From sequence record OM337876.1: a stretch of 64,000 bases of DNA; one strand, written 5' to 3'. The notes below the pieces were generated by a model. That model saw only the letters and a list, made by a program, of their open reading frames with translations, was not told where the DNA came from and ran no database searches. This DNA comes from Klebsiella phage KP182. Positions 1 to 64,000 of the stretch are shown here, piece by piece (the stretch's first letter is position 1; each line of letters opens with the position of its first letter). Made by a program: the position numbers and the translations under genes.

Positions 1-1
1 C

Positions 2-778
<777 letters not shown>

Positions 779-808
779 ATAAAAAGCAAACAACATTGAG
801 GATATATC

Positions 809-2782
809 ATGCCTTTAGTCTCTCCTGGAATTGAGCTCAAAGAAACGAGCGTACAGAGCACGGTAGTACTTAACGCTACAGGTCGTGCCGCAATTGTCGG
901 GAAGTTCCAATGGGGTCCTGCATATCAAGTTACTCAAATCACTAATGAAGTTGAACTGGTTGATATGTTTGGCGGCCCTAATAACCAAACTGCTGATTAC
1001 TTTATGTCAGCAATGAACTTTCTGCAATATGGTAATGATCTACGCACCGTCCGTGTAGTTAACCGTGAAGCTGCTAAAAACGCATCTCCATTGGTTGATA
1101 ATATTGAATGGGAAATCACAACAGCTGGCAGTAACTATGAAGTTGGTGATAAAATTACGGTTAAATATGCAGACCAAACCGTAGATGACACCGGTTTAGT
1201 TACCGAGGTAGATAGTGACGGGAAAATTATGTCGGTGTTCATTCCGACATCAAAGATTATTGCATATGCAAAAAGCATTAATCAGTACCCAGATTTAGGG
1301 TCTTCGTGGACAACTACCGTTACTTCACAGAGTTCTGGTGTTTCCGCTGTCATTACTTTAGGTAAAATTATTTCTGAGTCTACAGTTCTACTGACTGAAC
1401 ATGAAACTGCCCATGAAGAAATGACAAAAACTGAATTCCAGACTGCGCTTGCGCAATATAAAATGCCTGGAATTGTAGCTGCGTATCCGGGCGAGCTCGG
1501 AAACCAACTAGAAATTGAAATTGTATCAAAAGCCGCTTTTGATAAAGGCGAACAACTGACGATTTATCCGAGTGGTGGACAGCGTGCATCAACCGCAAAA
1601 GCCGTATTTGGATATGGTCCTCAGACCGATACTCAGTACGCTATCATTGTTCGTAGAGATGGCGCGGTAGTTGAATCAACTGTGTTATCAACAAGCCGTC
1701 AAGATAAAGACATCTACGGAAATAACATCTTTATGGACGATTATTTCTCCAAAGGTTCTTCACGTTATATATTTGCTACCGCGCAAGGATGGCCTGAAGG
1801 ATTTTCCGGTGTTATTCGTCTGGGTGGTGGGGTTTCAGCTAATGAATCAGTTACGGCTGGCGATTTAATTCAAGGTTGGGATTTATTTGGTGACCGTGAA
1901 GCATTGCGCGTAAACCTTCTGATTGCTGGTGCTTGTGCCGGTGAAACCGATGAAATCGCAAGCACAGTACAAAAACACGTTTCGTCTATTGCAGATGAGC
2001 GTCAAGACTGTTTAGCACTCATTTCGCCTCCAAGGTCAACGATTGTAAATATTCCTCTGACTCGTGCTGTTGATAATTTAATCGACTGGCGCCAAGGCGA
2101 TGGAACTTATGATTCTGCCAATATGAACATTAATACCACGTACGCGGCAATTGACGGCAACTATAAATATCAGTATGATAAATATAACGACGTAAACCGT
2201 TGGGTTCCGTTAGCTGCTGATATTGCAGGTCTGTGTGCTCGTACTGATGATATTGCTCAGCCTTGGATGTCACCAGCTGGATATCGTCGTGGTCAGATTT
2301 TAAATTGCATCAAATTGGCAATTGAACCGCGTCAGGCACATCGTGACCGCATGTACCAAGCAGGTATTAACCCGGTAACGGGTCAAGGTACCGGTGAAGG
2401 TTTCATTCTGTTTGGTGATAAGACTGCAACCACTGTTCCAACGCCGTTTGACCGAATTAACGTTCGTCGCTTGTTTAACATGCTGAAGAACAACATCGGT
2501 GATTCTTCTAAGTGGCAGCTGTTTGAATTAAACGATAACTTTACCCGTAGTTCTTTCCGTATGGAAACCAGCCAATACCTCGCAGGTATTAAAGCTCTGG
2601 GTGGTGTATATGACTTCCGAGTTGTATGTGATACCACGAACAACACTCCAGCAGTTATCGACCGCAACGAGTTTGTAGCGAGCTTCTATATCAAACCGGC
2701 CAGATCGATAAATTATATCACTCTGAACTTCGTTGCTACGGCAACTGGAGCAGATTTTGATGAGTTGATTGGACCACAGTAA
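809..2782 (+). CDS. 18: Tail sheath protein gp18
   Basis: 657 aa against 659 aa in T4 gp18. N-terminus MPLVSPGIELKETSVQSTVV... Sits between 17 and 19. Confidence 0.93.
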   Translation: MPLVSPGIELKETSVQSTVVLNATGRAAIVGKFQWGPAYQVTQITNEVELVDMFGGPNNQTADYFMSAMNFLQYGNDLRTVRVVNREAAKNASPLVDNIEWEITTAGSNYEVGDKITVKYADQTVDDTGLVTEVDSDGKIMSVFIPTSKIIAYAKSINQYPDLGSSWTTTVTSQSSGVSAVITLGKIISESTVLLTEHETAHEEMTKTEFQTALAQYKMPGIVAAYPGELGNQLEIEIVSKAAFDKGEQLTIYPSGGQRASTAKAVFGYGPQTDTQYAIIVRRDGAVVESTVLSTSRQDKDIYGNNIFMDDYFSKGSSRYIFATAQGWPEGFSGVIRLGGGVSANESVTAGDLIQGWDLFGDREALRVNLLIAGACAGETDEIASTVQKHVSSIADERQDCLALISPPRSTIVNIPLTRAVDNLIDWRQGDGTYDSANMNINTTYAAIDGNYKYQYDKYNDVNRWVPLAADIAGLCARTDDIAQPWMSPAGYRRGQILNCIKLAIEPRQAHRDRMYQAGINPVTGQGTGEGFILFGDKTATTVPTPFDRINVRRLFNMLKNNIGDSSKWQLFELNDNFTRSSFRMETSQYLAGIKALGGVYDFRVVCDTTNNTPAVIDRNEFVASFYIKPARSINYITLNFVATATGADFDELIGPQ

Positions 2783-2789
2783 TATGAAC

Positions 2790-2808
2790 CCCAGGACATT
2801 CTGGGGTC
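2790..2808 (+). terminator. Stem-loop immediately after gene 18
   Basis: ccccaga-cattc-tggggt hairpin right after the stop codon. Confidence 0.45.
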
Positions 2809-2885
2809 ATCTAATCTTTAGATGATAAATTATATTACCGCAAACTTTAATAGCCTCTATGATGATGTAGTCAATCGAGAGGCTA

Positions 2886-2893
2886 TATAAATA
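2886..2893 (+). promoter_or_regulatory. Late promoter for gene 19
   Basis: TATAAATA 17 nt before the gp19 start. Confidence 0.7.
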
Positions 2894-2909
2894 TCTATAG
2901 GAAACAACG

Positions 2910-3401
2910 ATGGAATTAACAGACATCACTCGTGCGTTTGAATCTGGTGACTTTGCGCGTCCTAACCTGTTTGAGGTAGAAATTCCTTATCTGGGTCGTA
3001 ACTTCAGTTTCAAATGCAAAGCAGCACCGATGCCGGCAGGTATCGTAGAAAAAGTTCCAGTTGGGTACATGAACCGTAAGATTAACGTCGCTGGTGACCG
3101 TACTTATGACGACTGGACTGTTACCATCTATAACGATGATAAACATGAAGTACGTAAGGCAATTATTGCTTGGCAGGCTCAGGCCCACGCTCAAGGAAAC
3201 GATATCTCTGGTATGACTCCAGCTGATTACAAAAAAGTTGCTACTGTACGCCAATTTAGTCGTGATGGCAAAACTGTCACAAATGAACACACCATTACCG
3301 GTCTGTGGCCAACTAACGTTGGTGAAGTACAGATGGACTGGGACAGTAATAATGAGGTAGAAACGTTTGAAACTACCTTTGCTATTGACTGGTGGGAATA
3401 A
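2910..3401 (+). CDS. 19: Tail tube protein gp19
   Basis: 163 aa, the same length as T4 gp19. N-terminus MELTDITRAFESGDFARPNLFEVEIPYLG... Confidence 0.93.
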   Translation: MELTDITRAFESGDFARPNLFEVEIPYLGRNFSFKCKAAPMPAGIVEKVPVGYMNRKINVAGDRTYDDWTVTIYNDDKHEVRKAIIAWQAQAHAQGNDISGMTPADYKKVATVRQFSRDGKTVTNEHTITGLWPTNVGEVQMDWDSNNEVETFETTFAIDWWE

Positions 3402-3407
3402 TGCTAT

Positions 3408-3421
3408 GGGGCTTCGGCCCC
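3408..3421 (+). terminator. Rho-independent-type hairpin
   Basis: ggggc-ttcg-gcccc, a GC stem with a TTCG tetraloop. Confidence 0.6.
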
Positions 3422-3470
3422 GTATCGAAGTTCTGTGAGTTATTTGCTTAAATATCTGACAAAACTTCGA

Positions 3471-3478
3471 TATAAATA
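3471..3478 (+). promoter_or_regulatory. Late promoter for gene 20
   Basis: TATAAATA about 28 nt before the gp20 ATG. Confidence 0.7.
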
Positions 3479-3505
3479 TACTTATAGATAATTTCGGAGA
3501 CTCCA

Positions 3506-5074
3506 ATGGCCTTTCATATTTTGGACTTATTCGCTCCGTGGGAAAAACGCGACGAAGCTGAATATAAGCAACAAATCAACAATGACCTAGAGTCAATCAC
3601 TGCTCCAAAATTTGATGATGGAGCTCGTGAAGTTGAATCAAACGAAAACGAAATCCAGTATAATTCATTCAACCAAATGATGTTTGGTTTCAATGAACCT
3701 GGAATGAAAACAACTGCTGATTTAATCAACACTTATCGCAGTTTAATGAATAACTACGAAGTTGACAATGCTGTTGAAGAAATAGTTTCTGACGCAGTTG
3801 TATACGAAGACGGTCATCCAGTAGTTTCTCTTGATTTAGATTCTACCGACTTCAGTCAAGCAATTAAAGACCGCATTCTTGAAGAATTTAATACAGTTTT
3901 AACATGCCTTAATTTCGAGCGAAAAGGAGCCGACCATTTCCGCCGTTGGTATGTTGACTCAAGAATATTCTTCCATAAAATCGTCAACACCAAGAAAATG
4001 AAAGACGGAATTCAGGAACTGAGACGTCTTGACCCGCGCAACTTGCAATTCATCCGTGAAATCGTTACCGCTGATGACGCTGGTACTAAAATCGTTAAGG
4101 GGTACAAAGAATATTTCATTTACGATACCGGCAAAGAAAGTTATTATGCAGATGGCAGATTATATTCCGCCGGAACGAAAATTAAAATTCCACGCGATGC
4201 TATCGTATATGCACATTCTGGACTAGTTGATTGTTCAGGTCAAAACATCATCGGTTATTTACATCGAGCCGTTAAACCCGCCAACCAGTTAAAGCTATTA
4301 GAAGATGCGTTGGTAATTTATCGTATTACTCGTGCTCCTGACCGTCGTGTGTTTTACATTGACACTGGTAATATGCCTTCTCGTAAAGCGGCAGCTCATA
4401 TGCAACATATTATGAACACGATGAAAAATCGCGTTGTATATGATGCATCAACCGGTAAGATTAAAAATCAGCAACATAATATGTCAATGACAGAAGACTA
4501 TTGGTTGCAGCGTAGAGATGGTAAAGCAGTTACTGAAGTAGATACTCTTCCTGGTATGTCAGGTATGAGTGATATGGATGACGTCCGTTACTTTAGAACA
4601 GCGTTATACATGGCATTGCGAGTTCCTCTTTCGCGCATGCCAGATGCAAATAATCAAGGTGGTGTGCAGTTTGATGCTGGTACAGCAATCACTCGTGACG
4701 AACTTGATTTTGCCAAATTTATTCGTAGATTACAGCATAAATTTGAAGAGATTATGCTTGATCCACTTCGCACTAATCTAATTCTTAAAAAGGTTTTGTC
4801 TAAAGATGAGTGGGAAGACGAAATAAATAATATTAAGATTGTGTTCCATAAAGACTCATATTTCACCGAGTTGAAAGATGCTGAAGTTATGGAGCGTAGA
4901 ATCAATATGCTCACAATGGCTGAACCGTTTATCGGCAAGTATATTTCTCATAAGACAGCAATGAAAGACTTCCTTCAGATGTCAGATGAAGAAATTGAAC
5001 AAGAAGCCAAGCAAATTGAATTAGAGTCTAAAGAGGCTCGCTTCCAAGACCAAGAAAATGAAGAGGATTTCTAA
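3506..5074 (+). CDS. 20: Portal vertex protein gp20
   Basis: 522 aa against 524 aa in T4. Sits between 19 and 67. Confidence 0.92.
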
Positions 5075-5298
5075 TGGAAAATTATATTTCCGCAATTGAA
5101 TCCAGAGACCTCGTAGCAGCCAAAAAAGCTTTTGGTGCAATTATGGCTGAACGGACATCTGGTTTAATTGAAGAGCGCAAAAAATTTATCGCAGCGTCTG
5201 TCATGATTGAGGGTGAAGAGCCCGATGAGGACGAAGATGAAGACGACGAAGACGAAGATAAGTCTGATAAAGACGAAGACGACGAAGAGGACGAGTAA
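5074..5298 (+). CDS. 67: Prohead core protein gp67
   Basis: 74 aa with an acidic D/E tail ([10 protein letters not shown]...). Position matches T4 gene 67. Confidence 0.8.
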
Positions 5299-5723
5299 TG
5301 CTTATACTGCCTGAAAATCATGAATTAGTTATCGACACTGTCGAAGCTCTTCTTCCTGAAGCCCAGGCACGTTTTGATAAGTTGTCCGCAGCGCTCTCTA
5401 AAGATGATATAAATAAAATTGTAGAGAATCTTGTTGCTTCTGAGCCTGATTTAGCAATTGCTTTAGGTTCAATCAATGAATCTCTACAACTAAATGAATT
5501 TATCGTTAAACACGTTGATTCTAAAGGTACTATTACACGTACTAAGGATCGTAAAACACGTGAGCGTAACGCGTTCCAAACAACTGGACTTTCTAAAGCT
5601 AAACGCCGCCAAATCGCGCGTAAAGCAGTAAAATCAAAACGTGCTAATCCATCGGCTCAAATTCGTGGATTACGTAAACGTAAGAAAGCACTTAAACGCC
5701 GTCAGGCTCTGGGGCTAAGTTAA
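5298..5723 (+). CDS. 68: Prohead core protein gp68
   Basis: 141 aa, as in T4 gp68. Basic C-terminus. ATGA start/stop overlap with gene 67. Confidence 0.8.
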
Positions 5724-6373
5724 TGGAAAACCTCAATGAACAACTTTTAATTGAGCATTGGGGTCAACCGGGCGATGTAATTGATGGTAAACCAATGCTA
5801 GAATCTATTATCGTTGAAGGCGAAAATGAATCTGGCTTAAAACCTGGTCTGTATATTGAAGGTGTTTTTATGCAGGCAGAAGTAGTAAACCGTAATAAAC
5901 GTCTTTATCCAAAACGCATTCTTGAGACTGCGGTAAGCCGTTATATTAAGGAACAGGTTGCTACTCGTCAGGCTCTAGGAGAATTAAACCATCCACCTCG
6001 CGCAAATGTTGACCCGATGCAAGCCGCAATCATTATCGAAGATATGTGGTGGAAAGGCAACGATGTTTATGGGCGTGCAAGAATCATCGAAGGAGACCAC
6101 GGTCCAGGTGATAAATTAGCCGCTAACATCCGTGCTGGTTGGATTCCTGGTGTATCAAGCCGCGGGCTCGGTTCTTTAAAAGACTCAGGAAAAGGATATA
6201 ACATCGTACAAGAAGGCTTCCGCCTGACTGTTGGTGTAGACGCAGTTTGGGGTCCTAGTGCTCCGGATGCATGGGTACAACCGAAACAAATTTCGGAAAA
6301 TACCTCGGCACAAGTTGCCAATAGTGCTGATGATGCTTTTATGGCTCTCGCAGAGAAGTTAAAAGCGTTATAA
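5723..6373 (+). CDS. 21: Prohead core protease gp21
   Basis: 216 aa against 212 aa in T4. N-terminus [22 protein letters not shown]... Confidence 0.9.
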   Translation: MENLNEQLLIEHWGQPGDVIDGKPMLESIIVEGENESGLKPGLYIEGVFMQAEVVNRNKRLYPKRILETAVSRYIKEQVATRQALGELNHPPRANVDPMQAAIIIEDMWWKGNDVYGRARIIEGDHGPGDKLAANIRAGWIPGVSSRGLGSLKDSGKGYNIVQEGFRLTVGVDAVWGPSAPDAWVQPKQISENTSAQVANSADDAFMALAEKLKAL

Positions 6374-6376
6374 ATA
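6369..6376 (+). promoter_or_regulatory. Late promoter for gene 22
   Basis: TATAAATA overlapping the gene 21 stop. Confidence 0.65.
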
Positions 6377-6405
6377 ATTATGTAACTTAACACAGGACAT
6401 CAAAA

Positions 6406-7218
6406 ATGCTTAAAGAACTTTTAATGACCGAAGCTAAAACTATCGATGCTTCCGTCGCTCTTGACAGTATTTTCGAATCAGTTCAGCTTTCTCCGGAAGC
6501 TAAAGCTAACTTCAGCACTGTATTCGAAGCAACAGTCAAAAAACACGCCGTAGCTCTGGCAGAATCTCACATTGAAAAGATTGCTGAGAAAGCAGAAGAA
6601 AAAGTAGAAGAAGAAAAAGAAAAAGCTAAAGAAGAAGCTCGCGAAGAGCTGAAAGAAGCTGCTTCTAAATACTTTGACCATATCGCTGCAGAATGGATGG
6701 CAGAAAACCAGCTGGCGGTTGACCGCGGTATTAAAGCTGACCTGTTTGAATCCATGTTTGTCGGTATGAAAGAGCTGTTTGTTGAGCACAACGTTGTAAT
6801 TCCTGAAGAATCAGTAGACGTAGTAGCTGAGATGGAAGAAGAACTTGCTGAGCAAAAAGCAGAAACTGCTCGTTTATTTGAAGAAGTTTCTAAACGCGAT
6901 GAGTATATCAATTATGCCCAACGTGAGTATGCTATTCAAGAAGCAACCCGTGAACTGACTGATACCCAAAAAGAGAAAGTAGTTTCTCTGACAGAGGGCA
7001 TGGATTATTCTGACGCATTTTCAACTAAGCTGAAAGCTATTGTTGAAATGGTGCAGGGTTCTGTAGAGCAGTCTGTAACGGAATCTGCCGATATAAATAC
7101 TATCGACAAAGAAGCAGACGGTTTAAACTTCACAACTGAAGCAGTAGAAGAAACTCCTGCGACTAAAACCCCATCCGTTATGGATGCTTATGTGGCCCAA
7201 GCGGCTCGTCTTTCTTAA
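6406..7218 (+). CDS. 22: Prohead core scaffold protein gp22
   Basis: 270 aa against 269 aa in T4. E/K-rich coiled-coil composition. Confidence 0.9.
   Translation: MLKELLMTEAKTIDASVALDSIFESVQLSPEAKANFSTVFEATVKKHAVALAESHIEKIAEKAEEKVEEEKEKAKEEAREELKEAASKYFDHIAAEWMAENQLAVDRGIKADLFESMFVGMKELFVEHNVVIPEESVDVVAEMEEELAEQKAETARLFEEVSKRDEYINYAQREYAIQEATRELTDTQKEKVVSLTEGMDYSDAFSTKLKAIVEMVQGSVEQSVTESADINTIDKEADGLNFTTEAVEETPATKTPSVMDAYVAQAARLS
7092..7099 (+). promoter_or_regulatory. Late promoter for gene 23, embedded in the 3' end of gene 22
   Basis: TATAAATA about 140 nt upstream of gene 23. I recall T4 carrying P23 inside gene 22 as well. Confidence 0.5.
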
Positions 7219-7238
7219 TTTAAAAGGTTATACAACAC

Positions 7239-8798
7239 ATGAAAAAGAATAAACTTATCGAAAAATGGCAGCCGCTGCTTGAGAACGAAGCTCTGCCGGA
7301 AATTGTTGGCGCTAGCAAAAAAGCTCTGATCGCTAAGATTTTTGAAAACCAGGAAGCTGATATTAATCAGGCTCCAGAATACCGCGATGAAAAAATCGCT
7401 GAAGCATTTGGTTCTTTCCTGTCTGAAGCAGAAATTGGCGGTGACCACGGTTATGATGCACAGAACATCGCAGCTGGTCAGACCTCTGGTGCTGTAACCC
7501 AGATTGGCCCGGCAGTTATGGGTATGGTTCGTCGTGCTATCCCTAACCTGATTGCTTTCGATATCTGTGGTGTACAGCCGATGTCTAACCCAACCGGTCA
7601 GGTATTCGCTCTCCGCGCTGTTTACGGCAAAGACCCTCTGGCTGCTGGTGCTAAAGAAGCTTTCCATCCGATGTACGCTCCGGATGCAATGTTCTCTGGT
7701 CAGGGTGCAACCGAGAAGTTTGAAGCAGTTAAAGCTGGTGCTGCTCTGACTGTTGGTGATATCGTTGTTCACGATTTCGCACAGACCGGTCGTGCTCATC
7801 TGCAGGTTGTTGAAGATTTCACTGTAGACGCTGGTGCTACCGATGCTGCTAAACTGGACGCTGCAGTTACTGCTGCTCTGGAAGCTGGTAAAGTTGTAGA
7901 AATCGCCGAAGGTATGGCTACTTCCGTTGCTGAACTGCAAGAAGCATTTAACGGTTCTAAAGATAACCCGTGGAATGAAATGGGCTTCCGTATCGATAAA
8001 CAAACTATCGAAGCGAAATCTCGTCAGCTGAAAGCACAGTATTCCATCGAACTGGCTCAGGACCTCCGTGCTGTTCACGGTATGGACGCTGATGCTGAAT
8101 TGAGTTCAATCCTGGCTACCGAAATTATGCTGGAAATCAACCGTGAAGTTGTTGACTGGATTAACTACTCCGCTCAGGTTGGTAAATCTGGTATGACCCA
8201 GACTGTTGGTTCTAAAGCCGGTGTATTCGACTTCCAAGACCCGATTGATATCCGTGGTGCTCGTTGGGCAGGTGAAAGCTTTAAAGCTCTGCTGTTCCAG
8301 ATTGACAAAGAATCCGCTGAAATCGCCCGTCAGACCGGTCGCGGTGAAGGTAACTTCATTATCGCTTCCCGTAACGTAGTTAACGTACTGGCAGCTGTTG
8401 ATACCAACGTATCTCCGGCAGCTCAGGGTCTGGGTCGTGGTTATAATACCGACACCACTAAAGCAGTATTTGCTGGTGTTCTGGGTGGTCGCTACCGTGT
8501 ATACATCGACCAGTATGCTCGTCAGGATTACTTCACCATCGGTTATAAAGGTGCTAACGAAATGGATGCTGGTATCTACTATGCTCCGTATGTTGCACTG
8601 ACCCCGCTGCGTGGTTCCGATCCGAAGAACTTCCAACCGGTCATGGGGTTCAAAACCCGTTACGGTATCGGTATTAACCCGTTCGCCGATTCTGCTGCTC
8701 AACAGCCGAAAGGTCGTATTACCTCTGGTATGCCTTCTATCGTCAACTCTGTTGGTAAGAATGCTTACTTCCGTCGTGTATGGGTTAAAGGTATCTAA
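7239..8798 (+). CDS. 23: Major capsid protein gp23
   Basis: 519 aa against 521 aa in T4. N-terminus MKKNKLIEKWQPLLENEALPEIVGA... Strongly biased codon use. Confidence 0.95.
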   Translation: MKKNKLIEKWQPLLENEALPEIVGASKKALIAKIFENQEADINQAPEYRDEKIAEAFGSFLSEAEIGGDHGYDAQNIAAGQTSGAVTQIGPAVMGMVRRAIPNLIAFDICGVQPMSNPTGQVFALRAVYGKDPLAAGAKEAFHPMYAPDAMFSGQGATEKFEAVKAGAALTVGDIVVHDFAQTGRAHLQVVEDFTVDAGATDAAKLDAAVTAALEAGKVVEIAEGMATSVAELQEAFNGSKDNPWNEMGFRIDKQTIEAKSRQLKAQYSIELAQDLRAVHGMDADAELSSILATEIMLEINREVVDWINYSAQVGKSGMTQTVGSKAGVFDFQDPIDIRGARWAGESFKALLFQIDKESAEIARQTGRGEGNFIIASRNVVNVLAAVDTNVSPAAQGLGRGYNTDTTKAVFAGVLGGRYRVYIDQYARQDYFTIGYKGANEMDAGIYYAPYVALTPLRGSDPKNFQPVMGFKTRYGIGINPFADSAAQQPKGRITSGMPSIVNSVGKNAYFRRVWVKGI

Positions 8799-8807
8799 TA
8801 CCAATAA

Positions 8808-8825
8808 GGGAGCCTTCGGGCTCCC
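8808..8825. terminator. Terminator after gene 23
   Basis: gggagcc-ttcg-ggctccc hairpin followed by a T-run. Confidence 0.7.
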
Positions 8826-8843
8826 TTTAGTTGTTTTAATGGA

Positions 8844-8851
8844 TATAAATA
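8844..8851 (+). promoter_or_regulatory. Late promoter for gene 24
   Basis: TATAAATA about 30 nt before the ATG. Confidence 0.7.
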
Positions 8852-8879
8852 AACTTATAAATCCACAGAGGAAAGCGCA

Positions 8880-10160
8880 ATGGCTAAAATCAACGAACTT
8901 CTGCGCGAGTCAACTACAACGAGTAGCAACTTAATTGGTCGCCCTAATCTCGTTGCATTAACGCGCGCAACTACTAAATTAATCTATACCGATCTTGTTG
9001 CTACACAGCGTACTAAACAGCCTGTAGCAGCACTGTATGGTATTAAATATCTTAACCCTAATGGTGACCTGACGTTTAATACAGGTGCAACTTATGCAGG
9101 TCAAATCGGGGCGCCAGAACGTGAGTCAATTGAAGAACTCACTATGGCAAATAAAGACTCATTCAATAAAGACGATATGTTCAAATATCAGAATGTGGTC
9201 TTTAAAGTACTTAAAGATAGCCCGTTTACCGATACAGCAGAAACCGATGAATTTGGACTTGTATCTGAAGCGGTAGCAGCTAATAATATTCGTATGTTGT
9301 CAGATGCTGCAGTCACTGAAAAATTTGAAGGACCTGATTCAGACCCAATCACCGAAGCCAGTTTTAAAATTGATAAATGGCAGACCCAGGTTAAATCACG
9401 TAAGCTTAAAACAGATTTAACGGTAGAATTAGCTCAAGATTTAGAAGCTAACGGGTTCGATGCTCCAGAGCTTATTGATGATTTACTTGCTACTGAAATG
9501 GCAGAAGACATTAATAAAGACATCTTACAATCATTGATTACGGTTTCTTCTCGGTTTAAAGTAGCTGGTGTATCCGATAAGGGTGTATTAGATTTAACTA
9601 AACAAGATTCTGCTCCGGAACAAGGTCGTACTCTGTACCGTTTCATTTGTGAAATGAATTCAGCAGTTCAACGTAATACTTCTTATTCTGGTACTTATGC
9701 AGTAGCATCTACTCGTTGTGCTGCGGTGCTGGCAGCTTCCGGTTGGTTAACACAGAAGAATGATGGCACTATTCCGGACAACGCGTACGGTATGCTGAAT
9801 AACGGTTTACCTCTTTATTGTGATACTAACAGCCCAGTTGATTACGTTATTGTTGGTGTTAAGGCAGAATTTGGTGGGAAGGAAACTGTAGGTTCTTTAT
9901 TTTATGCGCCATATACCGAAGGCTTGGATTTAGACGACCCTGAGCATGTTGGTGCATTTAAAGTTATTGTTGACCCAGCTAGCTTGCAGCCTTCTGTTGC
10001 TTTACTGGTACGATATGCGCTGTCAGTTAACCCATATACTGTAGGATTGGACGAGGACGAAGCTCGTGTGATTAATGCTGCGGATATGGATAAGATGGCA
10101 GGAAGAAGTAAGATGTCTGTACTGCTCGGTGTTAAGTTACCTAAGCTTATTGCGGACTAA
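8880..10160 (+). CDS. 24: Head vertex protein gp24
   Basis: 426 aa against 427 aa in T4. Paralogue of gp23. Confidence 0.92.
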   Translation: MAKINELLRESTTTSSNLIGRPNLVALTRATTKLIYTDLVATQRTKQPVAALYGIKYLNPNGDLTFNTGATYAGQIGAPERESIEELTMANKDSFNKDDMFKYQNVVFKVLKDSPFTDTAETDEFGLVSEAVAANNIRMLSDAAVTEKFEGPDSDPITEASFKIDKWQTQVKSRKLKTDLTVELAQDLEANGFDAPELIDDLLATEMAEDINKDILQSLITVSSRFKVAGVSDKGVLDLTKQDSAPEQGRTLYRFICEMNSAVQRNTSYSGTYAVASTRCAAVLAASGWLTQKNDGTIPDNAYGMLNNGLPLYCDTNSPVDYVIVGVKAEFGGKETVGSLFYAPYTEGLDLDDPEHVGAFKVIVDPASLQPSVALLVRYALSVNPYTVGLDEDEARVINAADMDKMAGRSKMSVLLGVKLPKLIAD

Positions 10161-10165
10161 TTTAC

Positions 10166-10183
10166 GGGGAGCTTCGGCTCCCC
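10166..10183. terminator. Bidirectional hairpin terminator between 24 (+) and the minus-strand operon
   Basis: ggggagc-ttcg-gctcccc. Confidence 0.7.
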
Positions 10184-10188
10184 TTTTG

Positions 10189-10737
10189 CTATAAACTAAA
10201 TATGTCAAACCTCGAGGAGTATTCCTCCTCGAGGGATTTAAACACGTTCTTATCATAGAGGTTGACGCATTCTATTCCATGTCTACGGGCTATATCAACA
10301 GCTACTCTCGTCCCTCCAGATACACTCCCACATCTTTTTTCAGGCGCCCAATATAATACCTTATCTACAGGCTCAGTGCATTCTAGGCCCAATACCTGCA
10401 TAGAATTCCGTGCGAATAATGTCTGCACTATCTTCGAGCATTCATCCCAGTACGACGTAACTTCTCTCGCCTTAATGATGCTTTTGATTTTGGCTTCGTT
10501 TGATAATTCAGACCATACAACAACACCTGTATCAGGAAAGTGGCCACAAAAGCCAGAGTAAGGAATAATCCTACAAGAATTTGACCTATCGTATTTTGCC
10601 AACCACGCTTCATCTGAACCCGGAGCTCCACCTGAATATGAAAAATGCCCCTCTTCCGAGAGGCGTTGACCTATTATAGTCATTAGACTCAGAACTCTGC
10701 GTGGCGCTTCTCTTGAACCAATCAGCGCCAGCCTCAT
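10189..10737 (-). CDS. DprA/Smf-like Rossmann-fold (SLOG superfamily) protein, 182 aa
   Basis: LALIGSR...GHFSYSGGAPGSDEAWL resembles the DprA core GSR...SGgArGiDaaAH. The downstream F-x-RN and SG..T..A..A..G blocks also fit. Its ATG overlaps the rnlB stop (TAATG). Confidence 0.6.
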   Translation of the reverse strand: MRLALIGSREAPRRVLSLMTIIGQRLSEEGHFSYSGGAPGSDEAWLAKYDRSNSCRIIPYSGFCGHFPDTGVVVWSELSNEAKIKSIIKAREVTSYWDECSKIVQTLFARNSMQVLGLECTEPVDKVLYWAPEKRCGSVSGGTRVAVDIARRHGIECVNLYDKNVFKSLEEEYSSRFDIFSL

Positions 10738-11744
10738 TATTCTAAAACCTCATGCCATTTACTACGAATAGTGTTTTGAATTAAAATAGTCAGTTCTTTC
10801 TTAACTGCAGAAGGATTATCAGCGAATAACATATCGTGACCTTCACGAGCTGCTTCGTTAATGATATCTTTCATAGTCAGTCCCATAACACGACCGAAAT
10901 CTTTAGCAGTTACAGTACCAATATGAGACAGAACGTTACTTACACGGTTCCAGGTTACATACTCGGAAAAGATTTCCAGAACACGCTTATCAGTATCAGT
11001 GAGTTCAACCTTAGCTTTAATAGGCTTATCAGATTTAGCTTTCTCGCTGAACTTAGAATTCTTGCACTTAATAGCTACACGGGTACCGTTATTAAAGAAT
11101 TTAGGATTAACCGGTTTAAGAACATAGCCTTCAGCTACACCGGTTTCAGAAGAAGCCTGTGGACCGAACACATGTTTATTTGCATGTTCAAGGTCAGTCG
11201 TGTCAACAAGTTCATTGTAGTAATTGACAATAGATTTAAAGTCATTTACATACTGAGATAATTCAGCGAATGAACCACGACCAAGCAGTGGAGCTAATTT
11301 AAGACCAAGACCAGTAGCAAACGATTCTACTACATAATCGTCCCAATAAACTTTTTCATTACCGGAGTCCGACAGGATATCAAACACGTAGAAATCTTTC
11401 ACACCATAATCTACGCCTTTCTGAATACCGCCGCCAGCAAATTCGCCAAAGATTTGAACAGATACTAAATCCATGGCATTTAGCATGTTCTGCATCTTAA
11501 CGAAAGAATCCTTGTACTTCTTCATGATAATCTCATGACCAAAGAAGCTTTCACCTTCTAAAATAGGACCAGTACGCTTAGCCGGAACAATTTCGGTAGG
11601 GGTAATAATCACACTGAAGTTAGTGCCATGAATCTTCTCACGAGCTACCCACTCAACAGTATGCATATCAAAACCAGCACCACGAATTTTCTCGATGAAC
11701 TTATTGTTGTAATGGTTCTCGAGACTAGAATATTTTGCAAACAT
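10737..11744 (-). CDS. rnlB: RNA ligase 2 (Rnl2)
   Basis: 335 aa. N-terminus MFAKYSSLENHYNNKFIEK...EKIHGTNFS carries the KxHGxN adenylylation motif. The N-terminal stretch resembles T4 Rnl2 as I recall it. Position next to gene 24 matches T4. Confidence 0.9.
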   Translation of the reverse strand: MFAKYSSLENHYNNKFIEKIRGAGFDMHTVEWVAREKIHGTNFSVIITPTEIVPAKRTGPILEGESFFGHEIIMKKYKDSFVKMQNMLNAMDLVSVQIFGEFAGGGIQKGVDYGVKDFYVFDILSDSGNEKVYWDDYVVESFATGLGLKLAPLLGRGSFAELSQYVNDFKSIVNYYNELVDTTDLEHANKHVFGPQASSETGVAEGYVLKPVNPKFFNNGTRVAIKCKNSKFSEKAKSDKPIKAKVELTDTDKRVLEIFSEYVTWNRVSNVLSHIGTVTAKDFGRVMGLTMKDIINEAAREGHDMLFADNPSAVKKELTILIQNTIRSKWHEVLE

Positions 11745-11753
11745 TATATTTCC

Positions 11754-12011
11754 TTAGAATGTGATTTTCATAAAGTCAGTATCACCATTACGCTGGGCAC
11801 TGGTATAATTTGTAACAAATCCTTCATCATGCAAATAATTAAGAACACTTGTAATATGTTTCTTAACTAGACTGCTAGGATACATAATTAGCTCACGCTT
11901 ACCCGCTAAAGCGGTTTTCTCAATTTGAGTTAATACTTCTTCTTTTGCTGCACTCAATTCTTCTGTAGCAACATTAATAGCTGTATTAGCCATTCTATCG
12001 GCAAGGTTCAT
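11754..12011 (-). CDS. Hypothetical protein (24.2-like position)
   Basis: 85-aa ORF packed between rnlB and the next gene. No recognisable motif. Confidence 0.5.
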   Translation of the reverse strand: MNLADRMANTAINVATEELSAAKEEVLTQIEKTALAGKRELIMYPSSLVKKHITSVLNYLHDEGFVTNYTSAQRNGDTDFMKITF

Positions 12012-12124
12012 AATTTTTCTCTCAATAAATAATATAAAACCAGGAGTCTATCTATCCTGGGCAAGGGTAATGGTATTAGAGAATTTCCCCTGAGCCCATT
12101 ATACCACGTCCAAACTTAAAGCAA

Positions 12125-12454
12125 TTAATATCCGCTCGGCACGAAGCGGTACACCAGATGGCCGTGTTTATTTCGCATGATTTCAAATTGACTTTTGCTT
12201 CCAACTTCCAATACTAATGGAATATCTTTATCCATCAGCATCCAATCAATTTTTCCATACCGTTCATTAATCAAATCCGTTATTTTACGTGCACCACTTT
12301 TATAGTAGTAAGAACTCTGAACAGCCATCATTTTACTAACAAATTTAGATGCAAACAACCAGACATTTACCCCATTAGCAGCTGGCGTAAATTTCTTAGA
12401 AAGCATTTCTTCAAATCGTTCTACTACAATTGGGTCTGCTTTAGGCATTTTCAT
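12125..12454 (-). CDS. Hypothetical protein (24.3-like position)
   Basis: 109-aa ORF. Start/stop coupling with the upstream ORF. Confidence 0.5.
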   Translation of the reverse strand: MKMPKADPIVVERFEEMLSKKFTPAANGVNVWLFASKFVSKMMAVQSSYYYKSGARKITDLINERYGKIDWMLMDKDIPLVLEVGSKSQFEIMRNKHGHLVYRFVPSGY

Positions 12455-12678
12455 AATAACCTCATATGTTTAACAAGTTTCTTATGACGAGATTTTATAC
12501 CAACGTTTGTTAAGCGTTTCCGATATACGACTTTTTCTTTTTGCTTAAACCGTTCGTGTGCTTTCTCAACTGAGACCCACAATTTAGCAGCTTCCGCTGG
12601 AGTGATATCTAATGCTCTCGCAATTTCTTGAAAATCTTTACCGCTTTCATGCATTAAGTGAGCTTGTAGTGCTTTCAT
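12451..12678 (-). CDS. Small helix-turn-helix protein, 75 aa, sigma-70 region-4-like
   Basis: An internal ATG at 12678 has a GAGGT RBS. The track's longer ORF would overlap hoc. The motif DFQEIARALDITPAEAAKLW precedes a basic tail. Confidence 0.5.
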   Translation of the reverse strand: MKALQAHLMHESGKDFQEIARALDITPAEAAKLWVSVEKAHERFKQKEKVVYRKRLTNVGIKSRHKKLVKHMRLL

Positions 12679-12736
12679 AATAACCTCATCTATGTGACGA
12701 GGACATAATAAACCAATCCGTGAATAGCAAAAAAGG

Positions 12737-12754
12737 GAGCCCGAAGGCTCCCGA
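12737..12754. terminator. Hairpin after hoc
   Basis: gggagcc-cgaa-ggctccc. Confidence 0.6.
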
Positions 12755-12757
12755 ATA

Positions 12758-13882
12758 TTAAGGATAGATAATACCTGCTTCCAGCGCAGTACGATGAACA
12801 ATGTATCCATTTCTAGATTCTTGTACATCGACTTCTGGATAATCATCTAGCATTTTAGCCAGAGTATACCGGTGCAGGTAATAATCGCTGTCAGGGTCGT
12901 CGAGTTTCCAATCTTTGCCCTCAACAGTCATTCGCTGGATTTCATCCATTACCCACCAACCACACCAGATATAAGCTGTTCCACGGAATGGTAAAGGATG
13001 AATATATGGAAGTTCTCCGTCTGGCTCAGGGGCTACTCTTTTGGTAATAGTTACATTACCAGTTTTAGTGACTGTAACCGGAGTGTAATCTTCTGCGGAA
13101 ACATCAACAGAAACACCAATCACTTGAGACCCTATATCAGACGTGTCAATCACTAAAGTGCTAGTAGAACCTTCTACAGGAGAACCGTCTTTAGTCCAAG
13201 AATAAACCCCAGTTGCACCTTCCGGAGCACCGATAACGTTGGCTTTAAAAGATGCCTCAGAACCCTGTTCGGTCGTAATAGACTCAGGAGTCAAAGTAAC
13301 TGAAACACCACTCATAGTCTTTTTGGTAAAAGCAACAGCAATACCTTTAGTTGCAGTTCCATTATTATAGTCTGGAGCAGAAACCGTTACTTCACAATTC
13401 AACGTGTAGCTAGTTTCTGCTGATTCAGTTAAGGTAATTGTTTTACCAGTTTGACCGGAAATAACAGCAGAGCCACGCTTCCAAACATAAGCAATACTTG
13501 CTCCTGACGGCGCTCCAGTAACATTAGCTGTTACTACTTGAGATTGTCCAATTTCTTTAGAAACAGAGGTCGGGCTCAAAGCTAAAGTAATCGCAGGCAT
13601 AGTTTTGTTCTTAACTGTCAGGGTAGTTTCTGCTTCAGCCGTTTCAGGCGCGCCTTCAGCCGGAGTAACAGTAGCAACTACTTTAACAGTCTTACTGCCG
13701 GCAGGTCCTGCAGCAACATAATTCATAGCTGCGGTGACAGAAGATTGTTTTACGCCATTTACTGTCCATACAAACGTTTCTGTGCCTTCAGCTGCGGCTC
13801 CAGAAGTTGTTGCAGTAAAATTGGTTGTTGCTCCAATGACTGCCGAAGCAGCCAAAGGAGCAATAGATACACTATAAGCCAT
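12758..13882 (-). CDS. hoc: Highly immunogenic outer capsid protein Hoc
   Basis: 374 aa against 376 aa in T4. Ig-like repeats of about 90 aa each and a conserved C-terminal capsid-binding region (...YIWCGWWVMDEIQ...). Confidence 0.9.
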   Translation of the reverse strand: MAYSVSIAPLAASAVIGATTNFTATTSGAAAEGTETFVWTVNGVKQSSVTAAMNYVAAGPAGSKTVKVVATVTPAEGAPETAEAETTLTVKNKTMPAITLALSPTSVSKEIGQSQVVTANVTGAPSGASIAYVWKRGSAVISGQTGKTITLTESAETSYTLNCEVTVSAPDYNNGTATKGIAVAFTKKTMSGVSVTLTPESITTEQGSEASFKANVIGAPEGATGVYSWTKDGSPVEGSTSTLVIDTSDIGSQVIGVSVDVSAEDYTPVTVTKTGNVTITKRVAPEPDGELPYIHPLPFRGTAYIWCGWWVMDEIQRMTVEGKDWKLDDPDSDYYLHRYTLAKMLDDYPEVDVQESRNGYIVHRTALEAGIIYP

Positions 13883-13891
13883 AGGTGTTCC

Positions 13892-14686
13892 TTATTTTAA
13901 AGTTACAAATGAAGAATTACGTGTTTCACGAATCATAACAGACCCGTTTCTTTTGATGTAATAGATTAAACTAAACAGTGTCTGGTGTGCTGATGGGTGT
14001 TCAAACGACGTTGGCCGAGATTTCCAATCTGGGTTATCTTTAATCCATTGGTAAATCCACCATGGAAGAGTAATATATCCTGGGTTCTTACCTAGCAATT
14101 GCATATTTGGACTAAAGTTTTCAGGAAGCTCAATGATTTCGTCTGTTTTAATAATTTTAACTACTTTGTCCATTGCTTTGGAGAATTCTTCAGGGTCCGT
14201 GATACTAACCGGAATATTGGTAACTTGTCCTTCATCATCTATATGAATAACGCTGTCTCCAATAGGAGCTTCAGCATAAAATCCTTTATCATTGATAGAA
14301 GGTGTTTTTACTTCAAACCCTGGGTCATTTACCTTAGGGGTTTCTTTATAGAAACCTGGGTCAATATCATGAATTTTAATACCAACATTAACTGGAGCGT
14401 CAAACAGTAGTTTTGCCTCATCAGACGCTTCATCTTTAAATACTGCTTTACCCTCAATTTCATCATCTGCTTGAATTAAATCAGCAATTGACAGCCCATC
14501 ATTATCTTCTGGCATAGGCTCATCAGCCAATTTAGCCAGTTCTTTTTCTAAGTCAGCAACCATATTGTCAAATGAACGGGTCTTTTTCAGTTTAATACCG
14601 AAAGTTTGGGCATACCCGTCGAGCTTGTCTTTAGCTTCTTTTTTATCGAGTGCCTGAATTTCTTTGATATAGTCTTTATCTAGCAT
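13892..14686 (-). CDS. inh: Inh, the inhibitor of prohead protease gp21
   Basis: Start chosen at the internal ATG (MLDKDYIKEIQ...), which has a GAGG RBS. Position between hoc and uvsW matches T4. Contains DPGF(Y/E)..TP repeats. Confidence 0.75.
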   Translation of the reverse strand: MLDKDYIKEIQALDKKEAKDKLDGYAQTFGIKLKKTRSFDNMVADLEKELAKLADEPMPEDNDGLSIADLIQADDEIEGKAVFKDEASDEAKLLFDAPVNVGIKIHDIDPGFYKETPKVNDPGFEVKTPSINDKGFYAEAPIGDSVIHIDDEGQVTNIPVSITDPEEFSKAMDKVVKIIKTDEIIELPENFSPNMQLLGKNPGYITLPWWIYQWIKDNPDWKSRPTSFEHPSAHQTLFSLIYYIKRNGSVMIRETRNSSFVTLK

Positions 14687-14706
14687 TAGTTGTGCCTCGT
14701 GTGATG

Positions 14707-14714
14707 TATAAATA
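14707..14714 (+). promoter_or_regulatory. Late promoter upstream of uvsW
   Basis: TATAAATA. The ATG at 14714 lies inside the promoter and so cannot be the translation start. Confidence 0.55.
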
Positions 14715-14743
14715 TGTTTGTATTTATAACTGAGGATAGTACA

Positions 14744-16246
14744 GTGCACGACATCCAAGTCAAATTTAAAGATTTTAGTCATGTTCATATTGAGTGTGAT
14801 GACTCGATTTTCTATGAACTCAGAGACTATTTTAGCTTCGAAGCCGATGGATACAGATTCAACCCGAAATATCGCTATGGACATTGGGATGGACGAATTC
14901 GTCTGCTAGATTATAATCGTCTCTTACCGTTTGGTCTTGTTGGCCAAATCAGAAAATTCGCTGACCAATTCGGATATAAGGTTTATTTCGATCCAGCTAT
15001 ATTCGAGCAAGAAACTCTTTCGCGGGAGGATTTTGATAATTGGTTGTCAACTAAAGAAATTTATTCAGGATTAACTAAGATTGAACCTCACTGGTATCAG
15101 AAAGATGCTGTATATGAAGGTCTAGTTAATCGACGTAGAATTCTTAATCTTCCAACATCTGCTGGTAAGTCTCTTATCCAGGCATTACTTGCTCGATATT
15201 ATGTAGAAAATTACGAAGGCAAGGTTCTTATCATCGTTCCTACCACAGCGTTAGTTGACCAGATGATTGATGATTTTTGTGATTATCGTTTATTTCCTCG
15301 CAATGCTATGCTGGGTATTCGAGGTGGTACTGCTCGTGATTCGAATGCATTAGTTTATGTATCTACCTGGCAGACCGCTGTTAAGCAGCCTAAAGAATGG
15401 TTTTCTCAATTCGGCATGATGATGAATGATGAATGTCATCTTGCAACAGGAAAGTCAATTTCAACAATCATTGCAGGTCTCACCAATTGCATGTTTAAGT
15501 ACGGACTGTCTGGTTCTCTTAAAGACGGCAAAGCTAATATCATGCAATATGTTGGTATGTTTGGTGAAATCTTCCGTCCAGTATCAACTTCTAAGTTAAT
15601 GGAAGATGGACAAGTAACTGAGCTTAAAATTAATACAATCTTCTTAAGATACCCAGATGCAGCCGCAAACGCTTTAAAAGGCAAAACGTATCAAGAAGAA
15701 ATTAAATTCATCACCAATGTTAAGAAAAGAAATCGTTGGATTGCTAATCTTGCTACTAAACTTGCAGCGCGTGACGAAAATGCCTTTGTGATGTTTAAAC
15801 ATGTAGCTCATGGTAAAGAGCTGTTCGAGATGATTAAAGCTGCGGGTCATGAGCATGTATATTATGTGTCAGGCGAAGTTAATACCGAAACACGTAATGC
15901 TTTAAAGGCTATGGCAGAAAACGGAAAGGGAATTATTATCGTCGCAAGCTACGGTGTATTTTCTACAGGTATTTCTGTTAAAAACCTGCATCATGTAATT
16001 TTAGCCCATCCAGTTAAATCGAAGATTATCGTACTCCAAACTATTGGTCGTGTTCTTCGTAAGCATAAAGATAAATCTTTGGCTACAGTGTGGGATATCA
16101 TTGATGACCTGGGCGTAAAGCCGAAGTCAGCCAATGCTAAAAAGAAATACACACATTTAAACTATTGCTTAAAACATGCATTAGAGCGTATTCAACGATA
16201 TGCTGATGAAAAATTTAACTACGTAATGAAAACGGTAAATCTATGA
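14744..16246 (+). CDS. uvsW: UvsW RNA-DNA/DNA helicase (SF2). GTG start.
   Basis: From VHDIQVKFKDFSHVHIECDD the sequence resembles the T4 UvsW N-terminus as I recall it. DEAH-type motifs are present (NLPTSAGKS, MMNDECH). A GAGGA RBS sits 7 nt before the GTG. Confidence 0.88.
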   Translation: MHDIQVKFKDFSHVHIECDDSIFYELRDYFSFEADGYRFNPKYRYGHWDGRIRLLDYNRLLPFGLVGQIRKFADQFGYKVYFDPAIFEQETLSREDFDNWLSTKEIYSGLTKIEPHWYQKDAVYEGLVNRRRILNLPTSAGKSLIQALLARYYVENYEGKVLIIVPTTALVDQMIDDFCDYRLFPRNAMLGIRGGTARDSNALVYVSTWQTAVKQPKEWFSQFGMMMNDECHLATGKSISTIIAGLTNCMFKYGLSGSLKDGKANIMQYVGMFGEIFRPVSTSKLMEDGQVTELKINTIFLRYPDAAANALKGKTYQEEIKFITNVKKRNRWIANLATKLAARDENAFVMFKHVAHGKELFEMIKAAGHEHVYYVSGEVNTETRNALKAMAENGKGIIIVASYGVFSTGISVKNLHHVILAHPVKSKIIVLQTIGRVLRKHKDKSLATVWDIIDDLGVKPKSANAKKKYTHLNYCLKHALERIQRYADEKFNYVMKTVNL

Positions 16247-16485
16247 TTAAATTTGAAGATATTTACGAAGCCACAATTCGTGAGGCTACTATCGATAACT
16301 TCATGAGTAAAATTAATGCTTGCCAAACCTTAGATGGTCTGAAAGAACTCGAGAAGTATTACGATAAGCGCTCTAAAGAAACTACTCTTGCTGATTCTGA
16401 TGACATCATTGTGCGGGATGCTTTGGCGGGGCGTAGACAGGCTCTTGAAGCTGATTCTGAAGATGACGAAGACGAAGACTTCTGA
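16243..16485 (+). CDS. uvsW.1: UvsW.1, the small C-terminal companion of UvsW
   Basis: 80 aa with an acidic tail. ATGA overlap with uvsW, as in T4. Confidence 0.8.
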   Translation: MIKFEDIYEATIREATIDNFMSKINACQTLDGLKELEKYYDKRSKETTLADSDDIIVRDALAGRRQALEADSEDDEDEDF

Positions 16486-16493
16486 TATAAAAA

Positions 16494-16519
16494 AGCCCCA
16501 ACCGAAAGGAAGGGGCAAA
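16494..16519. terminator. Hairpin between the convergent uvsW.1 and uvsY.-2 genes
   Basis: gcccc-aaccgaaaggaa-ggggc. Confidence 0.5.
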
Positions 16520-16544
16520 GCCAATTGGCTACATCAACACTAGA

Positions 16545-16712
16545 CTAAATTAAAAGCTGCGTTTCTTGTAATTGCTCTTCTGTGTCTTCAGTGACAGGCA
16601 ATTCAATCGCATAATTATAGCAAGCTCCGGGATGAACCGGGCCTTTGTCTGTTTGGACAACCAATGCTTCATCGATTGGTCCTTTACAGACGACACATAC
16701 CGTATTCGACAT
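16545..16712 (-). CDS. Small Cys-containing protein (uvsY.-2-like), 55 aa
   Basis: Hand-translated as MSNTVCVVCKGPIDEALVVQTDKGPVHPGACYNY... An AGGAGA RBS sits 7 nt upstream. Not in the >=60-aa track. Confidence 0.45.
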   Translation of the reverse strand: MSNTVCVVCKGPIDEALVVQTDKGPVHPGACYNYAIELPVTEDTEEQLQETQLLI

Positions 16713-16742
16713 GATTGTCTCCTTAGTTTACAAGTTTATTTA

Positions 16743-17159
16743 TTACGCGCCAGCTTCAAACTGACGAAGGTCAATAATGTGCTTAATGCTAAAACCTCGT
16801 GACTTGATAGCATCCATTGCATCGCTACAGAACTCCAAAAGAATTCCCCAATATTGCAATTTAGTATCTACACCCAAGATTTCTTTATCAGCGCTTAAAA
16901 CAGTTTTCATTTCTGATTTTTCATATACATCCATGCATACTTCACCACCAACCTCTCCACGGCCAGTGTAATAATCCAATCGTGCTTTAAGATTTTGCTT
17001 TTTGAGGGCATCTAATCTTAACATTTCTTTTCGGCAAGTCGAGTGCTTACGCACCCATTTCCCATACAGAACAGGGTTATTAGCCGCTTCATACTGTAAC
17101 TTGGTCTGGTCGATAATCAAATCATTATCTAATTCATCTTGTAATTCTTCTAATCTCAT
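16743..17159 (-). CDS. uvsY: UvsY recombination mediator
   Basis: 138 aa against 137 aa in T4. The sequence, beginning MRLEELQDELDN..., resembles T4 UvsY as I recall it. Confidence 0.93.
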   Translation of the reverse strand: MRLEELQDELDNDLIIDQTKLQYEAANNPVLYGKWVRKHSTCRKEMLRLDALKKQNLKARLDYYTGRGEVGGEVCMDVYEKSEMKTVLSADKEILGVDTKLQYWGILLEFCSDAMDAIKSRGFSIKHIIDLRQFEAGA

Positions 17160-17199
17160 TCTATCTCCACTCTACTGTTTCTTGGGAAGGACTAGTCCC

Positions 17200-17226
17200 A
17201 TTATACTCTACTGCTAGAGTTAGCAT
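17200..17226 (-). promoter_or_regulatory. Possible MotA-dependent middle promoter for uvsY
   Basis: On the minus strand, ATGCTAAC (a near MotA box) lies 13 nt upstream of TATAAT. Confidence 0.3.
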
Positions 17227-17611
17227 TACTACGCATCTGTATGCGTATACGTTCTAGCGTATCAGGGTCGTCTACTATAGAAAACTGCACAGTGACAATT
17301 ATAGCATTATCGTCATATAACGGAAGTACATCAACCGATAGACGATTAATCCTAGGCTCATAATTACGCACAGCAGAGACTATATTACGCTTTATCGTAT
17401 CACCAGTTAATGGAGTCATGTTTTCAAATAATTCGTTTGTGATATCACAACCAAACGCTGGGTCAAATGGCCGAGACCCCTTTCTTGTGGTTATTATTCC
17501 AAGAAGGCTATTTTTAACCGATCGTGCTCCTACCGTTTTTGATACATCAGTATCCCAAGCAAGTCGCATTTCTGGGTCAAGGTCAGAATATAGTTTATCA
17601 ATATTGCTCAT
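17201..17611 (-). CDS. 25: Baseplate wedge protein gp25
   Basis: 136 aa. NSLLGIITTRKGSRPFDPAFGCD resembles the corresponding T4 gp25 stretch as I recall it. Confidence 0.93.
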   Translation of the reverse strand: MSNIDKLYSDLDPEMRLAWDTDVSKTVGARSVKNSLLGIITTRKGSRPFDPAFGCDITNELFENMTPLTGDTIKRNIVSAVRNYEPRINRLSVDVLPLYDDNAIIVTVQFSIVDDPDTLERIRIQMRSNANSSSRV

Positions 17612-18243
17612 GACATAATCTTAAAGAATTCTTTAAGCCCCTTAATTACATGAATGTGAGAAATTCCGCATTCACAAGTAATGGGAACTGCTAATTGAAC
17701 CTGCGGCTTCAATAGCATATTTTTGATGTTAACTACATCTTCGGTTGTAATAGCAGAATATAAATCATCGATTTCTGCATCGTTTAAATCATTAAAGTAA
17801 ATCTGCTCATTTCCAACCACGATATAATCTATGCATTTTGATATCATCATTGGAATGTCTGAATCGTCAAAAAGACTCGGATACTTGAACTTTATTTTAA
17901 ATCCCTTTAAGTCATACCAGAGGTCTTCTGGAGGATCGATTTGTGCGTGTGTATAATTTAATGGCACAGGAATTTTACGCCCACAGGTGCAATTCCAGGT
18001 CACCTCATGATTAACCTCGCCTATACTATGCGCCCAAAGTATAACTATAAGTAATTCCGATTCCTGTTTGTTTAATTCAGTGGCATTAGTGCATTCTCTG
18101 AGCAATGCTTTAATGCATTCATCGATTGTGCCGTTTTTCTTCGCTGCAATTAAATTAGCGTATTCTTCTAGTGTAAAAGCTCGGCACTGGATATTCTTGC
18201 CATTTATTCTTGTTTCAAATTTATATGTGATGTTCATATCCAC
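17608..18243 (-). CDS. 26: Baseplate hub protein gp26
   Basis: 211 aa against 208 aa in T4. Upstream of 25 on the same strand. Confidence 0.8.
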   Translation of the reverse strand: MDMNITYKFETRINGKNIQCRAFTLEEYANLIAAKKNGTIDECIKALLRECTNATELNKQESELLIVILWAHSIGEVNHEVTWNCTCGRKIPVPLNYTHAQIDPPEDLWYDLKGFKIKFKYPSLFDDSDIPMMISKCIDYIVVGNEQIYFNDLNDAEIDDLYSAITTEDVVNIKNMLLKPQVQLAVPITCECGISHIHVIKGLKEFFKIMS

Positions 18244-18257
18244 TCCTCTTATTCAAT

Positions 18258-18269
18258 TATTTATAAATA
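18258..18269. promoter_or_regulatory. Divergent, overlapping late promoters for 26 (-) and 51 (+)
   Basis: TATTTATAAATA reads as TATAAATA on both strands. Confidence 0.6.
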
Positions 18270-18288
18270 GTATAAAGAGGATTACCTT

Positions 18289-19047
18289 ATGGCCAACATA
18301 GTTAGATGCGAATTACCAGATGGTGTCCAACGTTTTAAGCCATTTACCGTAGAAGATTATAGAGACCTTTTATTGGTTAGAAACGACATGAACACCAAGT
18401 CTGAAGAAGAACAAAAACAACTTATAGCAGAATTAATGGATGATTATTTTCATGACCATCCTGCCGAGTATCGTCCTTATATATTTCTTAAGGTATTTCT
18501 TTCAAGTATTGGTAAAACCAAAATACCTGTCAGAATGAAGTGCCCAAAATGCGGAAAATATAAGCAGTATCTTTTTAATCTTAACCAACCTCCATTGGTA
18601 AATCCAAAAGTAGAGGTTGCTGGATTAACGCTCAAGTTCAAAAAACCCATAGAAATAATTGACGATACAGGTAAAATGATTTTAGACAACATTATATCTG
18701 TGAAGGATTCATCTGGGGAATACGCGTGGAATGAATTGAGCGATAGCAATAAATTGACCGTTATCGATGCTATAGATGTTGAAACTTTGGAAAAGATTTT
18801 ATCGCAGATGAAGCCCTTTAATTTTGAATTAAAAACATCATGCTGTGATACCACGACAATATTAAAATATGATAACATTGTCGATATTTTTAAGCTATTG
18901 CTACATCCTGACGAGATTTTCACATTTTATCAGATTAACCATAGATTGGTTTCTCAAGGTAAATACGATTTGAATTCTATAATGAAAATGCTGCCTATAG
19001 AACGTGGCATAACCTTATCGCTTATTGAAAAGGACCTTAAATCATGA
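18289..19047 (+). CDS. 51: Baseplate hub assembly catalyst gp51
   Basis: 252 aa against 249 aa in T4. Precedes 27. Confidence 0.8.
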
Positions 19048-20186
19048 CAGCACAAAGATTAGGATATCCTAATATAAGCATAAAATTATATTCTGGATAT
19101 GATGCGTGGCTAGCTAATAGATTCGTTGAATTAGCAGCTACATTTATTACATTAACAATGAGAGATTCATTACGCGGGACTAATGAAGGTCTACTTCAGT
19201 TTTATGATTCGAAAAATATGCACACGCGTATGAACGGTGATGAACTGGTTCAAATATCTGTTGCAAATAGCAACACATCAAGAACGCAAACTCGAATTTA
19301 CGGAATTAAACACTTTACAGTTGGTGTTGATGATAAAGGTGATAGCATTATCACCCTTCAGCTTGGAACGCTGCATGACATAATGAATCTCAAGTTCAGT
19401 AGAGCGTTTTTTAGTTCTGCATATGAAACTATAAAAGAAATGATAGGCGCGATGTATGTTGACCAACCATTGATTGCTCCTCCTATCAACGGAATTAACG
19501 CTTACGTCCCACGAGTTCCATGGACTAGTACTCTCAAAGATTACTTACGATATGTTAGAAACGTAGGCATTTCTACTGATAACGACCAATTTATTTTTGC
19601 CTGGGAAGATATCACTGGGATTAACATGATGGATTATGAATCAATGATATCCCAGAACCCAAATGTATTCATGTTTGGAGCTCCTCAAACAATAGGTCAG
19701 TTTGCAGCAGGATTAAAATATCCATTGGCATGGGATTTTGAATGGCTTGTTAAGTCAAATAGATATAATAGAAATCCCATGAAAAACGCAACATTTTATG
19801 CACACTCGTTTGTGGACAAAGATGTTACCCGAATTATTAATGGAGAAGGCCAAAACAGCGTATTCATTAATAGGTCAGGCGGATATTCTGACATGATTTT
19901 TAGAAATGGCTATGAAGAAGCACTACGCATTTCTACGATGGCTCAATATGACGGGTATGCTCAAACTAAATGTTACGGTAATTTTGAACTAACTCCTGGA
20001 ATGAAAATCAATTTTGTTGATTTAAAGGACCAGTTCAGAACTGACTTTTATATAGATGAAGTTATCCATGAAATATCAAATAACACATCTATAACTAACT
20101 TATATATGTTCACAAATGGCTCTGCCCTTGAACCTGTAGATTTGATTAAGGTGAAAAATGAACTTAAACGTGATTCTTCCTATTAA
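19044..20186 (+). CDS. 27: Baseplate hub protein gp27
   Basis: 380 aa against 391 aa in T4. Overlaps gene 51 by 4 nt. Confidence 0.85.
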
Positions 20187-20685
20187 GAAAATAGTAATAA
20201 ACGAAAAGACGATATCAATTCCAAAACTTGGATTAAAGCACCATAATCTGATGAAAGATGTTAAGGGACCAGACGAAAACATGAATCTTCTTTTAGATTC
20301 AATTTGTCCAGGATTAACTGCAGCCGAATCCGATATCGTTGTACTACATTTATTAGCATTTAACAACCGAATAAAAGAAACCGTTGTTAAAGATGATTTT
20401 ACCTACGATTTGAATAAAGTTTACATTTGCCAACGATTAACTCAGCGGTTAGATGGTAAAGAATTCAAATTCAGAGCTCCTCCTCGTTATTCCAAACTAG
20501 GTTCAGTAGATTCAATTTTGAGCGAATTTCTTGAATCAGTAGATGGAAAACCAATGGATATAAACTTTATGAAGCTTCCAGCTTTTGTAACAAAGTGGGC
20601 TGATGACTTAGTAAACACTATAGCCATTGATGGACCTGAAGGACCAATCAAAGGCATGCTTAACGTAATGGAAATATTTGAATGA
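20158..20685 (+). CDS. 28: Baseplate distal hub protein gp28
   Basis: 175 aa against 177 aa in T4. Confidence 0.8.
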
Positions 20686-22415
20686 CTAAGAAATCAGAAA
20701 TGAATTCAATGCGTAGAAGAGTTATTGCTGACTCGGCTCCACAGAAAAAGGCTGAGTCTCAAGCTGATGCTCAGATTAATACGCTAGAAGATATTGGTCG
20801 TCGCTTAGACGACCAACAAGCGTCTACTGATTTGATTTCGGATGTAATAGAAACTAAATCAAACGAAATTATCAAATCAGTAGAAGATGTTTCAGCTGGT
20901 GTTGAATTAACTGCTGAAGCTTCAGAACGCACAACAGATGCTGTCTCGAAACTAAATGATACAGCATCGTTAATTAATGATAAGCTCACGAAACTTGCCG
21001 ACTTGTTATCTAAAAAGCATGATGTTCAGCAAGATGTCCAAAAGACTGGTACTGGAACATCGTTAGAAACAATAACGGAACAAGTACCTGATGCTCCGGT
21101 TCAGCAGCCGCTAGAGGAATTACTCGAAAGGCTTATTCCTCCACAGGATGATAGACGTCCTGACGCGGATTTCTTTCCTAACACAGAAGAGCAAGAGGAA
21201 AGAAAAGAACCTAACAAAGAAACTGAAGATAAGAATAAAAAGTTTCTTGACCTAAAATTTGGAGAATTAATTAAAAGCGTTAAATCTGGTTTTGGAAAAA
21301 CTATTTCATTAACAGATAAGATTAGCAGCATGCTATTTAGCTATACTGTTAGCGCTTTGGCTCAAATGGCGAAAACTGCCGCCATGGTTTTGGGCGTGAT
21401 AATGCTTATAGATTTAATTAAAGTTCATTTTAATTATTGGACTAAACTGTTCGAAAAGAACTTTGTTGAATTTAACAAGCAAGCCAAAGAATGGGGTCCG
21501 CTATTAACAGCAATAAGCGAGATGTCGAATGAAATAGTAAAATCATTCGTCAAAGGGGATTGGGGCGGATTAGCTAAAGCCATAGGTTCTGGATTGGTTG
21601 ATGTAATTGACAAGCTCGGAGAAACTATTATGCTCGGAATGAGTAAGCTTCTTGCTGGAATGTTACGCGCATTAGGATTTAACGATTCGGCAGATAACAT
21701 TGAAGGCGCTGCTTTAGACAGATTTCAAACTGTTACTGGGGCAGAACTAGATGAAGAAGATGCTAAAATGAGAGCAAAATATGTTGACCGTCAAGAAAGA
21801 GAATATGACGAACAACCTGAATGGAAAAGAAAGCTTTCTGCTAAATTCCAAAAATTCACCGGTCAGATTGATGACGATGAATATAATAAACTGCTGAGCG
21901 GAGAGAAAAAGCAGTCAGCGTATGCAGACTTGCCAGAAGACGAACGCCTCAAAATCATCACAGCTCGTAATAATGCTGAGGCAGAACTCAAGCGTACAAA
22001 AGCATATGTTGAAAAAACTGACGCATCTGATTCCACTCGATTAGACTCTGCTAAGGATGCAGTACAAAGCACAACCACCAGATATAAAGAATTGGAGAAA
22101 TTATCTCCAGAGGTTGCAAAAGATTTAAAAGTTGAATTAGACCAATTGCAAAAACTCCTTGATTCTAAAATATCAGAACCTGCTCCAACTGCCGAAGCTA
22201 TACCTGCAACAGAACAACCTGAGGTTAAACAGTCTGCTTCTATTAAAGCCGCTGCGGATAGTCGTGAAGCTGCTCGTACACGTGAATTTAGTACACAGCC
22301 GCAACCTATTCAGGTTAATACTGCTGTAAATAAGAATAGCACATACGTTTATAGAACGCCTCCACAGACTTCAACAGCTGCTCCTGGAATGCAAGGCGCT
22401 ATGAAAACCTCTTAA
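20682..22415 (+). CDS. 29: Baseplate hub / tail-length determinator gp29
   Basis: 577 aa against 590 aa in T4. Extended helical and low-complexity regions. Confidence 0.85.
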   Translation: MTKKSEMNSMRRRVIADSAPQKKAESQADAQINTLEDIGRRLDDQQASTDLISDVIETKSNEIIKSVEDVSAGVELTAEASERTTDAVSKLNDTASLINDKLTKLADLLSKKHDVQQDVQKTGTGTSLETITEQVPDAPVQQPLEELLERLIPPQDDRRPDADFFPNTEEQEERKEPNKETEDKNKKFLDLKFGELIKSVKSGFGKTISLTDKISSMLFSYTVSALAQMAKTAAMVLGVIMLIDLIKVHFNYWTKLFEKNFVEFNKQAKEWGPLLTAISEMSNEIVKSFVKGDWGGLAKAIGSGLVDVIDKLGETIMLGMSKLLAGMLRALGFNDSADNIEGAALDRFQTVTGAELDEEDAKMRAKYVDRQEREYDEQPEWKRKLSAKFQKFTGQIDDDEYNKLLSGEKKQSAYADLPEDERLKIITARNNAEAELKRTKAYVEKTDASDSTRLDSAKDAVQSTTTRYKELEKLSPEVAKDLKVELDQLQKLLDSKISEPAPTAEAIPATEQPEVKQSASIKAAADSREAARTREFSTQPQPIQVNTAVNKNSTYVYRTPPQTSTAAPGMQGAMKTS

Positions 22416-22424
22416 GGAAAAACA

Positions 22425-23477
22425 ATGATTTTTGAAGAACTGGCCGATGGCCTTGAAAACATCAAAAAATCAGGAACCCGAATTTCCTCAGGTAAATCTA
22501 AACTGACGAATGCGCCTACCACTAAGGTGGCGCAGTTTCCGGCTGAGCGTTCGGCCGGAAACGATTCCGCGCAAGATATGAGAGTACATGACTTGTATCG
22601 TAACGGATTATTATTCACAGCGTATGATTTTAAAGGAAGAACTACTCCTGATTTGCGTTCATTTAGACGAGATGTAATGTTATCGTCTGTATTCGATTCA
22701 CCAATGTCAGCACTGGCTAATTCATCAAGTTCTACTACAAGTACTGCGCCGGTAGCTAATATTCTATTACCACGGTCTAAGTCAGACGTTGATTCGGTTA
22801 GCCATAAATTTAATGATGTTGGTGATTCTCTTGTTACTCGCGGCAGCGGTACTGCTACCGGTGTATTAAGCAACGTCGCTTCTACTGCTGTGTTTGGGTC
22901 GATAGAGTCTTTAACGCAGGGATTAATGGCTGATAATGGTGAACAGATTTATAACACAGCTCGTAGTATGTATGCCGGGCCTGACAACAGAACGAAAGTG
23001 TTTACTTGGGATTTAACTCCTAGGTCTGCTGATGACCTTATACAAATTATTCGCATCTATGAAATTTTTAATTACTATTCTTACGGTGTGACGGGGAATT
23101 CATCATATGCAAAAGAAGTTAAAGCTGCTATTGATGAATGGTATAAAGGAACACTTAAATCGGCAGCACCAGAAGGAGCTAAAGTAGAAAACACTGTGTT
23201 TGAGCAAATAACATCGTTTTTAAGCAATGTTATTGTAGTTTCTAACCCAACGATTTGGACTGTTCGTAATTTTGGGTATTCTACATCAATGGATGGTAGA
23301 GAGGATATATTTGGTCCATGCCAAATTCAGAGTATCCGTTTTGATAAAACGCCTAACGGCCATTTTAATGGGTTAGCAATCGCTCCTAATCTTCCAAGCA
23401 CATTTACGCTTGAAATTACTATGCGTGAAATACTTACTCTTAATAGAGGTAACGTTTATATCGGAGGTATTGAATAA
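22425..23477 (+). CDS. 48: Baseplate tail-tube cap gp48
   Basis: 350 aa against 364 aa in T4. Confidence 0.85.
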   Translation: MIFEELADGLENIKKSGTRISSGKSKLTNAPTTKVAQFPAERSAGNDSAQDMRVHDLYRNGLLFTAYDFKGRTTPDLRSFRRDVMLSSVFDSPMSALANSSSSTTSTAPVANILLPRSKSDVDSVSHKFNDVGDSLVTRGSGTATGVLSNVASTAVFGSIESLTQGLMADNGEQIYNTARSMYAGPDNRTKVFTWDLTPRSADDLIQIIRIYEIFNYYSYGVTGNSSYAKEVKAAIDEWYKGTLKSAAPEGAKVENTVFEQITSFLSNVIVVSNPTIWTVRNFGYSTSMDGREDIFGPCQIQSIRFDKTPNGHFNGLAIAPNLPSTFTLEITMREILTLNRGNVYIGGIE

Positions 23478-24403
23478 TGTTTACTCTCGAAGAATTTAAG
23501 AGTCAAGCGGCTGATATCGATTTCCAGAGAACTAATATGTTCTCTGTTGTATTCGCTACTGTACCCTCTAGTAAAACCCAGGCTCTTCTAAACGACTTTG
23601 GCGGAGAGCTGTATAATAATATGGGTTTAGATGGAAATTGGCTTGGATTGACCCCAGGTGAATTCAATCAGGGTATAACAACCATAGTGACACAAGGAAC
23701 TCGACAAGTTGTTCGCAAATCAGGTGTGAATACATTCATGATTGGCGCAATGACTCAACGCGTTGTACAGTCGTTGTTAGGTGAATTTACAGTAGGTACT
23801 TATCTGCTTGATTTCTTTAACATGGCATTTCCGACAGCAGGCTTGATGGTGTATTCTGCTAAAATACCAGAGAATAGACTGTCATATGAAATGGATAAGT
23901 TCCATAACGCTCCTAACATAAAAATCACTGGAAGAGATATGGAGCCGTTGGTTCTTTCATTTAGGATGGACCCAGAAGCAAGCAACTATAGAGCAATGCA
24001 AGATTGGGTAAATGCAGTTGAAGACCCGGTGACTGGTCTGCGAGGATTGCCACAAGACGTAGAATGTGATATCCAAGTTAACCTTCATGCTAGAAATGGA
24101 TTACCACATACTGTATGCCTGTTCTCAGGGGCTATGCCTGTAGCATGTGGAGCTCCTGAATTTACATATGATGGAGAAAATACTATAGCAGTGTTTGATG
24201 TCACGTTTGCTTATCGCAGCATGCAAACAGGTTCAGTCGGAAAACAAGCCGCAATGGACTGGTTAGAAGATAAAACTATTCAGAAAATTGAGACGATTAA
24301 TCCAAATCAGGGCTTGAGCGCGTCTGCTTCAAGATTGTCTCGTTTAGGCGGGGCTGGTGGTGGAATTTCTAATATCACTACTTCAACAAGCAGAATAATT
24401 TAG
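23477..24403 (+). CDS. 54: Baseplate tail-tube initiator gp54
   Basis: 308 aa against 320 aa in T4. Paralogue of gp19 and gp48. Confidence 0.85.
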   Translation: MFTLEEFKSQAADIDFQRTNMFSVVFATVPSSKTQALLNDFGGELYNNMGLDGNWLGLTPGEFNQGITTIVTQGTRQVVRKSGVNTFMIGAMTQRVVQSLLGEFTVGTYLLDFFNMAFPTAGLMVYSAKIPENRLSYEMDKFHNAPNIKITGRDMEPLVLSFRMDPEASNYRAMQDWVNAVEDPVTGLRGLPQDVECDIQVNLHARNGLPHTVCLFSGAMPVACGAPEFTYDGENTIAVFDVTFAYRSMQTGSVGKQAAMDWLEDKTIQKIETINPNQGLSASASRLSRLGGAGGGISNITTSTSRII

Positions 24404-24404
24404 G

Positions 24405-24425
24405 GGCCGTAAGGCCCCTTTGTTT
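24405..24425. terminator. Bidirectional terminator between 54 (+) and alt.-1 (-)
   Basis: ggggcc-gtaa-ggcccc followed by a T-run. Confidence 0.7.
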
Positions 24426-24703
24426 TATGCAATGCAGCCAATAAACCCTGGCTCAGTACGAAGAAGTTTCATTTCTTCAGTAGTCCAAACTACCTTAACA
24501 GGAATAATACCTTCTGCTTTACCGTTAAGAACCGCTTCAACAAACGATGGTTCAGTTGGCTTACGGAATATATCTTGAATAAGAACCGTCGGAGTACCTT
24601 CGTTAAACCCTTCAAGCATGATAAGAACTTCTTCATTGAACTTCTCTGCATCTTTAACATCAGCAGACCATTCAATACCGTTAAAGCGGAATACATGTTT
24701 CAT
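24425..24703 (-). CDS. Hypothetical protein (alt.-1-like position)
   Basis: 92 aa with a GAGGAA RBS. Downstream of alt. Confidence 0.55.
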   Translation of the reverse strand: MKHVFRFNGIEWSADVKDAEKFNEEVLIMLEGFNEGTPTVLIQDIFRKPTEPSFVEAVLNGKAEGIIPVKVVWTTEEMKLLRTEPGFIGCIA

Positions 24704-24733
24704 ATCAATTTCCTCATTGGTTTGTGTAAGTCT

Positions 24734-24762
24734 ATAGTATCACGTCCTTGTGATAAGTAAAC
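24734..24762 (-). promoter_or_regulatory. T4 early-type promoter
   Basis: On the minus strand: GTTTAC, a 17-nt spacer, then TACTAT. Confidence 0.5.
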
Positions 24763-24766
24763 AACT

Positions 24767-26893
24767 TTATGCAAGTTTTTCTGGGATACCATCCAGGTTG
24801 ATAGCACCAGCCAGTAGCTCCATGGTGCGTGTGTAGCTAACCTTATCTGTGGAACGGTCTGGCGAAAAGTAAATCTCATTTAAAAAGCCTTTGAACTTGC
24901 TTTCTTCAAGAGGTTCCACTTTTCCTTGTTCCATCAAGATGTCACCATCATAGAGATGAACGGATTCATCGATTTGCTCTGGAGGAACTACCGTCATTTC
25001 TACCATGAATGTCTTGTTATTCGCTACACCAACTCCATTTCTAAAAGGAGTTCCCCATACTTTGTTGACTTTCATTGCCAACCCGCGAGGAAGAATAACT
25101 TCAGCCTCATCGCTAAAGCTTGACAAGACACCCGGGATAACTACCTTAACTTTATCGGCCCCATGAATAACGAATCCAAACTTAAACTCATCGCCATAGG
25201 CAACTTCCTCGCCTCTATCAACTCTTTCCAAGTTGTCTGTTCCAATAACGGAAGATACTGCATCAATAGTTGTTTCTTTGTTTTCTAAATCAGAGCTAGG
25301 AGCATCTGGCATTAATGAATCACCAGCATTTGAATAAGCACCAAAGATAATTGGACTTAACGAAGTAGAAACATAGTTCTGGAAATAAAACATTTTAGAC
25401 TCAATGTTATCTTTAAAGTCTTCATATTTTCCGCGCTGACCACGATACAAAAGAGTGCCCGATTCAAGACGCAAACCTTTTTCAAAGGCAGAATCGAGCG
25501 GACGAATTTTCTTGTCAATAATTGGATCGCCTAAGCTTTCCATACCAATAAGATAATTATTAACAAATGAATAACCAGAACCGCAGTAATGGTGTATTGC
25601 ATCTCTTTCTTCTTCGCTTAAACGAGATTGCATTTCACGGTTATATTCAATTGCTTTGGATATAGAATCGCCAACAATTGACACATAAGCTGATATCATA
25701 TAATTGACAAGATTTTGGTATTGACGTAAAGCTCCGAAATCGTCAGCTGGAGGCATATCAAATCCACGAGTAGCTACTTCAACGATTTTACGCAACGTTT
25801 CCATAGATGCAGGATTTTTAGCCTGTTCAATAACATCAGCAACGTCTGAAATTCGCTGTTCAGCGATTTTCATTTTGTCTGAGCCAGCAGGAATGAAAAC
25901 TTTCCAGTCGTCATGCATTCTAGACATTTGGCCTATGAATAATCTTTCAACTGCATCGCCAAAATTACTTCCATACCCACCACGAACTCGATAGTGCTTA
26001 ATATCATCAACATAAAAAGGAATTGATTTTTCTAATCCGGCTTTGATATCTTTTTGGAGGTCTACCGTATCGCCTTCTGCGTTTAGTACTGGAGTGTTAG
26101 TAGTTAATTCGTACCAACGTTCGCGTTTATTTTCTGGCCAATCCTCATCAACATATGAAACGAATTTGCCGTATTGTGCTCGGATTAAATCCTTTCGAGA
26201 CACTTTCATTTTACTCATTACAGCGAGTTCAGATTTCTTGTCTTCTTTTTCGCCAATGGAGTTTGCCAATGCTTCGGCTTTGGTAACGCTTTCGCCGGTT
26301 TCTTTAGACACATAAATTTCACCTACTTTGGATTCAACCTTTGTGTATAACTCATCTGAAATTTCAGGAATTCCTTCAATCTCTTCAAGCTTCTTACCCT
26401 TGCGAACCATAATGGAATAAGCATACTTACCTTTATAGTAAGCCATGTCTTTCATTAGATTGAACCGACCACCGGTGCGAGTAGTAATCAACCGAGCAAG
26501 AATGCGTTGAATAGCTTTATCCTGTCCTTGCATTTTCTTCGGATTAAAGCGGAACATCACTGCATCAGCTTTAATTTGTTTAACTACTTTGTTGACAGTT
26601 TCAAAAATGGTATTGATAGCACCAATCGGGTCATGACCTAAGCCACCCTTAAGAGCACCAATGTTACCTTTCTCTGATACAGAGAACACATAAACCTGAA
26701 TGAATTTATCACCCATTTTGATGTTCTTAACTGCATCACCTTGACCTGACCCGTGTACTAAGCGAATCATTAAATTGTTATTGCCTGGTACCTTAATCAG
26801 AAATACCTGAGGCACCTTTAGTTTTGGTTTAACGTTCTCGACAGGATAGATTTTGCTATTCTCTTCATCGAAAACTTCATTTAAAAGTTCCAT
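24767..26893 (-). CDS. alt: Alt ADP-ribosyltransferase, packaged
   Basis: 708 aa against 682 aa in T4. N-terminus MELLNEVFDEE...; the PGVPEISDELYTKVESKVGEIYVSKETG block is shared with T4 Alt. C-terminal ART domain present. Confidence 0.88.
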   Translation of the reverse strand: MELLNEVFDEENSKIYPVENVKPKLKVPQVFLIKVPGNNNLMIRLVHGSGQGDAVKNIKMGDKFIQVYVFSVSEKGNIGALKGGLGHDPIGAINTIFETVNKVVKQIKADAVMFRFNPKKMQGQDKAIQRILARLITTRTGGRFNLMKDMAYYKGKYAYSIMVRKGKKLEEIEGIPEISDELYTKVESKVGEIYVSKETGESVTKAEALANSIGEKEDKKSELAVMSKMKVSRKDLIRAQYGKFVSYVDEDWPENKRERWYELTTNTPVLNAEGDTVDLQKDIKAGLEKSIPFYVDDIKHYRVRGGYGSNFGDAVERLFIGQMSRMHDDWKVFIPAGSDKMKIAEQRISDVADVIEQAKNPASMETLRKIVEVATRGFDMPPADDFGALRQYQNLVNYMISAYVSIVGDSISKAIEYNREMQSRLSEEERDAIHHYCGSGYSFVNNYLIGMESLGDPIIDKKIRPLDSAFEKGLRLESGTLLYRGQRGKYEDFKDNIESKMFYFQNYVSTSLSPIIFGAYSNAGDSLMPDAPSSDLENKETTIDAVSSVIGTDNLERVDRGEEVAYGDEFKFGFVIHGADKVKVVIPGVLSSFSDEAEVILPRGLAMKVNKVWGTPFRNGVGVANNKTFMVEMTVVPPEQIDESVHLYDGDILMEQGKVEPLEESKFKGFLNEIYFSPDRSTDKVSYTRTMELLAGAINLDGIPEKLA

Positions 26894-26928
26894 GACATAT
26901 CCTCGTTTGTTTATTCTATTTATACGAA

Positions 26929-26950
26929 AAAAGGCCCGAAGGCCTTTAAT
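26929..26950. terminator. Hairpin between gene 30 and alt
   Basis: aaaaaggccc-gaa-gggccttt. Confidence 0.6.
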
Positions 26951-26954
26951 TAAT

Positions 26955-27125
26955 TATTGTGGCAGTACGCCAAACCTGTAATCCATTTACAGACTCATAC
27001 TCTTCAATGTTTTCTTTGAAGTTTTTGAATACATCGATATTATCAAAATCAAGAACTTCGGTATGGACGGAAATACCTCCTCGCCCATCATCGGTTTTAG
27101 CAATTACTTCATATAGAACTTTCAT
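26955..27125 (-). CDS. Small hypothetical protein, 56 aa
   Basis: Hand-translated as MKVLYEVIAKTDDGRGG... ATGA overlap with the gene 30 stop. Confidence 0.4.
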
Positions 27126-28594
27126 TTTATTCCTGTTGCCTCTGTAAAGTCAACACCAAATGCAGCTTCAAATGTATTAGCAACTTCTTTATCATATCTG
27201 CGTTGTTTAATGATAGGTAAGAATAATCCTACTGTACCATCATCACGGCCTTCAGCAGTTACCCAACCATTACATTCAAGTTCCCAGATAGTTCCTGGAA
27301 GAGAATCTCTAATTTTCCATAGATGAGTACGGTCAAGCTCGTGCAGTTCTTCGGGCTTATCTTTAAGACCTGACCCAGCGTTAACACGAATACGACCACA
27401 TTCTGATACGAACATTAAGCCGCCCATTTTACCAGGTTGTTTCCTATGCTCGTATGAACCGACACATTTCAAATCTACGGTGATAACCTCTTTAAATTTG
27501 ACAAGGTTCTTAGAACGCTTATCTTCCCAATAAGCACCGATATTCTTAAGGATAATACCTTCGAGACCTTGGTCTACATATGTCTTATAGATAGCACGAG
27601 CTTCATGGATGTCGTGTACGACATGATTTTCAATTAGAATAATCTTGTCATAGCCTTTGCTCATCATTTCCAGTGCACGGAAGCGTACATCATAAGCAAA
27701 TCCAGGAACTTTACCTTCGGAGTATACTACATCAAGCGGAACATAATCCCAAACTTGGAATCTCATACCTTCTGCTTCTTCGGCAGAGATTGTTCCTTTA
27801 ATGGCCTTATTAGCTAAGCCGTTTGATTCTGTACGAGCCGTCTGTTGGAATTCCTTAGCTTTACTTAGCTCAGGAAGCTCAGGCTCTTTAAACATATCAA
27901 ACAGGTCGTTTTCTTCTTCTTTCACTTCGACATGATATACCAACTCGCCATCAATCATCACACCATTAGGATGGCGTTCTCGGGCTTCTTTGGTCATCTC
28001 GATAAGTTGACGCTTAAGTTTATCTAGACCCAGGTATTCATTACCGGAACGAGTAAGAAGAGTTACATCATCTAATTCATCTCCGCGGATTTCGGCGAAG
28101 CATCGAGCTCCATCAGCTTTAAGCTGAGCAAACGCAGGGAACTTAATATACGATAGCGCTTTCTCAGAATAAGCTGATGCTAACATCTGTGGCATCTCAG
28201 GAATTAACTTCTTCCATACCTTATTAGCAATAGAACCTGAAGCGCCGCAACGCATATCCTTAAGAAGTACACGGACCAGTACACTAGCATCACCCTCGTT
28301 CATCTTAGAGAGCAAATCTACTAGCCCCTGGATTGCCATATTACCAGTAAGTACTCGTGCTGCCAGAATGTCTTGGAGGTAATCTAGACCATCAGAAAAC
28401 GTCTTTGAAGGAACATTTGGATATTTAACGGGAGTATATTCTGGAACTTTCTTAATAAAGAATTTAAATCGCCCGGAATACGCCAGCAGATAAGCTCGTT
28501 TTAAATCAACGTTATCTTTATTGTCAATGAGAATTTGGGTTTTAGCTTTAGAACCCTTAGCATCTTCAATTGCTTTGATGATATCAAAAATCAT
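27122..28594 (-). CDS. 30: ATP-dependent DNA ligase gp30
   Basis: 490 aa against 487 aa in T4. The motif FPAFAQLKADGARCFAEIRGDELDD is shared with T4 gp30 as I recall it (site of the catalytic lysine). Confidence 0.95.
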   Translation of the reverse strand: MIFDIIKAIEDAKGSKAKTQILIDNKDNVDLKRAYLLAYSGRFKFFIKKVPEYTPVKYPNVPSKTFSDGLDYLQDILAARVLTGNMAIQGLVDLLSKMNEGDASVLVRVLLKDMRCGASGSIANKVWKKLIPEMPQMLASAYSEKALSYIKFPAFAQLKADGARCFAEIRGDELDDVTLLTRSGNEYLGLDKLKRQLIEMTKEARERHPNGVMIDGELVYHVEVKEEENDLFDMFKEPELPELSKAKEFQQTARTESNGLANKAIKGTISAEEAEGMRFQVWDYVPLDVVYSEGKVPGFAYDVRFRALEMMSKGYDKIILIENHVVHDIHEARAIYKTYVDQGLEGIILKNIGAYWEDKRSKNLVKFKEVITVDLKCVGSYEHRKQPGKMGGLMFVSECGRIRVNAGSGLKDKPEELHELDRTHLWKIRDSLPGTIWELECNGWVTAEGRDDGTVGLFLPIIKQRRYDKEVANTFEAAFGVDFTEATGIK

Positions 28595-28800
28595 TATTCA
28601 CCTAATTCTTTTGAAAGTTCGCTTACGCTACGATGATAAGTTAATCCATCGATATAAACAAACCCGTTATTGATGCATTCATTCCAAATCGGACACGACT
28701 TTGCTTCACGCCAAATTGGATTCCAACGATAAAACTGATTAACATGGCAATAATCACATGATAACCAGCGTTTACCAACCTTAGTATGAACTACAAACAT
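28594..28800 (-). CDS. Small zinc-ribbon protein (30.1-like position), 68 aa
   Basis: An internal ATG has an AGGAGG RBS. Cysteine spacing is CDYC-x16-C-x5-C. Confidence 0.5.
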   Translation of the reverse strand: MFVVHTKVGKRWLSCDYCHVNQFYRWNPIWREAKSCPIWNECINNGFVYIDGLTYHRSVSELSKELGE

Positions 28801-28841
28801 ATTTCCTCCTAGGGTATGGCTATTATACCATACCCAGTGTG

Positions 28842-29684
28842 TTAGCAATTAATTTGGTGGTTATCACATGTAATACGACCGTTATTCCACCAGTCGTTTC
28901 CAGGAGGAACATGTGGACCAGGACTAAACGGAATGATAGGTTGTTTCCACCAATCTCCTGGAACTTGTCGTGGAGGCCAATTAAAAGGATGTTGCTCTTT
29001 ACGAATTTGGTCTTTGATAGCTTCTTCCCACAATCCAGAAAGAGACTTCTGCGGTTTCTTAACAGATTCCAGAGATTCCAGGCAAGTTACGATTTGATGC
29101 CAATCTTCTACCAAAATTCCAGGAGCAGTGACAGAACCTTCACGCTCGCCACGAGGCATATAAAACACACGAGTTTCAGTGTCTTCAAATACTTTGCTGG
29201 CTGCAGCAATATGTTTAGGCAAATCATCTACATAACAGACGATGCGATCGCCGTATTTTACTTTAGCCTTTTCCAGTAAAGCATCTTTAGATTCATCATA
29301 ATCGCAGACCATGATTTCTGTAAATGCATCAGGGAACAAAGCATTCAGATTGAAACGACGATTAAGGTTAGCATCTACTGAATTACCAAGAGCCGTGATA
29401 GCGACAAAATCGTATTTTTCTTTGAGCTTATTAACTGTAGCTAAAGCATCGGCATACGGAGCAAGATAACGAATAAAATCACTGTTGTTATATTTCAGAA
29501 GAAGCTTAACAGCCAGGTCTTCTTCACAATCAAACAGCTCAGCGGGTTTAATGAATTTTTCAGTAGTCATCATATCAAGGATATGCTCTACCGGAAGGTT
29601 ATATTTTTGGGCAAAGTAAGGCAGACCACTTTGCCACTTAACGATGATTCCATCAACATCGGTTGCGATTACTGGTTTTGACAT
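28842..29684 (-). CDS. HAD-superfamily phosphatase-like protein (30.2-like), 280 aa
   Basis: HAD motif I IATDVDGII, motif II AITALG, motif III K..YGDRIVCYVDDLP. Has a Pro/Trp-rich C-terminal extension of about 60 aa. Confidence 0.6.
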   Translation of the reverse strand: MSKPVIATDVDGIIVKWQSGLPYFAQKYNLPVEHILDMMTTEKFIKPAELFDCEEDLAVKLLLKYNNSDFIRYLAPYADALATVNKLKEKYDFVAITALGNSVDANLNRRFNLNALFPDAFTEIMVCDYDESKDALLEKAKVKYGDRIVCYVDDLPKHIAAASKVFEDTETRVFYMPRGEREGSVTAPGILVEDWHQIVTCLESLESVKKPQKSLSGLWEEAIKDQIRKEQHPFNWPPRQVPGDWWKQPIIPFSPGPHVPPGNDWWNNGRITCDNHQINC

Positions 29685-29878
29685 TCGGGGAAATTCCTCA
29701 ATGCTTGTTTAAATTTGACGACGCTATTTGCGGCACCGGTGAAATTGAACCAGATTAACCCTGGAGCGTCCGAGGGTTCTATATCAATTAATTCTATATT
29801 ATAATACTCAGCAGTCTTTAGCATTTCCCTGGTGATACGTCGGGCAACCATATGACCGAAGTGAGGATTAATAGACAT
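29669..29878 (-). CDS. Hypothetical protein
   Basis: 69-aa ORF inside a translationally coupled minus-strand string. Confidence 0.45.
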   Translation of the reverse strand: MSINPHFGHMVARRITREMLKTAEYYNIELIDIEPSDAPGLIWFNFTGAANSVVKFKQALRNFPECQNQ

Positions 29879-30068
29879 CGTCGTTAGCAGCCCTTAATTG
29901 AGTAATTGGATAAAGCTCGGATTCTGCATGGATTGAACGATTGCCATCAACCCAATTAACTTCATACCACGGTTCAACTGAGTAGGCTTTAATGGCTGAA
30001 GCCGTATCACATACAACTCCAGGAATTCCATTTGCTAATCTTACTGTACTGAAGATATGATATTTCAT
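29868..30068 (-). CDS. Hypothetical protein
   Basis: 66-aa ORF with an ATGA overlap to the upstream ORF. Confidence 0.45.
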   Translation of the reverse strand: MKYHIFSTVRLANGIPGVVCDTASAIKAYSVEPWYEVNWVDGNRSIHAESELYPITQLRAANDDVY

Positions 30069-30235
30069 GCATCAAGTCTCACTGCCCATTCAGGCAATTC
30101 AAAGAAATCCGGAGCATCAATTTCATACTCAACGGTGTGTTGTTTAACGTTAGCTGACATGATATCAACCATTGGGTGGTTTTTCAAACTGCAAGAAAAA
30201 ATACCAGCTTTAGGTTTAGGCACGGATACAATCAT
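30065..30235 (-). CDS. Hypothetical small protein, 56 aa
   Basis: Hand-translated as MIVSVPKPKAGIFSCSLKNHPMVDIMSANVKQHTVEYEIDAPDFFELPEWAVRLDA. Not in the track. Confidence 0.35.
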   Translation of the reverse strand: MIVSVPKPKAGIFSCSLKNHPMVDIMSANVKQHTVEYEIDAPDFFELPEWAVRLDA

Positions 30236-30245
30236 GTTGATTTCC

Positions 30246-30524
30246 TCAAAATTTAGTTATGAATTTTTCTTTCGGCATTTTAGCATTTGAGCCATCACCG
30301 TCAGAATACCCAATTGGCACAGTTTCATTAATAAATTCAATTTTAGCATTTATAATGTTAATGCTCAGAGAATCTACGCCATCAACCATACGAAATTCAG
30401 GAGGGCAATACTTATCAATGTATGCTTTCACACCATTTTTATTGGCAGGTGTACCATCGAGAGTATCGCTGATAATGGTTTCAACCTTTTTCTTTCGTGA
30501 ATCATAGAAAGCTGATACAATCAT
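30246..30524 (-). CDS. Hypothetical protein
   Basis: 92-aa ORF. Confidence 0.45.
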   Translation of the reverse strand: MIVSAFYDSRKKKVETIISDTLDGTPANKNGVKAYIDKYCPPEFRMVDGVDSLSINIINAKIEFINETVPIGYSDGDGSNAKMPKEKFITKF

Positions 30525-30536
30525 TTCAATTTCCTC

Positions 30537-31025
30537 TTAAAACGGACGAATATTAACGTGAACCACAGGGACAGCAAAAGGTTGCATGATTACAACTTTT
30601 GTGTCTTTAGTTGCATTCAGGCGTTGTACTTTTGCAAGATTAACAGCTTCTTCCTTTGTCAATCCACCCTTGTAGGTATCATTTCCTTTATTTGAGGTCC
30701 AAACGCCCCAATCATTGCTTCCATCATCGGTCTTCGGTTCAGGTTCTTTGTTGGTGGTTTCTTCAAAATAATGTTGAAATTCTTGATTAGTAAGAATACA
30801 CCACATGTGAGAAAAGCGAACTTCATCTACACTAACGCGTTTGTATTCTCCATCTGGCTTAATGATTTCAAATTCAACTAATCCGGTATTTTCCGCATAT
30901 TTAAAGGTTCTGGTAATTTTAATCGGATTATTACCGATTTGCTCAAAAACACCTTTGATAAGAGCGCCTGGAGACAAGATTGGAGTCTTTTTAAGCTTAT
31001 AGAATTTACCTTTTTCCATTATCAT
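30537..31025 (-). CDS. Hypothetical protein
   Basis: 162-aa ORF. A hairpin (31030-31045) separates it from the upstream gene. Confidence 0.55.
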   Translation of the reverse strand: MIMEKGKFYKLKKTPILSPGALIKGVFEQIGNNPIKITRTFKYAENTGLVEFEIIKPDGEYKRVSVDEVRFSHMWCILTNQEFQHYFEETTNKEPEPKTDDGSNDWGVWTSNKGNDTYKGGLTKEEAVNLAKVQRLNATKDTKVVIMQPFAVPVVHVNIRPF

Positions 31026-31059
31026 TTCCTCAATAGTGGGGCCGAAGCCCCAGTCAAGA

Positions 31060-31428
31060 TTACTGTTTAGTCCAATTATCCATGTTTAATTTACCTACCT
31101 TTTTCATTTGCTCAATTAAAGCATCGGCACGATTACGACCATTTTCATACCAAGTTACATCTTCTGAGTAACCGTCTTCTTCATCTTCATAAGTTTCAGA
31201 ACGAATACGACCAACAACCGGAGTGTTAAGAACATATACTGAACCTGTGAACCAGTTTGTTAAAGTGATATGCCAGCAGAAATCATCTGACGGTCCGTCC
31301 GGTGTCATGCATGGAACGATATCACCTTGAACTTTAGACAAAATCCACATTTTCTCATGGACAGTCTGAGCTTTGTAACCGTCATGGTCTTTAGTCTTGA
31401 TAGTTGCGTTCAGGTTGATGGTATTCAT
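31060..31428 (-). CDS. Hypothetical protein
   Basis: 122-aa ORF. An early-type promoter lies upstream. Confidence 0.55.
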   Translation of the reverse strand: MNTINLNATIKTKDHDGYKAQTVHEKMWILSKVQGDIVPCMTPDGPSDDFCWHITLTNWFTGSVYVLNTPVVGRIRSETYEDEEDGYSEDVTWYENGRNRADALIEQMKKVGKLNMDNWTKQ

Positions 31429-31454
31429 TTTATTCTCCGTTGTCCGTTTGGGTG

Positions 31455-31484
31455 GTACAGGTCTATAGTAACCTTGTTGAGCCT
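31455..31484 (-). promoter_or_regulatory. T4 early-type promoter
   Basis: On the minus strand: GTTTAC, 17 nt, then TACTAT. Confidence 0.5.
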
Positions 31485-31523
31485 AGAAGTAAACAACTTT
31501 TTTCATTCTGCGGAAAATAAAAA

Positions 31524-31548
31524 AGGGACTCCCGAAGGAGTCCCTGAA
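31524..31548 (-). terminator. Strong rho-independent terminator
   Basis: On the minus strand: GGGACTCC-TTCG-GGAGTCCC, then TTTTTTATTTT. Confidence 0.8.
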
Positions 31549-31549
31549 C

Positions 31550-31726
31550 TTATGCTTTCGGCTTACCAAAACGAGAAGCATCATCGCGAAGAACCGCACG
31601 AGCTCGACGCATGATTTTCTCAACCGTCTGATTGATACGCTTGTTCGACCCACGCTTGTAGCCAGCGCGTTTAGAGGTACCAACAACTTCTTTTACTGCA
31701 GTTTTTGCTTTAGCCTGTTTAGCCAT
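31550..31726 (-). CDS. Small, highly basic protein, 58 aa
   Basis: MAKQAKAKTAVKEVVGTSKRAGYKRGSNKRINQTVEKIMRRARAVLRDDASRFGKPKA. Start taken at the internal ATG, which has a weak GGAAG RBS. A terminator follows immediately. Confidence 0.4.
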   Translation of the reverse strand: MAKQAKAKTAVKEVVGTSKRAGYKRGSNKRINQTVEKIMRRARAVLRDDASRFGKPKA

Positions 31727-32094
31727 TTTATCATCTTCCATTTTGGAGAAATACATGGGAGCACGTTCTTCCGAGGTTCAACTTCTTTCGACAGTTCTTT
31801 CGGTTGTAGCTCCCGCAAGCCCTCAAGGGGTACGTTTAAACTCTTATCTGTTGCACACCGTTAGCTTAAAGGTTCCGGGTCCGATTTATCGGGGATAAGA
31901 TATACACCGATGGATGTATAGGCCTTGAGGCGTACTCCCGATTGGCCATCGCCTCGGGGTAGCATGCACTTGCCGTTTATTTTCTAGCTGCACTTTGGTA
32001 GCAAATCACCGTTGGTTTCGGATGTTTTACGTGGGGATAACCAACAACGTCCACATCATACGTTACCCATGCGTACACATGGTGGGCGTACAAA

Positions 32095-32343
32095 TTACTT
32101 CAGCGTTACCACAAAGTGGCGAACAGCTTTGCGAGCAGCAGAACCAAGATGCTTAGCATACTTCAGTTCGTCCATCGCTTCTAAAGTATCACGAAATTCA
32201 GCTTGTGCTGGGTTCAGGTGTTTAAACCCTTTCAGAACTTCCAGTGCTTCTGCATAGATATCGATTGAAGCACCGTAGTTTTCGTGACCGGAATTCCATG
32301 CATTACGTTGGAGTTCCAGAGCTTTAGTAAGTTGTTTGTTCAT
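32095..32343 (-). CDS. rIII: RIII-like lysis-inhibition accessory protein, 82 aa
   Basis: Internal ATG with a GAGGAA RBS. Size and position (just downstream of gene 31 on the same strand) match T4 rIII. Helical ALELQRNAWNSGHENYGASIDIYAEAL. Confidence 0.5.
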   Translation of the reverse strand: MNKQLTKALELQRNAWNSGHENYGASIDIYAEALEVLKGFKHLNPAQAEFRDTLEAMDELKYAKHLGSAARKAVRHFVVTLK

Positions 32344-32458
32344 TGAATCGTTCCTCAAATGAGGTTAAAATTTGGTGGACGGTAACCGAGGTTTAGCTCG
32401 GGCATCCACCGCATAGAATTGCTCGGGTAACTAATTGTCCGACGCCCAATTCATATTA

Positions 32459-32782
32459 TTATTTATATACGCATGCAAGGGACTTATAATGACAAGTCAC
32501 AAACTTCTGCCGAATTTCTTTGGGTTTCTTCACACCTGCTGCTACTAACGGATGAGGTACGTTTCTGATATTACCAACAGGCAGTGGAGTCAAATCACCG
32601 ACTTCAACAAATCCTTTCGGTACATCATCACCGATAGAATAGATTTCACACATATCCGGCAGTTGTCCTTGTTCTTCTTTACCAAGAATAATACCGGAAG
32701 GAGAAACAATTTCATCACCTTGTTGTGCAGGTTCAGATACGAGAATTACATACTCGCCTAGAGCTTTAATTGGAAGTTCCAT
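32459..32782 (-). CDS. 31: Co-chaperonin gp31 (GroES analogue)
   Basis: 107 aa. [14 protein letters not shown]...[32 protein letters not shown] matches T4 gp31 as I recall it. Confidence 0.9.
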
Positions 32783-32812
32783 GTGTTACCTTTATTGTTT
32801 GACCATGTAGTT

Positions 32813-32839
32813 ATATTAACATGGTCAGTTTAAAGCAAA
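32813..32839 (-). promoter_or_regulatory. MotA-dependent middle promoter for gene 31
   Basis: On the minus strand, MotA box TTTGCTTTA, 12 nt, then TAATAT. Confidence 0.45.
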
Positions 32840-33148
32840 TTACTTACCGATCATCTGCAGCAGATGCTCAACTTTCATACCATTTACCGAGATCAGTTTA
32901 TCAAAGGCAAATGAGCGCCAACCTTCTTTCTCGGTATCATATACCGGAAGTGAAGTAGTGCTTTCTGCTCGGGCAGATTTAGTAGTACTTTCTACCAAAT
33001 CAGATGGAATAATGTCTTTATCACGAGTACAGCGCAGAGTACGAATAGTGCCATCAGCTTTTTCAAACACAATCTGGGATTCACCCATACTCAGCACAGC
33101 TTTAAGTGTTTCACGGATATGGATGTTTTGTTCAGTAGTCAGTTTCAT
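32840..33148 (-). CDS. Hypothetical protein (31.1-like position)
   Basis: 102-aa ORF between cd and 31. Confidence 0.5.
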   Translation of the reverse strand: MKLTTEQNIHIRETLKAVLSMGESQIVFEKADGTIRTLRCTRDKDIIPSDLVESTTKSARAESTTSLPVYDTEKEGWRSFAFDKLISVNGMKVEHLLQMIGK

Positions 33149-33157
33149 AGTTTTCTC

Positions 33158-33727
33158 TTATTCAATTCCACAGAATTCTTTAATGTTATACCAATTCAAC
33201 TTATCCAAATTACGTTTTGGAACATTGAACACCTCGATTCCAGCAGAACGAAGAATATCGTCCCAACCGGGTTCGTTCTTGTCGTATGTTTCACAGTATA
33301 CTAATTTTTTAATACCAGACTGAGCGATGGCTTTTGCACAATCTGGACATGGAGACAGTGTGACATACATTGTTGCTCCATCAATACTACTGCCGTTCCG
33401 GGCAGCAAAAAGAATAGCATTAAGCTCAGCATGGATTTCATTGACTTTAGACCATGCAGAGTGGGCTGCTCGATGTTCTTTGAGCAATCCGACTTTTTTG
33501 ACTTGGAATCCGTCTTGACGCAATCCCGTAGATTTGTAAGGAATTTCACCAATCCAACCTTGTTCTGCTGCATGGTCACAACAGTTCACACCACCAGAAG
33601 GTGAACCGTTATAGCCAGTAGAAATAATTCGTCCGTTCTTTTCAATTACTGCGCCGACTTTCCACGAGCAGCATTTTGACTCTTGAGATACGAGATACGC
33701 AATTTGTAGTACCGTCGACGCTTTCAT
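33158..33727 (-). CDS. cd: dCMP deaminase
   Basis: 189 aa against 193 aa in T4. CMP/dCMP deaminase zinc motifs (HAE..., PCxxC). Same position as T4 cd. Confidence 0.88.
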   Translation of the reverse strand: MKASTVLQIAYLVSQESKCCSWKVGAVIEKNGRIISTGYNGSPSGGVNCCDHAAEQGWIGEIPYKSTGLRQDGFQVKKVGLLKEHRAAHSAWSKVNEIHAELNAILFAARNGSSIDGATMYVTLSPCPDCAKAIAQSGIKKLVYCETYDKNEPGWDDILRSAGIEVFNVPKRNLDKLNWYNIKEFCGIE

Positions 33728-34072
33728 TTAAATCACCAGATAAGTTGTGTTATTTGTTTTAACCAATTTTAACTCGTCAGTAGGAGAAGCAAAACTCTCT
33801 ACTCGAGAAGTACGAATGCCTGTACCATCTGGAAACGGATGATTTCCTCGTTCAAGAACATCGGAAAAGACATAACCATAAAGAGGTTGGCCTTCCTTAA
33901 CATCAACGTTACTGTACAAAATAGCATCATATTCTTCGCGTGGAATTGACCAAACACCTTGGTCAGAACCAATAACAGCACTGATCAGCCGAATACCATT
34001 TGGGCTGATTTCTGCTTTAATGCCACGAGCATGTTCAATTAAAAGAGCTTCTACCGCTTCACGTAAAGTCAT
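33728..34072 (-). CDS. Hypothetical protein (cd.x)
   Basis: 114-aa ORF. Its stop abuts the cd start. Confidence 0.5.
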   Translation of the reverse strand: MTLREAVEALLIEHARGIKAEISPNGIRLISAVIGSDQGVWSIPREEYDAILYSNVDVKEGQPLYGYVFSDVLERGNHPFPDGTGIRTSRVESFASPTDELKLVKTNNTTYLVI

Positions 34073-34308
34073 TAGATATGTCCTAAAATGTTAGTCATTT
34101 CAACTTGGCCTGTTCCAGTTAAAGCCAATTGAGTATGTTGATTGCTCTTTCCATTATTAACTGTAATGATATAAGCATCGACATAGTTAAAGGGTGACTC
34201 TCGTCGGAGAGTCACTTTACTTCCAGGAACCCGGTTTGCTACTTCCTGTGCGAAGATTTTAACCTTCGAAATAAATTCATCATGCGAAAATTTAGCGTCA
34301 GACAACAT
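34072..34308 (-). CDS. Hypothetical protein (cd.x). Start uncertain: ATG at 34308 or at 34458.
   Basis: The 128-aa track ORF overlaps the 94-aa ORF in another frame. The internal ATG at 34308 has an AGGT-type SD. Confidence 0.35.
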   Translation of the reverse strand: MLSDAKFSHDEFISKVKIFAQEVANRVPGSKVTLRRESPFNYVDAYIITVNNGKSNQHTQLALTGTGQVEMTNILGHI

Positions 34309-34582
34309 AAGTCTCAACCTGTTGGGTTTCAAAATTAGCAATAATTCCAACGATAAACCAGTCATGTTCACCTTCGCCGCATGAAATTTTAATTTCAGAC
34401 GAACCGCCTGACCGGTCAATTGAAAATTTAACAACTTCGCCATTTGGAATAAGCGCATTCATTGCAGATAAAAACTCTGCGTGCATTTTGGCTACTTCAG
34501 CCGGAGTAAACTCATCTGTTAAATGATTAGCAACAACTTGCGTAAATGATACTTTTACTACTTCAGAATACTTTGGAAACAT
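34298..34582 (-). CDS. Hypothetical protein (cd.x)
   Basis: 94-aa ORF with a GAGGAA RBS. Confidence 0.5.
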   Translation of the reverse strand: MFPKYSEVVKVSFTQVVANHLTDEFTPAEVAKMHAEFLSAMNALIPNGEVVKFSIDRSGGSSEIKISCGEGEHDWFIVGIIANFETQQVETYVV

Positions 34583-34593
34583 TATACTTTCCT

Positions 34594-35487
34594 CTAAAAA
34601 TCACCGTGGGCTACTTGCCAGCATTCAACACCGATACGACGCCACATTTCAACTACCTGCGCCCTGTCATCTACTGCAAGTTTTACATTATAACGATCAG
34701 CAATTCGGTCCCAGAAGATTTCTTCTTTTACCACATCGTCTTTGCGTGAATCGCCTTGCTTACGTTGGAAGTGTTCGCCTGTTTCGCCAACATGGTCCAA
34801 CAACCATTTCTTCGTAATACGCTGATAAACAGTAGGGTCTTCTTTAGTTCCAGACTCTCTACCAGAAACAGTAAGAATTTTATATCCTTTGTTACGAAGC
34901 ATTTTAAGAAATTCAATTACCATTTCCTTTGGATGGTCTTTACCACATTTGGCCAAGTCATAAGGAGAACGATGATTATTATCTGCTAACGTGCCGTCAA
35001 GGTCAAAGATAACTGCTTTTGGCAATGATTCGTCTGGAATGTACAAATCATATGGGTGCATCTTAGAATAGAAGCTACGAAGCACTTCAATAGGAACTGC
35101 ATTCGCGCCACGATAGAGGTTACGATTAAGCAATTCAGTCCAAGGAACGTCAAAGCGTTTAATTTCCCACTTGACGCCATCAATTTCGTATGCCAGCTCT
35201 TGCCACTTCTTGATAGTTGTTGGATTAAGGTTAGTATCAGCAATGATGACACCTTTAGTGGTTTCCATCTCAAGCAGAGTCTTCGCCATAGAAAACTGGC
35301 ATACAGATACAGACTTCTCACGAAGCTTAGAATATTTGTAATCATTACGTTTATCAAGGCCAAAGATGCCTTCACGCAAATCATCACGAGACAAAACATA
35401 CCAACCTGGATTAGCTGCTACATATTCGTTAGCCCAGGTTGTTTTACCAGAGCCTGGAGCCCCTTGTGTCAAAACCAATTTTTTCAT
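34594..35487 (-). CDS. pseT: Polynucleotide 5'-kinase / 3'-phosphatase PseT
   Basis: 297 aa against 301 aa in T4. Kinase P-loop GAPGSGKTTWA. C-terminal HAD phosphatase motif DLDGTLA and the C-terminal ...MWRRIGVECWQVA motif, as in T4 PseT. Confidence 0.95.
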   Translation of the reverse strand: MKKLVLTQGAPGSGKTTWANEYVAANPGWYVLSRDDLREGIFGLDKRNDYKYSKLREKSVSVCQFSMAKTLLEMETTKGVIIADTNLNPTTIKKWQELAYEIDGVKWEIKRFDVPWTELLNRNLYRGANAVPIEVLRSFYSKMHPYDLYIPDESLPKAVIFDLDGTLADNNHRSPYDLAKCGKDHPKEMVIEFLKMLRNKGYKILTVSGRESGTKEDPTVYQRITKKWLLDHVGETGEHFQRKQGDSRKDDVVKEEIFWDRIADRYNVKLAVDDRAQVVEMWRRIGVECWQVAHGDF

Positions 35488-35699
35488 TATACATCCTTAA
35501 GAGTGTCAATAAAATCATGAAGAGCCTTAGACTTTTCACCCCAATTTGCACGATATTTTTCTTTAATTGCTCGCAATGGCTTATTCATTGACAGTATATC
35601 ATTTTTGTCATAATTTTCAGCTGCGCGTCCAAACACGATGCACGCCAATTCATTTTCAGCAATTAATCCTTTAAGTGTTTCATACTGTTCTTGATTCAC
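35487..35699 (-). CDS. Hypothetical protein (pseT.1-like)
   Basis: 70-aa ORF with an ATGA overlap. Confidence 0.45.
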   Translation of the reverse strand: MNQEQYETLKGLIAENELACIVFGRAAENYDKNDILSMNKPLRAIKEKYRANWGEKSKALHDFIDTLKDV

Positions 35700-36184
35700 T
35701 ACATCACCATTTTAGAAAGATTGCGATGCGCCAATGAGCGACGCTTTCCATGTTTCTTCAAAAAATTGTTAACTTCATCTTGCTCTACACCGCCACTTTC
35801 TACAAATTGGAGTGCCTTACCAAATTCAATTGAGGCATCTTCCAATTCAGAAATTGCTTCCTTCAATGATTCTTTACGCTGAACAAACTTCAGGAAATCA
35901 GGATACATGAATTCTACCATGAATAGTTTAAACCACACATCAAAAGAAATTCGTGTTTGGTCATTAAGCTCAAACAATCTTTCTTTTAAAGCGCCAGGTA
36001 CACTAACACGGACTGTATAAACATATCCATTAGAAATATTTTCTGGTATAACAGTAGCTTTCTTATCAAGAGGAGTTAACTGACACGACCCAACAGCTAG
36101 CATATTTCTGAGCTGTGTATTTTTAATCGATAAAAGATGCGATGCGTCTTTTACAAAGTAAGAATAAAAATGTGACGGTTCCAT
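35699..36184 (-). CDS. Hypothetical protein
   Basis: 161-aa ORF. Confidence 0.5.
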   Translation of the reverse strand: MEPSHFYSYFVKDASHLLSIKNTQLRNMLAVGSCQLTPLDKKATVIPENISNGYVYTVRVSVPGALKERLFELNDQTRISFDVWFKLFMVEFMYPDFLKFVQRKESLKEAISELEDASIEFGKALQFVESGGVEQDEVNNFLKKHGKRRSLAHRNLSKMVM

Positions 36185-36206
36185 AATATTTTCCTCTTGT
36201 TTAGTT

Positions 36207-36494
36207 TTACTTGATGCAACGTGGTTCTTTAAGTTCAGAACGATAATAACATATCATTCCATTAGCATCTTTAGTATATCGTAAAATGTCATTCATCCAG
36301 ATACGATATTCTTGCGACTCTTCAAACGGCATACCAACCCAGGCTTTACCGTCAATTACTTTTACTTCCCAGTGTCCTTCCCATTTTTGAATTGGGTCTG
36401 GCCACTCAGGATGTAAAACCGGGACATCTGGTGCACTAGAAGAGCATCCAGCAAGTAAGCTGATAATACCCATGGCTAATAGACTTCGTTTCAT
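36207..36494 (-). CDS. pseT.2: o-spanin (outer-membrane lipoprotein, PseT.2/Rz1 equivalent)
   Basis: 95 aa. Signal peptide with lipobox LLAGC. Overlaps the i-spanin gene by 4 nt. Confidence 0.75.
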   Translation of the reverse strand: MKRSLLAMGIISLLAGCSSSAPDVPVLHPEWPDPIQKWEGHWEVKVIDGKAWVGMPFEESQEYRIWMNDILRYTKDANGMICYYRSELKEPRCIK

Positions 36495-36844
36495 CTGGTA
36501 GCCTCCTGGATATCTTCTGCAAACTTATTGAAGCTTGCATTAATCTGTTTTTCAACTAATCCAGGTTTGGCTGCAACTACGTTTCCACGCTTAGAATCTT
36601 TATTCATCTTAGCGTTAGAAGTATCACGAGCTGCTCGGTTTTCCTGATAGCCTTTATATGTTGTCTGCAGATTTTTTATAGAAACACCGATATTTTCTAT
36701 TTCTTTTGCTTGTCGATCAGATTCATCTTGGACGACTTTGAGGTCAGCTTTAAGATTTTCTACCCGCCAGGAAAGATATTTCAATCCTCCTGCGGATAAT
36801 GCTAACACCCCAATCAATAACCAAGTTGTGTTTATTTTGAGCAT
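36491..36844 (-). CDS. pseT.3: i-spanin (PseT.3/Rz equivalent)
   Basis: 117 aa, the same length as T4 PseT.3. N-terminal transmembrane helix, then a coiled-coil periplasmic domain. Confidence 0.75.
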   Translation of the reverse strand: MLKINTTWLLIGVLALSAGGLKYLSWRVENLKADLKVVQDESDRQAKEIENIGVSIKNLQTTYKGYQENRAARDTSNAKMNKDSKRGNVVAAKPGLVEKQINASFNKFAEDIQEATR

Positions 36845-37341
36845 AGTTTAAGGATAACCTCTACGATATCATCACGGGATAATCCCGAAATGAGGATGTG
36901 ACGATCAGAACTTTCTGAAGGAGAACACTTGAAGCAAGCTTCTACATATTCTGCCATCTCAGAATAATTAAGCTCGCGATGCATAATGCCAAGACGATGC
37001 TTGCCATAAATCGGGTCAACGATTACATAGCATTTGCATCCGTTAGCATGAACGTTTGGCTGGGTGATGTTCTTGAACACCTCTGCACCATACTTCGCGA
37101 GATGATTATCTAGGAAATCAATCATTTCATCTACGGCTTCAGGAAGGGCTTCGGCACGCTGCTCGTTCACACGATTAGTGTACTCTTTTTGCTTCTTACG
37201 AGCAGCTTCCTTGCGCGCCATGTGCGTCCGTAGGTCAGTGACGAACCCCACCTTCTTGGTGCCATTCCACACAAAAATCCCATCAGAATGAGTACCATAT
37301 TTGTTAACAACCATATCTAAAGTAATTGCTTGCATGTCCAT
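36832..37341 (-). CDS. alc: Alc, inhibitor of host transcription on C-containing DNA
   Basis: 169 aa against 167 aa in T4. Sits between the spanins and rnlA. N-terminus MDMQAITLDMVVNKYGT..WNGTK. Confidence 0.75.
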   Translation of the reverse strand: MDMQAITLDMVVNKYGTHSDGIFVWNGTKKVGFVTDLRTHMARKEAARKKQKEYTNRVNEQRAEALPEAVDEMIDFLDNHLAKYGAEVFKNITQPNVHANGCKCYVIVDPIYGKHRLGIMHRELNYSEMAEYVEACFKCSPSESSDRHILISGLSRDDIVEVILKLCSK

Positions 37342-37351
37342 TTCAATATCC

Positions 37352-37401
37352 TCATCAGTTGATATAAGTCTATAGTATCACACTCTGATGAGGATGTAAA
37401 C
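37352..37401 (-). promoter_or_regulatory. Early-type promoter (GTTTAC-N17-ATACTAT) partly inside a 9-bp inverted repeat
   Basis: cctcatcag ... ctgatgagg flank the TATAGTATCAC box. The GTTTAC -35 lies upstream. Confidence 0.45.
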
Positions 37402-37403
37402 AA

Positions 37404-38555
37404 CTATTCTTCAGAAATTTCAATTTCCTTTTCGTACTCTTTTGGAACATATCCTGCCCAGTACTTCAAGAACACCCTTTCGAGGTCTTTAAGCAGTTTA
37501 TCTACATCTACAGTTCCTTCGTACATGTTCATGATAACACCAAAAAGATGGCGCTGATTAACCGTTGCTTTCTGAGCAGCAATAGCGTAGTCTTTACGAG
37601 CACGACCTCTGTATTCATCATAGAATGACTGACACAGCTCAAGTGACTTTCCGAGGTAATCTAGATAAGCTTGCTCAAACGCAGAAATTTTATTAATTGC
37701 GTATTCGTCTCCAGCAAAAAGAGAACGCAAGTCATCGGAATTTGCAGATACGACAGACGCAAACAGTCTTTCATTTGACGTTATTGAGTCTTTAGTGTGA
37801 TGAAGAGCAGAATACCATTCGGTTTTAACCTTAAATCTCTGCCCAGTGTTTAGAACTGCAATGTACCCTTCTACGCCTTCAAGTTCACGAACACCTTCAA
37901 CCCAAGTAGTGGGGTCAGAAATTCCGTAAGCATTAATTAAATAAGGACGAATCTTAGCATTAGCGTACAAATCATCATATTTAATATACTCGCCAGTTGC
38001 GTTATTACGGACGTTTAACACAAACAGCTGTGGCTCCTGATACGCTAAAACAACGCGATTATTAGGTGAAACAAATTCCATGTTTACCGTATAACCATCT
38101 AGCGCTAGCTCAAGAATAACCTGATGAAGCGAAGAATATTCTTCACTGTTAAGCAAAGCTGAAGCTTGTCTTGCCTGGTCACTGTAGAGCGATGTTTTTG
38201 ACTTAAGGTATAGATACCCATCATCGACATAAGATGATACTAGAGAGCCATCAGCCTTATCCATAATGTATTCTACATCGCTAATATCAATTCCCATCGT
38301 TAATGGGTTTTCATTCAAATTAAAGAACTTTTCCATCGGCCGCGAAGCAATTCGAATTGGGGCATCGCCATCCATCTCAAACATGATACCGCGGCATTCG
38401 AGAGCATCGGGTTTTAACCACTCGCTGTAGCTTGCATAGTGATATGAAAACACTCTGAACTTACCATCCATAGGACCGGTAAAATCTTTATAAAAGAATT
38501 TTGCAACTTCTGAGCTTTCACATAGATTCATTAAATTTTTATATAGCTCTAACAT
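37404..38555 (-). CDS. rnlA: RNA ligase 1
   Basis: 383 aa against 374 aa in T4. PDALECRGIMFEMDG..P.RIASRPMEKFFNLNENP is almost identical to T4 Rnl1 as I recall it. Confidence 0.93.
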   Translation of the reverse strand: MLELYKNLMNLCESSEVAKFFYKDFTGPMDGKFRVFSYHYASYSEWLKPDALECRGIMFEMDGDAPIRIASRPMEKFFNLNENPLTMGIDISDVEYIMDKADGSLVSSYVDDGYLYLKSKTSLYSDQARQASALLNSEEYSSLHQVILELALDGYTVNMEFVSPNNRVVLAYQEPQLFVLNVRNNATGEYIKYDDLYANAKIRPYLINAYGISDPTTWVEGVRELEGVEGYIAVLNTGQRFKVKTEWYSALHHTKDSITSNERLFASVVSANSDDLRSLFAGDEYAINKISAFEQAYLDYLGKSLELCQSFYDEYRGRARKDYAIAAQKATVNQRHLFGVIMNMYEGTVDVDKLLKDLERVFLKYWAGYVPKEYEKEIEISEE

Positions 38556-38965
38556 TTCTTTACCTTATGTTGTGTGTTCCATGGAGGATTGAACTTCTTA
38601 ATCAGAAGTGGTTCTTCCAAGTCCATAGTGGATATTGACATCTCGCCAAGTTCATTATTAATCAAAAGATTAAAACACTGACGAGCATAGAACTCTACTT
38701 TTTTGCCAGCCATTAGTGCTTCAAAAATCTTGGCAGATTTAGCTGAATCAGAGGTTTGGTCTTTCCGATTAATAGCAGTTCTATAATAATTTATACGTTT
38801 ACGAAGATTTTTAGTCTTACCAATGTAAACTAGTTCATCATCAACTGCGATGGCATAAACTACATTCAACTTGTTTGCTATCAGAATTGGTTTGATGGTA
38901 AAATCTGGTTCTAACTCAAGTTGAACATATTTTATAAAAGAAAACTCGTTAGCAATATCATTCAT
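38549..38965 (-). CDS. denA: Endonuclease II (DenA)
   Basis: 138 aa. YAIA..DELVYIGKTKNLRKRINYYRTAINRKD is a GIY-YIG-like core shared with T4 EndoII as I recall it. Confidence 0.9.
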   Translation of the reverse strand: MNDIANEFSFIKYVQLELEPDFTIKPILIANKLNVVYAIAVDDELVYIGKTKNLRKRINYYRTAINRKDQTSDSAKSAKIFEALMAGKKVEFYARQCFNLLINNELGEMSISTMDLEEPLLIKKFNPPWNTQHKVKKC

Positions 38966-38969
38966 AATA

Positions 38970-38990
38970 AAGAGGGGCCGAAGCCCCTTT
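38970..38990. terminator. Hairpin between nrdB and denA
   Basis: aggggcc-gaa-gcccct. Confidence 0.6.
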
Positions 38991-38992
38991 CC

Positions 38993-40135
38993 TTATAAGT
39001 ACTTTTTAAATCCAATTAGAACATCATCAGTGACATCATTGTCAATCTGAGCTACCAGATAAGAACTTATCTCAACTTCCTGAGGAGCAGATTGGACTGC
39101 GTCAGAGTTAAGATATTCACGAATCCAAGGAATAGGATGTCGAGTTGGTGCATCAGTAATCGGACAAGGAAGACCACAACTACGCATACGAGATACAGTC
39201 AGATAGTCAATGAAGTCATGAAGAATTTTAACGTTCAGTCCCGGAAGACCACCGTTGCGGAAAAGATGGATAGCCCAATCTTTTTCTTGGCGGTTAACTT
39301 CCATGAAGATTTTAATTGCTTCTTGTTCACACTCTTTAGCAATCTCAACCCATTCTTCGCCATCAGTGCCAGTTTGAAGTTGACGCAGAATGTACTGTGT
39401 GCCCTTCAAATGAAGTTGTTCATCACGAGCAATGAACTTCATGATTTTAGCATTACCTTCCATGATTTCCATATTTTTATGGAAGTTGAAGGTACATGCA
39501 AAACTAACATAGAAACGAATAGCTTCTAATGCGTTAATAACATGTAAGCAAAGATAAAGAGATTTCATTAAATCACGTTTAGCTTCTTTAATTTCGATAT
39601 TATCTTGATTAAAGCAGCGATTTTTGGCATTTTCCCATGCGCGAGTCTTCGCTATAACATCATCATAGTAAACACCAATTGACTCAGCGCGTTTCATGAT
39701 TGCTTCGTCAAGAACGATTTCATCAAAGATTTTAGCTGGGTCTACATATAGGTTACGCATGATATGCGTGTACGAACGGCTGTGAATAGTTTCACTGAAC
39801 GTCCAAGTCTGGTTCCAAGTATCTAGGCTTGGGTCAGAAATAAGTGCAGATAAAACTGCTGCTGGAGCTCGTCCTTGAATTGAATCAAGAAGAGATTGGT
39901 ACTTCAAGTTATCAGTGAAGATATTACGCTGATGTTCTGGGAGTTTTTCAAACTGACCACGGTCCATCATAACGTTAACTTCTTCAGGACGCCAGAAGAA
40001 ACTCAACTGCTTCTCAATGAGTTCCTCGAATACTTTATGACGCTGAATATCATAACGCGCAATTCCTAGACCAGAACCAAAGAACATCGGTTCGGTCATG
40101 ATATCTACTTGCTTGGTATTAAAAACTGTACTCAT
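38993..40135 (-). CDS. nrdB: Ribonucleotide reductase small subunit, intron-less
   Basis: 380 aa. Class Ia R2 with iron ligands and the tyrosyl radical site. Continuous ORF, unlike T4 nrdB, which carries an intron with I-TevIII. Confidence 0.93.
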   Translation of the reverse strand: MSTVFNTKQVDIMTEPMFFGSGLGIARYDIQRHKVFEELIEKQLSFFWRPEEVNVMMDRGQFEKLPEHQRNIFTDNLKYQSLLDSIQGRAPAAVLSALISDPSLDTWNQTWTFSETIHSRSYTHIMRNLYVDPAKIFDEIVLDEAIMKRAESIGVYYDDVIAKTRAWENAKNRCFNQDNIEIKEAKRDLMKSLYLCLHVINALEAIRFYVSFACTFNFHKNMEIMEGNAKIMKFIARDEQLHLKGTQYILRQLQTGTDGEEWVEIAKECEQEAIKIFMEVNRQEKDWAIHLFRNGGLPGLNVKILHDFIDYLTVSRMRSCGLPCPITDAPTRHPIPWIREYLNSDAVQSAPQEVEISSYLVAQIDNDVTDDVLIGFKKYL

Positions 40136-40191
40136 TCTATTTCCTATTCTGTGGTGTTAACCATCCGTGGTCTAATTATAATTCCTTTTTA

Positions 40192-42438
40192 TTAAAGCTT
40201 ACAGGCCGCGCAGTCAGCAGAATCTTGAATCATATCATCGTTACCAGAACCATCACGGGTGTTATGATAGTAAAGAGTCTTACCGCCAAAGTACCAGAAA
40301 TAAAGCAAGTCGTCCATCATTACCGACATTTCAACTTTGCCTTTAGGGAAATTCGCCGGGTCGTAATAAGTATTAGCAGAGATGCTTTGGTCAACAAATT
40401 TCTGCATAATCAGAACTTGGTTCAGATAAGGCTTATTACCCTGTTTCGCGAGCTGCCAGGCATAATCATAAAGGGAAGCATTGTGTTCAACGTTTGGAAC
40501 GACTTGGTTGAAACTTCCTTCTTTTGATTCTTTAACTGACACTGGTCCACGTGGTGGTTCAATACCGTTGGTAGAGTTTGATACCTGGCTTGACGATTCG
40601 CATGGCATAAGCGCAGATAGCGTTGAATTTCGGATACCGTATCGCTTGAGGTCTTCTCGCAGGAGTTCCCAATCACAGACATAGTTTGGGGCTGCGAGTT
40701 GGTCAATCCTTTCATTGTACCAATCAATAGGCAGTTCACCACGTCCGTATCGTGTTTCTTTGTAAAGCGTGCACGGACCTTTTTCGCTAGCAAGTTTAAC
40801 CGAGGCTTTGATGAGTGCATATTGAATACGTTCCATCATTTCGTGAGTAATATCATTAGCATCTGCGTATGAAGCAAAGTTGCTTGCTAACCAAGCTGCA
40901 TAGTTAGTAATACCAACACCTAGTGCTCGACGGTCTTTAGCTTTTAATGCTTTGTTTACAGGATAGTCTTGGTAATCCAAAAGGTTATCCAAAGCCCTTA
41001 CCATTACTTCTGCGATTTCGTTAACTTCTTCTTGGTCTTGCCAGTTAAAGTTGTCGAGTACGAATGCTGCGAGTGTACATAGCGCGATTTCGCCATCTTC
41101 TTGGCCAACATCCGAAGTTGGTAACGCAATTTCGAGGCAGAGGTTTGATTGCTTAACCGTAGCCACATCACGAATAAAAGGACCATATTCACCAACGTTA
41201 TCTACCATGTACGGGTAAATTCGAGCAGTACCAGCACGTTCAGTAAGGAACAACTCAAACAGTTCACGAGCTTTAATACGTTTCTTTCTTATATCTGGGT
41301 TCTTTTCCAGTTCTTCATATAATGTACGGAACGCTTGAGCATCACGGAAATATTCGGTGTACAAAGTCCCCAAGCATACATCGGGACTAAACAGAGTGAT
41401 GTAATCATTCTTAATCAAACGTTCAATCATCAGGTTATTAATCTGAACGCCATAATCTAAATGACGAATACGGTTTTCATCTACACCTTTGTTGTTCTTA
41501 AGTACGAGGAGGTTTTCAACTTCCAAGTGCCAGATTGGATAGTACAGTGTCGCCGCCCCGCCGCGGACTCCACCTTGGGAGCAGGACTTAACTGCGGTTT
41601 GGAAGTGTTTCCAGAAAGGAATAACACCAGTATGCTTGACTTCACCGAATCCAATTTTTGATCCTTCTGCACGAATCATCCCCGCATTAATACCAATACC
41701 AGCACGCTTACTAATGTATTTCGTAATTGATGCAGCGGCTTCGTTAATTGAATTAAGACTATCACCACCTTCAATAACCACACATGAACTGAACTGGCGT
41801 GTCGGAGTACGAACACCAGACATAATTGGCGTTGGCAATGAAATCTTTTTAGTAGAAACTGCATCATAGAAACGAATAACGTTTGCTAAACGATTTTCGC
41901 CATCATCTTGGTGCAAGCACATGCCGATCAGCATAAAAGCAAATTGTGGAGTTTCATACAATTCACCAGTGTGACGGTCTTTTACGAGATACTTCTCAAT
42001 AAGCTGCATTGTTCCAGCATAAGTCATAGTGAAATCACGCTCATGCTTAATATAAGAATCAAGCAAAGTAATTTCTTCCGCAGACCACTTACTTAGAATT
42101 TCTTTATCGTACTTGTTTGCGTTAACGCATCGGGAAATGTGGTCAATAAATGCAGGCGGTTCAAACTGTCCATAAACACGTTTACGGATTTCAAACATGG
42201 CTGCATTGGATGCTACATATTGATAATCTGGCTCATCAATAGAAATGCTATTCGCTGCTACCTTAACGATAGTCTTCTGGATATCTGCAGTGCTCATGCC
42301 ATCACGCAGATGGGATTTAATAATTTCATACAACTCGTATGGGTCTACTTTAGTTCCTTCGCATGCCCATTCGAGGACTTTAATGATTTTCTGCATGTCA
42401 AATTCTTGACTAACACCTGAGCTCTTAATTACTTGCAT
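40192..42438 (-). CDS. nrdA: Ribonucleotide reductase large subunit
   Basis: 748 aa against 754 aa in T4. Class Ia R1 with the C-terminal CxxC redox pair. Confidence 0.95.
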   Translation of the reverse strand: MQVIKSSGVSQEFDMQKIIKVLEWACEGTKVDPYELYEIIKSHLRDGMSTADIQKTIVKVAANSISIDEPDYQYVASNAAMFEIRKRVYGQFEPPAFIDHISRCVNANKYDKEILSKWSAEEITLLDSYIKHERDFTMTYAGTMQLIEKYLVKDRHTGELYETPQFAFMLIGMCLHQDDGENRLANVIRFYDAVSTKKISLPTPIMSGVRTPTRQFSSCVVIEGGDSLNSINEAAASITKYISKRAGIGINAGMIRAEGSKIGFGEVKHTGVIPFWKHFQTAVKSCSQGGVRGGAATLYYPIWHLEVENLLVLKNNKGVDENRIRHLDYGVQINNLMIERLIKNDYITLFSPDVCLGTLYTEYFRDAQAFRTLYEELEKNPDIRKKRIKARELFELFLTERAGTARIYPYMVDNVGEYGPFIRDVATVKQSNLCLEIALPTSDVGQEDGEIALCTLAAFVLDNFNWQDQEEVNEIAEVMVRALDNLLDYQDYPVNKALKAKDRRALGVGITNYAAWLASNFASYADANDITHEMMERIQYALIKASVKLASEKGPCTLYKETRYGRGELPIDWYNERIDQLAAPNYVCDWELLREDLKRYGIRNSTLSALMPCESSSQVSNSTNGIEPPRGPVSVKESKEGSFNQVVPNVEHNASLYDYAWQLAKQGNKPYLNQVLIMQKFVDQSISANTYYDPANFPKGKVEMSVMMDDLLYFWYFGGKTLYYHNTRDGSGNDDMIQDSADCAACKL

Positions 42439-42463
42439 AAGTCCTCTGTAGTAAGTTACCCCA

Positions 42464-42471
42464 TATAAATA
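42464..42471 (+). promoter_or_regulatory. Late promoter driving the homing endonuclease gene
   Basis: TATAAATA 20 nt before an AGGAGA RBS. Confidence 0.65.
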
Positions 42472-42491
42472 TAATTATATAGGAGAATATA

Positions 42492-43223
42492 ATGGAATCT
42501 GGAATATATGTTATTATAAACACTAAAACTAATAAGCACTATATAGGAAGTGCAATTAATTTTGAAGAACGATGGAAACGACACTTTAAAGATTTAGATA
42601 ATGGAAATCACCATTCAATAAAGTTGCAACGCTCTTATAATAAGCATGGGAAAGATGCTTTCGTATGTAAAATCATAGAAGAACTTCCATACGAAAAGTC
42701 TATCATCATTGAACGCGAAAACTATTGGATGCGTGAATATGACTCAAAGGAAAATGGATATAACATAGCAGACGCATCGTTTGGAGATACCTTATCTAAT
42801 CATCCAAGAAAGCAAGAAATCCTCAATAAGATTTCAAACGCGATAAAAGATAATAATTCAAAATTATCGTCAGAAGAACTCAAGCGCAAGCATGGTAGGC
42901 CAAGCAGTATTAAAGGCAAAACTATAGAAGAGCAATACGGCTTAGAACGTGCAATAGAAATAAGCAAAAAGTTCCAAGAAAGAAATACCACGCTTAATAT
43001 GAAAGGCAATAATAATCCATATTATGGGAAGACACATACCGATGAAGCCAGAAAACGAATTTCTGACTCACAAAGAGGTAAAAAGAAACCCCATCTAAGA
43101 GTAAGTATAGATGGGGTAGAATATCCAACAATTGCTGAAGCGGTTAGGCTTACTGGAATAAGCAGAAAGCTTATAACTAAAAGGTGCTCACTTGATTGCT
43201 GGGAAACATATTTATACTGCTAA
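42492..43223 (+). CDS. Free-standing GIY-YIG homing endonuclease (Seg/I-TevI-like)
   Basis: 243 aa. GIY-YIG module GIYVIINTKTNKHYIGSA...ERW..H. Two NUMOD3-like repeats (NNPYYGKTHTDEARKRIS). C-terminal HTH (IAEAVRLTGISRKLI). On the strand opposite its neighbours. Confidence 0.85.
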   Translation: MESGIYVIINTKTNKHYIGSAINFEERWKRHFKDLDNGNHHSIKLQRSYNKHGKDAFVCKIIEELPYEKSIIIERENYWMREYDSKENGYNIADASFGDTLSNHPRKQEILNKISNAIKDNNSKLSSEELKRKHGRPSSIKGKTIEEQYGLERAIEISKKFQERNTTLNMKGNNNPYYGKTHTDEARKRISDSQRGKKKPHLRVSIDGVEYPTIAEAVRLTGISRKLITKRCSLDCWETYLYC

Positions 43224-44095
43224 ACTGCCATTTTCCCCTTAATTGTTGGGTGAGATTTATATCCTTTAAGAACAAAGTCAGATGGTTTCATCATTCCTGT
43301 AACCCAAGCTAATTGTTCTTCTGTTGTTAATTCATGAAATTCTTTATCTTTTACTGGAGGCCAATAATTAATTTCAAGTTCACAAAGTTCTTTCGGTTCT
43401 CGACGCAAGATTTCTTTACACTGCTCAATATGGTTCAGATAAATGTGAGTGTTACCACCAGTGAATACCAAATGCCCAGGTTTAAGATTTGTCATTTTAG
43501 CAATGATATGAACTAGTGCTGCATATGACGCAATATTGAAGGGGAGGCCAAGGAATACATCTACAGAACGCTGATACCATTGGAGGTCAAGATGCCCCTG
43601 ACGAACGTTAAATTGATACAGCAAATGACATGGTGGCAATGCCATCTTATCCAAATCAACCGGGTTCCATGCAGTCACAATCTGACGACGGTCATACGGA
43701 AGTTGCTTGATACGGTCAATGATCAATTTCAGTTGGTCAACACCCATGAAATCTCGCCATTGCTTACCATACACAGGACCTAACTCACCGCCAGAATATC
43801 CCATGTCTTTAGCTTGATTTTCATAATTGTCGTCCCATACAGTTTTGCCTTCGAGCAATGAACCATGCTGAATAAGACGCAATTCATGGACATTAGTAGA
43901 CCCTTGCAAGAACCAAAGCATCTCTGCAATACACGCTTTCCACGCAAGACGCTTGGTAGTTACTGCCGGAAATCCCTCTTGTAAATCAAACCGATGTTGA
44001 GTACCAAACTTTGCAATAGTACCGGTACCAGTACGGTCATCCGTCTCATAGCCGTTTTCAAAAATGTCTTTAATTAATTCTTGGTATTCACGCAT
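43220..44095 (-). CDS. td: Thymidylate synthase, intron-less
   Basis: Start taken at MREYQELIKDIFENGYETDDRTGTGT, which matches the T4 TS N-terminus (M.QYQDLIKDIFENGYETDDRTGTGT), with an AGGAAA RBS. Uninterrupted ORF of 291 aa. Confidence 0.9.
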   Translation of the reverse strand: MREYQELIKDIFENGYETDDRTGTGTIAKFGTQHRFDLQEGFPAVTTKRLAWKACIAEMLWFLQGSTNVHELRLIQHGSLLEGKTVWDDNYENQAKDMGYSGGELGPVYGKQWRDFMGVDQLKLIIDRIKQLPYDRRQIVTAWNPVDLDKMALPPCHLLYQFNVRQGHLDLQWYQRSVDVFLGLPFNIASYAALVHIIAKMTNLKPGHLVFTGGNTHIYLNHIEQCKEILRREPKELCELEINYWPPVKDKEFHELTTEEQLAWVTGMMKPSDFVLKGYKSHPTIKGKMAV

Positions 44096-44405
44096 TAAAT
44101 TTTTCCTGAAGAGGTGTAAAGAAAAGCTGATTCCCACGCTTTTCAAATCGCCCAATAATAGACACTACATCATCTTTGACCATCACATTGCCATGTGACA
44201 TTCCGATGAACATCTTCTTATAATCACGTTCAATTTCAATAGGTATATTTCCATTTCGGTTATATACTGTAGTTGAACCGTTATAAGTGCTAAGACCATT
44301 ATAACTGAAAACTAGAAGATGAATACCATGCTTAAATGGAAATCTTTTCCACTTCTTTTGGACTTTGTCTTCTGATAGCTGAGTGATATCATAGTTTGCG
44401 CTCAT
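44088..44405 (-). CDS. Hypothetical protein inserted between frd and td
   Basis: 105 aa with a GAGGTG RBS. Overlaps both neighbours. frd and td abut directly in T4. Confidence 0.55.
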   Translation of the reverse strand: MSANYDITQLSEDKVQKKWKRFPFKHGIHLLVFSYNGLSTYNGSTTVYNRNGNIPIEIERDYKKMFIGMSHGNVMVKDDVVSIIGRFEKRGNQLFFTPLQEKFNA

Positions 44406-44988
44406 AGACCACCTCTGAAATGTTAGTCACTTCATCAATATGATACCAATGATTTTCAATAACTTTAAACCCAGAGTTTTCATAGGTTGGAGCCACTACA
44501 AACGCAATAGGCAGAGTGACATCAGAATTCACTCTATGACTTTTTCTGATGATTGTTTGGATAACCTTATCTGCGTATGGATATGCCTTCTGGATGATTC
44601 CGGCACCGCCTATCACTGAATATTTTTCATTACGATTAAAGATAATAGTCAGGTTATACGATGTATGAGCGGCAAGGTGTTCACCACCTAAAAATTCCAT
44701 AAATTCTTCTTCACTAGCATACGCGTCAGCAAAAAATCCGTTTTTAGCTGTTGCCAGGTCTCGATTCATATCCTGGATAACGATTGTCTTACGCCCAGGA
44801 AGAGGTTCAGGAAAACTCATAAAAGTCTTTGCTCCGCAAATCAAGATAGTATCTCGAGTACGATTAGCAAAGTTTTTCATGTCCTGGGAAATATGTTTCC
44901 ATGGAAGACCATCGCCTAAGCCGAAAGCATTTTCATTTTTGCCGTCTACAGTTTTTGTAGGAGCAAAGGCATAAACTATTTGAATCAT
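44389..44988 (-). CDS. frd: Dihydrofolate reductase
   Basis: 199 aa. FGLGDGLPW and VIGG motifs. Resembles T4 Frd. Confidence 0.9.
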   Translation of the reverse strand: MIQIVYAFAPTKTVDGKNENAFGLGDGLPWKHISQDMKNFANRTRDTILICGAKTFMSFPEPLPGRKTIVIQDMNRDLATAKNGFFADAYASEEEFMEFLGGEHLAAHTSYNLTIIFNRNEKYSVIGGAGIIQKAYPYADKVIQTIIRKSHRVNSDVTLPIAFVVAPTYENSGFKVIENHWYHIDEVTNISEVVYERKL

Positions 44989-45091
44989 TTAGACCTCAGC
45001 AAAATTTAGACATATAAAAATAATCCTAATATAACGCCGCTAATAAAAGCGGCAGTAACAGAAATTAACAAAACTACTAATTCAGCCTCAA

Positions 45092-45370
45092 TCATTTCTT
45101 GGCCTTAGCAAGTTTAAATGCTTTTTTGAATTCTTCAACATCTTCAACAGGAATCCAGAAGCCTGAGCCATACCCATCTTCATAGCATGGGCAGTTATCA
45201 CAGTAATCATTCCAATAGACAGTTTCACCACCCATAGTGAATGGAGCTTCCATTTGGCATAATACTTCTTCAACACGCTCTAATTCTTCTGGGTTTTTAT
45301 CGCAAATGCAGAAATTCCATTTACCACGATATTCAGAACCAAGTTTGATGCTTTGACGTTGAAGTTTCAT
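45092..45370 (-). CDS. Hypothetical Cys-rich protein (frd.1-like position)
   Basis: 92 aa with a CxC...C...CDNCPC pattern. Confidence 0.5.
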   Translation of the reverse strand: MKLQRQSIKLGSEYRGKWNFCICDKNPEELERVEEVLCQMEAPFTMGGETVYWNDYCDNCPCYEDGYGSGFWIPVEDVEEFKKAFKLAKAKK

Positions 45371-45395
45371 TTTTTTATTCTCCAGTAGATTATGG

Positions 45396-45428
45396 AGCTA
45401 TACTATCACAAGCATAGCTCCGTGTAAA
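45396..45428 (-). promoter_or_regulatory. Early-type promoter inside an 8-bp inverted repeat
   Basis: ggagctat-actatcacaagc-atagctcc. On the minus strand: GTTTAC, 17 nt, then TGATAGTAT. Confidence 0.45.
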
Positions 45429-45431
45429 CAG

Positions 45432-45689
45432 TTATTCTTCAAAATCTTCCATAAAGTAATCAATATCTTCCCAATCGTTTGCTTCTAACCAAGCACGAAC
45501 TGCTTCTTTAGAACCACGGAGGTCAATATTTGGCCAACCGCCACCAGGGCCTTCTTTAATAACTAAATCAAAATCAATACCATGGTCAGTGTCATAAAAA
45601 CGTGAACCATCTTCAAAAATCAAATCAGTACAAAATCCTGATTTATTGATGTAAGGTTCTGCCACGATATCAATGTTTAATTTACCCAT
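45432..45689 (-). CDS. Hypothetical protein (frd.2-like position)
   Basis: 85-aa ORF. Confidence 0.5.
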   Translation of the reverse strand: MGKLNIDIVAEPYINKSGFCTDLIFEDGSRFYDTDHGIDFDLVIKEGPGGGWPNIDLRGSKEAVRAWLEANDWEDIDYFMEDFEE

Positions 45690-45725
45690 GATGTTTTCCT
45701 CTACTCGTTTTGTTTCGATGTAGAT

Positions 45726-45755
45726 ATAGTATCACTCATCAACTGGCTTGTAAAC
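45726..45755 (-). promoter_or_regulatory. Early-type promoter
   Basis: On the minus strand: GTTTAC, 17 nt, then ATACTAT. Confidence 0.45.
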
Positions 45756-45792
45756 AATTTTGTGAAAATATTTTTGGAGGGATAAAGAAAAA

Positions 45793-45812
45793 GGGACCCG
45801 AAGGTCCCTTAT
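45793..45812 (-). terminator. Terminator after gene 32
   Basis: agggacc-cgaa-ggtccct with flanking A/T runs. Confidence 0.7.
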
Positions 45813-45813
45813 A

Positions 45814-46731
45814 TTAGAGGTCGTTCAAAATATCATTCAGATCGTCATCGCCAACACTGTCACCAGCATCGCCCATGATATCGTCTGCGGAACGAGAAGA
45901 GGTCGGTTTGGATTCAAAATCAGACAGGTCTTTGTCAAAGGAATCCAGGTCATCGCCAATTTTATCGGCTTGAGCTGCTGCTTTGGCCGCGGCACCACCA
46001 AGAGCTGCTGTACCCATAATCTGTTTAAATTTGGCTTCGTTAACTTCAAACGATTTAAACTGAGATGGAGCCACAATTTCGCTGAGGTCAGCCATATTTT
46101 CGGTCAGGAATTTCTGAGTTTCTTCATCATTGATGTTTGCAATCTCGGACTGACCAAGGAATTTACATTCATCATAGTTCTGGAAACCACCGACTTTCTT
46201 AACTTTCATGACGAAGTTTGCACCTTCATACACGCAAGTTACATCAACCGGAGTTTCACCCATATCAACATCGACTTCAACCATCGCGTTGATTTTGTCC
46301 ATAATTTTCTGACCGAAACGGAATTTGAATACTTTGCCTTCGTTTTCTGGGTTAGCCGGGTCTTTAATAACCAGGATGTTAGACCAGAAAGAAGTTTTAC
46401 GTTTCAGAAGCTTATATTCAGCTGGGTTGCTGTTATAAGAATCATTTTTACTCAGATGAGCACAAACCGGGCAAGAATCAAAATCACCGTGAGTAGAAGT
46501 ACAATTTTCGATGTACCATTTACCGCCATGTTTGAAACCGTGATTGATCAGTTTTACAAACGGTAGAGAGTTTTCATCTTTACCAGGCAGGAAGCGAATT
46601 ACTGCTTGACCATTACCAGCATTATCGGTCTTCAGTTTCCATTCGTTTTTATCTTCATTAGAGAAAGAAGAACCACCTTTCAGACCAGCCAGTTGTTGTT
46701 GAAGTTGAGCAGGATTTTTACGCTTGAACAT
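45814..46731 (-). CDS. 32: Single-stranded DNA-binding protein gp32
   Basis: 305 aa against 301 aa in T4. Zn site (C...HxC...C). Acidic Ser/Asp-rich C-terminus. Confidence 0.95.
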
Positions 46732-46800
46732 ATGATTACCTTTTTAATTTAACAGTTGTTGTTGCAACATGGGTCCTTGCAACTGGACGATAGATTAATT
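46732..46800 (-). promoter_or_regulatory. Gene 32 translational operator (autoregulatory leader)
   Basis: The mRNA leader ...GUUGCAAGGACCCAUGUUGCAAC... has pseudoknot-capable repeats. It is followed by the A/U-rich UUAAAUUAAAAAGGUAAUC-AUG, which parallels the T4 gene 32 operator. Confidence 0.5.
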
Positions 46801-47461
46801 ATATACTAATTTCTTTACAAGATTTGATTATGCTAATAAAGAGTTTCTTAGCTTCAGCACCGTCAACGTTTAAAAGTTTTTTATAAGCTTTTAATTTAGT
46901 GGAGTAATTGCTCCAAACTAAGTTATCCGTTGCAGTATCATGTGTATTTATTATATCTAAAAACGAGTCAAGCATGATGAATGTCTCGAAAGATATAACG
47001 TTTGACTGAAGAAGTTTGAACACATAAGATGTTCCGACTTTCTCATTATATTCAAAAATATCATGAAGCTTATCTACATTAACTTTCTTAGCAAAGTAGT
47101 AAATATTCTTTACATCTTCCGAGAACGTTGTTTTGATTTGCTTCAACTTACCGATATATTCACGATAGAATATCAACGCGTCAGCGTCACTGATATCACC
47201 AATCCAAGCGTCTTGATTAGCTACAAGATTGCTCATGAATATCAGAGTCAATTCCTTTAGCGTATACTTCTCGGCAAGTTTCTCAAAAAAATACTTGTCT
47301 CTGCGCTTTTGATAAGCTTTATCAGAGACACGCATGACCCAATTATACTTAACAACATCATAACGACCAGCGAAGTGTTGTTTGAGCATTAAATATAAAA
47401 GATAAACGCTCTTACCGTTAACGTATCTATTATTGTTTTGGGGCATGCGTAGACGAATCAT
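46799..47461 (-). CDS. 59: Helicase loader gp59
   Basis: 220 aa against 217 aa in T4. DGKSVY.LYLM.KQH..G.YDV.KYNW.MRVSD.AYQKRRDKYFF is shared with T4 gp59 as I recall it. Confidence 0.93.
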   Translation of the reverse strand: MIRLRMPQNNNRYVNGKSVYLLYLMLKQHFAGRYDVVKYNWVMRVSDKAYQKRRDKYFFEKLAEKYTLKELTLIFMSNLVANQDAWIGDISDADALIFYREYIGKLKQIKTTFSEDVKNIYYFAKKVNVDKLHDIFEYNEKVGTSYVFKLLQSNVISFETFIMLDSFLDIINTHDTATDNLVWSNYSTKLKAYKKLLNVDGAEAKKLFISIIKSCKEISI

Positions 47462-47757
47462 AATAAAAAATCCAGACTATTCGTTTTATGTGTTTGACTA
47501 AATGATGGTCGAAGCATATTTTCTTCTAATGCTTCTGACATAATTTTTTCTATGATTGCAGGTGGAATATATCTACTGAAGTTTCCCTCAGGAATAGAAT
47601 TTTCTTCTAGCCATTGTGTCGTTGCCTCGAGATACCCCATTCCAAGTTCTGTTACCATAGATTCGATAGCAAATCCATTAGCTTGCTTATCTAGCAGCTG
47701 GTTAATGGATTCGGAGGGGGATGTGTCCCCCTCGTCTTTAAGCGAAAATAGAGTCAT
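47458..47757 (-). CDS. 33: Late transcription co-activator gp33
   Basis: 99 aa. The C-terminus EENSIPE..F...IP..IIEKI.SEA..EN.LRPS....KTN.LDFLL matches T4 gp33. Confidence 0.85.
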   Translation of the reverse strand: MTLFSLKDEGDTSPSESINQLLDKQANGFAIESMVTELGMGYLEATTQWLEENSIPEGNFSRYIPPAIIEKIMSEALEENMLRPSFSQTHKTNSLDFLL

Positions 47758-48019
47758 AAGCTTCTACCACTTCATCTTTTTCAGTTTCGTAACGATCGCG
47801 TGTACCTTTATGGAACAGAGCAAGCAGTTGATTAAACAGTTTTCCTTCTACGCCAAGTTCTTTCTTGGCGCGGTCTTTAATGTCTTTGTTAAGCTCAAGA
47901 TAGCTTTCTGCTTTTAGCTTATTACCTGAGGCTTCCTTAATCATATCTCGCAGAGCCTGTCCGTGTACTGCTTCATCAAATACTACTTGCTCTTTTTCTT
48001 TCTTAGCCATTATATTCAC
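47738..48019 (-). CDS. dsbA: dsDNA-binding protein DsbA
   Basis: 93 aa. Resembles T4 DsbA (MAKKE.VEFDEA.HG...KELGV.GK.FN.LLAL.HK). Confidence 0.85.
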   Translation of the reverse strand: MNIMAKKEKEQVVFDEAVHGQALRDMIKEASGNKLKAESYLELNKDIKDRAKKELGVEGKLFNQLLALFHKGTRDRYETEKDEVVEAYDSIFA

Positions 48020-48020
48020 C

Positions 48021-48947
48021 TTAAAAGTTGTTTATTTCTTTCATTAATTTAGACAGACCGGATTTAACAAAGTAGCTATAAATTTTACCACGACCCGGTA
48101 GTTGATAGTTATTATAACAATCTAAAATGTTAGCAACAATGTCTTCACGGATGTAATCAAAATCGATTAACACTCGGTTTTCTAAGAAACGCTTATACTG
48201 TTCTTCAGTAAGCAAATCTTTGATGTTTTCGCCAGCATCAAGACATTCTTCAACAAACGTCATTTTCGTTGAAGGAGTGCGCTCGCCATCAACATGGGTG
48301 TACCAAAAATCTGAACGAACTTTAATAGAAGCTACGTTATCTTTCTTATCACCCTTAATAATTTTAACCATGCAATCTAAAGCAGGAGAGCCGGTTTTAG
48401 ATTTCACTAATTTCTTCTGCATTGGTGACCATTGCTTAACATTAGGATACTTATGCAATTGAGTAAAGTCACCATCCGAAGAAACAATCATAACCGGATG
48501 GCCTTCGAGACTGAACTTTTTGGTTAATACCGCAATGCTGTCATCAGCTTCAGCTTTATCAATATCAATGACATAATAAGGCATATACTGCTTAAATTCA
48601 TCGATTACAGTACGAAGACCTTCAAAGTAACCTTCCCAGTCCCAATTGGATTCTTCGCGGGCTTTAGCACGGTTCTTTTTATAGTAATATGCTACGTCCC
48701 GACGCCAATACCCATTAACTGCGTTATCAACGCAGATGACAATTTTAGTGTATCCATCTTTCTTCCACTTAAAAGCATTAAATTTTAAAGTAGAAAGAAT
48801 AAGATGACGAACCATAGGAGTGGTTAGTTTGTCACCTTCTTTATACGTATGAAGAATTGTCGCCATTGCAATTTGTGACAAGTCAATTAAAATGACGCCC
48901 TCTTTTACCTGGTCTTCTTCGGCGAATAAGCAATTTAAATCAGACAT
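48021..48947 (-). CDS. rnh: RNase H (5'-3' exonuclease / flap endonuclease)
   Basis: 308 aa against 305 aa in T4. Start taken at the ATG with a GAGGT RBS, since the track's first codon is TTG. VRHLIL...KF, KNR.KAREES.WDWEGYFE and DGDFTQLHKYPNVKQWSPM are near-identical to T4. Confidence 0.92.
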   Translation of the reverse strand: MSDLNCLFAEEDQVKEGVILIDLSQIAMATILHTYKEGDKLTTPMVRHLILSTLKFNAFKWKKDGYTKIVICVDNAVNGYWRRDVAYYYKKNRAKAREESNWDWEGYFEGLRTVIDEFKQYMPYYVIDIDKAEADDSIAVLTKKFSLEGHPVMIVSSDGDFTQLHKYPNVKQWSPMQKKLVKSKTGSPALDCMVKIIKGDKKDNVASIKVRSDFWYTHVDGERTPSTKMTFVEECLDAGENIKDLLTEEQYKRFLENRVLIDFDYIREDIVANILDCYNNYQLPGRGKIYSYFVKSGLSKLMKEINNF

Positions 48948-48979
48948 TTGAACCTCGTTCAATTAGTTAGTACAGCCAT

Positions 48980-48987
48980 TATAAATA
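48980..48987 (+). promoter_or_regulatory. Late promoter for gene 34
   Basis: TATAAATA 35 nt upstream of the ATG at 49023. An AGGAGA RBS follows. Confidence 0.65.
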
Positions 48988-49022
48988 CTTCTATAATGAA
49001 GCATAACCCCATAGGAGACTCT

Positions 49023-52000
49023 ATGAGCGATTTACTGAAACAACATTTCCGTGCAACGAACGGTTTGGATGCCGGCGGAAATAAAGTTATAAATGTGGCA
49101 CTCGCTGACCGCAACGTTAAAACCGACGGCGTCTCTGTCGAGTACGTTATTCAAGAAAATACTATCCAAAAATATGACCCGACGCGTGGGTATCTCACCG
49201 ATTTTGCTGTGACTTATGGACGTCGTATCTGGATTGCAAATAAAGATATTCCAAAGCCTGCTGGAGATTTTAACCAGGCGAATTGGACTTCTTTACGTGT
49301 TGACCCGAACTGGATTTATACTGTCCGTAAAGGAGAGTTTGAAATTCAATCTGGCCAGTTCATCAACGTTGACTCAAACGCTGCAGGTAATGCTACACTA
49401 CTTCTTCCGTTAGCACCAGACGAAGGCGATACCATTGTAGTTCGTGATATCGGTGGACGCCCTGGATATAACGGAATTCTTATTAAAGCGCAAGATACTG
49501 GTGCATCTATTGTCTTCGGCGAATCACGCTTACGTGAAGTAAGACTTACACGTCCGTATTCACAAATTATGCTTACGTTTAGTAATGGTGCATGGCGTGC
49601 AAGTTTAACCGATTTTGGCGATACTGCTAAAATGGTAGTTCCGAACGGGATTGTTCCAACCCAGGTTCAGTCAGGTGATAACGTAGTTCGTCGTTATACT
49701 TCCAACTCAGAGATTTTTATTACTCTGCCGTTGTTCGCTAATTCAAACGATATCATCAATTTTACTGACCTTGATGGTACATCGCCGATTAACCATATGA
49801 CTGTGCGTACGTTTGACCCAACTATCTCAATTGGGACTCCTGGACAAACGGAAATTCAAGTACGTACTTCAGGTAGTGGATTTTTGGTGTATGACGCTAT
49901 TGACAAAATATGGCGCGTCTTTGAAAATGATTTACGTACACGTGTAAGAATAATTACTTCTGACGTTACTTTAATGCCTAATGAGCATATTTCTGTATTT
50001 GGCGCAGATAATAGTACAGTTAAAACAATTAACATTACTTTACCTGCTGACGTAGCTGTTGGGGATACTGTCAAAATCGCAATGAATTATATGCGTAAAG
50101 GACAGACTGTAGTAATTAAAGCTTCTGATGGTGATACTATCGCTAGCAATTTGAATTTACTGCAATTTCCAAAACGCTCAGAGTATCCACCTGATGCAGC
50201 ATGGGTTCAATCAAGCTCGATTACCTTTAATGGAACTACGTCATATGTTCCTGTTCTTGAGCTTGCATATATTGAAGATAAAGCATCCGGAAAAAGCTAT
50301 TGGATTGTAACTGAATCTGACCCTACTGTAGAACGTGTTGATGCTAAAGACAATACAACCAGAGCCCGATTAGGTGTTATTGCTCTTGCTACACAGGCTC
50401 AAGCTAACGCGGAGTCAAGTCCAGAAAAAGAATTAGCAATTACTCCAGAAACTTTAAACGGACGTCGTTCTACTGAAACTCAGACTGGTATAGCAAGAAT
50501 TGCAACTTCTGGCGAAGTTAATCAGGCAACAACTGCTTCTTACTTGGATAACGTAATCGTTACTCCTAAAAAGCTTAACGAAAGAGCTGCTACTGAAACT
50601 CGTAGAGGTTTAGCTGAAATTGCGTCTAATGCTAAAATGGATGCAGGAACAGACGATTTTACAATTGTTACTCCTAAGAAGTTGCTTTATCGCACTACAT
50701 CGGATTCACGATTAGGTGTTATTCAATTAGTAAAAACTGGTGGTGCTCCTAACACAACTAATGATCGTTCTTCTGCTGGCACCGGTATATTCGATCATTC
50801 TGATTACAAAAATGCAGTTACTCCAAAAACTCTTCGTGAGTATAAAGCTACTGTAAATCAGTCAGGAATAGTTTGGTTAGCAAGTGATAGCGAAGTTAGA
50901 AATGGAACTCCTGCTTCTGCAAATGTTCCTACAGTTGTTACACCGGAAGCTTTACATAAAAAAGTTGCTACTGATGGAGCAATTGGTTTAATCCAAATAG
51001 CTACACAGACAGAAGTTAATGCTGGCGGCGTGACTAATAAAGCAGTTACACCTAAAACATTAAATGACCGTACAGCAACTAACGATCGTACCGGTATTGC
51101 TCGCTTCGCGACACCTGGTGCCCAGGGTGAATTTGAAGCTGGTACTTCGAGTACATTAATGGTAAACCCTAAATTACTGTTCGATAAATTTGCTAATACT
51201 GATCGTATCCAAGTTAATACTAGTTCTGGCTTAACTATTACTGGGAACCTCTGGGACCATTATACCATCAACATACAGGAAGCAAGTACTTCTCAAAGAG
51301 GTACAACTACTCTTGCCACTGCTGCTGAGGTTAGAACCGGCACCGACGCCAAGAAAATAGTTACTGCTGCCACGCTACATGCTAAAACAGCAACCGAAGG
51401 AGCTATCGGTCTTGCTCAGTATGCTACGCAGGCACAAGTTGATGCAGGCACACTAAGTAATAGAATTGTTCCTCCTGCTTATCTGAAACAAACTATTCAG
51501 GTAACAGAGTCATGGCAAGCTACAGACAGCGTTAGAGGGACCGTCAGGCTATCCACAGGCGATGGAACGTGGAAAGGTAATGATACCAATGGCTCAACTC
51601 TTCCGGATAACGGGTATGCCTCTAAGGGCGTCGCAGTGTCTCCGTATGAATTGAACCTCACGTTGAAACATTACTTACCTCGTCTTGGTAAAGCGTATGA
51701 CACCGGAATGCTTGGTGGTCAAACCCCAGACAAATATGCTCGTCGCGATATAGCGCAGACTATTTCAGGAGCCTGGACATTTAGTCAGGATACTGCATTT
51801 AATAATAATGTTTCTATACAGAATGTTTTGTATGCAAATGGTGGCGAAGTAAAAATTTCTCCAACTGCTGACACTGGAAATGCGCATGTTCGTTTTCAAA
51901 ATAGAGATGGAACTGAACGTGGTATAATTTATGCTGAGCCTCAAACAGCTTCAGCAGGAAACTTAAAAGTTCGTGTCAAAAATGGAACAGGAACTACTGC

Positions 52001-52868
52001 TACAAGCCAGACCTACACATTTGGTGGAAACGGTACATTAAACGTTCCTAATGAAGTATCAACTAAAACTTTGAGGTCTTCTGGAAATGCAGTAGTTGGC
52101 GGAACTGTAATGGTTAAGGACGTTCAGATGCTTGCTGTCGAGGGATTGAATTCAATATTCGGTGCCCAATCACAGTCCGCATTTATTCGTTCCCGTGACG
52201 CTGATACACAAATTTTTGCACAGGATTCAACTGGATCATATCCAATTTTAACTACCAAAAACTACGCAAGATTAGCTGACGGCCGTTATGTTAAGAAAGC
52301 TGGTGATACCATGACCGGAAATCTTAACTTAAGCGGTTCTGCTATCGTTATCACAGGTTCTGAATCGTGGTATGTACCAACGAATGAAACTGTAATAAGA
52401 CAAGGTTCTTGGACTGCTGAAATCAAAGACGCTACTAAATTGAAAGGTCTTCGTGGTTATATGGTTCCGATCAGAACACCGATTGACCCTGCTAATCCAA
52501 GCACATTAGTAGTGACTGGGTATGAAGAAAAAACTGCAGCTGGTGGTGTTTTAACTCAGGTTGGTGTAACTACAAACAATACTTATCAACTTTGGACTCC
52601 TTACCCGCCATCAACTGAAACTGCTGATAAGCGTTTTGCGCATACTGTGTGGATGAGGATTTATAATCCAAACCTTAATAAGTTTGATGATTGGATGCGA
52701 GTGTTCACGTCTGCTACTCCTCCAACTGCAGCTGATATCGGAGCTCCAAGCTCAGTATCAACTCAGGTTAAAACCCTCGAAGTTTTGGAATGGATTAAAC
52801 TTGGCCCAGTTAAAATCTGGCCAGATCGTCCAAACCAAACTCTCAAATTTGAATGGGTAGGTGATTAA
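49023..52868 (+). CDS. 34: Long tail fibre proximal subunit gp34
   Basis: 1281 aa from the ATG with the AGGAGA RBS. The track's TTG start adds 25 codons. Matches the T4 gp34 N-terminus (..GLDAGG.K.INVALADR.V.TDGV.V.Y.IQENT.Q.YDPTRGYL). Has the tandem T-P-K/E-x-L-N-x-R-x-T-E-x-x-G-I-A repeats. Confidence 0.93.
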   Translation: MSDLLKQHFRATNGLDAGGNKVINVALADRNVKTDGVSVEYVIQENTIQKYDPTRGYLTDFAVTYGRRIWIANKDIPKPAGDFNQANWTSLRVDPNWIYTVRKGEFEIQSGQFINVDSNAAGNATLLLPLAPDEGDTIVVRDIGGRPGYNGILIKAQDTGASIVFGESRLREVRLTRPYSQIMLTFSNGAWRASLTDFGDTAKMVVPNGIVPTQVQSGDNVVRRYTSNSEIFITLPLFANSNDIINFTDLDGTSPINHMTVRTFDPTISIGTPGQTEIQVRTSGSGFLVYDAIDKIWRVFENDLRTRVRIITSDVTLMPNEHISVFGADNSTVKTINITLPADVAVGDTVKIAMNYMRKGQTVVIKASDGDTIASNLNLLQFPKRSEYPPDAAWVQSSSITFNGTTSYVPVLELAYIEDKASGKSYWIVTESDPTVERVDAKDNTTRARLGVIALATQAQANAESSPEKELAITPETLNGRRSTETQTGIARIATSGEVNQATTASYLDNVIVTPKKLNERAATETRRGLAEIASNAKMDAGTDDFTIVTPKKLLYRTTSDSRLGVIQLVKTGGAPNTTNDRSSAGTGIFDHSDYKNAVTPKTLREYKATVNQSGIVWLASDSEVRNGTPASANVPTVVTPEALHKKVATDGAIGLIQIATQTEVNAGGVTNKAVTPKTLNDRTATNDRTGIARFATPGAQGEFEAGTSSTLMVNPKLLFDKFANTDRIQVNTSSGLTITGNLWDHYTINIQEASTSQRGTTTLATAAEVRTGTDAKKIVTAATLHAKTATEGAIGLAQYATQAQVDAGTLSNRIVPPAYLKQTIQVTESWQATDSVRGTVRLSTGDGTWKGNDTNGSTLPDNGYASKGVAVSPYELNLTLKHYLPRLGKAYDTGMLGGQTPDKYARRDIAQTISGAWTFSQDTAFNNNVSIQNVLYANGGEVKISPTADTGNAHVRFQNRDGTERGIIYAEPQTASAGNLKVRVKNGTGTTATSQTYTFGGNGTLNVPNEVSTKTLRSSGNAVVGGTVMVKDVQMLAVEGLNSIFGAQSQSAFIRSRDADTQIFAQDSTGSYPILTTKNYARLADGRYVKKAGDTMTGNLNLSGSAIVITGSESWYVPTNETVIRQGSWTAEIKDATKLKGLRGYMVPIRTPIDPANPSTLVVTGYEEKTAAGGVLTQVGVTTNNTYQLWTPYPPSTETADKRFAHTVWMRIYNPNLNKFDDWMRVFTSATPPTAADIGAPSSVSTQVKTLEVLEWIKLGPVKIWPDRPNQTLKFEWVGD

Positions 52869-54004
52869 TGGCTGATCCAATTTTAATGGCAGCCTTTGGT
52901 GAGGATTTCGTGGAAACACGAATCCTCTCTGAGGCAAATTCTGTGAAGTATTGGCTAAAAGCTTATGCTACACATTCTAATGCTGTTCCGAACAAGCCAG
53001 AATTGAATATTAACGGTGCTTTTGATATGACCTCCTCCTTACGGAGGGGGATTAATGTTGTTCAAGTTAATGGTGACAGATTTATTAATTTTAAAACATT
53101 TGACGTTACCACTGATGATAACAACACTAATAACAAAGCATTTATAGAATATGCAAACGGATTAAGTTCAGGATTGTATGTTATAATGACCCATGAACGA
53201 TTTCAATCCAGTCCGTTAATAGACAGATGGTTTAAAAATAAGTGGTCTGCTTCTTGGCCAGGTTCTGATTTTTCTAAATCATTTCCAAATTCTGCCTATG
53301 TAGGAGTGCTCGGAGCAGCAAAAGGACGTATATTAATTGAATCATTCTATGGCAATGATGGAAAGGTTAAAGAAGATTCCAGGGCTAAAGTAGATACGGT
53401 ATATGATAATGTGGGCGATGTAGGATATACTGGATGTCCTTATCGTTCTATTGAAGATACCAATGAATACTCGGATTCCACTGGATATGAATATAAACGA
53501 TATCCAGTACAAAATGAAGCTATAAGCAAAATAGCTGATTATGGATTATCTCCTGGGGATTCAGTATTTTTAGTATGTGATATGTATGCATCTAAAAGCC
53601 TTCTTGATGCTGGTTCTACTACTAGAGCTAGCCTGCGATGGTTCAAGGGTACATCTTTATTATCTTCAAACGTATCATTAGAAATTCCAAAAAATGGAGC
53701 TGATAGATGGTTAAGATTTGAAAGATTTACTGCTGTTCCCACGGATGCTGATGGATTTACTATTGTGGTATCAAGATATCCAAAAACGTCTGTAGTTGGT
53801 GACTCTAAAATTAAAAATCTTGTATTTGTTCAAACTTCTCATGGCGAACAATTGAATAGCGTTATTCAGGAGTTTGGTGTGAATGGTATAAGAATGAATA
53901 AAGGTGTTGAAGGAGGAACCACAGTGATTATGGAACTTCCAAATTCAAAAGTCGATCCGAGCGGTGTTATTCCAGTTCAATCGTTCAGAGAAACATCAGA
54001 CTAA
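52868..54004 (+). CDS. 35: Long tail fibre hinge protein gp35
   Basis: 378 aa against 372 aa in T4. ATGA coupling to gene 34. Confidence 0.85.
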   Translation: MADPILMAAFGEDFVETRILSEANSVKYWLKAYATHSNAVPNKPELNINGAFDMTSSLRRGINVVQVNGDRFINFKTFDVTTDDNNTNNKAFIEYANGLSSGLYVIMTHERFQSSPLIDRWFKNKWSASWPGSDFSKSFPNSAYVGVLGAAKGRILIESFYGNDGKVKEDSRAKVDTVYDNVGDVGYTGCPYRSIEDTNEYSDSTGYEYKRYPVQNEAISKIADYGLSPGDSVFLVCDMYASKSLLDAGSTTRASLRWFKGTSLLSSNVSLEIPKNGADRWLRFERFTAVPTDADGFTIVVSRYPKTSVVGDSKIKNLVFVQTSHGEQLNSVIQEFGVNGIRMNKGVEGGTTVIMELPNSKVDPSGVIPVQSFRETSD

Positions 54005-54022
54005 GGAAGCCTTCGGGCTTCC
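54005..54022 (+). terminator. Hairpin after gene 35
   Basis: ggaagcc-ttcg-ggcttcc, then a T-run. Confidence 0.7.
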
Positions 54023-54030
54023 TTTTTTCG

Positions 54031-54038
54031 TATAAATA
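54031..54038 (+). promoter_or_regulatory. Late promoter for genes 36 and 37
   Basis: TATAAATA 24 nt upstream of the gene 36 ATG. A GAGGA RBS is present. Confidence 0.65.
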
Positions 54039-54061
54039 GAAAATATATAAGAGGATAAACT

Positions 54062-54712
54062 ATGGCCGATTTAAAAGCAGGTTCAACAGTTGGCGGAAAT
54101 CCTATTTGGCACGCGGGTACTTTTCCTCTTGTGCCGGCAGGAAACTCCCTAACTTATAGAGGTAAGAAGGTTTATACTGAAATAGATAAACCACAAGCCG
54201 CAGATAACGACTTCGTGTCAAAATCCCGCGGCGGTACATATGCGGGTGAGTTAAAAATAGTTTACGGCTCTTCTGGTAAACTGAGCATGGGTCCGTTAGC
54301 AAACGTTGGCATTAGAGCTGGTGGCAGTAATGGTGAAGTTCTTATTATCGGAGGAAATTCATCAATCCAATTGCGTGGCGGCGGAACAGAAGATTCCAGC
54401 GGCATAATTGAAATTGCCAAAAACGGTAACTTAACTGCGCAAACGGGTAGAATTACCGCTAACGTATTTACTTCTAAACAACAACCATCTGGCGTAGACG
54501 ATTTAACTCGTAAAGATTATGTTGATGGGCTAATAAATACTGTTAGCAACGTAGCTAACGCAGCAGTCAAGAAAGCTGGTGATACAATGACCGGTGTACT
54601 TAGAGCTAACGCTGGCGTAGTTATAGTAAACAAAGCAACATCCGGTGAATACGCTCCTAGATTAGATCAGGTTATTTCACGCGGGGTAACAATAGATTTT
54701 GGCACATACTAA
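54062..54712 (+). CDS. 36: Long tail fibre distal connector gp36
   Basis: 216 aa against 221 aa in T4. Contains the KKAGDTMTG motif shared with gp34 and gp37. Confidence 0.88.
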   Translation: MADLKAGSTVGGNPIWHAGTFPLVPAGNSLTYRGKKVYTEIDKPQAADNDFVSKSRGGTYAGELKIVYGSSGKLSMGPLANVGIRAGGSNGEVLIIGGNSSIQLRGGGTEDSSGIIEIAKNGNLTAQTGRITANVFTSKQQPSGVDDLTRKDYVDGLINTVSNVANAAVKKAGDTMTGVLRANAGVVIVNKATSGEYAPRLDQVISRGVTIDFGTY

Positions 54713-54721
54713 GAGGTAGCC

Positions 54722-57700
54722 ATGGCCGATCAAAACTTAAAACAAATACAATTTAAAAGAACTAGCACAGAGAATAAAGCACCAGGTGCAGATATCGTAG
54801 CCCGTGGCGAAATTGTGTTAAATACGCATGGACGTACTCTCGCTATCTACACCAAAGATGAAGATGATAATGTTGTTCAGCTTGCCGGTAAAGGTGTTCC
54901 TTTCTTAGATACTTCCGGCACTCTTACCGTTAATGGAATTACTACATTAAAAGACAACGTTACTATTTCTCCGAATAAAGCTATCAATTTTGAAGCCACT
55001 GATTTAAGCGGAGCAATAGTGCGTCATATCGTCGGCAAATGCGCTACTAACGATGGCTGGTACATCGGCGCCGGTGGTACAAGCAATAGCGGTATTCTTG
55101 AAATCGGTACTATTGACGATGGTGCTGAAACCATCCAATTTGTGCAACGTGGCGCAGGTAATGTTGAAGCCCGAAAATTAGTCTTGCTTGATGGTTCAGG
55201 TAATACTACTCTTCCAGGTGATTTAAGATTATCCACTAATAAAACTGTTAAAATTAACAGTGGAAGCACTCTTGTTCTTGAAATGGGTGTAGGCTCTAAC
55301 GACGTCTATATTAAAAACCAACGAGGTGTAGGTGTTCTTCAATTAACCAATGACAGTAATCTGACATTCAGAAATTCACAGGTTTATTACGCCATGAACG
55401 GAAGAGGTCCTGGTAAATCTGGTACTCTTCTGACGAATGTAGAAAATAATCGCCAGGCGTGGCAATACCCAATTTCAGCTGCAACTGCTGGAACTCCACG
55501 TTGGGTTAAAGTAGCTACAATTAAACACCCAGGAGATGCATCTTCACAGTTAGATTTAATGATTAGCGGTGGTATTGATTCTGGGCAGGGTAAGCATTAT
55601 GTTGATTTTATTACATTATCTGGTCGCAATTTAACATCTTGGAGCACTAGCAATTTAGATAACTGGGTTGAATGGCGTCGTCTTGGCTCTCCTGATAAAG
55701 GAAAGGTTCCAGAGTATTATGTTGTTAAAAATGATGCTGCTACTGATGCAGATGCTTCATTTGATTTTTATGCTAAGCTTCCTCGATACGGAAATGGACT
55801 TTATGTTACAGTGCTAAACACTGCCGGATACAACGGTCAAGATAGCGGTAAAGTAATTATCTATGAAACCAACCAAGATACTGGTGCTACTGGACCGTCT
55901 GGAAGTATTCTTGTTTCAATGAAACAGATTTTTGACAGTTCAGCAAAACCAGATTTCGGCGATACTACGGGTACTCTTCCGGTTAACCGTGGTGGTACAG
56001 GTGCTACTAACGTAGGAGCCGCTCGAAATAACTTAGGTCTTAGAACTGCGGCTGTTCGCGATGTTGGTGAATCTAGCGGAAACGTGATGGAAGTTGGTGC
56101 CTTTGGTATTGGCGGTAAAGGAAAATCACTGGTAGATATTACTTCTGACGTTGATTTAATGACTCGCCTTAAGGCTCTTGGTGGTACAGTGTTCAGAGCC
56201 AACACAGCGAGTGGTTATACCGGGGCTCCTTATTACTCCCATGGCACCGGGTTTTACGGAAGAGCTTCTGACACAATGGCTGCACTTAATATAGATTATG
56301 CAACTGGTAACGTCAGAGTATTTGCTATAAACGATAGTGGTTTAGCAAGTGGAAGAGTAAATTCTAATGTTCTCTACGGCACAGCAAATAAGCCATCTAA
56401 GGCTGATGTCGGACTTGGTAATCTGACAAACGATACTCAAGTTAAGAAAGCCGGCGATACCATGACTGGTGATTTAACTGTTCCTAATTTACATGCTTCC
56501 GGCACTGGTACTGCATCGGTATATGTTAACGCAGGAAGCGGAAACGCTCATGTATGGTTTAGAACAAACGGTAACGAACGTGGTGTAATTTGGGCAACTC
56601 CGAATACTGCTGACTTAGGTCAGATTAATATTCGTGCAAAAACTACTGGAGGCACTTCTGCTGGTGATTTTAGCTTCCGTTCTGATGGGCGCCTTGATGT
56701 TCCTGTAGCAGTTAAAGTTGGTGGAGCAGCAATGCTAACCAAAGACGGAAACATTACCTCAGGTTCAATGTTTGGCGGTAACCTTAACAACTATTTGAAT
56801 ACCATTAAAAACGACATCGTTGCTGGCGATAATAAGCAAGTAAGTAAGACTGGTGACACCATGACCGGTAACTTGACTATTAACGCTAACTTAAAAGTCG
56901 AAAACCCTAATGGATCAATGGTTGATTTAGGTTCAGAGAACTCAGATAAGTATAGCAGATTGACACTTGCACGTAAAGTTGGCTCTGGCGCTGCCGTAGC
57001 AATGCTTAAAATTACTCCTGAAGGATACGTGCAATTTGGTTATCAAACTGCAGTTTCTACTCCGTCTCCCAGCAAGTACATCCGGGTTAAACCTGACGGT
57101 CTTGATGTAGAAGGTGATTTGGTGTTTAATCAGACCTATCGCGGCACTGAAGAGGCAGTTGATATTTCTGATAAGACCATTGACCTTAATAATCTTGTCA
57201 TTAAAAGAACCGATCCAGGTACTCGTCAGCTGTATAAATGTGTATCATCTGGTGGCGGTTCTAAGATAGCAAACAAACCTACCTCTGATGGCAACTTTGT
57301 TCTTGAAGTTCTGTCTTTACGCAAGGTTTCTGATACCGATTGGTCATGTAAGCAGACCTTTACTACAAAGAATAACACCACTGTTGGCACATATGTTCGC
57401 TATGCCCAAAACGGCTCATGGTCTGCATGGAAAGAGGTTGTTGCTGGTGTTCAACCAATCAATTTAGGCGGTACTGGAGCAACATCTGTAGCTGCTGCTC
57501 GTAATAACCTCGGTGTTGGTGAAGGACAAACAGTATCATTCGGTAATTTAGTTACCAACGACTTAACTGCAAACGGAAACGCTAGATTGGTTGGAAGACT
57601 TAACCTTGGTTCTACTTCTGCGACTGGCGTATTACGAGCTAATGAAACTGGCGCTGTTGTCTTGGGTTCTGCTAGTGGTCAAAACATCCACGTTAGAGCA

Positions 57701-59143
57701 GGAAGCCCCGATACTTCTACTGGTGAAACCCGCTTTGAGCCAAACGGAAATGTTGTGGTTGGTGGTGCTATTACGGCTTCCGGAAGCCTGCAAGTAAATG
57801 GCGAAGCCGCGATGAGCAGAAGCTTGATCGTTTCTCAAAACATAAAGAATACTAACGATAACAGTTTTATTCTGATGGGAAAAGATTCGGATTTAGGTTT
57901 CGTTAAAAAATCTAAATCAGGCGCTAAACTGGTATTTGCTTCAGGAAAATCGTTTACTGTCGCTAAATCGTCAGCAACTACCATAGCTAACCCAGCGACG
58001 GAAACTTATACTGATGTGTTTAAAATTGATGCTGATGGAAACCAAACCGTTTACGGAAATGCCCAAGTTAACAGACAATTAACTGTTTCTAGTTCAGCAA
58101 CTGTTAACGGTATTATTAATGCAAACGGCGGTATTATTGTTCCTACTACCAAGTATGTGCAAATTGCCGATGCTCCTACGCAGAATAACCAAGCCACCAA
58201 CAAGAAATATGTTGATGACAAGGTTGCTTCTGCTATTAGTAATGCTGGCGATACTTATCTTCCATTAGCGGGTGGTACTGTAACTGGTAGCTTAGATGTT
58301 ACAGGAACTCGACTCAAAACGTGGCGCTTAGAAGTAGATGGTGGCGGAACTGTACTTGGCGGAACTATTGATGTTGCCGGTAAGGCAGTGTTTTCTAAAG
58401 ATATTTTAGTTGAAAAGCAATTAGATGTTCGAGGTGCTGGAGCTTGTCACTTACGCTTTAGTAAAGCTGATGGTTCTGAAAAAGGACTAATTTATGCTGA
58501 CGATGATAAAAATGTTAGTATTAGAAGTGGCGGCGACAACGGTCCGTCATGGAATTTCTGGTCTAGCGGTTCTTGCCAATTCCCAGGAGCCATTTCTAAC
58601 TATAACGGAATTAGCAGCACTACTAATTATCCTGCAGGACAACCAATTGGCACATATAACAATACCTCAGGATTAGTAACTAGATTTAGTAATGGTGCTT
58701 ATGCTTCATTATATTTCCAAGAGTATGTAGGAAATTATCACCAAGCTATTCTTAATGTTAATGGATTTGGTCGAGATGACAATTTCTATTTCAGAGCTGG
58801 AGGTGACTTCTTCTGTACTCGTAATGGTTCATTTGATAACGTTGAGATTCGTTCTGACCGTAGAGCCAAATCGGATATCAAAGTTATTGAAAATGCTTTG
58901 GAAAAAGTAGAAAAACTAACCGGTAATACTTATGAGCTTCACAACACATCCGGTGGTACTACTCGTTCTGCGGGTTTAATCGCGCAGGAAGTTCAAGAAG
59001 TTCTTCCGGAAGCAGTTACTCAGGATATTGAAGCAGACGGGGGTTTATTGCGTCTGAATTACAACTCAGTAATTGCACTTCTCGTTGAATCTGTTAAAGA
59101 GCTTTCTGCTGAGGTTAAAGAGCTTAAATCTCAACTGAAATAA
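54722..59143 (+). CDS. 37: Long tail fibre distal subunit gp37 with a C-terminal intramolecular-chaperone (peptidase S74) domain
   Basis: 1473 aa. N-terminus conserved with T-even gp37. KAGDTMTG repeats. The last ~100 aa (S-D-R-R-A-K-S-D-I-K-V-I-E-N-A-L-E-K-V-E-K-L-T-G...LRLNYNSVIALLVESVKEL) match the autoproteolytic IMC consensus. Confidence 0.9.
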   Translation: MADQNLKQIQFKRTSTENKAPGADIVARGEIVLNTHGRTLAIYTKDEDDNVVQLAGKGVPFLDTSGTLTVNGITTLKDNVTISPNKAINFEATDLSGAIVRHIVGKCATNDGWYIGAGGTSNSGILEIGTIDDGAETIQFVQRGAGNVEARKLVLLDGSGNTTLPGDLRLSTNKTVKINSGSTLVLEMGVGSNDVYIKNQRGVGVLQLTNDSNLTFRNSQVYYAMNGRGPGKSGTLLTNVENNRQAWQYPISAATAGTPRWVKVATIKHPGDASSQLDLMISGGIDSGQGKHYVDFITLSGRNLTSWSTSNLDNWVEWRRLGSPDKGKVPEYYVVKNDAATDADASFDFYAKLPRYGNGLYVTVLNTAGYNGQDSGKVIIYETNQDTGATGPSGSILVSMKQIFDSSAKPDFGDTTGTLPVNRGGTGATNVGAARNNLGLRTAAVRDVGESSGNVMEVGAFGIGGKGKSLVDITSDVDLMTRLKALGGTVFRANTASGYTGAPYYSHGTGFYGRASDTMAALNIDYATGNVRVFAINDSGLASGRVNSNVLYGTANKPSKADVGLGNLTNDTQVKKAGDTMTGDLTVPNLHASGTGTASVYVNAGSGNAHVWFRTNGNERGVIWATPNTADLGQINIRAKTTGGTSAGDFSFRSDGRLDVPVAVKVGGAAMLTKDGNITSGSMFGGNLNNYLNTIKNDIVAGDNKQVSKTGDTMTGNLTINANLKVENPNGSMVDLGSENSDKYSRLTLARKVGSGAAVAMLKITPEGYVQFGYQTAVSTPSPSKYIRVKPDGLDVEGDLVFNQTYRGTEEAVDISDKTIDLNNLVIKRTDPGTRQLYKCVSSGGGSKIANKPTSDGNFVLEVLSLRKVSDTDWSCKQTFTTKNNTTVGTYVRYAQNGSWSAWKEVVAGVQPINLGGTGATSVAAARNNLGVGEGQTVSFGNLVTNDLTANGNARLVGRLNLGSTSATGVLRANETGAVVLGSASGQNIHVRAGSPDTSTGETRFEPNGNVVVGGAITASGSLQVNGEAAMSRSLIVSQNIKNTNDNSFILMGKDSDLGFVKKSKSGAKLVFASGKSFTVAKSSATTIANPATETYTDVFKIDADGNQTVYGNAQVNRQLTVSSSATVNGIINANGGIIVPTTKYVQIADAPTQNNQATNKKYVDDKVASAISNAGDTYLPLAGGTVTGSLDVTGTRLKTWRLEVDGGGTVLGGTIDVAGKAVFSKDILVEKQLDVRGAGACHLRFSKADGSEKGLIYADDDKNVSIRSGGDNGPSWNFWSSGSCQFPGAISNYNGISSTTNYPAGQPIGTYNNTSGLVTRFSNGAYASLYFQEYVGNYHQAILNVNGFGRDDNFYFRAGGDFFCTRNGSFDNVEIRSDRRAKSDIKVIENALEKVEKLTGNTYELHNTSGGTTRSAGLIAQEVQEVLPEAVTQDIEADGGLLRLNYNSVIALLVESVKELSAEVKELKSQLK

Positions 59144-59147
59144 TGTA

Positions 59148-59165
59148 AGGGGCTTCGGCCCCTTT
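59148..59165 (+). terminator. Hairpin between 37 and 38
   Basis: aggggc-ttcg-gcccct. Confidence 0.6.
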
Positions 59166-59178
59166 AGGAGAAATAATT

Positions 59179-59706
59179 ATGGCAGTAACAGGACCATGGG
59201 TAGGAAGTTCGGCAAAGGCCGTTACCGGTGAAACTTGGATGGCCCAGGCTGGAGCTAAATTAAGGTTAGGAACACCATTTTGGATGTCCAACATGATAGG
59301 AAGAAACGTTTGGAATGCTAGTATAACTATTTCAGGTAATAACCCCGCTACTGGTGCTAGAGTGCGTGGTGCTTGGAAAACTAAAAACAGCACTGCATGG
59401 AACGTATTATTAGATGGGCGCGGGTCTTTATCAGGAATTTGGGAAACTGGGTTTAATTTGGTTGTCTTTGGATTAGCAGAGCCTAGTAGATGGGATGGAT
59501 ATAATGATGCCCTTGTTCTAGAAGGCAGTGGAAACTTTAACGTTAACTGGAGAGTTGATACCGAAGACGGTAGACAATGGCATTTTGTTAGTTCTAGGGA
59601 TTATATGGGCCGCCGTTGTTATAACTGTACTGACAATAATGGATTTTGGGATTGGCTTTATGGTAATGATGGGCGAACTTTCCAATTGTCATTTACAGCA
59701 TATTAA
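59179..59706 (+). CDS. 38: gp38, a T2/S16-type tail-fibre tip adhesin in a short variant
   Basis: 175 aa. The N-terminus MAVTGPWVGSSAKAVTGETWMAQAGAKLRLGTPFWMS matches the gp37-attachment domain of T2-type gp38. It is not T4-type gp38. Confidence 0.75.
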   Translation: MAVTGPWVGSSAKAVTGETWMAQAGAKLRLGTPFWMSNMIGRNVWNASITISGNNPATGARVRGAWKTKNSTAWNVLLDGRGSLSGIWETGFNLVVFGLAEPSRWDGYNDALVLEGSGNFNVNWRVDTEDGRQWHFVSSRDYMGRRCYNCTDNNGFWDWLYGNDGRTFQLSFTAY

Positions 59707-59747
59707 GCATATGTTAGAGCAATAAATAGCTCTGTAAGGAGAGCAAT

Positions 59748-60404
59748 ATGCCAAGCAAACAATCAATACCAATTTTTGATATGTTTCTTGGGTTGCTCGA
59801 GCTATTATTCAAAGATGGAGCCACGGGAAGAGTTCTCTTTTCCCGTGTTTTTGTTGTCATACTTTTAGCATTGTTGGCGTTTGCTGGTTATAAGTCAGAT
59901 AGTCTTATTACTGCTTACGTCGATAGTACATATGACAAGTATGATAAACTGGTTCAAAAGGATAGGGATGCCCGATTTGATAACACAGCACTCGAACAAC
60001 TCCAGATAGTACATATCTCAAGTGGTGCAGATTTTTCTGCGGTCTTTACGTTCAGACCTAAAAACTTGAACTACTTCGTAGACTTAATTGCTTATGAGGG
60101 GACTTTACCTAGCACGGTAGATTCTAAAAACTTGGGAGGATATCCAATCGACAAAACAACTGCTGAATATAGCACGCATTTATCGGGTAGATATTTTTGG
60201 ACGGATAAGGAATTTGTTTTCTTACCAACAAAAAGAAAACCGCCTGAGATATCGTATATGTTTAGCTGTCCATATTTCAATTTAGATAATGTTTATGCTG
60301 GAACTGTTGAAATGTACTGGTACAATTCCAAACCTGCATTATCTAACGAAAGACTAACATCGATATGTGGTCAGGCGGTTAGAGCTCTCGGAAGAGCTAA
60401 GTGA
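59748..60404 (+). CDS. t: Holin T
   Basis: 218 aa, the same length as T4 T. ALEQLQIVHISS.ADFSAV..FRPKNLNYFVD.IAYEG.LPST and ...SCPYFNLDN.YAGT..MYWY are near-identical to T4. Confidence 0.95.
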   Translation: MPSKQSIPIFDMFLGLLELLFKDGATGRVLFSRVFVVILLALLAFAGYKSDSLITAYVDSTYDKYDKLVQKDRDARFDNTALEQLQIVHISSGADFSAVFTFRPKNLNYFVDLIAYEGTLPSTVDSKNLGGYPIDKTTAEYSTHLSGRYFWTDKEFVFLPTKRKPPEISYMFSCPYFNLDNVYAGTVEMYWYNSKPALSNERLTSICGQAVRALGRAK

Positions 60405-60677
60405 TTACTTATTACTATGCATAGCCATTGTTCGATAGATAGACTCAAATCCCTCGTTGTATTCTTCAACGAGAATTCTCTTCTCTTCGTCAGTTAACTC
60501 AGAAACCATTTTACGGAAGTTGCTCTGATTTAACTGACGCCCCTGCTCGTTCTTGATTCCAATTTCGTTCAAGAACGCAATAAATTCATCTCGCTTCTCC
60601 ATGATATGTTCAGCATTGAACTTAGTCAGAATAGAAGCAACAGTAACGATTTCTTGGACAATTTCAAACTTAGTCAT
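60405..60677 (-). CDS. asiA: Anti-sigma-70 factor AsiA
   Basis: 90 aa, the same length as T4 AsiA. EI.TVASIL.KF....I.E.R..FIAFLNEIG......KLNQ..FRK.VSELT.E.K matches T4. Confidence 0.92.
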   Translation of the reverse strand: MTKFEIVQEIVTVASILTKFNAEHIMEKRDEFIAFLNEIGIKNEQGRQLNQSNFRKMVSELTDEEKRILVEEYNEGFESIYRTMAMHSNK

Positions 60678-60710
60678 TATTTTTCCTACAACATAATGGA
60701 TTATGTGATT

Positions 60711-60740
60711 ATAGTATCATCTTGATACCGCGTTGTAAAC
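60711..60740 (-). promoter_or_regulatory. Early promoter for asiA
   Basis: On the minus strand: GTTTAC, 17 nt, then GATACTATAAT. Confidence 0.5.
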
Positions 60741-60744
60741 CAGT

Positions 60745-61011
60745 TTATGCCAGTTCCCAACGAGAATTCAAATCTTCCTTGGTAGTGACATACTCAGAGC
60801 CAGAGGACATCCAGAGCCCGTAGCGACCATCTTTTACTTTAGCCGTTAAATACCATTCCTTTCCAATTGGACGAACCCTACGATTCATCCAGTGACATAC
60901 GTCCATTGCCTCCTGGAAAGACAAGTCGATCAGATTTCCAAGCGCGATTTTATTCATTAACGCTTCGAGATGACGCTGGGTTTTGATAACGTTTTCAATG
61001 TTATGACTCAT
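60745..61011 (-). CDS. Hypothetical protein (arn-region position)
   Basis: 88-aa ORF downstream of asiA. Confidence 0.45.
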   Translation of the reverse strand: MSHNIENVIKTQRHLEALMNKIALGNLIDLSFQEAMDVCHWMNRRVRPIGKEWYLTAKVKDGRYGLWMSSGSEYVTTKEDLNSRWELA

Positions 61012-61334
61012 GCTAAAACTACCTCTCCGCGATTACCTAAAATGCTTTCGATATACTCAACTCCACTTATAATGTCACCTCTATCCTTTGCTTTAATAGT
61101 AATAATTCCATACGTGTGGAAATCTGCTGATAGACTAAATGGTTTAGAAGCTTCCTGAGTAAACGTAAACATTACTGCTTGCTCTAAATGTTTTACTTCT
61201 AAGTCATTAGCCCAAGAGTTAAGAACCTTAAGCCTAACTTGTAAAGTATATTCTACTTTAATTGCTGAAAGTAATTCAGCACGTTTATGATATGCCTTGG
61301 CTTCATCTTCTCTGCGTAAAGTTTCAGTATTCAT
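61008..61334 (-). CDS. Hypothetical protein
   Basis: 108-aa ORF with an ATGA overlap. Confidence 0.45.
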   Translation of the reverse strand: MNTETLRREDEAKAYHKRAELLSAIKVEYTLQVRLKVLNSWANDLEVKHLEQAVMFTFTQEASKPFSLSADFHTYGIITIKAKDRGDIISGVEYIESILGNRGEVVLA

Positions 61335-61696
61335 AGATAATCTCCAATATCATAAGCATCAACACATTTCTGAAATTGTTCAAGAACTTCTTCAGGTTCA
61401 ACATTAGCGATAATAGCTACAGTAAAGGTACCATTATTCCAATCATGTACCATCCAGTCCCCATATCCGGCATTCTGAAGGTCTTCCATTAGTTCAGAAT
61501 GGATATCTGCTACTAATCCAGAATGTTCCCCTAATTTCTTATGGAGAGCTTCTAGGTCATCACAAATAATGGTTAAAGTAGTACATTTAGAATTATTCAG
61601 AATGCGCATTGTCTTTACCTTTATGTTTTTGCTTACGTTTTGATTCTTTGGCAGCACGCTTTTTATCTTTATGCGCGCCTCCTTTGTTAAAGTCAT
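61331..61696 (-). CDS. Hypothetical protein. An alternative start at 61609 gives 92 aa.
   Basis: 121-aa ORF with a basic N-terminal extension. The internal ATG has an AAGGTAAAG RBS. Confidence 0.4.
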   Translation of the reverse strand: MTLTKEARIKIKSVLPKNQNVSKNIKVKTMRILNNSKCTTLTIICDDLEALHKKLGEHSGLVADIHSELMEDLQNAGYGDWMVHDWNNGTFTVAIIANVEPEEVLEQFQKCVDAYDIGDYL

Positions 61697-61905
61697 TCTT
61701 CGCTACTGGGTTGTACATGTGCAATTACCTCATTTAAGCAGTTGCGTGTAATATCAAAACGCTTAGCAATACCACATTCTTGGATATGTGCTTTTAAATC
61801 TCCGGCATGCACATATCCCAATTCCAAGATAAACCGTTTAATTTGAGCCTTTTCTGAACGATTTAAGCTATTGAAGTAATCTGCCTTGGCGCTTATTGCT
61901 CTCAC
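61693..61905 (-). CDS. Hypothetical protein
   Basis: 70-aa ORF. Confidence 0.4.
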   Translation of the reverse strand: MRAISAKADYFNSLNRSEKAQIKRFILELGYVHAGDLKAHIQECGIAKRFDITRNCLNEVIAHVQPSSEE

Positions 61906-62204
61906 ACTTTATCTTCCTTGCATTCAAGTTCCTTGATGTAATAGTCAATATCTTTAATCATTTCTTCTGTCATTATTTTGTACATTTCAGCAAGAAATGG
62001 CTTAGCACCGCCATTAAATGGATGGCTAAACGGGCAGATGTATTCCTTATCCATGAGAGTTTTCATGAATTTGCTATCTGCCATTTTAAACCCGGCTTCA
62101 TTGGTATATGTACCCCAATTATCGTCCATCATTTCTAATGAGCGCTGAAGCGATTTACGTTGAATTTTTAAAAGCGTAATGTTATTCTTTAATGTACTAA
62201 TCAT
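61902..62204 (-). CDS. Hypothetical protein
   Basis: 100-aa ORF. Confidence 0.45.
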   Translation of the reverse strand: MISTLKNNITLLKIQRKSLQRSLEMMDDNWGTYTNEAGFKMADSKFMKTLMDKEYICPFSHPFNGGAKPFLAEMYKIMTEEMIKDIDYYIKELECKEDKV

Positions 62205-62629
62205 TAGTATAAATCCTCTGAGAATAATTCATTGGCGGGTCCTGATTTAGGACGAACGGTATTAACTTGACCTGCATGTGTAGCGATGATTAATGCTTCT
62301 TCGCGTGTGAAGTACTCACCCCACTGGTCGACAAATCCTTGATTGTCTCCATGGACATGGTCAGAAACCAGTTTGTCACGGAACATATCTAGAACGTTCG
62401 CCATATCAACAGAATAATGGCGAGTGCCTGGAACCACAATTGTTCCACCAGATTTCAATTCAAAACGATTTGCTGCACAAACGATACGGCGTTGAAGTAA
62501 TCGTCCATCCCACCAATCAGCTACTTTAAAGCAAATTTCAGGAATACTAACTTCTTCTGGTTCATTAATTAGAGCACCGTGACGAGAAGCATCAACAAAT
62601 TTATTCATTTGTTCGGAAAACTTGCTCAT
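62204..62629 (-). CDS. Hypothetical protein
   Basis: 141-aa ORF. Confidence 0.5.
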   Translation of the reverse strand: MSKFSEQMNKFVDASRHGALINEPEEVSIPEICFKVADWWDGRLLQRRIVCAANRFELKSGGTIVVPGTRHYSVDMANVLDMFRDKLVSDHVHGDNQGFVDQWGEYFTREEALIIATHAGQVNTVRPKSGPANELFSEDLY

Positions 62630-62967
62630 TTAAAGAATCCTTTAATTTTCTGCCACAAACTTTTCTTTTCACGAATACCGATTTGCCGAATAACAGGTTC
62701 ACCCTGCATTTTCTCTAACCATTCCATTGAGTTAACAGCTTCCGCCATTGGAACAAATTTAGCAAGGGCCTTTTGGTAATTATCTACATCCATGATATGT
62801 TTACCATCTGCATTGTAGATAGCATAGCATTTTGTGAATTTCTTATCAATGTATCCGATAAAGTGCCCACGGAACCATACATCCCAACAATCAGTTGGGA
62901 TATTAGCATTCAAGTTAACTTTTTCTACACAACGCTGAAGTTCATTCAATACTTTAAACTTGTTCAT
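62626..62967 (-). CDS. Hypothetical protein (motA.1-like position)
   Basis: 113-aa ORF immediately downstream of motA. Confidence 0.45.
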   Translation of the reverse strand: MNKFKVLNELQRCVEKVNLNANIPTDCWDVWFRGHFIGYIDKKFTKCYAIYNADGKHIMDVDNYQKALAKFVPMAEAVNSMEWLEKMQGEPVIRQIGIREKKSLWQKIKGFFK

Positions 62968-63608
62968 TACAGTTCCTTAATAGAGCGGATGATGGTTTCA
63001 ATGTTTTCAGCAGTACGGGCGATATCTAAGTAAGTATTGCCTGTTGCAGCTACACGGCAAGACATTCCGAGGTCAGTGAAGTGTTTCTGATGCTCTTCGG
63101 AAATTTTGTAACCAAAGATGCGGAAAGTGCCTTTGTTGTTAACTTCAAGACTACGAATACCAAAGGTACGTTTTTCCAGAACTGCGATATAGTTACTACG
63201 GTAAACAGTAAGTTCTTTCAGAGGTAAGATATCTTCCATCTCACCGAGAAGTTTCATCATCAGGTCTTTGTGCTCATTCATATCTTCAGTCAGAGGACGA
63301 GCTTTACGAGTATTGCGTTTCTTCAGAAGTTCAGGCTTGTTCTCTTCTGCATAGATAACTGCCGCTTTAGAGATGATGTCCTGTGCTTCACCAGTGATGA
63401 TTAAACCGTCACCAGATTTCTCGATGAGACCTTTCTTAATCAGAACACCAATGTTTGAGTTGACAGAACCTGCGTTCATGGTTTCTTCAAGGATTTCACG
63501 CAGTTCAGCAGAAGTGATGAAATCTTTTTTAGCTACCTGAACCAGGATAGCAGCAGTTTTTTCGTTCAGAGCATCTTCGGAAGCTTTGATGATGTAAGTT
63601 ACTTTAGA
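62967..63608 (-). CDS. motA: MotA, activator of middle transcription
   Basis: 213 aa from the ATG with a GGAGA RBS. MSKVTYIIKAS.D.LNEKTA.IL...AKKDFIT.AE.RE...NSNIGVLIKKGL.EKSGDGLIITGEAQDIIS is near-identical to T4 MotA. Confidence 0.93.
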   Translation of the reverse strand, partial: SKVTYIIKASEDALNEKTAAILVQVAKKDFITSAELREILEETMNAGSVNSNIGVLIKKGLIEKSGDGLIITGEAQDIISKAAVIYAEENKPELLKKRNTRKARPLTEDMNEHKDLMMKLLGEMEDILPLKELTVYRSNYIAVLEKRTFGIRSLEVNNKGTFRIFGYKISEEHQKHFTDLGMSCRVAATGNTYLDIARTAENIETIIRSIKEL

Positions 63609-63656
63609 CATTGTGATTCTCCATGATGTTTTATTCAATTTGTTTGGTATGAGACT

Positions 63657-63686
63657 ATAATATCATCTGCTAACCAGCTTGTAAAC
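63657..63686 (-). promoter_or_regulatory. Early promoter for motA
   Basis: On the minus strand: GTTTAC, 17-18 nt, then TATTAT. Confidence 0.5.
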
Positions 63687-63735
63687 CATTTTATTCTGCT
63701 CTCTGAAAAATTTTCTTCAAAGAGCAGTAAAAATG

Positions 63736-63999
63736 TTATACGTTAAAGATCAAGAACTTATCACCATTCTCAAGTTTAAGCACCCAGAAATCATCATATA
63801 CACAAAGAACGACTTGATACTCTTCACCGTCTTCATAGTTACTCGCTTGAATTACCTGGCGCATAGGATACTCGCGATTAACTTCGAACACATCAAGCAC
63901 CACAATGTTACCTTTGACATAGTGGCTCAGTCGAGTGCCATCGGCTTGAGTGGAAATATAAAGAATGTTTTTGATATCAGATTTTAATGATGTAATCAT
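63736..63999 (-). CDS. Hypothetical protein
   Basis: Complete 87-aa ORF at the window edge, upstream of motA. Confidence 0.4.
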   Translation of the reverse strand: MITSLKSDIKNILYISTQADGTRLSHYVKGNIVVLDVFEVNREYPMRQVIQASNYEDGEEYQVVLCVYDDFWVLKLENGDKFLIFNV

Positions 64000-64000
64000 T

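Follow-up and report, generated by a model that had tools for sequence, protein, structure and literature searches.

Purine and lysine riboswitches have a closing P1 helix and parallel arms that are docked loop to loop, and the natural hairpin ribozyme contains a perfect four-way junction with two adjacent arms side by side. In phage T4, mRNA processing is normally carried out by host RNase E and phage RegB, and the T4 annotation includes rnaC and rnaD (species 1 and 2; 139 and 119 nt), which are stable RNAs of unassigned function processed from a longer transcript. PeSLs are composed of an early promoter and one stem-loop; Arbiol, Comeau and Krisch reportedly described them in 2010 together with modular shuffling in the hyperplastic regions of T4-type genomes. 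Orphan noncoding RNAs of bacteria and phages with complex folds, such as raiA, ROOL, GOLLD, and HEARO-type RNAs, have been identified by comparative genomics in Weinberg/Breaker-type screens (PMC2864571, PMC5737381), and a screen of phages is also available (PMC10690425). The main text of the phage screen does not mention the RNA that we describe here, and our search of the literature, which is of incomplete coverage, found neither a description of an RNA between rIII and 30.9 nor any of its sequence words.

We analyzed a window of 64,000 nt (64 kb) from Klebsiella phage KP182 (OM337876.1), in which rIII and a homolog of gene 30.9 are separated by a noncoding gap that in full comprises 368 nt (31727-32094). 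A preliminary description made from this sequence alone had singled out 31757-32094 as a GC-rich, hairpin-dense segment without ORFs of 60 aa or more. These observations were borne out: ORFs within the segment are at most 53 aa long on either strand, its GC content is 49.4% compared with 39.8% for the window (about 50% and 38% had been given), a value reached by only 1.3% of 338-nt windows, and all five listed stems and both listed repeats are present at their positions. The flanking genes, stems, and repeats are as follows.

32095-32343, minus strand: rIII (PHROG 1457), one flank of the gap
31550-31726, minus strand: gene 30.9 homolog (PHROG 1427), the other flank of the gap
31927: stem GAGGCG-N17-CGCCTC
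32067: stem CCATGCGTACACATGG
31881: stem CCGATTTATCGG
31820: stem CCCTCAAGGG
31757: stem GGGAGC-N46-GCTCCC
31965 and 31989: repeat TGCACTT, two copies
32071 and 32086: repeat GCGTACA, two copies

The 7-mer doublets in these 338 nt are approximately at chance level (a rough estimate gives ~3.5 expected repeated 7-mers), and the folding energy of the whole segment is unexceptional (z = -1.5 for the minus strand and -1.3 for the plus strand). What lifts the segment well above chance is comparative evidence on the core at 31837-31979, not the density of hairpins in one sequence. The spacer is a mosaic in which small hairpin modules surround this one core, which lies on the minus strand in the same orientation as rIII and 30.9. 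The covariance model built for it, R1, matches one site only in the 64-kb window (31832-31985, 182 bits, E value 6e-41). In the numbering used here, the core proper has 136 nt (31841-31976) and RNA position p corresponds to window position 31977-p. The parts of the RNA, which has a length of ~145 nt, are the following.

31837..31979, minus strand: whole RNA cassette, from P0 to P0, supported by the covariance model R1 and by covariation
31975..31979, minus strand: P0 5′ strand UAAAC, which pairs with GUUUA at 31837-31841; outer closing helix
31921..31974, minus strand: 5′ arm with P1, internal loop, P2, and apical loop
31901..31920, minus strand: P3 hairpin UAUACAU / GUGUAUA, four of seven pairs compensatory
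31908-31913 with 31946-31951: kissing helix of 6 bp between P3 loop CCAUCG and P2 loop CGAUGG
31842..31900, minus strand: 3′ domain (P4, P5, and P6)

The closing helix P0 leads into a perfect four-way junction. Here, the kissing helix holds two arms side by side, arm 1 being composed of P1, a conserved internal loop, and P2, and arm 2 of P3, whereas arm 3 (P4) ends in a three-way junction with the P5 hairpin and the invariant helix-loop P6. P0 is free in sequence and retains its complementarity across members, as in slur03 (CUUAUAGC/GCUAUAAG), PKM.Lu (CAAACAGC/GCUGUUUG), EcS1 (CAUAUUAC/GUAGUAUG), and PS2 (CAUAC/GUAUG). Its pair 10-157 is AU in 13 sequences, GC in 11, and GU and UA in one each, with none unpaired, and pair 8-159 is AU19/UA5/CG1/UG1; in two Kanagawa/Karam-type members, Kosakonia phage 305 and myPSH1140, the helix has only ~2-3 bp. 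P1 (GGC/GCC) is invariant, and its support consists entirely of this invariance. The conserved internal loop of the 5′ arm (AAGUGCAU / CUCAAG) is followed by the long helix P2 (RNA positions 14-25 with 32-47), in which five of 12 pairs are compensatory and 97.7% of cells are paired, and by the apical loop CGAUGG (31946-31951). All 26 sequences retain the pairing of the kissing helix, in which three pairs covary (CG17/UA9, GC21/UA3/AU2, and GC24/AU2); EcS1 and L056 have the kissing loops CAAUGA/UCAUUG instead. The apical pair C26-G31 proposed by RNAalifold is displaced by this better-supported kissing loop. P4 (UCUUAUC/GAUAAGA) closes the three-way junction with four of seven pairs compensatory, and P5 (31881-31892), compensatory in three of four pairs, has the loop GAAA in most members and UAAA in the KP182 window. 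P6 (ACCCG/CGGUGU) carries a 15-nt loop and a single compensatory change, A-U to U-A in L056. The joiner GCAACA in the three-way junction is invariant, and GCUAACGGUGUGCAACAGAU was invariant across the first 19 members found, its one change being the compensated P6 change in L056. A single sequence does not reveal the key features of the RNA, namely its closing helix, its four-way junction, and the kissing loop of 6 bp.

Over 26 distinct sequences, 97.1% of the cells of the 51 pairs are paired. Compensatory changes are found in 26 of the 51 pairs compared with 11.4 ± 1.8 in shuffles (0 of 500 reach 26) and at most nine pairs in controls slid by 1-3 positions in either direction; many of the aligned sequences are closely related, and these counts include inherited events. 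The centroid fold of the minus strand, computed from a single sequence, recovers the helices (z = -2.1). G-U pairs are present at 33-43 (GU13/GC13), 74-81 (UG24), and 97-109 (UG7). Because these would be A-C mismatches on the plus strand, they place the RNA on the minus strand, although G-T mismatches are also tolerated by DNA hairpins, so that this asymmetry is not strict proof of RNA. Compared with the window copy, the core is 87-96% identical in six genera and 75% identical in EcS1, whereas in the same comparisons the flanking genes reach 68-75% (rIII), 61-75% (gene 31), and 71-86% (30.9). Among the columns of the alignment, 15 of 45 unpaired ones are variable compared with 48 of 91 paired ones. 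We regard it as almost certain that the minus strand of 31837-31979 encodes a genuine functional structured RNA. The earlier proposal of a structured noncoding RNA rather than a spacer, for which covariation among T4-like relatives had been named as a check, is thus strongly supported by the covariation found, but its extent is not, as the unit has ~145 nt and not 338. Only one of the five stems, ccgat-tt-atcgg, belongs to the conserved RNA, in which it is P5, and three others are parts of flanking modules. The fifth, gaggcg-N17-cgcctc, is contradicted as a conserved pairing by the better-supported register of P2, in which G46 covaries with C15 (pair C15-G46: CG22/AU2/UA1/UG1).

The flanking modules and the transcription signals of the region are listed here.

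31982..32010, minus strand: motif X GGUGAUUUGCUACCAAAGUGCAGCUAGAA, a separate small module outside the RNA fold
32014..32057, minus strand: module C, hairpin GUGGA...UCCCCAC followed by GUAAAACAUCCGAAACC, a separate module
31733..31835, minus strand: module D, the 5′ leader of 30.9, which precedes 30.9 in nearly all T4-like members
31514..31545, minus strand: intrinsic terminator AGGGACUCC-UUCG-GGAGUCCCU with a U-run, which ends the rIII / RNA / 30.9 unit
32460-32467, minus strand: late-promoter-like sequence TATAAATA, upstream of rIII
32831-32839: MotA-box-like sequence TTTGCTTTA, upstream of gene 31

The modules are permuted around the cassette between genera. Motif X lies upstream of it in the KP182 window and in PEi20, downstream in PKM.Lu.22.1, and immediately 3′ of the rIII stop in VR26 and VR5; it is also present in the cassette-less PKM.Hi.22.6. 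Module C is upstream of the cassette in Jiaodavirus, Muldoonvirus, and PEi20, downstream in Tequatrovirus, Dhakavirus, EcL8g, and EcS1, and present in T4, which itself lacks the cassette. Module D includes the hairpins CCCUUGAGGG (31820-31829) and GGGAGC...GCUCCC (31757-31814), and in its segment UCUCC-AAAAU-GGAAGA (31734-31749) the likely Shine-Dalgarno sequence of 30.9 is paired; the base of the second hairpin stays complementary by eye (GGGAGC/GCUCCC, GAGAG/CUCUC, GGGAAC/GUUCCC, and GGUGGA/UCCACC). No promoter-like site was found on the minus strand in or beside the cassette, nor a terminator of its own, and the RNA may therefore function only within mRNA. The strong terminator anticipated after the next small gene is present at 31545-31524, after 30.9, and is the sole terminator-like site in 31300-32900; the promoter-like sites are consistent with the suggested transcription of the RNA as part of gene 31 and rIII transcripts.

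The cassette is present in ~406 phage records compared with 1010 records that have gp30.9, and its 407 places in 406 records make it single copy in all but one. Within T4-like phages it is always found at one and the same locus, and 180 of 951 slur03-type loci have the filled allele. Diverged copies were sought in T4, T2, T6, RB69, Pet-CM3-4, Kc304, PM2, Ursula, Melville, and VP8, and none of these phages has a cassette. T4 and slur03 differ here by exactly the cassette, with the empty site of T4 reading TTGAATGT^GAA^TGATGACGG, that is, with GAA in its place. PKM.Lu.22.1, a Grimontviridae phage of 76 kb that is unrelated to T4-like phages, carries the cassette inserted precisely from P0 to P0, with an unrelated gene on one side and a sigma factor gene (ECF-type; Pfam Sigma70_r2/r4) on the other, and its 98.3% identical sibling PKM.Hi.22.6 lacks the cassette and has GAAATC instead. 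In NM4.3, L032, and PKM.Lu.22.1, the cassette lies 3-8 nt past the upstream stop codon. The distribution is patchy and includes transfer into an unrelated phage. Some Jiaodavirus records, among them ValerieMcCarty04 and vB_Ro_M12a, contain ~960 bp of extra DNA, which in vB_Ro_M12a, the record inspected, consists of additional genes beyond 30.9 and has no connection with the RNA. BLAST against 5,426 E. coli genomes and 72,556 plasmids found no copy of the cassette, and a search of 185,579 prokaryotic species genomes for the exact 20-mer returned no match. Six matches to a looser two-gap pattern, in cyanobacterial, Aminicenantes, and haloarchaeal contigs, were all rejected by the covariance model. 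Pattern scans of metagenomes and IMG/VR, which do not reach diverged members, returned only T4-like contigs and three new variants.

Cmscan with Rfam 15 (4227 models) gave no match in the whole window at gathering thresholds. At E ≤ 10, on 1.1 kb and on the element alone, only noise was obtained, with ribozyme models including that of the hairpin ribozyme covered: snoZ242 scored 16 and 9.6 bits (threshold 90) and Atu_C8 fell on the terminator. The covariance-model scan suggested in the preliminary description thus placed the RNA in no family, and no known catalytic core was recognized by Rfam models or motif reading. ARAGORN identified no tRNA or tmRNA genes in the window. The RNA contains the words GUGCAUGC and CGAGG..GGCC, which we take to be tmRNA-like; a host-derived sequence or a mimic of a host RNA was rejected on the absence of BLAST matches in E. 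coli genomes and plasmids and of the exact 20-mer in prokaryotic genomes. A homolog of T4 rnaC/rnaD was likewise rejected, with R1, run with filters off over the tRNA/rnaC/rnaD region of T4, reaching at best 1.3 bits (E = 9), as was a PeSL cassette, for which no sigma-70-type promoter is present in or beside the element. Antisense targets for the invariant 20-mer and the L6 loop were not found beyond chance in the window. The RNA family appears to be new, without a detectable relative.

As for its function, we favor autonomous action in trans over a cis-regulator, tentatively and with slightly less than even confidence. Without a promoter of its own, the RNA would be made within gene 31, rIII, and 30.9 transcripts that run to the terminator downstream of 30.9. 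It would be an autonomous module whose function is independent of rIII and 30.9, most likely a trans-acting RNA that is possibly trimmed from the mRNA. Its conserved unpaired surfaces may bind a partner common to infections of Enterobacterales, which would be a protein of the host or the phage, or else a small ligand, and its role would be that of an accessory host-takeover or counter-defense RNA and not of a switch for neighboring genes. Autonomy is suggested by the clean filled and empty alleles (slur03/T4 and PKM.Lu.22.1/PKM.Hi.22.6) and the permuted flanking modules, and cis-regulation is argued against by the varying distance to 30.9, the varying intervening sequence, and downstream genes that are unrelated between phage families. 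Because the RNA is conserved above its chaperonin and lysis-inhibition neighbors, has dozens of compensatory changes, and was captured intact by an unrelated phage family, a specific molecular partner is very likely. It is a rather doubtful proposition that this phage RNA represents a new class, with a tertiary fold of the grade of ribozymes or aptamers, that is traded among Enterobacterales phages as a stand-alone accessory gene and acts in trans on a host system; if true, the RNA would be, for example, a decoy or sponge against anti-phage defense or a hijacker of a host RNA-binding machine, and would be among the very few noncoding, non-tRNA counter-defense or host-takeover RNAs of virulent phages.

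An unlikely alternative is a cis-acting, riboswitch-like aptamer for a metabolite or ion, in which opening and closing of P0 controls downstream read-through or translation. Its targets would be 30.9 and beyond in T4-like phages and the sigma factor gene in PKM.Lu.22.1. A conserved, aptamer-like core closed by a variable helix is what we find, and the sequence-free P0, the invariant junction and loop nucleotides, the loop-loop kissing, and the GNRA loop are typical of aptamers; the cassette also always precedes 30.9 in the sense orientation, and the likely Shine-Dalgarno sequence of that gene lies in a conserved hairpin. However, no expression platform, whether a terminator/antiterminator or a sequestered Shine-Dalgarno sequence overlapping the P0 3′ strand, is conserved: the modules before 30.9 differ by genus (directly 3′ of the cassette is module D in some genera and module C first in others) and the distance is ~100-190 nt. 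In PKM.Lu.22.1, an intrinsic terminator (CCCCUCUUCGGAGGGG with Us) follows the cassette by ~45 nt, and the P0 3′ strand GGCUG could by eye pair, over only 5 bp, with CAGCC abutting it, but this terminator and motif X are already present in the cassette-less sibling. Moreover, the downstream genes are not coherent (30.9, PHROG 1427, versus a sigma factor), bacterial members, which riboswitch classes usually have, were not found, and Kosakonia phage 305 and myPSH1140 have only their ~2-3 bp of P0. A passive mRNA element is quite unlikely; it would be a very stable barrier at a 3′ or 5′ end, keeping exonucleases or RNase E away from the message upstream (rIII; SSB-like gene) or downstream of it. 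It would fit the position 3-8 nt after the upstream stop in several phages and a spacer full of simple tetraloop hairpins of the stabilizer type, like T4 intergenic hairpins, but such a barrier needs stability and not invariant single-stranded stretches of 20 nt, a kissing loop, and a three-way junction. The most conserved part of the RNA is its unpaired nucleotides, and the neighboring simple hairpins are free to evolve whereas the cassette is not.

The compact fold locked by tertiary contacts, the invariant unpaired nucleotides, the four-way junction with docked adjacent arms, and the location within a polycistronic mRNA would also suit a new self-cleaving or otherwise catalytic RNA that might process the rIII-30.9 transcript, uncoupling the stability of its halves or freeing the RNA. 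We consider this decidedly unlikely, as no Rfam 15 ribozyme model matched, no known catalytic core was recognized, and T4 mRNA has its usual processing enzymes. The clean presence/absence boundaries in two phage families could instead indicate a signal at the DNA level (single-stranded or cruciform DNA of the minus strand, for priming, recombination, homing, or another such purpose) or a selfish miniature mobile element. This is very improbable: the locus is always the same in T4-like phages, the element is single copy with the one exception, no target-site duplications accompany it and a few bases are replaced instead, terminal inverted repeats are not conserved since the sequence of P0 varies, and in both families it invariably runs in the direction of transcription. 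A MITE-like or other transposable element was rejected on the same absence of repeats, duplications, and multiple copies. Hallmarks of RNA are seen in the multi-junction fold, the 6-bp kissing loop, and, in most members, the GNRA tetraloop. Finally, there is next to no probability that the cassette is a small unannotated protein gene or a decayed fragment of one, even though short hypothetical ORFs are annotated over the RNA in some GenBank records (e.g., kpv477_220). Every member has at least one stop in each of the six frames, no open frame is conserved, the longest open stretch is 15-20 aa in some, and the substitutions are base-pair-preserving doubles. The decayed remnant of an acquired gene that had been offered as an alternative is rejected on these stops and on the variation, which is concentrated in paired columns in the form of compensatory changes.

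The RNA was overlooked because T2, T4, T6, and RB69 lack it, though T-even genomes are among the best studied. About 40% of the sequenced relatives with gene 30.9 have it, and among these are many phages of Klebsiella, E. coli, Shigella, Yersinia, and Enterobacter that are in development for therapy. Identification of its partner could bring to light a new ribozyme, a new RNA that binds a ligand, or a counter-defense based on RNA, and the natural filled/empty pairs, slur03 versus T4 and PKM.Lu.22.1 versus PKM.Hi.22.6, make the function directly testable.

The KP182 RNA is similar in size to rnaC and rnaD of T4; however, those are encoded in the tRNA cluster, a different locus, R1 scores them at noise level (≤1.3 bits), rnaC has a tRNA-like T arm that the KP182 RNA lacks, and T4 is itself without the KP182 RNA. 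Like the PeSLs, which are small noncoding modules reshuffled between genomes in T4-type intergenic regions, it is part of such a mosaic, but it differs from them in lacking a sigma-70-type promoter and in its conserved tertiary fold of multiple helices. With purine and lysine riboswitches it shares a variable closing helix, conserved junctions, and the kissing of two adjacent arms, and it differs from them in having no Rfam match, expression platform, coherent downstream genes, or bacterial members. The four-way junction that brings adjacent arms side by side resembles that of the natural hairpin ribozyme, but what joins the arms in the KP182 RNA is a Watson-Crick kissing interaction between terminal loops and not the docking of two internal loops, again with no match in Rfam. 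Compared with the orphan RNAs, whose function is likewise unassigned, it has no match in sequence or structure among the 4227 Rfam 15 models, falls far short of ROOL and GOLLD in size, and is confined to virulent Enterobacterales phages, but it shares with them a GC-rich, ORF-free island in an AT-rich genome, a covarying fold of multiple helices, invariant unpaired nucleotides, and an association with phages.

The phage of the window is a T4-like Klebsiella phage of the genus Jiaodavirus, and the stretch under study, 31757–32094, which is 100% identical in vB_KpnM_KpV477, lies in the spacer between rIII and gene 30.9. The surrounding features are as follows:

32459–32782, minus strand, gene 31
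32095–32343, minus strand, rIII, at one end of the spacer
31550–31726, minus strand, gene 30.9, at the other end
31545–31524, minus strand, terminator between genes 30.9 and 30.8
31060–31428, minus strand, gene 30.8

The preliminary description had singled out this stretch as free of ORFs, rich in GC, and dense in hairpins and short repeats. Indeed, 31757–32094 contains no ORF of 60 aa or more, its GC content of 49.4% (39.8% for the window) ranks among the highest 1.3% for segments of 338 nt, and every stem and repeat named is found at its position. The 7-mer repeats occur at chance frequency, and the folding energy of the whole segment is unremarkable (z approximately −1.4 on each strand). 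The raw observation is true and is, alone, insufficient as proof of a functional RNA.

A BLAST search of 50,697 phage records revealed that only a core of approximately 135–145 nt (approximately 31836–31980) is widely conserved. Its identity is at least 80% in all but two of 406 phage records, and all but one of the 406 contain a single copy (407 places). In T4-like phages this cassette (31837–31979, minus strand) always occupies the rIII-30.9 interval, and the groups that carry it include Jiaodavirus, part of Tequatrovirus, Dhakavirus (JS10), Karamvirus, Kanagawavirus, Moonvirus, Kagamiyamavirus (EcS1), and Muldoonvirus, among others. When T4 and slur03 were aligned with the window, T4 proved to lack exactly the cassette, leaving a clean presence/absence gap of approximately 155 nt within Tequatrovirus flanks that are otherwise near-identical between T4 and slur03. 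Relative to the window copy, the element is 87–96% identical in six genera and 75% identical in EcS1, compared with 61–86% for rIII, gene 31, and 30.9 in the same comparisons. Its distribution is patchy, with gp30.9 in 1,010 records versus approximately 406 with the cassette, and 180 of the 951 records matching the slur03-type spacer have the filled allele. The Karamvirus Pet-CM3-4 lacks the cassette that other Karamviruses carry, and a search with R1, the family's own covariance model, with filters off found no diverged copy in RB69, Pet-CM3-4, Ursula, Kc304, PM2, T2, or T6.

We aligned distinct variants of the cassette, 26 sequences in the final version, and obtained the following fold:

P0, outer closing helix from the immediate flanks, varying in sequence in nearly every lineage with complementarity kept
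P1, 3 bp, supported by invariance only
Internal loop P1/P2, AAGUGCAU / CUCAAG, conserved
P2, long helix, covariation
P3, hairpin, covariation
P4, closing helix of a three-way junction, covariation
P5, hairpin with a GNRA-type loop, covariation
P6, helix with a 15-nt loop, near-invariant, one compensatory change

With P0 stacked directly onto P1, P3, and P4, the four helices meet in a perfect four-way junction. Scanning all columns against all others then revealed a tertiary contact between the P2 apical loop (5'-CGAUGG-3') and the complementary P3 loop (5'-CCAUCG-3'). These kissing loops covary as UGAUGG/CCAUCA in Tequatrovirus-type members, CUAUGG/CCAUAG in Muldoonvirus, and CAAUGA/UCAUUG in EcS1 and one further variant, and all 26 sequences keep the kissing helix paired. 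The full model comprises 51 pairs, with 97.1% of cells paired. The preliminary description had proposed looking for structural covariation, and it is present: 26 of the 51 pairs changed on both sides, versus 11.4 ± 1.8 in shuffled alignments (none of 500 as high) and at most nine when the register was shifted by 1–3 columns. One stem that it had named, gaggcg/cgcctc, is contradicted, with G46 covarying instead with C15 (CG 22, AU 2, UA 1, UG 1). Many pairs include G-U wobbles, and the opposite strand would have A-C mismatches at these positions; therefore, the RNA is the minus strand, in the same sense as rIII and 30.9. A single-sequence centroid fold of this strand recovers the helices (z = −2.1).

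Stops in every frame of every member rule out a protein-coding sequence and refute the suggestion of a decayed remnant of an acquired gene; variation falls mainly in paired columns (48 of 91 vary), and most unpaired columns are constant (15 of 45 vary). In many GenBank genomes, one to three short ORFs labeled "hypothetical protein" have been placed over the cassette on either strand (e.g., kpv477_220); these are almost certainly spurious gene calls. No known family was matched in Rfam 15 at gathering or permissive thresholds, and ARAGORN returned nothing. R1 finds one copy in the window (182 bits) and none in the T4 rIII or rnaC/rnaD regions. Nothing similar to the core was found in E. coli genomes or in plasmids, and none of 185,579 prokaryotic species genomes contains its invariant 20-mer; six matches to a looser pattern were rejected by R1 as nonmembers. 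Literature searches, including sequence words, found no description of the RNA.

The spacer (31727–32094) consists of approximately five short hairpin modules; comparison with T4, slur03, VR26, and loci L010–L019 shows that their order and presence vary by genus. Those flanking the cassette in the window are:

32014–32057, minus strand, module C
31982–32010, minus strand, motif X
31733–31835, minus strand, module D, the gene 30.9 leader

The order of these three around the cassette differs by genus, and spacer modules are also found in genomes lacking the cassette, such as T4; the spacer is a case of small-scale modular shuffling in a hyperplastic region of T4-type genomes. In Jiaodavirus and Muldoonvirus, module C precedes the RNA; in Tequatrovirus and Dhakavirus, it follows the RNA. 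Motif X (approximately 30 nt, GGUGAUUYGCUACC..AAGUGCRGCU.GAA) is common to T4-like and Grimontviridae phages, including one of the latter without the cassette, and lies on either side of the cassette depending on the genome (PKM.Lu.22.1, L018 1156–1199; L049, approximately 660–745; VR26, right after the rIII stop). Its small hairpin GGU/ACC becomes AGU/ACU in PEi20, and the words GCUACC and AAGUGCA occur both in motif X and in the 5' portion of the cassette, accounting for the TGCACTT repeat noted earlier. Motif X may act as a recombination linker or as an RNA signal of its own. The 30.9 leader is itself conserved, with a hairpin CCCUUGAGGG also present in T4, a second hairpin whose base varies in sequence yet remains complementary beneath a top of variable length, and, at its end, the invariant CAUGUAUUUCUCCAAAAUGGAAGA, where pairing is possible between UCUCC and GGAAGA, the likely Shine-Dalgarno sequence of 30.9. 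The leader looks like a candidate translational operator for 30.9, which encodes a small, very basic protein. Just 3' of the rIII stop, T4 (L001, approximately 1740–1770) and slur03 (L003, approximately 2750–2785) contain AUUCACUGCCUUAGUGUGAGCUAAAAUC, which resembles a presumed type I-F CRISPR repeat (GUUCACUGCCGUAUAGGCAGCUAAGAAA) at approximately 19 of 28 positions, possibly by coincidence; the hairpin of that repeat is not kept. Just past 30.9 (window approximately 31400–31550), some Jiaodavirus genomes have approximately 1 kb of extra genes; in Raoultella phage vB_Ro_M12a (L047 374–1292), they are a gene annotated "goF mRNA metabolism modulator" and a homolog of window 30.8. This difference is another accessory-gene polymorphism adjoining the locus.

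A diverged, fully foldable copy (82% identity) is present in PKM.Lu.22.1, a 76-kb Grimontviridae phage, flanked by an SSB-like gene and a gene for an ECF sigma factor. The product of the upstream gene (L018 1346–2119) ends in an acidic tail ...DEGLDFDDDCPF, has no Pfam match, and is annotated in a relative as a single-strand DNA-binding protein. The sibling PKM.Hi.22.6 (98.3% identical) lacks exactly the P0-to-P0 segment, with GAAATC in place of 152 nt, and retains the adjacent motif X and terminator. The fold is kept in a genome without rIII and without 30.9, and the RNA is an autonomous cassette that has crossed into an unrelated phage family. Together with the mosaic spacer and the patchiness, the clean P0-to-P0 presence/absence identifies the folded RNA itself as the mobile, retained unit.

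No sigma-70-type promoter adjoins the cassette; upstream lie a late-promoter-like TATAAATA before rIII and a MotA-box-like sequence before gene 31, and the first terminator follows 30.9. From this arrangement, the RNA would be made as part of the gene 31/rIII/30.9 transcripts; we speculate that the A/U-rich P0 flanks would permit its trimming.

Because homology is uninformative on function, we weighed mechanisms by anatomy and context. We tentatively favor a trans-acting, partner-binding RNA, which would work alone through a specific partner common to Enterobacterales infections, because of its independence from neighboring genes, its capture by an unrelated phage, its accessory-gene-like presence and absence among near-identical genomes, its restriction to phages, and its extremely conserved unpaired nucleotides. 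The architecture also fits a riboswitch-like cis-regulator, which is unlikely given that neither a conserved expression platform nor a coherent regulated gene accompanies it. That the RNA is a passive stabilizer is improbable, as this would leave the sequence invariance unexplained, and a new self-cleaving ribozyme would be less probable again. A DNA-level or selfish element is very improbable, fitting poorly with a single copy, RNA-type motifs, and the lack of terminal repeats or duplications.

The suspicion of a structured RNA was right in kind, the object being smaller and sharper than 31757–32094. The natural pairs of filled and empty alleles make the functional question straightforward to address. 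That the cassette encodes a previously uncatalogued family of structured RNAs with a complex tertiary fold is well supported; the classical T-even model phages lack this RNA family, which moves between families of phages.
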